Program-made: the position numbers and the translations under genes
Shown: in pieces, positions 1 through 64,000 of the stretch
Layout of the letters: the number at the start of each line of letters is the position of its first letter
Position numbering within the stretch: the first letter of the stretch is position 1
Notes under the pieces: generated by a model
The model's input: only the letters and a program-made list of their open reading frames with translations
Told to the model about the DNA's origin: nothing
Database searches by the model: none
Source of the DNA: Laetmonice hystrix
Taxonomy: Eukaryota
Direction: 5' to 3'
DNA: 64,000 bases
NCBI GenBank assembly: GCA_965235115.1
Contig: OZ249436.1
Coordinates: 20,646,001-20,710,000, forward strand

Positions 1-140
1 TCAGTAAATGATTTACTCACGGAGCTACCTTACCAACCCAGGCTAGTGGTGGTATTCTCGTGATTCTCAGCTCCACACACCACTATCCATCAGTAAATGA
101 TTTACTCACGGAGCTACCTTATCAACCCGAGCTACCTTAA
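1..140. repeat. 32-bp direct repeat (1-32 = 90-121) with internal palindrome agtaaat-g-atttact, plus a partial copy at 130-140
   Basis: Direct sequence identity. Confidence 0.8.
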
Positions 141-299
141 GGACCGTCTACACTAAGCCGATCTTTTTCACCAGACCGACCGACCAAACTTCACCCGACC
201 GAAAGTTCGGGTGAGAATATTCCTTGGCATAAGACCCGAATGAGAATTCGGGCCGATCACCCGACCATTACTGCACTAAAGGCCCTAAAGGCCCTAAAG

Positions 300-520
300 G
301 GGTGGGTGGGTGGGTATTTGGGGTTTTACGCCTTGCAACAGCCAGGGTCATATCACGGCGGTGAAGATGAGATGAAAGTCAGTTTTTCTTGGTGGAGGAA
401 ACCGGAGTACCCGGAGGAAACCACCGACCTTCGGGAAGGAACTGACTGACAAACCTTTCACACATGCAGCCCAGGCCGGGAATCGAACCCGGGTCGCAGC
501 GGTGTGAGGCGATGGTCCTA
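300..520 (-). mobile_element. tRNA-derived SINE (V-SINE-like core)
   Basis: Reverse strand shows a B-box gggttcgattcccggcctgg and the central ggtttcctccgggtactccggtttcctcc motif; (ACCC)n tail at about 300-315. Confidence 0.7.
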
Positions 521-799
521 GGTGTCATAAAGGCCCGATTTTTCTACATGGGATACCAGCGCGGGCCAACAAGGCGTTCAACGTATTCACTGGTCCTTTA
601 ACTTCTAATGTAAGGAATGTCAACTCTTGCAACCGTCTCTTCAAAAGGGATGGTGGCAGAATTGAAATTAAAAATGATTTGATGAAATCACAACTTGATC
701 TCATGACTGTTCTAGACTTTGACCGGAAATTAAAACTTTTTTGGCCTTGAGAAAAGTACTTTTTTTTTTTTAGATACAAATTAACAATATGCCTACTCT

Positions 800-988
800 G
801 TTTTCAACTGGCGAGGTGTTAATCATTGACAACACAAGTTACTGGCGAGGTGTTAATCATTGACAACACAAGTTGGGAGATTGTTTTCAACTGGTGAGGT
901 GTTAATCATTGACAACACAAGTTGGGAGATTGTTTTCAACTGGCGAGGTGTTAATCATTGACAACACAAGTTGGGAGATTGTTTTCAT
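800..988. repeat. 49-bp tandem repeat, about 4 copies (actggcgaggtgttaatcattgacaacacaagttgggagattgttttca)
   Basis: Visible periodicity. Confidence 0.9.
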
Positions 989-3499
989 CAGTTCGTATTT
1001 ATTTGGCAGCCATGAGGCCGTCTGTCTACAATCGTGCGTGCTTAGCCTGCCTGGGATTGTATGCCTGTCCTGGACCGTTCAACTTTTAAACATGTTGGTA
1101 GGAATCGCAAACCGTTGTGGGCCTCTATTTCCTGCTGAAAGAATATACCTTCCAGGCTTACAGGTCATCATGTATAGCTATGTGCAAGTCACAAATACAC
1201 TAAACGACGTTCCGAAAAAAAGATTATACAATATAATATTTGGTACAAATTGGAACCACCTGTATTCAATCGTTCCAGTTCATGTAGATTTTCAATAATA
1301 AAAACGTTGGTGATTTCCGTGCCGACCGCGTACTCGCATACGTCAACCCAGAATTCATTTCTACGTAGGCCTCACATTATTGGCTTCATGATAAAAAGAA
1401 TACTTGATGTAGGACGGACATTGCAACCGGCTTGAACTGCTATCTGTAAAATGTGCAAGGTGGGGGGTACATGTCACTGTCACCGTGGAGGGACAGCGAC
1501 CAAATCTACAGCGGCCACAGGAGAAAATCTACGGCCAGCGTGGGCACTGCCAGGAACCTTTGTTTTCTAGGGTTCTCTAGTCGTACCGCATGAGTCGTCA
1601 CTGGCAAGAGTCACGATTGAACATCAAAGATAGTGCACTCATTACAAGTTGCTAGTGCATAAAATGATACACATACATCCCTGGACATATAAATCACTAT
1701 AACTTTCTTCCTCTGATCAACATAATAATCTGAACCACCACCCATCGCAATAGTAAATAATATAAGTGCATTGATAGTCTGATAAATTGTAGGACATTAC
1801 ATACTCTTAGCAAGCGCCCATTCCTGGCAATTCCTTGGTAACTGGCACACAAGAATGAGTCGGGGTGCTCTCTCCAACAATTGGCCTGCTTCATGTTCAA
1901 ACATAAACGGGCACGCCTTAGTGCAATCAACTTCCAGTATCAGCTTGGGTATGTTTATATAATACAGCGAATTGGTTGCAAAGCTTAGCGACGTTGGTCC
2001 AGTTAAGAGTGCAATATGATACTACCCTACCCTACCCTACATAGGTATAAAAATATTCATATCAGGAAACTCGTTTTTTGTTCCCCTAAGGTTTTCTTCT
2101 ATAAAACGCATATTTCGCTTGCTACCATCTAGGTGATCTGTTCGAAAATCTTGACTCAAGTTCCGCTGTGCATAAAAGTAGGATGTTGGTTTGAGATGCG
2201 GAGAAAGAAAATGCGTATTTTTTTCTTAGGAATTGTAATTTACGAAAGTTAAATAATTATACGCTCAAAATAACTTTTGACATTAGATAGTAAAAAACCT
2301 GGTATAACAGACATACAATATATGGTCTAGGTCCTCTAGTATATGGGTTTACATAATACGTCTTTATGATAGCAGAATTAAAAGTTATTTATAATAGGGA
2401 TATTTCTTTGTTTACCGACCGAGCGCATAGTTACACAATCCTAATACCTTATGTACACAAATATCGTAAAAATCTAGCAGAGTATTGCTACGAAAAGAAT
2501 TGCCATTCCTAGTGTGTAAACTAAATTCAACTGGTACGACAATTGAAAAAAATAAGCGTTGCCACAGAACGACAAGGCTTATATAAAAAAGTAAGGCAGT
2601 TGGTGCTGAGACTAATACTCATGTGAAAGATGGTACTATAATAAATTATGGTAAATGAACGGTACTGAACACGTGTATAAGTGTTCATCTCAATTACATT
2701 CATTAACACCGTATTCTTCAACTATGCCCACAATATCAGTAACACAGGTTCGATACGACGCCCATAATTAACATATTTCTAAAGAAGAAAGGATGCACTC
2801 TTTCTAATAATATCTGTTGAAATTGTCCAATTTAATAAAACTTAATACTCGTTATTGTGCGGCCATCAGAAGAAAAGGAGACAATATTCCATCACGTTGT
2901 CCCATTCTTCACCCCACTGACCCAGCTTCTACCTTATGCATTTTGTGAAAAAATGTAAATGTTGTGAATAAACAAGTCAAGAATAAATTAGACACAATCA
3001 TCAGAACGAGGTTACTATACAATAGTTAAATAACATGCTCCGTCAATGTTAACATGAACTAAAACAGCAGAGATAAGGCACTACATCTATAGGCGTCCAC
3101 TAAATAACTTTCGTATCATAATATGAACGTGAATTTGTCTTCACTTTTAGTATCCCAATGTTCTCCTATCAACTGAGGTGTAAAATTTTCTGTTTTGGTG
3201 ATAATTCTCTCTGTCAACTCCGGACAGGATATAATGTCCATTCGCCAGAATTTACAATCTACAAAACCGTCAATGAATTACAGCCTTACTCTTGAGACAC
3301 AGTAAACAACGTGTGGGTAACGTCTACTCCCCGGCATTCAATAACAGGTATCCAAAACAATACAATATGTCCATTCATAGCCAAACAAACAAACAAAAAA
3401 ATGACAAATATATATATTATAGCCTATGACATTTGTGGGGGTCCATGTTCTATACATATACGAATACATTGAATGAATGGACATCAATAGTGACATTCT

Positions 3500-4020
3500 A
3501 AAACATGGCATCATAATCTTGTATGCATATAGCTAAAATGGCAAGGATCTGATGCCAATCAGGTAGATGTGTTGATGGGGCTCTCTCCCTGTGTCCTGGA
3601 CTACAATAAACCAATCTCCCGACAAAACTGTCCCTTGGCACCGTCCCCACGAGACCGGCCACGTTTCCAGTCAACAGTGGGCGCACCTGCTTTCCGACTG
3701 TCAGCGCAAGGCAATGTCCTCACTGTCCTGCCCCAGCGTTAGGCCTATATGGTATGTCTAGCAGATGGGAACTGTAACTGTCTTGAGATGAACACAGTAA
3801 AAGACTGTGAAAACATTCATATCCGCCCAATACCACCATCTGTAAATGTTGGGTGTTCCTTCTCCTCGCGGATTGCTGTGACTGTCCATGGACCAGAGAT
3901 TAGTACATCGTCCGGCGTGTGCGTCTTCGACTACATTGGTCCTGGTACATCGTTACACCCACAGGTGGCGCCACATGCACCTTGTGTTCGGTCACAATGT
4001 CAGTGAATGCATCGCCTTCG
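3500..4020 (-). pseudogene. Decayed EGF-like Cys-repeat coding fragment (MEGF/SREC-type)
   Basis: Reads RCIH*HCDRTQGACGATCGCNDVPGPM*SK, with stops where G and C are expected; further GHCL and KGQFCRE pieces lie in shifting frames. Confidence 0.4.
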
Positions 4021-5552
4021 TAAAGATCACGTTGAACACATTTTTGTCAAAATAAAGTTACATCTTGACCGTGGGTATCCTTGACCGAATGGGGGTCGCA
4101 TGAAAGTTTTGCTTGTCCATTCTCTGTCAAGGGAGGTTCTCCGCTAAACTTAGTCTACACCAGTTCCGTATTCTGGTGGGACGCACCAAATCAAAATGCT
4201 TGAAATATATCTACATGCGTGTATCCTTGTTAGCACAGCCATTATATACATCCACAACTTAATCCATATTGGTCTCTGAAAAACAACCGCTCCACTCATT
4301 CTTCGCTACCGCTTACTGAAATAGAAATCAAATAAAAATGTCAAATTTTCTGTGCAGGTAAATGGCAACTTCCCCTCAATATTATACCTGAATTTATCAC
4401 AATTTATAACCGATTATACCAGGACACGATAAGCTCAGATACAGACAAAATACGCAAGGTATTAAGGAGGAATACGAAGAGCGAGCGAGAGAGATAGCGA
4501 ACATTTGACTCCAGTAGAAACGTATAGCCTATGTGACTCTACTCACAAAGACAAGAGGTACAAGGTAATTAGATATGGCGGCGTCTTGAATTCTCATGTC
4601 CCCACCTCGGCGGAGAGGGGAGTGAGAGGTAAATAAACAGAGTTTAGCCACCCGCTACTTTCATGTTATACAAGAAACGTGGAAAGTCCTGAAGACAGAT
4701 ATAGGTGAGACGTTGTGAAGTAGACAAGGTAATACAAAATACGATTACCGAGCATGCTGAGATAATAACGTAAAACAGCGGTTAGATAGGAGGACATGGT
4801 TGAGTGTAAAGTGCAGGGCAGAGTGGGGAGGATGGGGGAGACATCATGGCAATGCACGAGTTAGTGACGAGCATGACAAAAAAAACAAACCCTCACACCA
4901 AATACTCGGCACATTTATACCAACTGAGTATTCATCTTATGAATGTAAATATAACATTTCTGAACAAATGAATATGATTAGCCAATGTCAAAATGATACG
5001 TTCTGGGTGTGAGGCAAAGTTATAACTAAACTTGGAAAAATGTTAATATGAAAACTGAATGTGAAACATTTTGTCTGATGGTGTTTTTTTGTTTGTTTTT
5101 GTTTTATAAGATGGTCTACTTAACTCCTTACGTTATAGGTTTAACGGAAAACTTTTCTTCTTTTGAGAAAAAAAAACCAGGGAACAAAATCATATTCATT
5201 ATATCTGAAAGGTTCAAAGCAATCTGGGAAACCATTTCTAGCAGTGGCATTCCGAACAACCCAGAAGAAAAATCAACTTTGTCGTGATGTGTCACATTCC
5301 CATACAATATACCCAGCATTCATGAGCAAAAAATAAACGTATGATGCCGTGTGCATACGGGTTTATATATACGTGATAAGAAACGATGCAGGTATACGGA
5401 CACGTCGGTCTGAACAGGTCAGGCCAGTGTCTGGTCCGGGTATAATAACGAGCGGAGTGAACCATACCAAACGACGAGTGGACAGGGTCAATGAAAACTG
5501 TACCCACGGTCTTCACGGGTTTTGTGTGTATGTTTCGCCGACAGAGCGAGCT

Positions 5553-5684
5553 TTAGTAGTTTGTGTCATCACCATCATCATAGTACGACTCATATTCATC
5601 TTCGTAAAACTGCTCTCGAAGCTCAGAGAGGGGTGTGCCCCGGTGGATGGTGTCTATTTTCAATTCTCCCGGAACACCAAGATC
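5553..5684 (-). CDS. Probable terminal coding exon [43 protein letters not shown]
   Basis: ccatttcag|gat; open in phase 0 for 43 codons to TAA (5553-5555), in frame with both NC4 exons; protein-like composition. No AATAAA found nearby downstream. Confidence 0.65.
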   Translation of the reverse strand, partial: DLGVPGELKIDTIHRGTPLSELREQFYEDEYESYYDDGDDTNY

Positions 5685-8600
5685 CTGAAATGGGCGGTAC
5701 GTATAGGAAAGATGATGAGTGTGGTATGACGGGACACAATGACGTCATGCACCACACGTCGCACATATCGCGCTCAGCGGACCGCTTGCGTAAGCAACGC
5801 GTACGTATAGGCAGTGGTTAAACTAGTCTACACGCTTCCAAACCATATTCAGGTGTTAGGTGTCTTGTCCGGGTGGAGGTAAGTATTACGTGGTTTCTTT
5901 TTTACAAGACAAGCTCCACTCTGTCGGATACAAGTACGCTGAAAACGAAGTTCTACTACGAAAAAAAGATTTTCGCTCACCACATGGGAGTTTGAGACGA
6001 ACACGAGCAAACAACACAGGTACACGCGCGCGCATCCTGGTATTTAGGCTTGAACAATGAAAATGCCACACCGCGCCATATTATCGCAGCCATTACCACT
6101 TTACCTCAACGGTATCAGTTGGTCCTCTGTTGATCGATTGCCAGAACTAGAAACGTAGTCATTCAGGTCAATACTTCCAGCTGTGCATGTCAACACTTTG
6201 CATTTGTGTAACGACACACATCAAATCAGTGTGGACTATCGAGAAATAAAGTGTAGTTATGGGAGAACTGCTGTTTTGTCATGGCAATACTGCCCATTTA
6301 ACCTGATCGACTGCTTAGCAGTATATAGTGGTACAATGATATTAATTGGTAAGGTAAAAGCTCTATTATACATTTATGTGTTTGATTGTACAGTCATAAC
6401 ATTTATTTTGTTGTAGCCAGCGGTATTTTGTAAAAGGAACAACAAAATATGACAAATCAGCATTAGTGGAAAAGATTACACACATTTATATTTCGACGGC
6501 ACACTCAACAACAAAACATTAACACATGCTGGAGCGTGGAGATGACTAGAGAGGGAGAGAGGGGGCCGAGAGAGCGATTTGAGGAGTGAAAAATTGTCGG
6601 CGAGAAGGCGTCATGCACTTTTGACGACGGTCCTAACGAAGCTATGGGAATGTTCGGCAGACAGGAGCTACGCCTTTTGCATCACACCTCACCGGTCAAA
6701 GGGCCTCAGTCCCTCCCCTACTGCTGACTGTCACTTCTGAGAGCTTAGAATAACCACAAGGCACTCCCTTACCAATGCAAGAATCGTAGCTTGACGTCCT
6801 TTCAGTATTCCAACCAAAGCCTGCTGTATTTCTTCTCATATGGTCCATCAGTTCTTTACCCCACAACAAGTCCCTAAAGTGGACCTCCCTCTCCGAACCC
6901 TGTCAGTAAGGGCCTGCCACAACGAGGCACTAATCGAAGAGCACACCCCGTTTCCATGACAACCCCTAAATCACTTACTCAAACAGCAGAATAGACAGTG
7001 TGACCACTTCGATCAAACAGAAACATTATTGAACATTGATTCTCTAATGTAAGCCTTTGGTTTATGTGAACATGTTTAGAATAGTAATATTGGCACATCA
7101 TGGAACCATATCTGTGTCAAATAATTCCCTGTTGATTACAATACTCCCTATTTTATTATGTAAGTGTGTTATTCCCTACTTTATTATGTTTCATACGGAC
7201 CAGTATTTATCAAAAAATGTCAGATTTGCCCAGAAGAAGACGGTTAATGGTGCAATGCAAAAGGCCGCGGTTAAAACAGCAGCGTAAAGTTAGGATCCCA
7301 TTCAGGATCCGATTCGACTCATATAGGCCCATATGGGCCACTCCCAATCTTTGTCCACGGGTTTCCTCTATACTGTGGATAGCCCACCTGGGCTAGAGTG
7401 TGCTGGGACCCTTCACTAAGCCATTGACCCCGTAGGGAACACAGGGGATAGACGGATCTTGGTAAAGTCCATGGGACTATTCGAATCGCATCCTGAATCG
7501 CATCCTAACTTCACACTGCTGGTTAAAGCTGCGACTTCAATATAGAGTCTATGCCCAGGTCATCAGTGGGAATGTCATAATGTGCTTAAGATGTGATACA
7601 GCAATGTGCCTATTAAGCTTAATGCTGTATGCAAATAAAACGCCGCATCGAAATGTTTAGATTCTTTTTGAGGCTGGCATTTTATAGTCATACAACTTGA
7701 GAGTCAAAAATAGATCAATCACCGAAATAATCAAAACTTTGGGACAGTTTCCATTGCCATTTAATTTACCTTCTTCTACGATAACTAAACCGCGGGACTT
7801 TGACTGAATGAATGTATTTTAGATACGAAATAAAAAATAACCTCCCATATACGACTGAGCACATTAAAGAGATTTAAGAAAAAGAAAAGAGAAAAGGATT
7901 TTTGAAGTTTAGTTTCATCAAGGACTATAGTAATATGCAAGATCTAACTCGGTTACTCTATACCCCCTTCCTGCTTCGTTACATCTACCAGTTACCGATA
8001 TAGCAGTACACTATAAAATTAGTCTTTACAACTATCCCAAAGTTGCAATTAGATGGGATGACTAGATTTTATTGTCACCCTGAAGGAATGCACCAGATCT
8101 ATGCTTTGAGCTATGCACCAGCTACCAAAGTACGCCGCCAATACAAAATTCTTTAAACAAAACAAACTCTACCAAACAAATTGTCACAGTTAATTTAGTC
8201 AAACTGATTTGTACAGATTGATGCAAAATCCCTTGTGAATATACGTACTGTGAAACAAGAATTTTTCTCTTTGTGCAGTTCTAGTTCTACGTGTTGTCTG
8301 AGTCGTGAGATTTACAGAACCATGGAAAAATAAGAGATGCTGGTCTCTTTAATGTGTTACACATTTTAATTTTACACCGAGAGATTGGAATCAGCACGAG
8401 TTTTTCAAATAAATGCTAAATCAGGACGGATCTCTTATTTTTCCATGAGGCGAGTCGACGTGTTCTCCCAGTGGTGTATGAAAAGCAGTCAGCAGTTCAA
8501 AACGTAAACCGTGAAAAAGATCTTGTTTTACAGTGAGTGACCGACCACTGCTGGACAGGGGATCCAACATGTTGCCTTCCTGGTCACCTGCCGTCAGCGG

Positions 8601-11600
8601 TGCACTGCTCAAAGTCATTTCGTGAAGAAATCGTACTTAATCTGTTGCGTAATTAAACATGCACATTACCTGATCAGGTGGAGGGTCATGATAGGGCTTC
8701 TTTTGACCTCTGCGGGGGTTGATGCCACAGCCGGGCACCGGCAAACCGTTGGGTCCCACGGGACAGGGGGCGTCTAGGCCAGGGAGACCCTATGGATAAC
8801 ACAGCATGCGTTCACTGTCTCACTGCCCTCGGCCATGCTGCATGCGTCTCGGCATTACGCAGCGAGCGCGCCAGCATGCACGATACCCAACGAGTAAATC
8901 GGAACGACTCAAGGCCCACCTTGGGGTTATTGGAGCGCAAGGTCGTTAGATAATTATCAATGGATCTAGCAACTATCTAAGAAGGATTAATTGCATTATT
9001 AGATGAACTACATGTTTTGTTGTAGAAAGACGCAATTCGACAACATGAAAGAAAACGGTGGAGAGAGAGGCGCAAGGCGCACCACGTTCGCCTGTAGAGT
9101 AAGAGAAGAGATTCTATAGACACATTGACTGGGGCGACCACAACAACACAACATACATCTATACAACACACCAAATCCTAAACTATCAATTCAACTGGGA
9201 GGGATGGAGAAAATGGAGCAAGAGTGTCTCAGGAACAGGGATTTGTATAAAACAGCATTCTGCATCAGCCTTTCATTTACGACAAATAAACTTATTCAAA
9301 TTAGTGCTGCATGCTTAACGACTTATTAAAAACATTTTGACATAAAAGACGCACATGACAGTTACAATGAAGATGAGTTTACTAGTTTCCGGGCTAGAAC
9401 TGATTACCAAAGAATACACAAGCACTTCAGTAACAAATGAATGTGTTATTTGCAAAGTAGGTGGAACGAGTTAAAGTTTCATGAAGCACATCTTGAACAT
9501 CTGTAGAGATACGGAAAGTAAGCACACTTAAGCAATTTACATGTAGTTATTTAATACGTTCTCGAGGTTGGAGCAGCTGAACCCGAATGATCCAATTCTG
9601 CTAATCCAGAGGAAATAAAAATAACACTAGGAAACAGTTGAAATTAAAAGATGAGGCAGGCTTACATTCAGTCACTACCACTGTATGCACACATCGTACC
9701 GAGAATATGTCAAGATTTAGAACCTCTGTAATTACACTTTTCTAGGGATATCTCTGATTTCGAGATTTGGTATACACGTCCTCCTTCCATTAATAAGACA
9801 TCAGAAGAGCGCCTCGACTGGTCGGATGTTGAGTGTGTGAGTGGGTAGAGACCTATAGTAAACCAAACCTCGACTGACACGGACTGCGACATGCAGGATC
9901 CAGTGATTGAGGGACGTCCCCACTGAGGACAACACATGCCATGCAGAGAAGCTGCGTCGCGTTACCTCCGGTGGCAACTTCCACCCACAGCCTGGCAATG
10001 GAAGCCCGTCAGGCCCCACGGGGCACGGGGCGTCAAGTCCGGGAATGCCCTGCTCCGGGGAAACACAGGCCCAGCGTCAACACCCGGCAAGGCAAAGCCA
10101 CCCAACGCCACCCATTGAAAGTATTAAACAAAGTTTGGGGGGTCTACTGCTGCTGCTGCGGCGGCGGCGGCTGCTGCCGCTGCCTCTCTACAGCAGGAGA
10201 TGCATCCTACGCTCTATAGCAAACCATTATTGCATTTTGAAGGCATTGCTCCACTCCCAATCTAAGGCAAACAGTGAAAGATTCCACCAGCAGCGATTCT
10301 TTACTAAACCTTCCCCGGCAATGAGACTGTTGATAGGTTATGCACAAAATGCAAAGAGGGTCCTTCAATAAATGACACCAATATGAGATAGAGGCCGCAT
10401 CCAATAGTCTATGTGAGATCGCCAGGTCCTTTACCACGAGTAGGAGTACAGAGAGCCTAATGTCTACAGCGGAGAGCGAGGCGGGTTTACTGAAGCGCGG
10501 TGCACGTGGCCGTACCTTCCCTTCCCATAGTCCATGACTAAAAATTTCATTTTCCTGGCTACTGCTACCTCCTTCATAACTTGAAAATATTACACAACTT
10601 CCCCAATATGTGTTGATTGGTCTACATGAAAACTGAATGAAAATATCGAGAAAACAAGCAAACGATAAAACCAAATAAAATAAAATATAAAAAAAATAGC
10701 GAAAGTTGTCTAATTGCACTTGCGGCGGGAAATGAATTATATTAATAATGCTTGACCATGGCTATCATCATACACCCACCAAAAATCTCTTCCATGGATT
10801 GATATTTAGACAAAAAACGTGAAGACAATAATTTGCCGACATTCCGATGACGGTCAACCAGGTCCGTAATCAAACATACCACCTACCTGTTCACCCTTTT
10901 CACCCTTTATTCCTTTCTTCCCTCGTTTTCCACGGGGACCCTGTAACATGGTATTTGTTACATAATATACCACCCAGAAATACAAAGTCTGGCCGAGCTG
11001 GCAGTGTGGTTCGTTAATTGAGTAAACACCTTCTTGGTTCACACCAAGTAATATTTAGACTTTAGAAAATACGAATCAATTTGGTTGTATCAATTGTACC
11101 ATTTATGTACCACTGATCTATGTTATTTTCAATGTGACAGTAGTTCTGTCACTTAGGTTGTACCTTATCTCCAAAATCGCCTTTAGCTCCAGGTGGACCC
11201 TGAAAATAGGACAGTAGTATTCATATTCACACAACCGATCTGTTATAGTGGCAATCTTTGTTTACCACAATGAGAAGAAAAGTGGTGCATTAAACACTTG
11301 ATTTCAATTAGTCGCAATGTCAAAACCAACTCTCATACTACTTCTTTATTCCTACTAGGACTTATTTATGTGCGTCGTTTCAATCCCCGTGTCGATCATA
11401 TTTCAAGGTCTTCTGCCACACGAAGGTGAAAAAGCCACAGACAGTCGGTGCCATGGGCCTACACACATAACACAGGCCCAATGAGGCGCATATTTTTAAC
11501 AGCCATTTCTCCTGGGATCATGCAGTCGTCCACACTTACAACATTATAAACCGTACACGGCACAACTTAACTCTACTGAAACGTCAATGAAACTCTACCT

Positions 11601-14600
11601 GTCGCGGATCCAGGGGAAAACGGTTGAGTACACGTACCTTACTAATTACCCCCTAACCCTTTAAATGCATGCATGGGGGCTCCCTACACTCCCTGGACTA
11701 CCTCAGTTAGGCTCTGACCCTGCCCCACCGTACATGCTGGGAGGGGTCCACCAGATATCCCAAACTCAAACCATTACATGAAGGAAGGAGGGAGATTACT
11801 GGACTTGGCCGCTCGTGCCTAAACACAGAATTTATTTTGTGGAGCCGATGACAAAATTCATGCTATGCAAAAATAGTATTGTGTAAAATGTATGATAATT
11901 ATAGGCTTTGTCATCATGTACACTTGTTTACGTCCAAACACGCAATACTACAGTTGGCTATAGCTAGCATGCCATTCGAGCTAACCCTTAGGTTTCTGAC
12001 CAATGCACTAAACAAATACTAAACCTACTCCTTCTCCCGATGACGTATGGAGTTTTGTGTGGTGTATATTAATGTCGATACGAAGTTGTTGTACATAAGG
12101 ACATCCGTCGAAGTTAAAGAAAGGGTTTTTTTTAAAATACGCAAGCCAACACCACTGTGGTGTATGCGTACGTGAACGACATGCCAAACAGTTGTAAACC
12201 GCTTACCATCGGACCAGGAACACCCTATATAATAATAATAAAAAAAAACATGTCCAAACTTTCCATTTATAGATACACCATAGTACTTCTGTGAGGCTGT
12301 CGTAACCAGTATAACTAAAGTTACACAATCAACTAATCGTAAAAGGCTCATACATTTTTTCACGGATTTCTATCAGGAACATACAACACCAATGAGGCTA
12401 GCAGAAAGTTCAGTTATGCTAACGTGCCAGGTTTCCCGTCATATAGGCCTACGGGAGACTCACACAATTAAGTTTTCTTTCAAGTTTTCCCACCATTGTC
12501 CATAAAACTCCTGCTCTCTGACAGACTGGTTTTCCTTCACGTCCACCTTTAAATACGTTTACTTTTCTGCCCTCTGAGTGACACACAAACCAACCCTGAA
12601 ATCTTTAACCCAAAGAAACCTACTCTATGCAAATGTCAAAATGCATCATTATTTTGACGGGTTTTTCCGTGATGTTGTGAGTTGGGTTGTTTTACTCACC
12701 ATGGGGCCGTGCTCGCCCGAGATCCCACCCGGTCCCATCTCTCCCTTCTGTCCCGTTGGTCCTGGCGGCCCCTGTCAGAAAGTCACCACTCCGTGTCAGT
12801 TTGAAACCACCAAGTATAACATTCACACCTTCTATGTGAATCCTAACGCTCACCTGAGGTAGATTAACTTAGCCCAATCCCCTGACGTCAGGTGTATTTA
12901 ATAGATAATCTGACAGTGATCTGGACTCAGACGTCGGGCCCTTACTTCCGGTTATAAGAACGACATGCGTGCTTATTAACTTATCAACTCAAACTTATTA
13001 AAATTAGCTCTCATACACGTGTCCACTAACATTGGCAGCTCAATGTGTAAATATCAATGTTTTCTGTCTAGATAATACATTTCATTATATCTTTTGTTAG
13101 TGATTAAGTGAAGCTGTGTATTTTTAAGTATTGAAATATTAAACTAGAGTAGCTCTTTCAATAATGAGTCGTAAAAGAATACAAAAGTAATAGGTGCTTG
13201 TCGGGAGCAAAGCTTTGTCTCTGCCATGTTTTCCAGTCGTTCAAATAATCTGCAAAAGTCTTAGAAATGATAACATGCTTTGCGCCCGTGTTCTGTGTGC
13301 TGCATAATGCAGAGCTATGCATCATGAGGTTAGTTGCTATACTAATAATGTAAGGACCTGTCTCATCAGTCTTCTTACATGTCTCCAAATCTGTAGTCTA
13401 TAAAGATTGCGCAAGGTGTGTCCATCTATTATGTATTATGGGACACATACATCTATTTCCATGTAAATGGCGTTAATTTTGCTATTATCAGTTTCGCATT
13501 ACGACACTGATGAAACAGGCCTCAGACACTTATAATTATTTAGCATTAAGTTACTTAATTGGTATAGCCATTCACCCTCTCCTTATACCAACAGGTCAAA
13601 ACTACAATATACACTATAACTTTAAAAAATTACACCATTTTCAAAATTACATATTTAAAAAATAATTTTTAAAAAACTTCAACAATGATAAACTATCCAA
13701 TGACCTGCCCAAAAATGGTTAAAATAGAAACAATACAATTGTCATCGTCACCGCTGAAAACATTCAAACTAAAAAAAAATCCATGGACTTGTTTGCCAGT
13801 CCGAAAAATGTCTTCCTTGCCGAAATTGTCGCGGCAAAGTGTCCCGGTCGGTGGGATATGAGGATGGGGGAGGGAACTGGGGGATATGGAAGCTCTGGGC
13901 ACTCCTTACACTCTCGACGAGGTATACTTACGGGCGGTCCAGAGGGCCCTTGTACACTTGGTCCCGGTTTGCCGACCAACCCTGTGGCTCCCTACACGAC
14001 ACGACAGACAGCAGTGCAACAGCATTGTCAGGTAAAGCAGCAAGCCGAGGACAATATTAACGTGGAGGTGCTGCCCGATGGCGGGCCTCGTGCTAAAGTG
14101 TTGCGGTGCAAGGGAGCCCGCTTTGGGTACTCGCGGTGCACTGCCCACTCCACACACTGTGCAAGAGAACATTCTAACGGTGCAAAATGGTGCGTCTCAA
14201 AATGAAACTCGGCTGGGGGTCATCAAACTTCTGTTATGTTAGGACAAGGTGGAATGGACCCGTGGCTTCCACACGAGACTTACACGTTACAGTACATTGT
14301 TCTGATTGGTAAATCCTACGTTGATAATTTTATCAGTACTTGCACGGCCTACTCGTCATGCATTATTATTTGGAAGCATCTCAGCCATCTATGAGGAGTA
14401 TCTGCCTCTATACCGACTACCTATGATATTATCTTATCATCGGGAGGGGTTGGTATTACAATACGGGATATCATAGCCGATTCTAACTCTGCTCAACTTC
14501 TATAATAAACAAAGGGGTAAGGGCAGATATCAGACGAAAACCCCACAATCATACTTCTATATAATACTGATAGTATAAATGTGGTACATGGAGTCCTATT

Positions 14601-17600
14601 TAAATAAATATTTCTAGAAAAGGGAACTTCAAGAGAGGTGCATCTCCTGATCTTAGAGCATCTTCAATGCCATTACATTACGGAGCCGAACATAAGATTG
14701 ATTTAAAGTTTGTGGGGACGGAGCATTAGATCGACCCTCATATAGCAGTACATATATAATGGCCCTATGCAACCAAACGCTGGAGCAGGGGTGTCAGAAC
14801 AAAGGGGGCAGGGGGCCATGGCCCTCAATATTACAGGTCGGGGCCAGAACATAATCATTTAGACCCCCAAAACTGACTTGGATGGATACCATGCCCCCCA
14901 AATTAGAATATCTCCCGACGTGTGACTGTAGAATCCTCCGTATTTTCTGGATTTGGTATTTGATATGGCTGAAACTTACTGAAGACAACGTTCCATTGCC
15001 TAATTTATTTACTGCACAGCAAGATTTCTAAGGCTACAGTATACTAAAATACGGCCATTCCACATTACAATCGACTAATAGGCCTATAAGAGTTCTTCAT
15101 GGCATACTGTATGTGCATGCGTTGTGACTGAACTTCTGCCTTGATCCAGCAGTGGGCCGAAACAGCCACCCTGTCTGAGTTACTGGCTTGTGCACCACAC
15201 CACGACAAACCATGTGACGTTATGATAAAACAGAGAAACCGAGAAACCAACCTTCTGCCATCGAATCGGGATAATTTCTCCAATAGTGTTAATCTCAGGA
15301 ATCCTGCTCTCATTCCGCCTGTATTCCCATACTATTTCCCGTGTATCACATGGTCTCATTCCGCCTGTATTCCCATACTATTTCCCGTGTATCATATTGT
15401 TCTCATTCCGCCTGTATTCCCATACTATTTCCCGTGTATCATATTGTTCTCATTCCGCCTGTATTCCCATACTATTTCCCGTGTATCATAATGTTTCTCA
15501 TTCCGCCTGTATTCCCATACTATTTCCCGTGTATCATATTGTTCTCATTCCGCCTGTATTCCCATACTATTTCCCGTGTATCATATTGTTCTCATTCCGC
15601 CTGTATTCCCATACTATTTCCCATGTATCGTATTGTTCTCATTCCGCCTGTATTCCCATACTATTTCCCATGTATCGTATTGTTCTCATTCCGCCTGTAT
15701 TCCCATACTATTTCCCGTGTATCGTATTGTTCTCATTCCGCCTGTATTCCCATACTATTTCCCGTGTATCATATTGTTCTCATTCCGCCTGTATTCCCAT
15801 ACTATTTCCCGTGTATCATATTGTTCTCATTCCGCCTGTATTCCCATACTATTTCCCGTGTATCATATTGTTCTCATTCCGCCTGTATTCCCATACTATT
15901 TCCCTTGTATCATGTTGTTCTCATTCCGCCTGCATTCCCATACTATTTCCCGTGTATCATAATATTGTTCTCATTCCGCCTGTATTCCCATACTATTTCC
16001 CGTGTATCATATTGTTCTCATTCCGCCTGTATTCCCATACTATTTCCCTTGTATCATATTGTTCTCATTCCGCCTGTATTCCCATACTATTTCCCGTGTA
16101 TCATATTGTTCTCATTCCGCCTGTATTCCCATACTATTTCCCATGTATCGTATTGTTCTCATTCCGCCTGTATTCCCATACTATTTCCCGTGTATCATAT
16201 TGTTCTCATTCCGCCTGTATTCCCCTATTTCCCATGTATCATACTGTTCTCATTCCGCCTGTATTCCCCTATTTCCCGTGTATCATATTGTTCTCATTCC
16301 GCCTGTATTCCCCTATTTCCCGTGTATCATATTGTTCTCATTCCGCCTGTATTCCCATACTATTTCCCATGTATCATATTGTTCTCATTCCGCCTGTATT
16401 CCCATACTATTTCCCGTGTATCATATTGTTCTCATTCCGCCTGTATTCCCGCACTATTTCCCATGTATCGTATTGTTCTCATTCCGCCTGTATTCCCATA
16501 CTATTTCCCGTGTATCATATTGTGTTTCTTAGCGCCAGTGTAAGATATTTCCCCTTCGATCCTTCTAGATGCCAGCAATCTTTAATTGTAATGTCTTATG
16601 TGTGAAATGGCCAGAAAGATGGTTTGCTTCTCAGAAATAAAATGTGGTGCAAGATGAAGTAAAACTTGATGCAACGTTTATACCGACACTTACTCCTCTA
16701 TTACTGCCTAACAGGGGGCTTCGTTTGTTGTGGTTTACATGATAATATATGACGTCAGAATCCTTGGGTAGAGGGTAGGACACGGGTCGATAGGTCATGC
16801 AGATATGAAACGACCAACTTACGGGAAGACCCATAGGGCCCTGGTCACCCTTTCCACCGAGTTCTCCCTATGTAAACAACAGTGACGGTTAGTGATCGCC
16901 TGGCTGACGAACGAACTTCCCAACTGTCTTTATATTCATTGTACAAATTACTTTACAGATGTGGCTTCTTTTGTTTTGGCAGAGAAATATGAATGGCAAT
17001 AGAGTAAAGGAATGCAGACTGCAAGTTTTGGCGTCCTGACTGATTCGTACTGTGATTTCATCGACATTTCTTCTCGTCTAACGTGAGATATTTAATAAAG
17101 ATATGAAGAAGGGCTGCCTTACCGATTCTCCCTTCTCCCCTTGATAACCTCTCTCTCCCTGGTATGGTGGTATGTACATGGTATGAAAGTATGAATGACA
17201 TGTTAGTGTAACCAGCCTGTCCCCTGGGTGCTGCGTGCATTATCATATTGACACCAACAACCATACAGCGATAACTATACCCAAGACCATTGTACTACTA
17301 GGCAGCTAGTGTTGTGAGAGCGCCCACCACCAAGAGTATCATTTACTGCCTCGAAATCTTACTCTTTTGACGAACTTCTTCATTTTGTTGACAACCTCTT
17401 CACATATGATACTGGACACATTGGTAGGACACTCTACCTGTAACCACAGTATTGTCAACCAGTTTTACATGACGGGGATAGTTACATGGAAAACATAATA
17501 AACATTATTAACCTTGATGCCTGGTGGTCCCTGCAATCCCATCGGACCCTAACAACGAAAAGTAACCACATTTATTACAAGTGAAGCCACTCATTGAAGA

Positions 17601-20600
17601 TCGAACATAGAGTAGTCCTTGGCAAACAATGTGATACAGGGTTCCCAGCGTTTTGTGAAAATCAAATTCCCCGAGTTATCCCTGGGACTTCCCTGAGAAA
17701 TTTCCAAAACTCCATGAGAAATATTTTGTGTTTTATAGCCGACTATAATGGTCTGGAGAGGTACATTCTTCACACTGTATGGCCACTAAAAGCCACTACA
17801 TGTGTATACAAATTAGTCAATGGATACAACTTACAACACAATAAAGATGCACACACCACATTGAATTAACTGATGAAAACCCTACCCTTCTGGGGCACTG
17901 TCAAATTCCCTGAGTTTTCCCTGATTTTTTTATGTTTTCACTGACTGGAAAAATGGAACGTCACTTTCAAGGTTTTCCCTGATTTCCAGCGTGGCTGGGA
18001 ACCCTGTCTAAGGAATCGCGTGAATAATTCATCGTGACTGGGATCCAATAGTTTTTAACATGCAACATTTTGATTGGGGAAATTGAAAAGAGCACACAGT
18101 CTTATTGAGCAGAGTTGCGTCAATTCAATCAGTGAACAAAGCATGCCGACAAAACGCCCTGAAACAACGGTCATCGGGTTATACCATTACAAGGGGAAGG
18201 TTTGGTAACCTTCGTGAAATATCTACTACAGCTACCATTTCGTGTCTATCTGTGGTCAATGTACCGTGAAGAATGGCGATTGTTACCACTAACAATCTAC
18301 ATAATACAGCTAGGTTCTGTAAGGGATGGTAATCTCACTCCTCATCAATGTTCCGTATGGAGGGCGCTGTCGGACAGTTTCATGCTTATTGTTAGGGATA
18401 CAGTGTGCCTATAACAGATGGACAGAAGGAAGGGGGTACAATGAGCACATTTTGGGATCCATGCCTGCCCTTACCATGAGCCCTGGAGACCCTGGAGGGC
18501 CTGGTATCTGGAACAAACGAACATTCACTCATACCCACCACACCAACACCAACACCGTATTTGGTCATACAGGATAGAATGGTCCTGCTACTGTTCACCA
18601 TAGACAGTACCATATTTATTCATACAGAATGGGTTCTTGCTATCCTTTATACATGTACTTAGAACAAAGACCATGATATTGCATCATATACTTGTCTACA
18701 TGGTTGCTATATGTCCTCACTTTAATGTGAATTATTTAAATAAATCGTCCTTAGTGTAATCTTAACAAATTCTGCCTCACTAAAGCTGTGTACCAGAGTA
18801 ATGGCCAATAACATAATGATCGTGATAATAATTGGTCTTTTAGGTATATATCGTGAAATATATCCCTGTTACAACAACTCGTATCGTACAGTATGTCTTC
18901 ACACTCACCCCGTCACCGCTGCCACCCTCCAAAACTCCTGGCTCACCCTGCAAGTGATAACACAATATCAAACACAATATCAAACGGACTCGTAAACTTC
19001 AAACAAATATAAATCGGTTTAACAAAAGTCTTTTTCGGACGCGAGTCTTAAGAAGATTTGAAACGCAACCAGCCTGACGTGGTTACAACGTTGTGGATTA
19101 TCAAAGTAAAGCACTCTCCACTACACCTAACATTGGTACGAGTCAATACGGCAGATCGACCAGGTTTCTGATAGTGAGAAGTCGGTAGAATGGTTGAGAT
19201 CACACTACAATCCACGTGTCTACCGACCATTTTGTCGTTTACCGCGTACCTTCCAAGAGGTCTAGAGAAAGCTTGCGATATATTCATTTCAGTTCTGCTG
19301 GAAAGCCTCCTGAACTCTGGCGCATATAAAAATCCATGGCCTCTTTTCTACATCTTTTGTAAAATACACAAATGAAACCAAATGAAATTCAGCAAAGTCC
19401 TGAGACCATTAGTTATAAGATCCCATGTATTATCTGTCTGAGCGTGAGAAGGTACTTACCGGTGGACCTGGTAGACCTGGAGGTCCTATCTTACCGTCCC
19501 TGCCTGATGATCCTGCGTCACCGACCATACCCTTAGCACCATGTGGTCCCTGCTCACAAACACCAAGCTATGTTAGAGCCCTCAACCACCAACCACCACA
19601 AGCGGTCAGGTATACACGTGCAATACGAGAGAGCGACATGCTTGCTGTGTGGACTCGCTCAATGATTTTTATTACGATAACCTGACTTTATCAGAAGTCT
19701 ACATCTACAGTAGCTGGTGCGTTTCTCATCTATCGTTATCCTGTCGTGCGTTAAAATCCCCATTGAAAATGCATTGGAGTTAACGGTACGACAAGCTGAC
19801 GACATGATGAGGAACGCCCCCTAAGTCCTAAGTGTATTGACATGCATAATTTACAGCTCCGAGTTTGAGTTGGTTAATTATCATGGTCTGTAGCTCATGG
19901 GCCCGGTTTTTAAAAGCAAGTTTGAGCAGTATCTCAAGCTTGCAATGCGAGCACGCAGAAAATATAAACTTGCAAAGGTCTCTCCAAAAGTATGCGACTA
20001 TTGAATAACACACATTAGCCCTACTGACCCTACAAGGTTATAGTCAAGATACCAACCTAATTCTTATCAACAGACAGTCTCTTCCGTTGATGGCAAGGGA
20101 CTTGTTCCCAACATATCAAATGGAAAATCAAACTTGTAAACATTTTCACAGTCAGTTGTGGCAGGCTGTGGCAAGTCTATATTTTCAGCGTGTAGGCTCG
20201 AGGTACTGCTTGAGCTTCCTTTTAAAAACTGGGCCCTGATCAGGTGTGTTAATCGAAGAGTATTAATACCGCATGAAAAAGAAACTAGACCGGGATTATT
20301 CTGGTAAGTAGAGGGGATTAAAGATGGAATTATCCAGCCATGGGCGGAATTCGATCAACTACCATCATCTGATGCATTAGGTATAAAACCCGAACTGCTA
20401 AAGTAAAGTTTCAATATGGTATGCAATAATTGTCAATATCATGCAAACCGCGCCAGGATGGCCGAAACAGCGGTAAAATCCGTGGAAACCACATACACAA
20501 CATTCCCAAATTCTTAATAACTCTACTTTACTTGACATCAAGAGTATATTCTATCTCATGTATAGGAACGGGGTTGCCCTACTCTTGCTATACTGTGATG

Positions 20601-23600
20601 ACGGTCCTATCATCCAATAGACTAAGAATGTAACCTCTTACATCGTGCTGTGGTACTTGAATAAACTAGGAGGTTCGATCCAAGGTCCGATCCTCGTAAC
20701 TATAAAGATTTCATGAAAACACCTCATCATGGAAAGCTAAGTGATCACAGCATGCGGACACAGTGACGGCCAGGAGGCACACGTTGGAGGGACACATGCC
20801 ATGATTGAAGCATGCTGTCACTCACAGGAGGACCGGGAGGACCAGAGTCGCCGTGTAGACCGTCCAGACCGGGCAGGCCGGGAGGACCTTGGTCACCCTG
20901 GATACACCAAACATATAACTCGTATCGTTAACCGTCCCCACGGCATTCACATAACGATACTTTATCTACGACTCTACTCTCATAAAACGATCTTAGTATC
21001 CGAGTGGGAATATAGTCTAGTCGAACCAAGACAGAATTTATCATCCTAAGTCAACATAATCGATTCGCATGTGTCAAAGTCATGCTGATAGAAGCACGGT
21101 GTACCTGAGGTCCTGGAAGTCCGAGGTCACCCATCTCCCCCTTGGGACCCAAGGGACCGTGTGGACCCATGTCTCCTTTCTGTCCTTCAATACCCTGCAG
21201 CCCATCCAGACCCTACACCCGACATACAAACACAATGTTATACAGGACCCCCGACATACAAACACAATGTTATACAGCAAGCTCAGACAGATTCTGCAGC
21301 GTATGACGTCATCATCAGTGAGCTACGTCACAACCACCACCACCATGGTTACGATTCCAAACGTCACATGTTACGAAGCCACCGTCACCAACTAGAACCG
21401 CGATGTTTACTTTCTAACACTCACCTCTATTTCAAACCGAGATTGGCTGTATCGTATCGGTGGCCTGGTTTATAATTGATTACTACCCGTACTATAATAA
21501 TGAGGCATCAGGTGTTCTGAGGCAGCCTGATACTTGTGTTACCTTCTTTCCTCGTCGGCCCCGGTCACCTTTCTCTCCTTTCACACCTGGGGTTCCGGGA
21601 AGTCCAACTTCTCCCTGTAAGTAAGGCGTCCTTCAATAACATCTTCTTCTTCTTACATATATAACGGAAAACTTCCAAGTCTACACGAATCATTCTGCCT
21701 AATGATTAGACAAACACATGCCATTACTTGGTTTAATAAGTGTCATACAATTGGTACCAGAACATGCAGTTTGATTTTGTTGGCATAGCATCGGAGACAA
21801 GCATTCGGGAAGCACAATCTATGGTTTAGCATGAGGTTATTCAATGAAGGTAAAGAAGAGACTATATACAAGGACTGGAATCTACTCTATTCAGTAAACA
21901 GTAGAGTCCGGAGCACAATGCATAAAGAGTATGAGTAGGACTGTGTCACTGTGAAGCTGTTGGCTGTGACGGCAGCAGGTCCCTCGTCTCTCAACGTTAC
22001 CACGCAACCAGAGGGCCTTCATTGTAAACATATTCTTCCAACCATCCCGTCTCACATCTATACACACATTTTGTTTGTCATTACAGTTTTTGCCATCTTT
22101 ACCTCAGGAAATGTACGTAAGTAGCCCCATACACCTACACCACAAGACTTCTACACATTACATTATAATTAGATCCCTAAATCGCCTTTTAGTTCCTGCA
22201 GTGTACAAATACTCAATGATAAAGTGGAGTTCGGGTTTGCCCTCCGATGAGAGAACAACGCAAAGTGTCCTGAAAGGCTTGTATTACACGACCACTGTGT
22301 TACAAGTAGGCAGACGTATTTAAAGAGGACTTGTATGGGTACAATCATAGTGTATACTGTGTGCGGTGAGAAAGCCTGATGAACAACCACCCTGCACCCA
22401 AAGCATGGACTGATTGACGACCGCGTCTAACCTCCTCCTTCTCCTCCTGCTCCAGCCTCGGGCTATCAGCCATCAGCGTGTCGAGCAGTGGCCGCGGCGA
22501 CTGCTCGAGGGAGGCGTCCAAATTTAACACATCTTTAATGTCGATGGCACCGGGCAGTTTCGCGAAATCTATGACGTCATCATCGTCGTCGACGTCGCCC
22601 TCGCCGAGCTCAGCTCGTCGCTCGTCGTGCACTCGCTGGCGTCGGTCGCGCAGGTGCAGCAGGCGCCGGATATGACGTCGGGACAGGAGGCGCACCACTT
22701 GAACGCGACAAGTCTTTGTGCGTTTCTAGTGGAAAGGGATTCAAGATACCTTCGCAGTTTAGACACACTCCACTCATGGGGCAAGTTAAATGGGCCCCAT
22801 TTGTTAATAATCAATCCAGGCTACTTCCTAATGTTTTAGTGGGGGTCAAACACGTTTGTTATTGGATAATTCTTTACAATCCATGACATCAACCTGCCCT
22901 GCTAAATGAAACAGATAATAACATGACCACACTGAATCTATGGCAGGAGGAATTGGTAAAAATCCGCGGATCCAAACAAACCCATTTTCATGCAGACCCA
23001 AATACACACTTTCGATAACCATGCGGTGGTTGCAAACATATTGTGGCCACTGCATGATAAAACATCGGGGTTAATTTGACGGTTTACGTCTACAAACTGA
23101 TATACCGCCCTGACATACCGTGGCGGCCCATGAATTGCTGCAGTCACAACCAACAGTTCACAACAGATCTAGAAGTATAAACTCCCACTTGGTTAGCTCA
23201 ATCTAGATTGCTAGGTAGAAGTAAGCAAGCTATGTTAACTTTACAAAGTGAGAAAGGAATGGAGAAAAGAGTGAAAAAGAGAGTTGGACGAAGGAAATGA
23301 AAAAAATGAGAGCAGATATAGATACAACCAGATAAACCGAGGTACCGAGTGCAAGCTATTCCCAGACCTTTAAGCTGCAGTCACAACGGCTGCATTGGTT
23401 GAAAGCTAGGGATGCAACTTAAAAAGCAAGTTAGAAGAAAAAATAAAAATAGAACACTCTATACTGGATTGTGTTGAAATGAAACTTTTTCAAAAAGGGA
23501 ACTGGCATTGCAATTTCACATTCCGTGTTAAAAAAATAAAAAGGCCAAAATTATTTTCTATTCCTGAATACGAATTTACCTGAATATCTCACAAGACACT

Positions 23601-26600
23601 CGGTGTATGCCGTCAACATGGCACTGTAATCGCCGAGTTACGCTGAGACAAAGCAGATAAACAGTGCACTGTGGAGCAGGAAGGAAGACGTATAGCTTGG
23701 CAAGAAGGCTGGCTATACGAGAACTCTCAGACTGCAAGAACACCTCATTATTGGAAGCCTTTCCAGCTGTTGTGACTGCAGCAAGACCTGGATCAGTCCA
23801 TGGTATAATCATGCGGCCAATCAATTTATGACATGCAATTTGCTAAGATGCCATTCTCGTTAATGAGTGAAAATATACGGGTATGGGCTGTCATGCTAGA
23901 TAGTCTGTTTTATATCATGATATATCATGAGCGTTTCTTCAAACATCCTGTCTTGACTTGGATACGACACCCTTACCTAAAAATTCTGTTTGCCACCATG
24001 TCCTGTGATTTGTTGGCAGACTCCCAGAGAGATTTCCCGTTCAATTACCGGTACCCGGCCCACTCCCGCCCTCCCCTACCTAACCCACACCGACTGCCTG
24101 GCTGTCGGTGGTTTGAGGTATTTCTCGCTCTGACCTTCTTTCCGGGCGGTCCTGGAGGTCCTGGTGGGCCCGGCGGACCCTGGATGAAGCCCTCCGGGAA
24201 GCTATCCCCATTCACGGTTGCATGGCCAATTTCACCCTTCGCGCCCTGTTCACCCTGAAACACCACCAAAATCACCCCTGTTAGTCTCTAGCCGAACGAA
24301 ATCCATTTGAATGGGTACCAACCGACTACCACCCATTCACATGGATTCCTCCATGAAGAAATGCCGTCACGCAGTCCAGACAACAGTCAAGACCCAACCA
24401 AACGTGAAAGGAAAAAGTCAACGTAAGTGAGTGACATATGGCGATATGTCACTGATCCTGCGTTTCTGCTCGGGATGCACTTGGACATCAATGAGCTGGG
24501 GCCACTATCAGAACTTGCGGCAAGGCTTGAAGCATTGACATACATTTCCATTCGCTGTAATATAAAGTTGGACAGTGTCTGATGTATGTCCACTGAAAGG
24601 TCACTCCCACTGAAAACCACTGCGGAAATGTATGTCCATGTTTACAAACCGAAGGGTAGACCAGAACATGCCCTGCATTTGCTAGAGATGTTTGAAATCC
24701 CTGTGACCCAACTGAATGCTTGTCTCAGAGGGGGTCATCCTAGTCCGAAAATAACATCACAGAAACACAAGGAAACAAACGTAAACCCATGCAGTGGAAA
24801 CGACACGACAAACTCATGCGGCTAGGGAAAGAAGTCTTACTTCACGATTTAGAGTCACATCACCAGTCAATGTTAACTATGCCCAATAAAGACTAAAAGG
24901 GCCAAACATTTATGATAATGACAAACATCTTCCAACTTCGAGATTCCAAGGTGAAGAATGGTATGAAAGAATCTGGAACTTTCTAGGCACTGTTTGGTCG
25001 GTGCTGCACTGATACAGGAGCACCTGAGAAACGGCCACATATAGCATCTCACGTAGGTTCTTTCAACGCTGCCTCTATTTGCCCGGCTCTACGCCTTGCA
25101 AAATATTTGTTTTCTGTTCTTGCCGGTAATCATCGATCTTTTGCATGCCAGAGATAAGAATTTAGTTGAAGATATTGTGTCATTTAGTCACAACGGCAAA
25201 CTTCACACATGTGACAACGTATAAGTAAAAATAGGTACAGTAGTAGTGCCGGCAAACTGAACGTCAAAAGTAATTCAATTCGGGCACCTCAAGCACACAG
25301 ACACACAAAGCGTTGACCCCCCTTGAGCTCGCATTCACACTATAATCATGGAGACAGTGTCAAACTGGAGGTGACCAAGGGCCAGACCCATGTCACGTCG
25401 TTTGGAGAGGGCAATGAATCAGATGTACATCTCAGCAAATGCGTCTTATCGTGGCTTTCTGTATACTGTGATCTCGCAAGTGTGGCTGATACACGGATTC
25501 GGACTCACTGCTTTCCCTGGCAAGCCTGGTTCTCCAGGTAGTCCAGGCAGCCCCTCTGGCCCAGGTTCCCCAACCGTACCCTTTTCCCCTTTTGGTCCCA
25601 TATCACCCTTATTTCCGATATCACCCGTATCTCCCTTTAATCCCGGGAGACCAGGCATTCCAGGTTCGCCATGAAATCCAGGCTTTCCTGGATAACCTGG
25701 GTCACCTTTTGGTCCTGGGTAGCCTGGCTCTCCAGGAAGTCCAGGTTCGGCTGGGGGACCTTGGGGGCCGCCAGAGCCTGTCTTTCCTTGTGTGCCATTT
25801 AGGCCAGGTCTGCCCTGAAAGTGTACAGCTGTAGCTTTAGTACTGACAGTATCAGCACTTCTTTGTCCCTTAAATCAACAGAACATAATCAGTTTTCATA
25901 CTGCAACTACCATCGTTCCTCATGAATTAATTTCTTGTCGATTGTAATACGTACTAATCAGAATGACCCATTATGAAGTGCACTATGACAATTATACTAC
26001 CCCCAGCATATACTAGGACTTTCTCAGAACAAAATGATACAAACAACAACATTATCTCTAAGTACATTGTACCTTGTACAACACATCAGATTCACCATTT
26101 TAGCTTTACTCACCTGAGAAAATGCACTAGATAACTTTATACTTTTTTCAACAGAATTGCCTGGTGAATTAAGCATGTATGTCTCTCCAAATAATCAGAT
26201 ATTGGTGCACTGACTTTCCAGGGAATCATGTTAATGACATTCGGCGGTGTACATTTGAAACCCATCACTGCCCTTGGTAGCAATGTTTACATTGCCAGCG
26301 AGCCTGACGACAGACTACACTCATGGATCCTCATTCCGAGACGATTGGCTGATGTCAATTGGAAAGGTTAGAACGGCACACAGGAAATTGGATTGTTACA
26401 GGGCGAAATATTGGCAGGAAAACCCAGATTGTCCGCATACACAATCAGAGAGGTACTGGGTGAGGTGGTCAACGGATCTCACGCTGACCCCAACCTGGAG
26501 GTCAGTCGTTAGGGTCAAGTCGGAGAGGACCGAAGTGGGTAAGTGGCGACACCTATCAACAAACCAAGACACGAGGGTGGATGTCATGAGGGGGGAGGGG

Positions 26601-29600
26601 GGAGGAAGGAGAGAACTGGGGAGGGGAGGGGAGAGAAGGGGAGGGGAGAGAAGGGGAGGGGAGAGGGTGAATAAGGCGGTAGGGTTAAGGGGAAGGCTCC
26701 ATGCCTAGACACTGTATACAAACCGGCGGGCCTGGTACACCAGGGGTGCCATCTCTCCCTGGCGTGCCTGGTACTCCCATTTCTCCCTGTAATTACCAGC
26801 ATTTGTTAGCAGACTCAACAGACCTTGAAAATCCCTACGAATCGATTGATTTCGGCCCTTTAATGTTCCTTTCCCACAGGTCTTACTGCATGCCTCCAAT
26901 AATTAACACATTTAACAACTGCGTAATTCCAAATCTACGAGTGGACTGCTAAAGTTGGTCGTTAAAACAGTTTAATTTATTTGCCATTTAACACCATTAT
27001 ACGGAGTTACATCTAGATTTTTTAAGAAAAACTAGAGAAACACACTGAGAACTTGAGGGAATGGTTGGGCAATAGCGACATGAAATACCAACCCTATATC
27101 CTGCTTCTCCTTTTATACCTGGGCTGCCTTCTCCTGTGAGGCCCTAGAACACCCACAAACACTACTATCAATCCTATCCTGTGAGGGCCTAGAACACCCA
27201 CAAACACTACTATCAATCATATCCTGTGAGGCCTTACACCCACAAACACTACTATCAATCATATCCTGTGAGGGCCTAGAACACCCACAAACACTACTAT
27301 CAATCATATCCTGTGAGGCCTTACACCCACAAACACTACTATCAATCCTATCCTGTGAGGCCTTACACCCACAAACACTACTATCAATCATATCCTGTGA
27401 GGGCCTAGAACACCCACAAACACTACTATCAATCCTATCCTGTGAGGCATTACACCCACAAACACTACTATCAATCCTATCCTGTGAGGGCCTAGAACAC
27501 CCACAAACACTACTATCAATCATATCCTGAGAGTTACTTCTTATAACAAATATCACTTGATTCATCACAAAACTTTGCTCCTGAAATGTAACAATATTAA
27601 CTTTCTTTCTACAATACAAATAAATGATCATCGCGTTTAAAAGTCACACGGCATACTTTTAATTTTAATGGGTTCCACTCTTCATTCAAATAAAATATTT
27701 CTATTTTTAACTTCGATTCGTGAATTATTGAGAGAGCAATGATCCTCGAGAAAAATGAATTTCAATTAATGGAATAATGTGAGACGAGGTCATGCGTTCA
27801 ATATTGGATTGGGGAAACAATGAATTGGCAATCGGAACATCATGCATGGCGGATGGATTCCACATGCATGATTAAAAATCACCGAAAATAAACATAAACC
27901 AATGACGTTGACATCAGTGATTGACGTTAATAAATTATCCTGTACATGGACTGCTGACGACACCCGCTACACGGGCCCTTGGCCTGTCTCATTACAGTAT
28001 ACCGAGTTCTAATAACTATTCCTACCGGACTAATTGCTGCATGACTGGCGGCAGTGTTTGAATAAGTTCTGATGATGGCAAGCTGTCTTCAAGCTGTGTT
28101 AGGTGTAAACATGAGGTCCCTAGCGGGATAGAAACACAAGTCTCCCTGACCTTCCTACAAATGAGACAGCCCCCACATCACACACTGATTTAGGTTTGTG
28201 AGAGGCGAGCTAATATTTACATAGTGTTCTGATCCAATCGAGGCGGGAATGATACAATGAATTGCGGCGGCCGGTAGAGTGGCTGTCGTTAGACCCTGAG
28301 TTGTATTGAGCCGCTTAGGTCGGCTGAGCATTGTCTGTGTGTATACAGCTCCTGTCTACAAGGTGACTATACAAAACCATTCATAAAACATAGCTCTTAC
28401 TGACATCCATCACATTGTTCCTGGTGTAAGATATTGCACAAAATGCTATTTTTTATAGAACGTCTACAGTCAGAGAAAACTGTTTTGTGTCTGATATAGC
28501 GGAGACAATGGTACAGTAGAATTAAGGTCCGTTTTATGCGGTTGACATAAAGTTTGACGGGCCAAGAGGTCAGATTAGACTGTCTCAATGATATCGAGTC
28601 ACCAATCTCCACTAGGGACCAATTTAAGTAACATTTGCACAAAGTCAAACCGTGCAGATGTTACTGAAATAGTTTATAAAAATGTACATCTAGGAATATA
28701 GCAAAGCCACCACAGATTTCTGACAAATAACCGATTCTAGAAATTCCGACTTTCATAATTGCAGCAGTTCAAAATGGTTCAAGTCACTTTACAGCAATAA
28801 ACATCCATTTTTACATACTACTTACGCCCGCTTCACACATCTAGACGAAGACAATTCCGAACCAAATCTGGCCAAGTATATCATGACTCAGATAGGACCA
28901 GGCCAGATACATTTTGATAAAGAACCTTTTATGCCAGGAAATATCAGTTTATTATCACAGCCACAGCCTGTTTTTCACCTCTGAAGACGGAGATGATCAA
29001 CGATCGCGTCCTAACCTTGGGGTTTATCCTATCGGCGACATATTTCTCCATCGGACACCTGTCTATCATATTGTTTGTAAATCCTAGTCAGCCAACATCT
29101 AACCCAGTTATTCAGAATACCCGGAATACCAAAGTACTAGATAAGGGTGAAATCAGCAAGTAAAGGATCTCCGAGGAAAGCTCGGGAACAAAATAACTAT
29201 CTCTGGTAGAAATATAGGAAGAACATTTCTCCGCAGTTCGTGTCAAACCTTTCTCTAACCGAAACTCAATGTAAAAGTACTACAAAGATCTAACTAAGAT
29301 ACTGATCTACAAGTTCTACATGGGAACAATGATTTTATCCCTCATAATTAGTAGCCTTCGCATTACACAGAAAAGTGTTCCACTAATCACAGGATTTAAA
29401 ATACATGTTGAAAATCAGAAATAAAGGCATAACACATGTTACGCAAAGGAAAACGTCAAACCAACAAACAAACAAACAAATGAATAAAAGAGTTAAGAAG
29501 AAGTAAGAAAAGTAGAGACAAAATGGCAACCAGAAAAGAAGGTAACAAAGAAAAAACTGCGCTTTGACGGTGAAGCATGAAAAGTCATTTATCTCAAAAC

Positions 29601-32600
29601 CTGACATCAAAACAGGATAATTGAAGAACAGGCCATGGACATTTCAAAACTGGAAGGTCATGCAAGCACACACTAAAAACCATTGATACACACTGGCTGT
29701 GGGCTGTGGTTGTACGAGTACGTTCAACCTGACACAGGATCCAGCAGTCAGATAGCCATCAAAGACTGCATTCGAAATGGTTGCCAAACTTCTCCGAACT
29801 GCTGGACAAACTTGGAACAAATAAATGGCATGCAGACTGTGGGAGGGAAGATGGGAGTTACACTGTATCTACGCACCATTGGACCTTGTGGTCCAGCAAT
29901 TCCTGGTAAACCTGGCATTCCGGTATCACCCAAGTCTCCCTTCTCTCCTGGCTCACCCTGAACCACGTAAACGTCATATATAATTAGTCACCGCCTCCAT
30001 AAATATATATTACTTCTCCAAATCGACATCTGAGACCACTGGTTAAAAATTTATACCCAGCTCTAACAAACTATGACGGTAATGCTTTGTCCTGAGGACG
30101 CAATACACACGATCTATCCCTGGGTGAAGAAATCCTACATTCCGTAATGATAGGAGTACAGGACAACCTTACTAGATCTGATCGCTAGATTGTGGTACCT
30201 AATCACCATGTCAGTCTACTCAACAATGTACATATTTACAATTGTCTTCGGAAACTTTCCCCTTTACTCCAAAATTTACAAAGTGAAATAAAACGGTATC
30301 TTGGACTCTGTAGCCATTTTAACGCGAGAAGTTATTTCATGCAGGTCTTTCAAAAGCAATATTTAAGCTTTCAATCTCCGTATCTTTAAATACTTACTTA
30401 TCAAAAAGTATGTTCTTTAATTTTAGCTCACAGCGAAAAAAAGGAGAAATTATATGAAAAGGATAAAAGGTCGTGATGAACATTTTTCTCTCCACCAAAT
30501 GTTGTTTAAATACCAGTTATCGCATCATGTCATCGTACTTCAAGGTCAGGGTCACGACCACTCACGTTACAGGGCTATTGTCATACATAGCATTTCGATA
30601 TGTACAATTCCTTGATGTATCTAGGGGGATCTTTGCTTACTCCTACCACAAATATAAAAACGGTGAGGACTCGATGTTAATGAGGAGTACACAATCCTAG
30701 AGTTATGAATTCTGACACAGGAAGACACACGGTTGGGGATGGGGATGGGGATGGGGTTGGCGATGGGGATGGGGATAGAATGCCATGCAGCAGAGTGCCG
30801 AACCTGTGGGCCAGGGAATCCCCGCTTGCCATCAACACCTCGCTCCCCCTTGGGACCTGATTTACCCTATATACAAGAAAAAAACAAATGACGTGAACGT
30901 TTCTGTCATTGTGTGCGGGAAGTATACACGGGGTCAAACCAGAGATCCAATTATTGCGCTCCGAGAATATAACACGAGCGGGTAAACCTCAGTACTGACG
31001 ACAGCCAGGGTGAACCACCAAGTCTATCTCACTGTTACTATTGTAATACATCATGTTTCTTATTATTCATGTCACTCTGAAATTACAACAGTCTGGGAAT
31101 TAGGAATGATCAGCTTCATATCCAACACAATCCAATTTTGCTGAGAGCTAGCGAGATAGTAATTGCATTAAGCATGTTAACGTTCTACTATTACCTATAC
31201 AGACATTTCGTCGCGGGACAAAAACTCCCGGTTCTATGGGTGGTACGAAAAACACCTGCGCGACAGCTGGAAAACTTCACACCACTTACCGGAAGTCCTG
31301 GTATTCCGTCCTTTCCAGGAGGTCCCTAAAAAAGACGAGGAGGGTTATTATTAGGTCTTGTATTTTACTCACATCAATGTATCACATCGCGTCACATCAA
31401 TCTCAACATTTTCTTCTTGTTTCACCTTCTACTTTCACATCACTGGTTCAGGATACCATGATTAATGATATATTTCCCAGTTTTATCGTTTTTAGTTTTA
31501 TGCGAAGGTTTCACTGGTATGGTTTAACAATAATCAAACTTGTACATACTGCTGGACCTGGTGGACCCTGCGGACCCTATAAATACAAGGACCAAAATCA
31601 GAATATTAATATCATCATGGCATCAAACATGTAAAATCTTGATGACCACAAAGTTATAAAATGATCATTTATCAGCTTCGGACAAACCCATTCTTATAAC
31701 ACGAAGAGTAATCTCACATATACAGGTGCTGAAGGGCCTACTTGAACAGAGCATCATACCTTTAAAATTCATCGAATCTCGCTACCACTATTAATTTTGT
31801 ACAACGAGAGCGGGTACGGTATATTTTACCTGTTCTCCAGCCGGTCCTGGTAGTCCGTCATATCCTGGCAGTCCGACTGGTCCTTGGGGTCCTGGTTGTC
31901 CTGGAGGACCTGTCTCTCCTGGTTCTCCCTGTCAGGTCAACCCACAGCGCACGCTATCAGTATCACATAACAATCCAACATCTACTGCTGCTATGGTACC
32001 GTCGCCCAAACCAAGACAAACTTTTCTTTTCTTTATACAAAAACATACCATCATGCCATGATTGCTTGTCCGAGAAAAAATTACCACCTATAGCATTTCT
32101 TAGGTTACGGCGATATTACCAAGTTACTGTGCTTTGTTCATTTATTTGGGTTTAAATTTCCAAATGATTCTTCAACGCATAGGCCTACATGATAACTCGG
32201 ATATTATACTAAACAGTAAAGAATCGTTCCAGTGCCACGAGAAAAGAACAGTAACATGCATGATCCTTGTGTCAATGACAAGTCATGCAACTTTCACTGT
32301 AAAGGCATGCACCATCTCATGATCTGCAATAACAGATTAACCATATCCACACTGTAAGGCTACAGCATCTGCAATAACAGATTGACCATATCCACACTGT
32401 AAGGCATGCAGCATCAACTGACAAACACTTGGGAGGCAGAGGTCAAAATTGTAGGAAGACCTACCGGTATTTTCAAGATGTCTGTGTGCAAAAGTTTCGC
32501 CCTTAAAATACATCCAAAATATCCTGGGAGTTAAACTGTTGCTTTCTATGACGACCTTACCTTCAGCGTCACAATGCGGTCAGGCCACTCGTCCCCGAGA

Positions 32601-35600
32601 CCCCCCGGTAGACCTGGCGGACCCCGCAGTCCCTGTAAACATGCCAAACATGCAAATATTCCATGCGGTGACCTTCATGCTAAAAGGTGGACAGGATATC
32701 TGACGTCAAGGTCAGATGCATGCATTGTGACGTCGTGGGCCACGACGTTTCACAGTGTAGCATCCTCCTACGTCGTCATGCTGTAACTGTGAGTAGTGAA
32801 AACATCAACGATCAAAGGACACTCATGCATGGTACAGGACACTTAGAATCAACCACAAACCTTTAATGTGATGACCTCGACAAGGGACCCCTGAAATTAA
32901 CAACCACCATGTCGGTTTTTTACTAATTATTCCTCCTGAAAACGGGGCGGGTTCAGGTGATCAGGTTTCTAGCAAACTCTACCCCGTCTAAACATTGAAA
33001 CGAGATGAATATCAAATATTACATCGACATTTCCCATGTTTGAACCAAATCTTAATTTCCAATGACCGCAATAAGTCTAATCTTCCTATTCCCTTCTTTC
33101 CCCCATGCAATACAACAAGTGAAGACCTCGTGCCATCACTCCAACTCCAACATCCACAGGAATAGACACAGCAAACAGAGACAGAAGACAAACTACACGA
33201 CACGTAGGGTCAACTTTCTGGTCAATTATTACGTTTTACGACGTAATTAAAATATGACTTGAAAGTTAGTTTCCTTGGGAGGCTATAGTTGGGACATAAT
33301 AAAGGCCTTTTAATCGATAACAGAATGGGCGTTCATACTGTGTGAATGAGAAGAAATGTCTGTTTTTGACTGAACTATAGAGAAAAGATCCACGGGGTTG
33401 TGCCGTCCGTTTCCGTGGACAACCGCACGTTCGACGTTTGGCAGACGACAAACAAAATGCTAAATCCGGCGTCTTGGAACATTGACTGGCAGACCTCCAC
33501 TCACTGGCCCAACGGGAACAGGGGCGCAGGGATTGTGTTCAATCTGGTGGGGGTGGGGTTTGGGGGAGTGGGGTTTAACTTGAGGCATGGTAAGGAAACC
33601 CCTCCAGTCTGAAGGTCAAACTGGCCAGTCTATAGGCCTAAAGGATGCTAAGGGAAGGGTCAGCTAGACGAGAGTCATGCGAGACCTGGCTATGTAACAC
33701 ATTTTCATGCCGTGTACCTTGATAGTAACCACTTGAGCGTAACCGAAGGAGCCATCGTGTAGCTCTACCGATCTCTTGGGGGATTTGCCCTGCAAAAAAT
33801 CTCTGACTAGTGTACATGTATCACCAGCACCGTTACGGTGTGTGCAGGACTTAAGGTATCCTGGAAAACTTGGAGACTGCAAAAGATGGGACAGTTAGCA
33901 GAAATAATCACCTCAGGACAAAATTTCATCCAATTTTACATCACTTGATTCATTAAATCTGCTGGAAAACTTCAGAAGTTTTGTTTTCCAGACAAGGCAG
34001 CTTTCAGGAGCTTTTAAAATACATAATAAATCGAGTAGTTGAAAGTATTTGTATCATATCAATATCTATGAATTTATCTCAAAGGTCTCTCTACCAAATA
34101 CTGGAAAGTGAACTCTTGGAAATGCTTTTCTATGATCTGACTGTAACTGGGTTGACAGTAGGTCACCCTGATGTCGCCAGGGGGCGGTGTCTGTCAGTCA
34201 GTGCCCCCTGGTGGCCCCGATCAGCACTACCCGTTGCTTACCTTAGCGCCCGGTGCTCCGTCATATCCCGGCAGTCCTGGCTCTCCTCTGTCACCTTTTG
34301 GTCCTTTGGGACCCTGCAGACAGAGTAGGAATGTCAAAACCATGGACAGCAGTAAGCCTGCAGTCAGGCATCAAACCATGACCGACTATGGAGGGGAATG
34401 GAGCACATGTTGGGCTCTTTGTCTCACAACTCTGTCATCTAAAGGTAGCAAGGATGGAGTTATCAATAGAATGATTAAGATCGATAATCTCTTGAAGTAA
34501 TTTGAATGTAGGGAAAGAGAAACTTACCGGAGGTCCTCGGATTCCGGATGGTCCGATGATACCCTAATGTAGGAAGAAACCAAAGTTTACAGTTTACAGT
34601 TTATTATCACGGGGAAACGTAACACACCAATATCACTCGGAGTTGGGGAACATTTATATAAAATCAATATTATCAAGGCACGATTGAGTTTGTGTAGAAC
34701 TAGATCTATTATACTCACGGCTTCTCCCTTGGGTCCGTCCAGACCAATTGGACCCTAGAAAATACACACAGACATTCAGATAATGTCTGGCCTATGTCAG
34801 GAAATAAAAACCTTGCCGAACGGTTAGTCCTTTCTATGAGAACAATGTATACCAGTGATACATCTGAGATACTGTCTAGGTTTTCCCTTTAGTTCATTTT
34901 AATCAGAATTTCGATTCACAAAAATTCCATCTTCCCCCAACGAAAAATGAAGTTTTTTTTCAAATGAAGCTTCCACACTTTTCATATTACATACATTTAC
35001 ATACATGTATGAATATGAAAATCATCTCACTCGAGAATACACTGAACGAAAGGACACATGATAAAACAGGGTGTGTGTGCCTCGACATAAAGACATAGGG
35101 TTTGCCACACACAATCTAAGTGAAAGAATGAGACGTCCAACTTTACGTGTGGAGAACCCTACCTTTCCAGTATGTACTCTGCCAGCCGTATTAACAGACC
35201 AAACAGTTTATGATCAGATCAAAGGTAACAGTTACGAGATCAGAGAGATCAATTCTTACGTGCAAATACATGGCACTTTTTAAACATGTAATCACAAGAA
35301 GTAGAACAGTAGGAAAATAGATTCAAACCCGACAAAGCTTTCCAATGGCCCCAGCTGCGGCCAGTGCCGCCCTTGATTTGGTTCGAAAACATGATTTCAG
35401 GATTCCGAGAAGATTGCTTCATTGGGTATTTATACTTCCTGTTCCGTTTACACCAGCGAATCCGACGTAATCCAACTTTAGACTGTTAGTGCCTCGGTGG
35501 ATCTCCCCCCCCCCGAGCCGTACCGTGTTGTGGGTAGGCCAGTGAAAGCTCTGTCAGAAAACTCCCACCACCACAATTATACTGATCCCTGATTGGTTTA

Positions 35601-38600
35601 GAATAGGTGCAGGTTATCAGATGTGCGGTCCCATAATGCACAGAAAGGTCAAAGGTCACCGACCAATCAGAGCAGGAGCATCAATCTCGTATAGAAGCAA
35701 TACTGAAAACCAACTAAATGTGGGTACTCATTTGTTTTCAATGTTTCATTCTCAAACAGGCACTACGCAAAGTTTGTGTGTCACAAAAACGTCAACAAAA
35801 TGTCATCAAAGTCAACAAACACACAAGCAAAGTGTCAATGAGACAGGATTTGCAATATCAGTTGGTTTACAGCACTGCAGAAAATTCCTCACATAAAGCA
35901 AAAGGCTCACCAACAAAGTGATGACATTTTAGATTACAACGTCAGAAGAGAGAACAAAATCAAAATCAAAATATGTATTGCGATTTTGTGTGTGTCTGCT
36001 CCATCTGTAATTGGTTTAAACCGAGGGTAAACGGTACACGCTTGCACCATTAGATCATGAACATGCACAGAAACAGACAGACTGAAGGACAGATACCGAG
36101 AACATCGGACACCAACGTCATGTGGATCACATGCCAGTGGGGCAAACAGATTGTAACAAAGTGCATCACAGAAATCAATATACAGACAGATATCATACAA
36201 GAACTGACCATTTTGTTACAGGATTCACCATGTCATGGAGACAGTGGAGGGGGAAGTGTTCAAACGGGTCTACGTGGTACCACACGACAGAGCACATGCA
36301 GTCACCATCTTCATCAACTACGAGTATATGGTCAGATCAGAACAGCTCCATCCACAACTGCCCGGTGGCGTGAACAATGTGGATGCTACTCAAGACAGGG
36401 AAATTACCAGAAAAAATCTCAGCCTTAACAATGAAGATCGAGCCCATTCGTTATCGCTATCACTCATGTAACGAAATCCTGCAACTTATTTAACGTATGA
36501 GGCCCTTACAAGCCCCAGAAAAAAGGATTTTGTAAGCTTTACAAAATTAAACCATTTTTTGAATTGGAAAATGCAAGGAATACAAAGTGAGGGTTCTTTT
36601 TTGGCAGATGCAGGATTTTCTGAGATTTTGCAATAGATCTCTGTAATTTGGCCCTTTTGTGAACTTTCATTCTGGTTGGTAAGCCTGGGTATCAAGGCCC
36701 ATGGAGCACACTTGTTTAGACTCGGGTTAGTGGCCTAACAACGATCTCCTGACACGCTGAGACGAACCGGGAATCCGGGATACCCTCTGCTGCCTTTTAT
36801 TCCCTGAAACAAACCAAAGTTATACAATTAAAAAACACATCGAGACACATTCTTTGACCGGCAACAAAACGGAGAGACTTAAAGAAAGACAGGAAGAACC
36901 CGTGAAATATGTGGTAACATTAGGATGTCAGGGCCCCTACCAGCCAAACGTGTAGAACCATCAATTTACTGGGGATGAGGGAATTGGCCCTGGTTATCAG
37001 TACCTACAACCTTTACATTAATATAGTTGGCTTTCTCCTGGAATCGGAAGGAGTGCGCAAAGGTTGGTCATCTGGTCTGTTCCTAAAAATAGAACTTCCC
37101 GCCGAGTACATAGTGTTAGAATTGAGTGGCAGGTGGCAGCACCTGAAGACATGGCCACGGCCGGCGTACTGGTTGATGGTGCCGCTACCACAGATCGGTA
37201 CGATGCCCTTGTCAGGTCTCCTGCCCTCACTCCTAATCAAAATGCTGCCCAGCCATTCTTCACTCCCTCAAACATGTAACCTAGCCTTCGGCAGGTTTAC
37301 GTTCAGCTGATGGGGATTCACTATAACACCCGGCAATAATAGCTGCGTCAGCACGTCGTATCAAAACAAACCTGTAGGTACTTTCATACGCTAATCTCAT
37401 CATGAAGAACCGCATACTACTTACTACACAAGGATTATTGTAATCAGTATAGCTCCACTGAGATCCTCTAAAATACAACTCGCATTAGGTTTAACAACGT
37501 TATCATAATCTAGGGACTGATTTGTCTATCTCGGCTCCTCTCCCGGCCCAGAGTGTGGTATAGCGACACCAACATCTTCCTTAAATACCTTATATAATTG
37601 GTGAAATACCGAATCTCATACAATGCCTGGTCCGGCATAACCTTAGCCCTATACGCGAAACCCTTCACTATTTATAAACGGAACTTTCAGAACTATACAA
37701 AGTTTTGTCAGGTAAAGTATGCCTGCAAGTCTTATGAATCCATAAGGTGCTAGTAAATGCTTTCTGAAATTCAACAATTCCTGGTCAGAGGGTTCATTGT
37801 GCACCCCCCCCCCCCCCAGTGGGCCCAATGTGCCGTGGTTAATGGAGCCCGGCTCCCCGATTGGCAGTTTCACCAAGTGAGGCCGTGTATTTGGGGATCG
37901 AGCAGTGTTCTCCCCTCGGCTGGATGTGCGAGCAGTAGGTTTCTATTGGCAGCTGACGCACCGTGAAGCGTTGCCTCCTGTCTCAACCCCCAGACCCCCA
38001 CCACCAACCCAACCTAGGGCCTCGTCTATACTCCATCTGTACAGATGCTGCTCCAATGCTGGACCTGTTTCTGTCGATTACAACAGTACAGATCAGATGC
38101 AGTCCATTAGAACCATGGCATGTCTACAATGTGTGTGGTAAACTCTACAGCCAGTATCCGCCCAGTCTTCCTCTCTCACTGCTTGTTGTGTGTTTGTCTG
38201 TCTCTCACCTCTCTCTTCTTACGTCGGCCAATGCATCCTCCTACACAAGTCATCAAATCGTATCAACTCCATGCTTATAAATAAACCAACTGTCATTCAG
38301 AAAATGCCCTGCCTATAGGTTCAGGTTGCAAACTCATCTTTTAACCTTCATATTGAACTTTGCAAAAACATCACCTGTTTACGGCCTAATAAAGTCACAC
38401 CGCCTTTCGACGTATCAATAAAACTTGCCACTAAATATTATGCCCCGGCAGATTCGACAGTCTGCTTCTATACAGGGATGCGGCGGTTGTAATACTCTTA
38501 TATCAGTGATGACCCAGACTCTACTGAAACAGGTAAACTTCAACTCTTGGTATGGCGTCCAATATCAAATGGATCGTGATTTACTTCGGATAGTATGGTA

Positions 38601-41600
38601 CCACGGTCCTTGTCAGACGTGGTCTCTGAGGGTGCCGTGTGTGCCCCTGGTGAATTGAGTAGAACGGAAAATGTGCCTTGGCGATTTACTTGTAATATCT
38701 GTCATCATCTTAGGATGCTGAATAGATTCGGACAGCTCATGGTGGCAGGCGTTGCCTTATCATCCCTACACTATGGCCTACGTATGGTGCTTCTTACTTT
38801 TTTTAATTACAAGACCATTTTAAAGTCCTATAGTTCATAACTGTATGAAAATCAAAAACCTATTTCTAAGTCTAATACGTTCCAAATTTACAATATATAT
38901 AATCTTGGCTTGCACAATAAGCCAACCCTAGACACGTAAAACCAGAGGACGCCCGCGCACTGGCAAGCGGAAGTCGTGACGACGTGGCAACCAATGCCTT
39001 TCATTAGCACCAGTAAACAAGGCACGGCCGCACGAGACGAGATCAAATGTGTTCGAACGTTCCGTCTGGCCTGCACGTGTTTCTCGAACAGACGCGGGTA
39101 TAGGGCAGCAACTGGAAAGCTAACATCCTCCTCTGACCACTGACTGGCTGTGTACTTATAGTACGATCACATTAAATCGAGAACCAGCAGGGAATCACAG
39201 ACCAACGTGTTCCCACGAACATAGCCATGCGAAAATAATTTATCTAGTCAAAAATACTTATCAATCTATTTTACCGATTGAACACAACCGATGAACATAA
39301 CTTGGTAGGAGAACTAGAGTCGAGCCTGGCAAAATGCCGTTCCCAATCCCGCTATCCTGGTGGGCTAATGAAGAGAAAACCAAACAGTACGTGAGGCTCT
39401 GACCTAGAGGGCGCTGCGAACCTGTTCCCTGCGCGCGCAGCTGGGCTAGAGCTGCTGCAGGCGGCCGTGCCAGCTGTGTTTATCACCTGATATAAAGTTT
39501 TCGTCATAAACATTTCCTTCAGAATTCCTTCTTCTGCAAGTAAATACTAACGGTGGTGATTTACAGCTGCTGCCTACCGACAGGTCCCGGTCGGGCAGTA
39601 TCGGCGGCGGACAGTTTACCGAGACAGTGAGGGGGACCCCCCCCCCCCCCCCAATCCAGTGAGCCCCCCCCCCCCCAACATCCAGTGAGGGCCTACCTCA
39701 GTATCTGAACCCCTAATCTTTGCTCCAGGCGCCAGTTTCTATCCTGACCGGTACCACACTATCACATCATCAAAATGGAATTCTTCATGACCAAACTTTC
39801 CATAGTTTTCTCTTTAAACTATCAATAACCTTGGCCTTTTTATAACGCAGAACAAAATAAAGGGGCAGAATTTTCGTGTTTCGGGGAAGGATTACAAATC
39901 TGTAATTCCCACTCACCGGTAGTCCAGGTGGCCCTCGAATGACGCGGGCTTCTGTGATGTAGTTTGGTATATCTCCCGGAGGTCCCTGAAATACATAGTT
40001 AAAACTCCAATTATTGATCATGCCACGGCTAACTCTTCAACATTACCTAGTTATATTTGCGTACATTTTTAACTGACTCCCTAGAGCCACATTTCTCAAC
40101 TACTAACTGCACCTCGAACCCACTATGTACCTTATCAAAGGTTTATTCCCCCTCTCGGGCACACCTAACAGTACTGCCAACCACATATTTCTTTGGCCAA
40201 GACGGAGCTGTGAGACGTTCTGGTGAACTTTGTGAGAGAAGGCAGAGGGCTGATTTCAACCAGCGGGTTTTCTGATAGAAGACCGATGCCAGCCTGCCAC
40301 TTTGGCCGAGCCGTTTGTGAGTTGGGGCAGTGGCACACCAGGCTTGGCCGACAATATTAACTACGACTGTGGTGTAGTGGTTCCACCTTCTTCTCGGATT
40401 TCCATCGCAACGACTGCAGCTGCTTCCGCATTCCAAATATCTTGTTAACGCTTCTTACAGACAGGTCAAATAACACAACCATTAAAAACATCTCCTTCTG
40501 GTGCGTGGACGAATTAGGCACACTCTAATTCGACGATCATCTTGTAGTGACATTTTTGTGACCTTCCTATCTCGCTGACTATAACAGAGGCGGATAAATT
40601 CACCTCTGATGAGGGTTTTCTAGTCGCATACACGATAATCTCTATACAACGATCATCGTGAAAAAAAGGAAAGGGCCTGCCATTAAGAACATAGTACCAT
40701 CTGTTGCCAGTTCTAGTCACGCTTCCCTACCCAGGTAATGACTCAGAAAATAATATCAACATCTGTTTTAACCTCCATCCCCTCAAAAAATGGGCAGGCT
40801 TTTTGCCGTCCTTCAAGCACAAGGATGATAAATGGGACACAGCTTTTCGCCCCGTCTCCAATCCTGTTTTGAAAGCTCTAAAATCGTAGAAATTCTACAT
40901 TCCAGACTCAGGCACTTTACTTTAATGAAGAATAAAACACGTGAACTCGTATTAGAGACACGAGTTAAGAATTACTTTAAACCGTCAGTGGTTCACATTT
41001 TCATTTTGAAGTTTTGCCTGGAATACTTCAGAAACTTCCGATGGGTCACCAAGATCAATACAGCTTTTCCAATGTCGTGGTAAACGATCGCCAATATTTC
41101 TTTTGGCGTAAGACAATCCGATTCCAATCCCAGTATGCGCAAGTCTCACTTCACCAAGAACATTATCAAACCAACAAACCACTTAGCCATTGAGGATCCA
41201 AACGTTTTGCCACGTTCCAAAGCACCCCCACAATAGCTAGCATGTAGGGGGAGGGGCCTGTTTATTTACCCCGGCGAGGTGTGTGCTGAGAGGTACTCAG
41301 ACTTTGAAGTGGCATCTATTATTTGCTTCAATGACAGGGGGCTGTTCTCGAGGCACATTAGAGGACTCGGAGGTGTTGGACCAATGAACGGTTGACGTGC
41401 CTTGGCTTGTCTCTGCCCTGACCCCTACCTCCTTATGGTCGGCCCATGACTGACTAATAGCCAACAGCCATTGACCTCGGTCTCTCGGAATAATTAGCTG
41501 AAACCAACCATTTGGAGCGACAGTTCCGGCCAGATTTATCCACCAAGTCACTCTACATGACCAACCCGTTTCCTTGTACCGACAGATCTTCTTTCTTGGT

Positions 41601-44600
41601 TAGATGGGTTGGTATCTTTAATTAACCTTCGAAGTTCCAGAAATAAGCGTTTGTCACTTTACGTCATTCATTTTTCATAGAACACATCGAAATCTTGGCA
41701 TTACCATGTTAAATATACAACGTAGAGACGGAAATTAGCACACATTGTGCAAGACACGTTATGTTCTCGCCATTTCTATCACTTTAAAACGGTAAGAATA
41801 CGGTTACCGAGAAGGGATTGCCTGTTTTTGTTTGGGGCCATCCCAGCCAAAAACAACCTCGTATTGACGGAGGATCCTGCCCCAGTCTACCCTCGGGCTT
41901 GTCATCACCATTCTGCTGGCCAAGGCGATGCCAAGGAAAGTGAACTCTACCCTTTGGCCTTTCTGAGTGGTTTGACTTGATGTGGACGTCTGTGCCCCTA
42001 ACCCCCTCCCCCCATTCCTTACGTGCCCACTAATGGTCCATTCCCGGGGTAACCGCTACTCAGGGCACTGCCAGCTGGCGGACTAAAACTTCCAAACGTG
42101 TCTTCTTTACTTTCATTACAATTGCTTCAATTTCTTCACCTCTTTCCTTGAGGTGATCAGAGGGGCAGACTTTCTTCGGGTGATAACTGGGTCTTTAAAT
42201 GAACCGTACGCATGCCCGAAAAATACACCAATGAATGTTCCAATCTCCCGGTCTATCTCACATAACAAGGGCACTGGAACCGATCAATGGCAATTCGATT
42301 TTTCAGAAGGCCGCAACACCTTCCGAAGAACAGTTTTAAAAATACACGACACCGGGTGATTCGGGCGTTATACAAATTTTACTGAAATTGAACCTTTTAC
42401 TCGCAATTCAATGTCTACTTTTCTCTAGGTGTTTCCCGGTCCCGTTGATCTTTTTGAACCTACTGCCAACGTAAAAGTGTTCGATAGGTCGTACGTCCTC
42501 AAGTACACATACCATAGCTGAGAATTATATTCACGAAACACTTCCCGTTTCTACCATATTATACCTGAAGTACATACTATAAATGAAACATTTGAGATGA
42601 GGAATTCGGCGTTATATAAGCCTGAGCCAGGCGGTAAGACCACCCGAGGAGGTATTTACGGCCTAACAACATTGCTCCCAAAGCCTACTCCTCCTCTGTG
42701 TCCTGTGAGGGCTCCGGTATACGTGTATAACCAGTACCAATCACTGATCTCGTCCACACACCCACCACGGACGGAATGAGTGAAATACCAGTGTAGTCTC
42801 TCTCAGCACGACAAGGATCGAGTAAGATGAGCTGACCTACTCATGTACATTCAATCTAGCCTTCATTTCGAAGAATTCCGCCGCAGCAATGGGAAAGGTA
42901 CGTCCAGCTACACGGGGCGGACCACATGTTCTAAAGGTGAAGTTACTGCGCCTATATTGAAGGGTACAGGGAAGGACAGAGGACACAGATACCGAGGGCT
43001 CACTTCATGAGAGCTAATAGTGCTACGGCGTAATTTGTCTTCTTTCAACTCAGCGTTTTAGTATCCGAAGACAACATTTTCGCCACTATCTTTAGCTGAC
43101 CTCAGCCTGACAGCATTCCCTTAGGGGTGGAATTCCAAACCAGTGGCAGTGGTAAAAGTTACCCAAAGGCCTCGAGATGTCCAGGTGTTTAGTTGACATA
43201 CTGCCTTCCATAGTCCCTCAGACACAACAGCCGACAAAACTCTTGGCATCATCAAGATATACTCTCGTAGGGCGACTGTAAGACGGAGCTCGAGTACAGA
43301 GGTAGCTCCTTCAGCTCTTCCTAACAACACATTCTGACGCTGACTCCATCCACCAGAAACTATTTGGCACATTCCTGGTAGTACACCTTCAACCACCGTT
43401 GCCAACAATGATATTTAACTATGAGAACAACTGGTGTATCGGCAAGGCGGCTCCTTTGTAGACTTTATTACTGGTATCAGCAATCGGGTTGGGGGGTCCC
43501 TTTGACAAGGCTCGCAGGTCTAATGCGACATTCTCACTATTTGTAAGGGTATGGGGTGTTACCTGGTCAGGTGTCACCACCCGGTCTGCCCTCTCCACCC
43601 TCCGCTACATACCCCGTACTCTCCCACAGTACAAAACATTCACGTCTTTTAAAACCAAGAGGTACATCCGACTTTCAAACAAGGTACTCTTCAAACATAT
43701 ATTCTGACCCACAGATTTACACACAGCAAGCTATGATACTTCATACAGGCTTAGATGTCTTAAGTTCACAAGAAAATTACATTTTATGATGAAGCCCACT
43801 AACTCTGAAGGAATTTTATCATTCTGTTTTATTTTAAAACCTGCTTTTGATTCTAATATAGTTCTGTTGATCAAACAAGGTTTGAAAATCATGCCGAGAT
43901 GAAGCTGTTTGCAATATTAGTACTAACTCACCTTCGGTCCTTGAGATCCTCGGTCCCCCTGTAAAACACATCAGCAGAAAACATCACAGTAAAATACACA
44001 TTTATACCCTGACCTGGAAAAGAAGAAACCGAAGTTGTTAGCATCCCATACTCACCTATGCTCCTCAGCCCCACGGTTCCCATTTAATACCAAAACTGTA
44101 CACATCAACAGATCTCAACATCCTGTCTCTGGGATGATTTGGAAACACAGCAGCAATGAAGGGCCAGACGGGTGTTTTTGTGGAGGGATTCTATACTTGG
44201 GAAAATTCTTATCTAAGCTAAAGTTACCGCTTTTCATTTTACTAAGATTATATCTTGCCAAACTGTGATATTATTTTCATATGTTAAGGACATTTACAGA
44301 AAACGTCAGTGACGTATCATCACCTAGCAACTTACACCCCGTTTAATTGGTGTACCTCGATTCCTGCTCTGATGATAGTTAGAAGCGAGATCTCTAGTTT
44401 TACCATTTTAAAGGCCAAATTATGTGCGAGTGAAGATAAAAGTTTGTGGGACCTCCAATTCGGTACGCCTGTCCCCTCTGATCTATCGTTTGACCTTTAG
44501 TCACTACTGTCGCACTACAATCGAGTACGAAACGGCTCCACTTGTTAGAAACTAAGAGGGGGATTAACTACAAATTTCAGTCTGGGTGAAAAATAAACAC

Positions 44601-47600
44601 ATCAATACACAACCTGTGTTAGTGGATAACACGATAAATAAAATACTAACATATCAGTGATAATAAAATCAACATTTGGGTTTGCCAGGAGAATGGTTGG
44701 GGACCATGAAGTTACAGTGAGGGAGAATAGCCTCCTGACGTGCACAAACCTCAGCTGACTGTAAATAAGGTGTGCGGCGGAAAGGTTGGCTGAACGACAG
44801 GGACAGCTCTGTACAGGACACAGAGTAACAACACAAAGTGAGGACCCTGCATGGACGGAACTCCCAATTACTGCGAAAAAAAACCGGCTCTCTGATCAAC
44901 GAGCTCCCCTGGCCGGAGACTGCCCGTTGGTCATACGGACACGTACGGAGTAAGCAGTGCAGCAACGCAGCAGTGAGGCATAAACTTTACCTGGAACCAG
45001 AAAATCATTATGTACACATGTAGGACCTTTCTTGTGTTACTCACCACTGCAATACACGACACAAACGCTGCGCTTAACGTGTCTATAGTTGGTTCCGGCG
45101 TGTCTAGTTGGTTCCGGCAAAACGAGATCAAGTTGTTCCCAGTAAATCCAGGATCAAGTCATTACACAGCGTGTTCCGATCGTTAGAAAGGGACAAAACG
45201 TCGCGATATTCACAAAATGGTAGTGATCATAGTTACAGACACACACCAATCATCTTCTTGGTAAGAAAAATGTTCAGAAAGGTTGTAGCGTGTTCTACAC
45301 CTAGCCGACAAGGGGCGTTGAGGGACGCCATGACTATGTATCATTCAGTTCAGACACTGACGGATGTACCAGAAAGGATTTTGGCGGTACAATAGAATTC
45401 ATGAACGCTGAGTGATGGCTACCCATCAGTACTTTATTTCCCATTAGTCTCCCCATTAATCTGGGTTAGGAAACGAGACACCTTATCATGACTTGCCTGC
45501 GTACCTGGGAGTGAAGGCCTTCCCTGTCCTTGACAGGGTCAGAACATAATGTTGTTATCGTAACGTTGACATGTACGACTTAATAAGATTTCCCTTGTAC
45601 ATTGATAAACCTCATCAATCCGTGGTGGTTTATCAGGGGTCCGTGGAATGGGCTGGGCGGCCCCCCTCACGGTTCTCCCTGACTGACCCCCGGCCGGGAA
45701 TCCGCGGCATTCCATCGCCCTGGCCAGGACCTTTGAAGTGGCCAAATTGGTCACTGGCAGCGGGCTGCGTGTGTGCCGCTCGGCCCCACACCTGTGGATG
45801 TCCATCTCGTCATAACGTAAGTGTGTACTACTGCAAGCAGCAGCAGCCAATGTTCTCGGCCATAAACTTACCCAAACCAAAAAAAACCAAATCACTGGGT
45901 ATCTTGGTAAACTAAAAAAAATTCTTCAGGAGTCCACTTTCAGCATTAAAATCTAAGACGATCTCCAAGGTTGTACTTGAAGAAACGAGGCAATCGAATC
46001 ATCGAAGTGCAGTGTGCAGCGTGAGGGGAAGAGGATGAAAAACCGTTTTCATGTCACTAAAAAAGGTGCGTCTATCGCCCACAGCACTGTGAACGGGTGC
46101 AAATCATCACAGTGTAAGGATAGTGCTCATTCGGTACTAGTGGGCTAGTGGCAACAATATGTCATCTACACGGTAGTCTGACATTTATAAGTCAATCTAA
46201 ACAGACGGTTGCTGTCTATGAAAACAAGCAAAAAATGGCAAAACTAGTCAAGATACTAATACAAGGGGATGGGCACACTGACACAGTGGTTGACGCCTAG
46301 CTAGTTGGAGCTCTTGCGAAGTTTTTCACAAGTCTTACAATCCCGTTTAAATAGAGTACTAAATCCAGCACGAGTTTACTGATGTATTTAAAGAATAATT
46401 TATTTTGTGCAAATTTAACACGATTTAGGCATTAAAGAATTAATCGAATAACTGAAATTACGAGGAACATTAATCAAAATACTATATGCACAAGAAACAA
46501 CGAGAAGGGAATAAAGGTATGTAGACTAAATGGTAATTGTATATATTCAAGAGATACGGACAGATGGCGTCCCTTGACAAATTTGGATTTGGACACGCAG
46601 GGTCTAATCGAGGTGAACCGTTTGGTAGGAAACCGGAGGACCCCCGGGAAAACCAGCAACATTTAGAGCAGGTATCACATCTTCTCACATAATTACTGCG
46701 GCCCGAGGAGGATTCGAACCCGGAGGTGAGAGGCCCTGCAGGTCTAAGCCTTACTGTTCACACTGAGGATTTCCCCCGGGTAATACCCGGGTCAGTGGTA
46801 ACCGGGAGGTGAGAGGCCCTGCAGGTCTGAGCCTTAGGGCAGGTTCACACTGAAGATTTCCCCCGGGTAATACCCGGGTCAGTGGTAACCGGGAGGTAAG
46901 AGGCCCTGCAGGTCTGAGCCTTAGGGCAGGTTCACACTGAGGATTTCCTCCGGGTAATACCCGGGTCAGTGGTCACATACAGCCCACCAACCGGATAATA
47001 CCCGGGTCATTGATCACATACCGGGGGAAATCCTCCTAAGACAACTGAGCCACTTGCTAAAACAGTTCTCGCCATCAGACGGTGCCCTCGCCTTCGACGC
47101 CTTCGTACAGACCAGGGTTTCTCACGGGTAATACAACTCGTCATTCAAGGCATATGGTACAGACCCCTCTTTTAACTGAACAAAGTGTAAACTTTACAAG
47201 AAAGACATCACCCGTTCATATGGCGGATGAATCAAGTACTTTTAGTTTGGAAGGGGAAAGAACGAATGATGATGAAAAATTGCTTCAAGTAAGAAAAACA
47301 AACGAGTTGCACGGTGTGCGAAGTAACAGTATACAAACACTTTACGATCATAAGCCTGAAGTAACCATGGTCCTCGGGAAACCTCCATGAACAATGACAT
47401 GTTCTTGTCAACAACGAGAAAATGATGGACGGTCTCACGACATTCAAACCCACAATGGGCGATTCGTCTGCCCCGGAACATGTATCATCCGTGGTGGGGA
47501 CCGCGCTCACAACTTGACTGGGGCCCGGACTGGGGCCATCCCGGACTGGGGCCATTTCGGACTGGGGCCAGCTCGGACTGGGGCCGGCCCGGATTGGGGC

Positions 47601-50600
47601 CAGCCCGGATTGGGGCCAGCCCGGATTGGGGCCAGCCCGGACTGGGGCGGACTGGGGCCAGCTCGGACTGGGGCCGGCCCGGACTGAGGCACGCCGGCCC
47701 ACCCCTGGGCACGATATACGTCATCCTAGCCTCACGCTAAATCACGGTGGACATCACTGCGTTTTTAAACTTACTATCGTAACATGAAACTCAACATTAC
47801 TATCCAGTCCGCCTCAAACGAATCCGTTTTTTTAAGTCTGCATCAAAACTGACTTCGTTTTACATGGAGGGGTACACTTCAGCCGTTTCTAAACTCACAA
47901 ACGAGAACCAGGAAATGTAGAGCGCACTTTTTGAAACAACAGGCAGTGGATTTGTGAAGATCTGATGACGTTTTCATTATTCCTCGGATATGAACGAATT
48001 CCCTTCATCATTCCGATACTTCAGACGTCACGGAAGCGTACCGTGATGACGTAAATGACGTTGATGCTGATACATGAGTTGGTTAGATCTCCAGGTGGCC
48101 ACCAGGGGGCAGGGTTGGTGATGGATTGTATCGAACTGTACGACAGGACTCCGTTGTTTCCTGTCATTACCGATTTATCTTACACCAGAGATCTACCCGT
48201 GCTTACGTCTGCCAGAATCCGACGGTATATTGTGGGGTTGTCAGGTTTTCTGGGTTGATGTATTCGTTATGGACGAAGTATTCCCAATCCGTTGAGTGTA
48301 AGTGAAAATATAGCTAGAAGTGGACAACCGCACATAATTAATTTTTAAAAACTGGTACTGAAAAGAGTATAGTAGTGTGACATTTGACACTTTCCTTATG
48401 GCCATGACACGTCCTTCTCCTCGCCAGAACGATCACCACATCTTAGATCGACATATGCGCTTTCGCCTAAAAACCTTTAGGCCTACACCCTATTTCAGTT
48501 TTCATGTCTTCTTCGAAAGAGTAAAGAAAAACAAAAAGTGACATACGCTTTTCTCACGGAGCTGGCATATTGTAGATGTCCCCACAAACCACCGTTTGTT
48601 CGGGTGTGGAAATTTACTGGTAGCATGTGGCTATGTGATTTGTCTCTTTAGTGGGAAGGGCATTTTGAGTGCACTCGCTGTGAGACTAAAACGATGAACC
48701 CCGTCAGGTCTTCGCTCATGTCTCTGGGAACACTTATAGTTCGACGGAAGGGCATTCCGTACTTCTTCGTCATCTATCCAAGTCACGGGTGTCCGTTTGC
48801 GGTCAACACCAGCACGTGTTGTTATCATAATTAAAAACACCAATTAAACATTCTGAAGTGTGTTTTTCAATCACTGATATCACCTAGGAGTCGGTGCTAC
48901 TGACAATGATAACACAGATGTTGGGTGTTTGTCAATATGATGATCCAGCTTGACCTATTCCTGTGTCTGTCTGCTTGGAAGCCGTTAGCGCTAACACTTC
49001 TGTTTCCCATCATACCGGTTCTCCTGCCGACTGATCTGTTGTCCTGTGACCGCCCCATGCTGGCAGGAGCTTCAGTATTAATATGTGCCTGTCTCCTCAT
49101 GACATGGAGGACGCTTTGGTACAGTATAGGCATGCTGGGCAGATATGACTTGGGAAGAGGAAGTTTTGGAAGCACCGTGATGGCCATGAACAATCTGAGA
49201 CTCCTCCTCAAACACATGTTGTCCGATAAATATCTCTCACGTTCGGTACTTCCGAGCCAACTCTTCATGGAACAGGCACATGATTATTAAAACTCGTATT
49301 TTCCATGAGGAGTAATGCCACCACTCGTGAAAACAGCCCAAATCAACTGCGCCCAACCCTGGCTGTATGGGTGACTCTGTAAGTGTGTAAGAAGTACACC
49401 CTGGCAGCTGGTACGGATTAAGAGTGTTGTGGTGTCATCCTACGCTGATGATCAACTGCGTCCTCCAGGAACACTATGTCCGGACCATACGGTGTTCCTG
49501 GACCGCTCCCAGCCTCGGTCCACCGCTCGGTCCACACTCACTCGTGGGTCCTTCAGCCACTTGGCGGACATGACCAGTGGCTGCACTAGTCTCAACCCAA
49601 GGTGTCCATGGCCCAGAGGCCCCGGTCGGAAACCTTTAGGTTCCGGCGGAGAACTGCTGAAATCGTAACCATCAGTTTCCCTGCCCCAACCCCCTTCTCC
49701 TTGACGTATTCGAAAATTTGACGCAATACCTGCAGCGTTCCCGATCATTTTTAGTTAACTTCCAGTCAAAATTTCAAAAAATGCTAGCCCCCATGGTTTC
49801 CGTGTAGACTACTTGCTGAGAACCATAGGGCGTATAAACATGAGGAATCGGAGATCATTCCTAGTGTCTGGAGGGGGACCTTCTGATGCAGACAGCCACA
49901 CCTGCGGCGGCTCTCAGTGGCCTGTATAAACATGAGCTGACCTGCCAATGGTAGGCCTTTGGCCTCTCCTGGCCCTCGCTATATATAACACGTCAGATTT
50001 TGGTCAGTGCCCATTACAACGTCAAGACGGTTGCTAGCTCTCCTCGCCATCAACAACCAACATTGTCCGCCCCCCCTCCCCCTCAATCCTTTGTCCCGTA
50101 TCCATGTTTGGTCGACAGACGGCGCTGCAGGTCATTCTTGGCTTCACTCTCAAACCAGTTCTCAAATACACGTCTATGTAATGATTCAAAATTACACTGA
50201 ACATTCGTACTGTGTCCCGGTACGATTCCAAAGCCCGCAAGTTTAGTGAAAGACAAATGCCGGGAGCTACAAATACTCGTCTGGACGGTGAAAGTTGTAG
50301 GAACGAACCTATTGGTGGCAGTGTAGTCGTTCACGTGACCAGAGGCCAGCAAGCTCCAGCCAATCGAAATATTTTCCGCCGTTAGTTCATTAAGACTGTT
50401 CCAAATGATAAGATACTTCATCTATTCTGTAGCATCTATCCAGCACAAGATGTACTTCCTTGTTGTGAGCCAGTCACCCAGAAATGATTTGAACTCAATG
50501 ATTTAACGCAGAAACAACTTGTATTTCCTTCATACAGGAAACGTTCAAGCTTAGAGAACTTTCTTATTCCTCCCAGGTTCAAATAGCCTAACCCCTCCCT

Positions 50601-53600
50601 CAAACATAACTGGGTAGGAGGGCGGGGGGGGGGCATCTCCCCTTTACTACATGTGGGAACACTACAGGCCCTGACCTATCCTTGGGTGTCGAAAATCTCT
50701 CAAAGTGATTGGGTTTAAACGGACCACACCAAAACTGTAGCCTACCTGGCACACCGGTAGGCCTACATAAATCTACGTTCATTACTTCTCTGTGGCAACC
50801 CTTAAAGTGCCCAATAATACAGAACCTCGTGTGCTCAACACATCCTTGGTCTCAGAACTTGGAGAAACTTTTCTGGTCTATGTCTGGTCTATAACAAGCC
50901 TTGTTATATCCTCATTCTAAGACTCTGTGATCATGGAATGTCCTGTTGATACACATTTATTTTTAGATCCATACACGGCTAATAACTTCGCGTACGGAGG
51001 CCGCGTTCTATTTTTAACATTACCTGAAAATGCAATATTGAAATAAACCGCCGTCATATGCAGTTTCAGAAAACAGATCAAGAATTAAACTCACTTCATT
51101 GAGAAGAGCTTACCATGGGCAGTGCTTCATAAACGAGTGAACAACAGTTAGCATGTGCATGTTGGGTGCAATTAATACACTAGCTGACAAAGCTGTGCTG
51201 TTGTTGCAGCATGTGCTCGTGTTCATGTGTCCCGCTGCTTGCTGTACCTCTGAAGGCACTGAGCATCACCGGCGCGGACAGCACAAGTCAAAACCAACAT
51301 CCATGCAGTCAATTAGGCAGTCTACTGGTGGAACAACCGCTTTATCTATGCCATCAAATATAGCACAACACGTCTGGGGATACGGGCTTTTATCATCAGT
51401 AGTAGTAGTGTCATTCGTCTGTTCGTAACAGTTAAAAACTTGGGACATTTCGTGTTTAGAATTTTTTAGAAGTTACAGCAAATTCATTATTCAAATGAAT
51501 ACAGAAACACTGGAACCAAACTATTTAGAAGAAGCTATTATACTTTCCCATTTTAAAAGAATAATGTGGTTTTGAAATACTTACTTTTCTTCCCGGCCAT
51601 CCTGGTAATCCTATTATTCCCTGGAATACAAGTAATCACACGGGTGTGATGGTTAAGTGCCTGAGACCAGCACAACTCTTCACCCCATACAACAACCACC
51701 TCTGGAGACAACCTGGAGCTGCAGCGCCCACCCACGGCAGCTCGGGGAGTTATAACGTAACACTCCAGCGGGCGCTGTACTTTTTTACCTCACAGCACCC
51801 ACAACGCGGCAGCTGTGAACTTCGGGTTAGCTTTGTCACAAACAGGACAGGTCAATTCAAACATCCATTATGTAGGAAAAAATATCCTACACCGTGATAG
51901 GATATTCTTCCCTGTGTGTGTATATACCGGTACCCTTGAGGTCAACTGACCGTGAGGAAAAAATGGTTTGGATTGCTCTGGTTATTGTTATTGATTGTGA
52001 CGATGCACTTTGTTGGCATTATGGATAACACACATGAGAGGTGGGTGACCTGGATGACCAGAGAACATCCAGTATATAGAGAAAGAAAGAGTCCAGGATA
52101 GAGAAGTGATGAGATGCACTGGGCGGTTACAACTATTAGCATTCTAAATTGTACCCTTCCAATGCTAATAATTATAACACGGCCGTAATATCAAGCACGC
52201 AGTGTGATGGTAAACACATAGACATGTATGTGTATACACGTATTTGTGTCAGTAAAACCTAATCTATGGTATATACCGGAAAACCATTTCTTCCTGGCAA
52301 GCCCACAAGGCCCTGAAAACAAAGCAAAAACACAGTGAACACAGGAGCGCATGCAGAATGTTATCAAACAGACCTAGTACGGTATATTTCTCTTTAGCAT
52401 GTGGTTTCTTTTAGGGTTACAATATGTCTGTCACTTGCCTGTCAGACCAAAAAGCAAGGTCATCATGATTATAAAGCTTGTTTCTATCATACAGTCAGGT
52501 TTAGCCCAGGCTGCCCTGTACTTATATAGTTGAAGGAGAAGCCATTCTCTATGACGTCCTAGAGACAAGCCCATATACACACTGCAGTCGTTGAAAGTAA
52601 TCTTAACGGCCTGGTAAACGGTAGGCAGTGATGCCATAGATATTATGCTCTTCCATATAATTGCTCATATCCATTCCCTTAAACTACACAGTGACTAGAA
52701 AAACTAACTTAATTTTTAAAAATTTAACAGCGTACTATCTTAATTGAAACAAAAACAGCACAAACAAACTTAATGAGCCGACATCGAAAAATATCAAATA
52801 TGCAACCAATACAAAATAGTATTAACAAGTTTAGCTACATATTGATTATACAATAACACATTGCATATGGTATTGATACGAGAAAACAGTATACTATTAA
52901 CTTGTTCAGTTATACAGAAAACTTCTTAAAACCACTTATTTTGAAAACTTAAATTAAAATTAAACTGAGAAGCTAAATAATCTAATTATTTCACATATAA
53001 ACATGATTACGTGATTATGTATCTCTCAGAGTTTTTAATAATTCAGAACAATTAAAATGTATTAAAATTCTGAAAATTCTATTTCTTTCCTTTTGGGGTG
53101 TTAAGTTCTCAACTTCCCACTACACCGCCTAACCCCACCTGCAGTTTGAACATGTTGCATATGTAAGCCATCGGGGGCGGGAGGGCTGCCACATCAAACC
53201 GGAAGCCATACTTGTTGGCATGGTTACAGATAAATGCAAATGCCAGCAGATACTGTAAACACTGGAGAGAACACCATGTTTTTTTCTTACTTATACTTCC
53301 CCCAGATATCAAATGAACATTTACCAGGGAAATTCATGTAATTATTCAGTAATATCAACTCCTTTCACCGATAACTAAACGTAGATTTCATACTTTGTTA
53401 CCTAGACTATATTGAAGAACATAAAAGAACTTCAGTATCCAAAAAGCTGTGAAATTTAATAAAATACAAAGTATTCTCTTCAAAGGTTGTGGTGACCTGT
53501 CCAGTGTCTACGATAGCACAGATCCGTTATTAATCCTACCGAGTCGACCTTATTACTACATGGTACATTAATCGGTCAATGAATTAAAACCCTCACTTTA

Positions 53601-53923
53601 CTAACATATTTACTATAGCACTGAATTATCCAGCAATATTATATTAATAAGCCAGTGCTTTGACTCTAATAAATTTATATTGGATGTGCGACTATATTTT
53701 TTTTACAAGAATGTTAACGTGGATCTAGTTAGAAGATAAAACTACAAGGTTGCTCGCACACTACTGTTGTGTACACGGATTAGTAAGATTATCGTACGCT
53801 GGGGTAGGGGCGGAGGGTGAGCTGGCTCAGGATGAATACTTACAGGTGGGCCGGGGTCACCCTTATCACCTTTCAGACCCTTCTTGCCTCGTTCACCTGG
53901 CGGACCTGGTGGGCCCGGTGGAC
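5553..53923 (-). CDS. Multi-exon MACIT collagen (collagen alpha-1 XIII/XXIII/XXV-like, type II membrane collagen family); 5'-incomplete in this window
   Basis: About 33 GT-AG-bounded exons join in frame into Gly-X-Y repeats with short interruptions. The C-terminal [10 protein letters not shown](D/N)GLP(L/V)PGC matches the NC4 end of vertebrate COL13A1/COL23A1/COL25A1 (GLDAPCPLGxDGLPxxGCW). Several exons resemble COL13A1 exons ([41 protein letters not shown]). No TM/NC1 exon was found. One-to-one orthology is not resolvable by eye, so no symbol is given. Confidence 0.93.
7271..7526. mobile_element. MITE-like element with about 45-bp imperfect terminal inverted repeats
   Basis: Left cagcagcgtaaagttaggatcccattcaggatccgattcga versus reverse complement of right cagcagtgtgaagttaggatgcgattcaggatgcgattcga; TTAA at both outer edges. 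Confidence 0.65.
8670..8789 (-). CDS. NC4 exon copy B: [40 protein letters not shown]
   Basis: atccatag|ggt...cag|gtaatg; 120 nt; second copy of the MACIT C-terminal signature. Confidence 0.88.
9966..10049 (-). CDS. NC4 exon copy A: [28 protein letters not shown]
   Basis: ggagcag|ggc...gag|gtaacg; 84 nt; MACIT C-terminal signature; read-through would stop at 9801. Confidence 0.9.
10887..10940 (-). CDS. Collagen exon [18 protein letters not shown] (basic cluster)
   Basis: tgttacag|ggt...cag|gtaggt; 54 nt. Confidence 0.93.
11164..11199 (-). CDS. Collagen exon [12 protein letters not shown]
   Basis: attttcag|ggt...aag|gtacaa; 36 nt. Confidence 0.92.
12700..12771 (-). CDS. Collagen exon [24 protein letters not shown]
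   Basis: tctgacag|ggg...atg|gtgagt; 72 nt. Confidence 0.92.
13932..13991 (-). CDS. Collagen exon with imperfection [20 protein letters not shown]
   Basis: tcgtgtag|gga...ccc|gtaagt; 60 nt. Confidence 0.9.
15305..16523. repeat. 47-bp minisatellite, about 26 copies (ctcattccgcctgtattcccatactatttcccgtgtatcatattgtt)
   Basis: Visible periodicity; source of the spurious 439/400-aa ORFs. Confidence 0.97.
16823..16867 (-). CDS. Collagen exon [15 protein letters not shown]
   Basis: ttacatag|gga...ccc|gtaagt; 45 nt. Confidence 0.92.
17513..17548 (-). CDS. Collagen exon [12 protein letters not shown]
   Basis: gttgttag|ggt...aag|gttaat; 36 nt. Confidence 0.88.
18475..18507 (-). CDS. Collagen exon starting with a non-Gly residue, [11 protein letters not shown]
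   Basis: tgttccag|ata...atg|gtaagg; 33 nt; parallels the VPGLPG... interruption in COL13A1. Confidence 0.88.
19460..19549 (-). CDS. Collagen exon [30 protein letters not shown]
   Basis: gtgagcag|gga...ccg|gtaagt; 90 nt. Confidence 0.92.
20826..20897 (-). CDS. Collagen exon [24 protein letters not shown]
   Basis: gtatccag|ggt...cct|gtgagt; 72 nt. Confidence 0.93.
21105..21194 (-). CDS. Collagen exon [30 protein letters not shown]
   Basis: ggctgcag|ggt...cag|gtacac; 90 nt. Confidence 0.92.
21543..21614 (-). CDS. Collagen exon [24 protein letters not shown]
   Basis: acttacag|gga...aag|gtaaca; 72 nt. Confidence 0.93.
22432..22725 (-). CDS. Candidate 98-aa non-collagenous cassette exon [98 protein letters not shown]
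   Basis: tccctttccactag|aaa...gag|gttaga; 294 nt, open, phase 0-0; a GC/CpG-rich island in an AT-rich intron. Confidence 0.55.
24135..24254 (-). CDS. Collagen/NC exon [40 protein letters not shown]
   Basis: tgtttcag|ggt...aag|gtcaga; 120 nt; the NC-to-COL junction ...[12 protein letters not shown] is typical of MACITs. Confidence 0.93.
25509..25814 (-). CDS. Large 306-nt collagen exon (102 aa, GRPGLNGTQ...GEPGLPGKA)
   Basis: actttcag|ggc...gca|gtgagt; 34 triplets with one Ala at a Gly position (codon 25749-25751). Confidence 0.93.
26590..26690 (+). repeat. Purine-rich GGGGA/GAGA simple repeat (G-quadruplex-capable)
   Basis: Many G4 runs on the + strand. Confidence 0.8.
26724..26786 (-). 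CDS. Collagen exon [21 protein letters not shown]
   Basis: aattacag|gga...ccg|gtttgt; 63 nt. Confidence 0.9.
27093..27143 (-). CDS. Collagen exon with imperfection [17 protein letters not shown]
   Basis: gtgttctag|ggc...agg|gttggt; 51 nt, phase 0-0; its acceptor is the last unit of the 45/42-bp minisatellite. Confidence 0.75.
27131..27530. repeat. 45/42-bp minisatellite, about 9 units, overlapping the acceptor of the 27093-27143 exon
   Basis: Unit on the minus strand is gattgatagtagtgtttgtgggtgttctag-g(c/g)cctcacaggata(g/t), or a 42-bp variant with gtgtaag. Confidence 0.95.
29877..29957 (-). CDS. Collagen exon [27 protein letters not shown]
   Basis: tggttcag|ggt...atg|gtgcgt; 81 nt. Confidence 0.92.
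30736..30779 (+). repeat. (GGGGAT)n simple repeat
   Basis: Direct reading. Confidence 0.85.
30804..30866 (-). CDS. Collagen exon [21 protein letters not shown]
   Basis: gtatatag|ggt...cag|gttcgg; 63 nt. Confidence 0.9.
31290..31325 (-). CDS. Collagen exon [12 protein letters not shown]
   Basis: ttttttag|gga...ccg|gtaagt; 36 nt. Confidence 0.92.
31550..31576 (-). CDS. Collagen exon GPQGPPGPA
   Basis: atttatag|ggt...gca|gtatgt; 27 nt. Confidence 0.9.
31830..31928 (-). CDS. Collagen exon [33 protein letters not shown]
   Basis: cctgacag|gga...cag|gtaaaa; 99 nt. Confidence 0.93.
32561..32632 (-). CDS. Collagen/NC exon [24 protein letters not shown]
   Basis: gtttacag|gga...aag|gtaagg; 72 nt. 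Confidence 0.92.
33505..33543 (-). CDS. Candidate micro-exon [13 protein letters not shown]
   Basis: C-rich tract then ccaccag|att...cca|gtgagt; 39 nt, phase 0-0, strong donor. Confidence 0.3.
33718..33789 (-). CDS. Candidate non-collagenous exon [24 protein letters not shown] (an in-frame upstream acceptor at 33876 would add 29 aa)
   Basis: ttttttgcag|ggc...aag|gtacac; 72 nt, phase 0-0; its end resembles the ...IVTLK end of the exon at 32561-32632. Confidence 0.55.
34242..34313 (-). CDS. Collagen exon [24 protein letters not shown]
   Basis: gtctgcag|ggt...aag|gtaagc; 72 nt. Confidence 0.93.
34528..34563 (-). CDS. Collagen exon [12 protein letters not shown]
   Basis: tacattag|ggt...ccg|gtaagt; 36 nt. 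Confidence 0.9.
34719..34754 (-). CDS. Collagen exon [12 protein letters not shown]
   Basis: ttttctag|ggt...gcc|gtgagt; 36 nt. Confidence 0.92.
36768..36803 (-). CDS. Collagen exon [12 protein letters not shown]
   Basis: tgtttcag|gga...ccg|gttcgt; 36 nt; resembles COL13A1 GQPGTRGFPGFP. Confidence 0.88.
39917..39985 (-). CDS. Collagen exon with interruption [23 protein letters not shown]
   Basis: tatttcag|gga...ccg|gtgagt; 69 nt. Confidence 0.9.
42830..43690 (+). mobile_element. Decayed non-LTR retrotransposon (CR1/L2-like) 3' fragment
   Basis: Broken frames give [24 protein letters not shown] (cf. KDLGV..D..LSF.SH....KANKTLGII) and TFSLFVRVW...[11 protein letters not shown] (cf. FFS.RVVNVWN.LP....SLNSFK.R). 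Confidence 0.45.
43932..43958 (-). CDS. Collagen exon GDRGSQGPK
   Basis: ttttacag|ggg...aag|gtgagt; 27 nt. Confidence 0.9.
46560..46735 (-). mobile_element. Second tRNA-derived SINE copy (diverged V-SINE-like)
   Basis: + strand ggtaggaaaccggaggacccccgggaaaacc and ggattcgaacccgg (reverse B-box), same layout as 300-520. Confidence 0.6.
46721..47035. repeat. About 86-bp unit triplicated (SINE end plus MITE-like start), with inverted pair gaggatttcccccgg / ccgggggaaatcctc
   Basis: Units start near 46721, 46803 and 46890; inverted match about 46766-46780 versus 47021-47035. Confidence 0.8.
47514..47700. repeat. GC-rich 16-bp tandem array (cggactggggccagcc), about 12 copies
   Basis: Visible periodicity. 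Confidence 0.92.
51585..51620 (-). CDS. Collagen exon [12 protein letters not shown]
   Basis: tattccag|gga...aaa|gtaagt; 36 nt. Confidence 0.85.
52277..52312 (-). CDS. Collagen exon [12 protein letters not shown]
   Basis: gttttcag|ggc...ccg|gtatat; 36 nt. Confidence 0.85.
53844..53923 (-). CDS. Collagen exon, first COL exon seen: (G)[26 protein letters not shown]
   Basis: tttgcag|gt...cct|gtaagt; 80 nt with a phase-1 start, as expected after the NC1 CxCP exon of MACITs. Confidence 0.92.
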
Positions 53924-56029
53924 CTGCAAAGATGCAAAAACACCGATTTGTAACATCGTAGACAAGATGTGCCCTCAGTTGTCCCCCAATAAATAAATAA
54001 AAAAAAGACAATGTTGTTTTCAAGGTCTCTAACCAAGAGCTGCGGTTTAACGATGTCCAACAGAGAGTGGTAATTAAGAGCATTGGTCTCCTATGGTGGT
54101 TATCCATGCAATTTCCTTTCGATATCTGGAAGGGTGATTGCTTGGTTGCTTTATTTCAAATTCAAATGGAGTTTCTGCTATTGATGCAATCAGGAGAGGG
54201 ATGGATAAGGCGCAAACATTTGATTGGGTTCAATCCTTTAAAATCAAGAAAACGCGAAGAAAAACGCCTGTATAAGATCATTGTTTTATACACACTCCCA
54301 CCCGCCAAGAACATGGCCTTTACTAATGAGACAATCAAAAAGGACACGTGGCCACATCCTTCTTACAATACTTCCATGTCAAGGATTGACCTTTTCTCCA
54401 GGAAGAAGCTGGTTAAGACCTTACAGTGCAGTCCTCCTGCATGTCCTGGATCCAGGGTCATATATTCTGCTCAGCCTGGGCTGTGTTGAGAGTGCAACCC
54501 GTTCCCGGTACAATGAGGACAAAAATAGGATCCATTTGGGATTGTTTTGGTGCACTCTGCTCAATTGAAATATGTTCCATCCAGAAGGTACAGGAAAAAG
54601 ACTAGCGTCGAAAGGTCAACCGTACAATTCACCCTGTCAGTTTTACGAGCCATTCACCCACAAACTTCTCGGGACTAGATAGGCCTATTTGTATCCCATC
54701 AATCTTGTCAGCCTTTCGCCCTGCACACATATCATCTCTCGATCCATTGTGTTTGCGCATTTCTCTGGTCTAACCCGGGCAATGACAAGTGATGAAACAC
54801 CTGCCATCTTATGCCGCAGTTCTGTGGTCGGGTGCAGAAAATACTGTCTACCTGAACACAACACTGATACGGAGCAGGAAGCGGGAGAGGGGGGGGGGTG
54901 GGCAGGGGTGAGGTAGGCTCGGCTAGGTGTCAGAGGGATGCTGGGATGCCACACCCATGAGTGTAGGTTAAGCCTGGCGGGGCAGCCAAGGTCAAGCCTG
55001 GGCTGGCTGCCTGATAGCTCGGCTCGACTCCCAACATACCAGGTCTGATTGACACTGCTATGGATTCCACTCTAATGGAATATGACAAGGTCCGTGTCCC
55101 ACATCCATACGAATTTCCCCAAGATTAATGCCGCCATTCTTTACTGTCATGACAGACCCAAGAAGATAATGCTTGCTCCGTAGCGAGTCCTGTGTTTAAA
55201 TCTGAGGAGTGGGTCTGCTATCGGATGACACACAAACCTCACCTGTGGGTTACCTCGCTCAGAGAAGGGGGCCAAGGATTAGGGATAATCTCAGTAAACC
55301 CACTAGGAAGGACACCTACCGGGCGCACACAGTGACACCTGTCGTCAAGCGTTGATAACATATACCCCACTTGTTACTCAAGTACCCGGAATCTTTGATG
55401 TCATAACATATAAAAGAGTAGGCTAGGCCGGGTGTATACATTAAATGTTCAGGGGAAACGGTCTAAAAATCAACTGATACCTGAATCAAGACTGGATTCA
55501 ATTTGTTCAGTGTTCATTTACGTAATTCATCAGTTTATTAACACCCCCGTAGCACTTGACGTATTATATACCAATCACCAATCAACAGTCTCCTCATGCC
55601 TCATTCTGACGGCCGGTAAAACCCATCAACAGTCAACCAACATTTACACCACCAGTGACGTGCTACACGCCTCGTAGCACGTGGTAAAAAGACCCCACAA
55701 AACGTCAATCACTTCAGGCAAGTTCTCCCATCTATTTTTGCCACGAACTATACAGTAACATATAGCATGGTATAGTAAATCCTCTCGGATGGGTGTGGGT
55801 GACATGATAAAGTAGTGGAAGGCCATCAAACGTGACCATGGCCCAGAGTCCCACACCGGGACAGCTCATATCCTGTCCGCTCACCACGGGTTACGTTCCG
55901 TAATGTCGGATCTGACCTCGGCCCCATACGTGGGAGCTGGGCCCAGGCGGCGAGATGCTACCTGGTGCTACGGCAATAACTTGTGATGTACCGTGACGGG
56001 CTGAGCGACCCACCATGTTTCCTGATACA

Positions 56030-56340
56030 GGAAGCAAAAGTAGAAACATTCCCCCTCCTAAAGCTCCGCCACTGTAGCTCACAGTTAACAGTTCCCAAGT
56101 TCTCAACCAGAACTCCGCCATTCAAAACAAAAACAAAACAAAAAAAGAAAGAACTAGTGTACAAGCGGTTGTTCACAAGTTCACACATGAATACAGTGTC
56201 CTGCCAGAAGCTTAGCATCGTCTTCAGCAAAAGTAGAAACATTCCCCCCGCCTAAAGCTCCACAACTGTACCCCACATGCACTCAACAGTTCCCAAACTA
56301 CCATAATTCCGACTTTCAACAACCACCCAACCCCCCAACC

Positions 56341-56372
<32 letters not shown>

Positions 56373-56420
56373 AAAAACAACTAGTGGACAAGCGATTTAC
56401 TGAAGTTGAAGTTCAAGCGA
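56030..56420. repeat. Diverged tandem duplication of about 195 bp
   Basis: agcaaaagtagaaacattccccc..cctaaagctcc and aactagtg.acaagcg each occur twice at the same spacing. Confidence 0.75.
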
Positions 56421-59400
56421 TTCCTCGTCAGCCAAAGAACAGTAAGCTCATAACGGTAAGGGTCACTGGCTTTTTGACCCTCCTTTGTTGCCCCACCACC
56501 GACATTTATTTTTGGGGAGAGACCAGACTACAGTGGTATCAGGCTAATCTTCAGTAACTTTTAGTGCCCCACCCCCTTAACACGTCCTCTGTACGCCCCT
56601 TGACCTGGTCTACGTACAGCGAGATAGGCTTACTTCGCACCAGGGCACTCCTCCGTCCACCGTACTTATTTCTCATTCACGTTCACATTTTCACTTTCTT
56701 GTATACACAGAGTAAACGCGACGTTACCTCTGCATGAAGCTGGCACACTGACAGGCAAACACAGGTAGACTGGGGGCAGGCGACCACTGATTCCTTTGAT
56801 CTCAAAATTTGCAACCAATGCTCCCTGTCTTCTAGCAAAGAGGCTAGACTCCTTGAAACGAGGACTGAATTACCCAACTCCAGAACCACAGTAGGGGCCT
56901 AATGTGACTCAGGATTATCTTGTCTAGGTCAATGCTCTTACGTCAAACTAATTACCGTGTAAATATTCCAAGCCAAATAAATCCAAGGTCTGACGAGATG
57001 ACAACACTCCTGATTGGTTGAACAGGATCACGTGACAGTCCACGTGACAGTAAAACCTCGCGCGCGTGCCGTTCACAATAATTACCGGTATGTTTGGACA
57101 AAAGGGCAGGGTTAGAAAAACACACACTCAGAACTCGAGCACCAACTTGGGGCGTAGACAGTTAAAAAACATCAAATACTGCCGACTCTTCCCAGAGATG
57201 CCACACGCATACCATAGTCAAAACACAAGGCAAAGTGAATTTCTAGCCTTTTAAGAAATTTACAAAGAATGTCTCGAACGGCATGATGTCCGAAAGCTGC
57301 TATAAGTTTCTTTTTTGTATACTCATTTTTCGCATGGAGGTTCATAAAATGCCGTAACTATGATTCCTTAATCGGTGAAGTTTAACCTTGGTGGTTAAAA
57401 AAGTAAACTTGAATATTTCGGGACCAATATCATGTTGGACTCTTTGTTAGGTGGACCATGCCACTAAATCAGATGGTCCCATATAGTTCTACTCTTGAAA
57501 GTGGATAGTTAATGGCAGAGGTGTAGTGAAGCGAAGATACGTGTGAGAATGTGTTGCAGTCTGGTTTGTCCTAGCTGTACTACTATTTCCAGGGCGGTCG
57601 ACCTTAGCGCGCCCACTACCCGATGATGGAGCTCCTCCCTGAAATACAGCCTTGCCCCGAGCAGCCATTCAGTGCCGTCCCAGGTGGGCATCAATAACGG
57701 TCAGTCCGACACCACAGCTGGTAACGGCAACACTTTACGACGCCTGGCCGACACAACGGACGGCTAACCACACCACACCCTGTGAGGGCCGGCCCGGCTC
57801 TGGGACACACCCTACCGGGGTGGACAGTCAGGGGGCACAGTCAAAACGGCTGCTCCATCGTGGGGGTCATTCTTGGTCTCTTGACACATCAACCTTCAGG
57901 GGTAGGCCTATTGTTTTTGTTTTTGTTTAAAGAATAGATCACAGTTGTCATAGACCCTCTCCAGCCTAAATGATATAACTGTAAGACAATAACGTCAATA
58001 TCACCCAAAAAGACCTTTTCGGTGTTTGACTCCGCAGTCAAGCCTGACAAAGGTCATGTCAGAAGTAGAATGAAGTTAAGGGCGGGATTGATGCAAACAG
58101 ATTTACTTCAATGGTGGAATTTAAGTTTTTGGCAGGTCCTTTTAAAAAGGTTGCGGGTTCATGGTTCCACTGCCCCCCCCCCCGTTCCGACATCACAGAG
58201 ACACCACCACTTTACCCTTATCCTACACTGTTTTTCAGATAAATGTTTAAAGTAGTCAGGCAGCTCACAAGGTATCCGTGGCAGATGGCCAAGATATTCT
58301 CTATCATCAGACTTAAATTTCACCGATGGTCATAAATCTGAAATAACATATGTATAAATCAGGTACAGCTGAGTTACAGCGAAGAGGGCGTCCAAGGCTC
58401 ACTTTAATCCCTAGAATTTTTCTCGAAATAAACTTGCAGTTGCCGTGTTAGATTACCCTTGGATTGAACTATAGAAATACCACTTTCCTGCGATAAAATC
58501 GGCTGACATTTTGATTTGTATTTCATGTACCTCGGTTAAATAATTTATAAATCTCTAAAATAGATTTAACTACACATATAACAATATATTTTCAAGGAGC
58601 AATTTTTTCCTTCTTATAGAACGCATTCTGTTGAAACTGTGTACTGACTGTTGCCTACAAGGTTTAGTCGAACATTCAATTACATAAAACACTGAACATT
58701 TCTGTACATCTTCGGTTTACACTGTGACTCCCAGGGTGGTTCAAGTGATTTTATTCCTAATCCATATAGACAGTGATTTATGACCCTTACACGGTACTTG
58801 AGACTCTCTGTATTATGCAAACTCCATGCCACACCTCCAGAACATCTTGGCTCTTTTTCGTGGTGCTCAAAAAAGTAATCTACATAATATGTAAAGGGAA
58901 CGTCCCTTCAAGCAAGGTAACTCGCCAAAACCTATCAAACTAAAAGATAAATCTGTTTATGTTTACAATCAGGCCCCGTTTTGTACCACTGCCATTTCTG
59001 ACAGACAGATATATATTACCAGTCACCTTGAGTCTGTACATTTTCATTGGAATGCCGTCTTCAACAAACAAATTTCTTTCAAGACGTTCGCCAGGATGGG
59101 GCCACTTAAACTGAGGTCTGTTTAGTATTCCTCGGTTTATATCATCCAAATGTCACTCTCCACCGTATCAACACCCTGCACATGTTTGCACTGGCAGCCG
59201 TTTGAATAGGGTTGTATGGAGAGCATAAACAGTTTACACGGATTCCCAGTCAGAAACACACTGCAACTGCTTTGGAATGCCTAATGTGAACGCTACCACG
59301 ACATGCTCCATCGCCGTACAGAATGCCGGCTATTTTTGTTGGCAATGAGAAAAGTTCCCTTTCCAGTTAGACATGTCAGATCGCCTACCAACCCTGCAAA

Positions 59401-62400
59401 CGATCCCTCCGTTACTGATTGGAAGCTACTGTTCTTCAAAATAGTGCAATATTGTCTTTCCAAGTTCTTGCTGTGTTTCTAAGGCTGTGCATCAGTGAAA
59501 TGTTTTGCGGGGAACACAGGGCAGACGGAAGTCATTGGCATTTCACAGGAGAATCAGGGTCTCGAAACCTGGCCGGCGGGGAATCCAAGGCTAAGTAAAT
59601 ACACCCACCGAAACCTCAGTATGGCCACGACCACTCATTACTCTCAGAGAATTGTCTGTACTCCTGCATACAAGCAATACTCTTTCCCTCAGCTAACCAA
59701 AATACATGTAGTTAAAAAAAAAATGAAATGCATGAATTAGTACTTCGGGTCGGATAAAACAAATTGATCGAGCCGAAACTACACGGCTTAGTTTGTTGTT
59801 TCTAAAACTACTAAAGAACTTTTTATTCGAAGAAGGGGGTTTGCAACGTCATACAGAACTGTTCGTTTGCTGAGGATAAACAGTCCTTCCAGTTCAGTTT
59901 CTCTCATAGCATCAAATATAACCCAAAAAGACCTTTTCGGTACAGCTAGCGAACAACACACGAGAGTGGACTATACTTTCAAACAGAAAACGATTGACAT
60001 CTTAAAATACGGTAAAAACTCAAGATCAGGTTTGAAGACAAGGCAGTCCGTTTTGCTAGAAGTAGTCAAGTCTGGCATTATGGTAAATCTTGAAGAAACT
60101 CCCCCCCCCCCCCCCCCCCGGGCAGTGGGAGAATGGCTCAACATGACAACAGCATACCAGAATAGGACATTCTTTCTCGGGGATGAAAAGACCATTATGA
60201 CCAACCCCCCCCCCCCCCCCAAAAAAAAAAAAATCACTTAGGGGTCATTTCGACTTTGCACCTCCAAGACCTCTATCAAACAAAGTTCGCAAATACCACT
60301 GGATTATGACAGTCTGAATACGGTTTATATCAATTTACGTAGCAAATTCTATTTGGCACACGTATTAGTCCATTGATCTTTGTAAGAATTTGTACTTTAA
60401 AAATTGAAGCGCCTTTCTAGTAGCTACATTCATCGCACGGAGGCAAGGTCACGTATAAAACCCACATAATTAAGGCTGATCACGACCCAGTCTCTGCTTT
60501 CGTGTAAATATGAGGTACCTTATTATATTTTACAAGTTCCATCCAGAGGAACTAATAAATTTTAATAAAGTTCCAATGATGTGAAACCCGTTTAAACCGG
60601 TGAAGTGATACAAAATGGCCGGATGTAAGTCCAACATGGCTGCCATAACATTGATGTTTGTGATCAGTGCAAGATGTTGAGAATCACATCATCCTTGAGG
60701 AGAATAAACAGGATGATTCACACCTCGGCTTCCATGTGGACCGAGTTCAGAGAGCACTGCAAACCTTTGGCACCGAGGCCGTAATTTTAGTTCTGATAGC
60801 ATTACACGAATTCTAACCCTATACAATATCTTGCAAACATATTAATTCTTCATTCCTGTATTTCTTCTTAGAAAAAATGGTTTTGTTCCGACTGATATTT
60901 GCATACATTATGTCATTATCCAGGTTCAATACATAAAACCCATTCCGAATTCTGCCAGTCATGGCACTAAGTGGTTTCACGCTTATTATAGGAAGCTAGG
61001 AGTTCGGAGTGTGTGGACAACAAGGTAAAAGTAAATAGTTGAACCCCGCTGGTGAAGGCACCCCGCCGACAGGATCAGGTAGCAGCTTCCCGCGCTAACT
61101 TATGTACCATCACAAAATGTACGGGTACCGGGTATACCGCACAGGTACATACAGACACAAGGCAGCTACTGCACTTCTTCTCTGGGTATTATCAGACGAA
61201 TTCCTTCAATTATGATCCGTTCCCTGGCATTCTTGCTTCCCTGTGCCAATTTACAAGTGACATAAAAAAGAGAAGTGTTTGCAAGTTTAAGCTGACAATA
61301 TATTGACCTTAAACCTTGGTGGAATAGTTTACAGAGCTGTTGCAGCTTAAGACATCAATAAGGACCGAAGTTTTCAGATGTCATCCACTCACTACTCATC
61401 ATGTAACAAGCTACCTGTAGACGACATCCGCCACTTGGTAACAGCTGTCTATGTGTTATAGGTGGGAAGGCTTTGTGTACATGATCATTCAGACGAACCC
61501 TCGAGGATGTTTCCTCACCTTTGGGGGCTGTGGCCCTGGCCACTGTAGCACAGCATGTACGCCGGGCAGGCTGCCACTCCCACTGACATCTGTTTATCGC
61601 GGCTGGCCAACGCCAGCGACTGCCTCAAAGTGCAGCTGCCAGCCGTGGGTGCGCCTACCTCGGCCTGACGGAGAACCACATGCTTTGACTTCAAGCAACC
61701 TTTTGCTGAGAGCCGCTATGCACGTATGTAGGTCACTCGCTGGGTGATCTGCTTGAGGGCCTAACATCCTAAGGTGTTCATCTCGGGGTTGAAGATCGAT
61801 TTGCACGTGTCATCCACAGACATGACGAATGGTGAACGTATTACGACGATGTGTGAAGATGAGAGGCTTCATCTGCTGCTTCCAAAGACCCACCGACAAT
61901 TCGACGACCACGTGTGATTACAGTTACCAGAAACTGACCGACAAACTTTCTCTACCTGACCTTTTGGTTTAGTCGTCCTGACAAAGTAAAGTGCCGTTAA
62001 TGGTTCAAGTCTCTCTCCCGAATTGTTATTAATGACAAGACAAACATATCCCTTATAACGACGCACTGTAGGATACACAATCGATGATCAAGGTATTTTA
62101 GACCTGGCACCGGTTCACAAGCACAGTCAAGTCAATTTTCATTGATTTGAAGTCAATGTTATCTAGAATCTGATTGGCTAAAACGGATTTCAAGTTAATT
62201 AAAGTTGACTTGACTTTTATTGTGAACAGGGCCCAAGTTTTACACAGAAGTCCTTAGGACCCCCACCCACTCCACCCCATATCCAGAGGTGCTCAAAGAC
62301 TTTATCGATAGTTAAATTAACCGCTATATATGGCATCATCAACAGTCGTGCCCAAATACAAATGCCAATCGACATTTCTGTGAGGGATCACTCCCACCCC

Positions 62401-62834
62401 ACCCCCGCACAAGCCCCATCCCCAGCGCTCGAGCCCCAGCCCCAGCCCCAGCCCGCGCCCCAGTCTCTGTGTTCGCCCCCGGAGGTCCCAGGATCACGTA
62501 CCACCGATGCCCCCCACCCCTAGTCTACTATGCAGTTCTCAGACTTTTCTCCACTTTCTGTTGAATCATGATGGTATATTTTACTGTGCCAACACCTCAT
62601 CACTCCGGATGTAAGCCTCATCATAAATACCGCGAAAACAGGATGCAGACATGGCTGATGGGCAGAGGTTTTTTTTAAACGCTCTCTCTTCTATAGCAGG
62701 CCATTCTTCAAAAAGGGCCCTGCAGTCAGGACTGTTATCAAGCTACACGTCTCATAAGTTTGGAACGAGACGGCTGGATATAGCCACACGTGGGCTAAAT
62801 GAACGAGGTAACGGCACGCAGACCATCAAGTACC

Positions 62835-63595
62835 ACGTGGACACCCACCAACCTGAGCGACGTCTACATTCTAATGGACACCCACCAAACTGAGCGACGT
62901 CTACATTGTACCCGTGGACACCCACCAACCTGACCGACGTCTACATTGTACCCGTGGACACCCACCAACCTGAGCGACGTCTACATTGTACCCGTGGACA
63001 CCCACCAACCTGACCGACGTCTACATTGTACCCCTGGACACCCACCAACCTGACCGACGTCTACATTATATCCGTGGACACCCACCAACCTGACCGACGT
63101 CTACATTGTACCCGTGGACACCCACCACCCTGAGCGACGTCTACATTGTACCCGTAGACACCCACCAACCTGAGCGACGTCTACATTGTACCCGTGGACA
63201 CCCACCAACCTGAGCGACGTCTACATTGTACCCGTGGACACCCACCAACCTGACCGACGTCTACATTGTACCCGTGGACACTCACCAACCTGACCGACGT
63301 CTACATTGTACCCGTGGACACCCACCAACCTGAGCGACGTCTACATTGTACCCGTGGACACCCACCAACCTGAGCGACGTCTACATTGTACCCGTGGACA
63401 CCCACCAACCTGAGCGACGTCTACATTCATTGTACCCGTGGACACCCACCAACCTGAGCGACGTCTACATTGTACCCGTGGACACCCACCAACCTGAGCG
63501 ACGTCTACATTGTACCCGTGGACACCCACCAACCTGAGCGACGTCTACATTGTACCCGTGGACACCCACCAACCTGACCGACGTCTACATTGTAC
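62835..63595. repeat. 40-bp minisatellite, about 19 copies (gacgtctacattgtacccgtggacacccaccaacctgagc)
   Basis: Visible periodicity. Confidence 0.97.
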
Positions 63596-63598
63596 CTA

Positions 63599-63717
63599 AG
63601 GGTTTAAACATGATTTTCAGTGTGTGGCCCCAGATCACAGCACGAGGACCGAGACGGAACGTCGAGGTCCGAGTGCTGTGATCTGGGGCCACACACTGAA
63701 AATCATGTTTAAACCCT
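63599..63717. mobile_element. Foldback/MITE-like hairpin with perfect 45-bp arms and a 29-bp spacer
   Basis: 63599-63643 is the exact reverse complement of 63673-63717. Confidence 0.8.
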
Positions 63718-64000
63718 GTTCTACCATGACAATACCATATCTTAGACACCATTTTATTTCATAAATAATACCTAAAATATCAGAAAAAAGGCTTACCGAG
63801 TTTATAAGCTCTACATTACGACCGTGTTTACAAGTGGCAGTGCATTCCGAGCACGTTATAAAAGGCGCCACCTCAGTGGTTCATATCAGTCTAATTGTGA
63901 CGCTCTCACAATTGTTAGTAATTGTGTCGTCGTCATTGTGATTGTGTCGGCATAATTAAATAGATTCTGAACCAATCACGTTCTATCTTACAACCGCTGA

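What the first reader, a model, noticed from the sequence alone, without database searches (positions are those of the whole stretch)
22432..22725. Candidate 98-aa basic-then-acidic cassette exon with clustered RxxR motifs inside the collagen ectodomain
Seen: a GC/CpG-rich island in an AT-rich intron has a good acceptor (tccctttccactag), a weak donor (gag|gttaga) and a 294-nt open frame in phase 0. It encodes an Arg-rich half (RRHIRR, RDRRQR) followed by an acidic half ([11 protein letters not shown]...EQEEKEE). It lies between ...GPPGKK and GEVGLPG.... Known: MACITs are shed by furin at RxxR sites, classically in NC1. Inference: inclusion would break the helix and add a second proprotein-convertase site, releasing the C-terminal collagen/NC4 part as a separate fragment. 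If the donor is skipped, the frame runs to a stop at 22345 and gives a truncated isoform.
Basis: partly seen in the sequence, partly recalled or inferred. Interest (0 to 1): 0.72.

Follow-up and report, generated by a model that had tools for sequence, protein, structure and literature searches.

The report
Conserved non-collagen exon in worm membrane collagen
The 294-base open frame is a genuine protein-coding exon of a membrane-anchored collagen gene, kept in the same intron in at least three other species. It would insert a charged non-collagen segment into the collagen rod, but whether it is optional and whether it is a protease cutting site remain unshown.

Summary
On the minus strand, 22725..22432 is a 98-codon open frame with acceptor TCCCTTTCCACTAG and donor GAG|GTTAGA. 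It lies in phase 0 between the exons ending GPPGKK and starting GEVGLPG, in a local GC/CpG peak.

It is a real coding exon, not chance, a transposon or a nested gene.
- It is single copy in the genome.
- Related frames lie in the same intron, on the same strand, of the orthologous collagen gene in other species. Lengths there are 348 nt and 150 nt, both divisible by 3, with no frameshifts.
- Against the best-sampled species, introns no longer align and silent sites are saturated (pS 0.84), yet pN is 0.30.
- The first 17 residues are identical despite 11 silent changes.
- No variants fall in the exon within two species.

The gene meets two of three membrane-collagen (MACIT) criteria. A matching N-terminal anchor exon lies 47 kb upstream.

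No RNA data could be reached, so "cassette" is untested. Both splice sites are average for this gene.

The furin inference is not supported. RxxR counts equal chance for this arginine content, and no site keeps its position across species. A junction-made KKKR is conserved and is a better candidate.

The scan had noted this same stretch once before.

The parts
22432..22725 (-). The exon itself: 294 nt, 98 codons, phase 0 to 0. It encodes a non-collagenous segment.
   Evidence: Translation. Relatives P0001 (77% identity) and P0002 (58%). The orthologue sits in the same intron in L003/L004 and L007. pN 0.295 against pS 0.84.
22726..22739 (-). Acceptor: pyrimidine tract plus TAG. The AG belongs to an in-frame stop, so the open frame begins exactly at the exon.
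   Evidence: DNA alignment to L003 starts 2 nt before the exon. L007 has the same cacTAG|AAACG. The score is mid-range for the gene.
22426..22431 (-). Donor GTTAGA, after GAG.
   Evidence: It scores above 11 of 24 real donors of this gene. L003 has AAG|GTTAGC. P0001 ends ...QQEVR then a stop, which fits the same donor followed by intron.
22675..22725 (-). Codons 1-17, [17 protein letters not shown]: the most conserved part, with one cysteine.
   Evidence: 17 of 17 residues are identical to L003, with 11 silent nucleotide differences. L007 keeps KR.C.V.VVR.
22603..22719 (-). Arginine-rich predicted alpha-helix, residues 3-41.
   Evidence: AlphaFold2 gives a helix at 3-41, with block pLDDT 77-85 over residues 11-40. 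It is not significantly amphipathic, and heptad a/d occupancy is only 0.5.
22573..22602 (-). Acidic run [10 protein letters not shown], variable in length between species.
   Evidence: The alignment shows an in-frame 5-6 residue gap in the other species.
22513..22572 (-). Conserved motif IDF...PG..[ID]I.DVL.LDA. Only the I-D-[FL] part is kept in the most distant species.
   Evidence: Invariant columns are listed. A short helix is predicted at residues 63-75 with low confidence.
22432..22512 (-). Variable, mostly acidic tail of the exon.
   Evidence: Its length and sequence differ between species.
22345..22425 (-). Continuation of the open frame beyond the donor, ending at TGA 22347..22345. Read as intron.
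   Evidence: There is no similarity to L003 beyond chance: 382 of 500 DNA shuffles and 434 of 1000 protein shuffles reach the observed score.
24135..24254 (-). Upstream exon [40 protein letters not shown]. It holds a short helix interruption followed by (GPP)4GKK.
   Evidence: Orthologues at L003 8318..8437 and L007 6432..6551.
21543..21614 (-). Downstream exon [24 protein letters not shown].
   Evidence: It is 96% identical in protein to L003 11520..11591. The L007 counterpart is at 12501..12572.

Best explanation
This is a genuine, translated internal exon of a membrane-associated collagen (MACIT-type) gene on the minus strand.

Spliced 24135>22725 and 22432>21614, it stays in frame. It places a 98-residue non-collagenous segment directly after a (GPP)4GKK stretch and before the last long collagen domain. 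The segment has four parts:
- a strictly conserved start, [17 protein letters not shown], with one cysteine;
- an arginine-rich helix of about 38 residues;
- an acidic linker;
- a short conserved motif, IDF...DVL.LDA.

Shown: it is coding, under purifying selection in this frame, and belongs positionally to this gene in several species.

Inferred: it acts as an extra break or hinge in the triple helix. That break carries a strongly basic, polyanion-binding surface next to an acidic segment, and possibly an inter-chain disulfide. Skipping it would leave an unbroken Gly-X-Y run (GKK|GEV), so both forms are structurally possible. Whether both are made is unknown.
For: - Single copy by DNA and by protein in the 627-Mb genome.
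- Codon-position GC of 0.77/0.36/0.71 marks this frame.
- A search of 1.84 billion proteins gave only two hits, both open frames from other assemblies (E 1.2e-29 and 2.1e-13).
- In L003/L004 the homologous frame lies between the orthologous ...[12 protein letters not shown] and GEVGLPG... exons, on the same strand. It is 348 nt, phase 0 to 0.
- Between window and L003 only exons align, and one aligned block starts at this exon's AG.
- It is the only conserved frame in that intron.
- pS is 0.84 (saturated) against pN 0.295. The collagen exons give 0.71 against 0.12.
- The first 17 residues are identical despite 11 silent changes.
- A third species, L007, has a 150-nt version with the same cacTAG|AAACG acceptor. 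It is the top hit of 1820 frames, profile E 0.0035.
- The two haplotigs L003 and L004 differ at 40 places in the intron and at none in the exon, where 5.1 are expected (P 0.006).
- DNA contigs of the window's species show 14 intronic variants and none in the exon.
- The gene carries the MACIT C-terminal motif. A transmembrane plus coiled-coil first exon lies upstream, and its nearest look-alikes are collagen XIII/XXV N-termini.
Against: - No RNA evidence of any kind. No RNA run holds the stretch, and no transcript-derived protein with the exon appeared in the protein search.
- The L007 match is weak on its own (E 0.0035) and rests partly on its position.
- The functional reading is inference only. 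The helix is not measurably amphipathic or heptad-like, the model confidence is moderate (mean pLDDT 67), and there is no family or fold match.
- The exon's GC3 of 0.71 is unlike the rest of the gene (0.38) and unlike its orthologues (0.41 and 0.34). This is unexplained.
Confidence: 0.85

Rival explanations
1. One reading: an optional cassette whose RxxR motifs add a second proprotein-convertase site, so that inclusion releases the distal collagen/NC4 part as a separate fragment.
For: - Phase 0 to 0, and lengths divisible by 3 in three species (294, 348, 150 nt).
- Skipping keeps the Gly-X-Y register.
- MACIT genes are known for many exon-skipping variants, and extra furin sites are predicted in invertebrate MACIT ectodomains (PMC4678570).
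- A canonical R-x-[KR]-R is present in 3 of 4 species.
- A junction-made KKKR would be conserved in window, L003 and L007.
Against: - The RxxR count equals chance for the composition: 3 seen, 3.6 expected.
- Canonical sites sit at residues 26, 105 and 10 in three species and are absent in P0001, so none is positionally conserved.
- The window's motifs lie in a predicted helix.
- Every exon of this gene is phase 0, so the symmetry says nothing special.
- The splice sites are average for the gene.
- There is no RNA data.
Confidence: 0.15
2. An alternative last exon: the donor is not used, the frame reads on to TGA at 22345, and a truncated collagen lacking the last collagen domain and NC4 is made.
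For: The frame stays open for 28 more codons in the window. ATTAAA or AATAAA signals occur downstream in the three species: 695, 643 and 181 nt after the donor.
Against: - The part after the donor shows no conservation.
- Its length is 2 codons in P0001, 28 here and 59 in L003.
- A usable GT donor sits at a codon boundary, where conservation ends, in all three species with DNA.
- The polyadenylation hexamers are no more than expected in AT-rich intron.
Confidence: 0.08
3. The frame belongs to a separate gene nested in the intron, or it is a conserved non-coding element or a chance frame.
For: The composition (GC3 0.71, CpG observed/expected 1.35) is unlike the host gene's exons. No transcript evidence ties it to the collagen.
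Against: - No other conserved frame exists in the intron on either strand.
- Conservation starts exactly at an AG that follows an in-frame stop, so it cannot be a first exon with its own start. There is no conserved ATG.
- The phase matches both neighbours in three species.
- Substitutions fall on silent positions of this frame, which rules out a non-coding element and the opposite strand.
Confidence: 0.04

Closest known systems
MACIT collagens (vertebrate collagens XIII, XXIII, XXV; C. elegans COL-99), as defined in PMC4678570
   Same: The host gene has many short phase-0 Gly-X-Y exons and several helix interruptions. It carries the C-terminal motif [20 protein letters not shown] with two cysteines and an invertebrate-style extension beyond WK. 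An upstream exon encodes a short cytoplasmic tail, a transmembrane helix and a coiled-coil-like stretch.
   Different: The 98-residue segment has no detectable relative in any described MACIT or other protein; only two unnamed open frames from other assemblies match it. The 2015 survey found no MACIT in annelids or molluscs. Other notes of this scan call this genome a marine worm, which I did not test.
Internal non-collagenous domains of collagen XIII and relatives that carry a second coiled-coil oligomerisation motif (Latvanlehto et al. 2003, cited in PMC4678570)
   Same: It is a helical non-collagenous stretch placed just before the last long collagen domain, in a collagen family reported to use such motifs as independent oligomerisation domains.
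   Different: There is no heptad pattern or amphipathicity above shuffles, and the trimer prediction gave no verdict. There is no sequence similarity. The shorter interruption [15 protein letters not shown] in the upstream exon may be the true counterpart of the vertebrate domain; that is my inference from position and was not tested.
Alternatively spliced exons of collagen XIII and col-99
   Same: These are in-frame exons encoding collagenous or non-collagenous parts that can be dropped without losing the anchor, the furin site or the C-terminal motif (PMC4678570).
   Different: Here neither inclusion nor skipping has been observed. Only the coding capacity and its conservation are shown.

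Membership tests
MACIT collagen (criteria of Tu et al. 2015, PMC4678570) | Predicted type II transmembrane topology | tested here: inconclusive
   A minus-strand frame at window-equivalent 101212..100898 (L012 6898-7212) encodes MEKVRPPSPSMGGGGKPRSTCATIGR, a hydrophobic stretch of about 24 residues, then KLRSLQDQLDNLERQ.... Its nearest ESM Atlas clusters are collagen alpha-1(XIII) and alpha-1(XXV), score 0.92 with 201-202 shared features. Its splicing to the window's exons is not shown.
MACIT collagen (criteria of Tu et al. 2015, PMC4678570) | [quoted passage not shown] | tested here: met
   About 30 Gly-X-Y exons lie between 53924 and 10887. Interruptions occur at 32588 ([11 protein letters not shown]) and 24219 ([15 protein letters not shown]).
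MACIT collagen (criteria of Tu et al. 2015, PMC4678570) | Conserved C-terminal motif with two characteristically spaced cysteines | tested here: met
   [26 protein letters not shown]... lies near 10016 on the minus strand. The WK followed by an extension matches the invertebrate pattern described.
MACIT collagen (criteria of Tu et al. 2015, PMC4678570) | Juxtamembrane furin site in NC1 | not tested
   The exons between 100898 and 53924 were not modelled.
Cassette (alternatively included) exon | Both inclusion and skipping junctions seen in RNA | not testable with these tools
   No RNA run was found. The three runs listed are DNA contigs spanning the introns.
Cassette (alternatively included) exon | Length divisible by 3 and same phase on both sides | tested here: met
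   294, 348 and 150 nt in three species. All exons of this gene share this property, so it does not discriminate.
Cassette (alternatively included) exon | Splice sites weaker than those of constitutive neighbours | tested here: not met
   The donor ranks above 11 of 24 real donors, and the acceptor above 10 of 24 real acceptors.
Proprotein-convertase (furin-type) cleavage site | R-x-[KR]-R kept at the same position across orthologues and more frequent than composition predicts | tested here: not met
   Canonical sites sit at residue 26 (window), 105 (L003) and 10 (L007), with none in P0001. RxxR: 3 seen against 3.6 expected.
Proprotein-convertase (furin-type) cleavage site | Actual cleavage | not testable with these tools
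   This needs an in vitro or cell assay.
Alpha-helical coiled-coil oligomerisation domain of collagens | Heptad pattern of hydrophobic a/d positions and self-association | tested here: inconclusive
   A helix is predicted at residues 3-41. The best a/d hydrophobic fraction is only 0.5-0.57, and the hydrophobic moment is not above shuffles. The trimer job gave no verdict.
Transposon or repeat-derived segment | Multiple copies in the genome or a match to mobile-element proteins | tested here: not met
   There is one place only, by DNA and by protein. There is no Pfam family apart from a sub-threshold DUF3459 hit (E 0.08, 13.8 bits against a cut-off of 22). The Atlas hits are at chance level.

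The most novel reading that the evidence does not exclude
A lineage-restricted exon acts as a splice-controlled switch in a membrane collagen. Only when it is spliced in does the junction ...GKK|KR... create a conserved tetrabasic KKKR site at the end of a (GPP)4 clamp. A convertase could then release the whole distal collagen domain with NC4. The basic helix and acidic tail would form a self-masking polyanion-binding module. This would be a second, regulated shedding point, which no MACIT is known to have.
Probability: 0.1. Interest if true: 0.6.

Novelty: new variant of a known kind. Interest (0 to 1): 0.38.

Why it matters
Membrane collagens of this type organise neuromuscular junctions and are shed from the cell surface. 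How their non-collagenous breaks contribute is poorly understood.

This is a well-conserved module of 50-116 residues, without relatives elsewhere, inserted at a fixed point of the rod in a group of invertebrates. The 2015 survey had not found this collagen type in annelids or molluscs.

It gives a defined sequence to test for hinge, binding or cleavage function. It also corrects gene models that would otherwise skip it.

The interest is moderate: the exon is real, but its optional use and any special mechanism are still unshown.

Tried and rejected
- RNA evidence: the one run search returned three runs of one sample. All hold 0.80-0.86 of a mostly intronic stretch, and when laid they are DNA contigs spanning the introns. 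Expression therefore could not be tested.
- Family searches: Pfam gave nothing above threshold. Rfam gave nothing in 21000-25000. The ESM Atlas gave only chance-level rows, with recognition below the mark.
- More orthologues: a second search with the single peptide and a profile search with four sequences found only P0001 and P0002 again. The DNA of P0001's contig could not be fetched. L008 and L010 end before the intron.
- Homotrimer prediction of residues 1-48: no verdict, with score 0.00, the fold itself uncertain and the controls not run. This is neither for nor against.
- Homology of the frame after the donor (RRGRQSV) with L003's RKRRSV was considered and rejected, because it is at chance level.
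- Coiled-coil or amphipathic helix by simple measures: not supported.
- Accession numbers of the L007/L008 assemblies were sought in the paper library to name the species. No paper holds them.
- No fold search was made. The model is one long helix plus low-confidence parts, and matches would be meaningless.

Full report
**What is at the coordinates.**
- On the minus strand the sequence reads ...tccctttccacTAG|AAACGCACAAAG... at 22739..22714 and ...GAGAAGGAGGAG|gttagacgc at the other end.
- 22725..22432 translates without a stop into 98 residues. A basic half ([40 protein letters not shown]) is followed by an acidic half ([58 protein letters not shown]).
- The acceptor AG is part of an in-frame TAG, so the open frame starts exactly at the proposed exon. 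The frame continues past the donor to TGA at 22347..22345.
- The neighbouring exons end ...[15 protein letters not shown]|gtcaga (24135) and begin cag|GGAGAAGTT, GEVGLPG (21614). Both are at codon boundaries.
- GC reaches 0.57-0.61 and CpG observed/expected 1.3-1.5, against 0.72 for the whole window.

**Is it more than chance?**
- GC by codon position in this frame is 0.77/0.36/0.71, a strong three-base rhythm.
- The stretch is single copy in the 627-Mb genome by DNA and by six-frame protein search. It matches no Pfam or Rfam family.
- An exhaustive HMMER pass over 1.84 billion representative proteins returned exactly two hits. P0001 is 83 aa, 77% identical, E 1.2e-29. P0002 is 175 aa, 58% identical, E 2.1e-13.
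- Both hits are unnamed open frames called on long contigs of two ENA assemblies.

**Same intron, same strand, in other species.**
- P0002 sits on two contigs of one assembly that look like two haplotigs, L003 and L004.
- In both, the homologous frame lies between the orthologous exons ...[15 protein letters not shown] (ends 8437 in L003) and [24 protein letters not shown] (11520..11591). It is on the collagen's strand.
- Its acceptor is tacatcAG|AAGCGA and its donor AAAAAG|GTTAGC. That gives 348 nt, again divisible by three.
- Nucleotide alignment of 24 kb of the window against L003 recovers only exons; the introns have diverged beyond recognition. One recovered block is 22727..22675, starting two bases before the exon.
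- A frame-by-frame comparison of the two introns finds this frame alone to be conserved, at E 1e-20. That argues against a multi-exon nested gene.
- A further species was reached through the large collagen exon. L007 is NCBI GCA_022702875.1, JAKGBN010028244.1.
- In its orthologous intron (6552..12500), a 150-nt frame at 11850..11999 encodes KRECKVKVVRRRRALRRLFEEMTSRQHRRSVSNGYEGEDTDEIIDLNDDE. It has the same cacTAG|AAACG acceptor as the window and a GAG|GTACCT donor.
- A profile of the three closer sequences picks this frame as the single significant hit among 1,820 frames of four loci, at E 0.0035. Alone that is modest. With position, strand and acceptor context I accept it as the distant orthologue.

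**Selection.**
- Between window and L003, silent sites are saturated: pS is 0.84 in this exon and 0.71 in seven collagen exons.
- Replacement sites differ at 0.295 in the exon and 0.12 in the collagen exons. The exon evolves about twice as fast as the collagen exons but far below neutrality.
- The first 17 codons encode identical residues in both species while 11 of the 17 codons differ, all silently. This fixes both the strand and the frame.
- Length differences between the four sequences are all in frame.
- The two haplotigs L003 and L004 differ at 40 places in 2.7 kb of intron and at none in the 348-nt exon, where 5.1 are expected (Poisson P 0.006). The difference-free zone runs 9807-10540, wider than the exon.
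- DNA contigs of the window's own species show 11 substitutions and 3 indels in the 3.1 kb laid. All are intronic, and none lies between 21910 and 22961.
- Similarity stops at the donor. The frame after it matches L003 no better than shuffles do. In P0001 the frame ends two codons after the equivalent ...E|VR.

**The host gene.**
- All clean collagen exons in the window are phase 0, start with a glycine codon and are multiples of nine bases.
- The gene carries [21 protein letters not shown] followed by an extension near 10016. This is the C-terminal MACIT signature, in the invertebrate form described by Tu et al. 2015 (PMC4678570).
- About 47 kb upstream of the first collagen exon, outside the window, a minus-strand frame encodes a short tail, a transmembrane helix and a coiled-coil-like stretch. 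Its nearest Atlas clusters are collagen XIII and XXV N-termini.
- Two of the three published MACIT criteria are met. The third, topology, is likely but not linked by RNA.

**Cassette or constitutive?** This could not be decided.
- No RNA run holds the stretch, and the runs found are DNA.
- Symmetry of phase is shared by every exon of the gene.
- Scored with matrices built from this gene's own 24 exons, the donor GAGGTTAGA ranks above 11 real donors, and five real donors also begin GTT. The acceptor ranks above 10 real acceptors. Nothing marks the exon as weak.
- Skipping would join GKK to GEV and keep the helix register, so both forms are structurally feasible.
- MACIT genes are known for extensive exon skipping. 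That is background, not evidence here.

**The convertase idea.**
- The window peptide has RHIR, RDRR and RRQR.
- Shuffling the basic half gives 3.6 RxxR on average against 3 observed, and 1.2 canonical R-x-[KR]-R against 1 observed. The clustering is what the arginine content predicts.
- Across species the canonical motif is at residue 26 (window), absent (P0001), at residue 105 (L003, RKRR|S in its longer tail) and at residue 10 (L007). There is no positional conservation.
- The window's motifs lie inside a helix predicted with fair confidence.
- One thing is conserved. The upstream exon ends GKK and the exon begins KR in the window, L003 and L007, so the spliced junction would read KKKR. That is a possible dibasic or tetrabasic processing site made only by inclusion. 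It is a lead, not a finding.

**What the segment may do.**
- AlphaFold2 with the three-sequence alignment gives a helix at residues 3-41 (block pLDDT 77-85 over residues 11-40), then low-confidence parts with short helices at 63-75 and 80-86. Mean pLDDT is 67.
- The helix is not measurably amphipathic and has no clear heptad. A trimer prediction gave no verdict. I therefore do not claim a coiled coil.
- The best-supported statement is structural. Inclusion breaks the triple helix right after a (GPP)4 clamp and inserts four elements:
  - one conserved cysteine;
  - a very basic helix, a plausible binding surface for polyanions;
  - an acidic linker;
  - a conserved short motif.
- This is inferred from sequence alone.

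**Unexplained.** In the window's species the exon has GC3 0.71 and a CpG excess. Its orthologues have GC3 0.41 and 0.34, and the neighbouring exons 0.38.

**Verdict.** The exon is real and conserved, with no known relatives, in a MACIT-type collagen. The cassette status is untested. The furin reading as stated is not supported. Other notes of this scan call the genome a marine worm, which I did not verify. The same stretch had been noted once before in this scan.

Noticed in passing
window 22432-22725 compared with L003 10049-10396 and L007 11850-11999: The exon's high GC3 (0.71) and CpG excess (observed/expected 1.35) are peculiar to the window's species. Its orthologues have GC3 0.41 and 0.34, and the gene's other exons 0.38. 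No cause was tested.
   Followed up: partly
junction 24135 | 22725 (minus strand): Splicing the exon in would create GKK|KR, a tetrabasic KKKR. Both halves are kept in the window, L003 and L007.
   Followed up: partly
L012 6898-7299 minus (window-equivalent 100898-101299, outside the window): This is the likely first exon of the collagen gene: a short cytoplasmic tail with a juxtamembrane cysteine, a transmembrane helix and a coiled-coil-like stretch. Its Atlas look-alikes are collagen XIII/XXV N-termini. The gene would span more than 90 kb.
   Followed up: partly
window about 9950-10020 minus: The MACIT C-terminal signature [21 protein letters not shown] is followed by an extension. The 2015 survey (PMC4678570) reported no MACIT in annelids or molluscs. 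If this genome is a marine worm, as other notes say, that gap is closed.
   Followed up: partly
window 10887-53924 minus: Every clean collagen exon is phase 0, begins with a Gly codon and is a multiple of 9 nt. Five of 24 donors begin GTT, an unusual base at position +3.
   Followed up: partly
window 24135-24254 minus: The upstream exon holds its own 15-residue helix interruption ([15 protein letters not shown]) followed by (GPP)4GKK. With the exon included, only five triplets separate two non-collagenous stretches.
   Followed up: no
L003 9807-10540; window 21910-22961: The zones free of within-species variants are wider than the exon, by about 150-250 nt on each side in L003/L004 and about 240-520 nt in the window. 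This may reflect constrained flanking intron.
   Followed up: no
window 24148-24181: Other DNA contigs of the same sample match only the GPP-repeat part of the upstream exon and then run on unlike it. Other collagen genes share this repeat.
   Followed up: no
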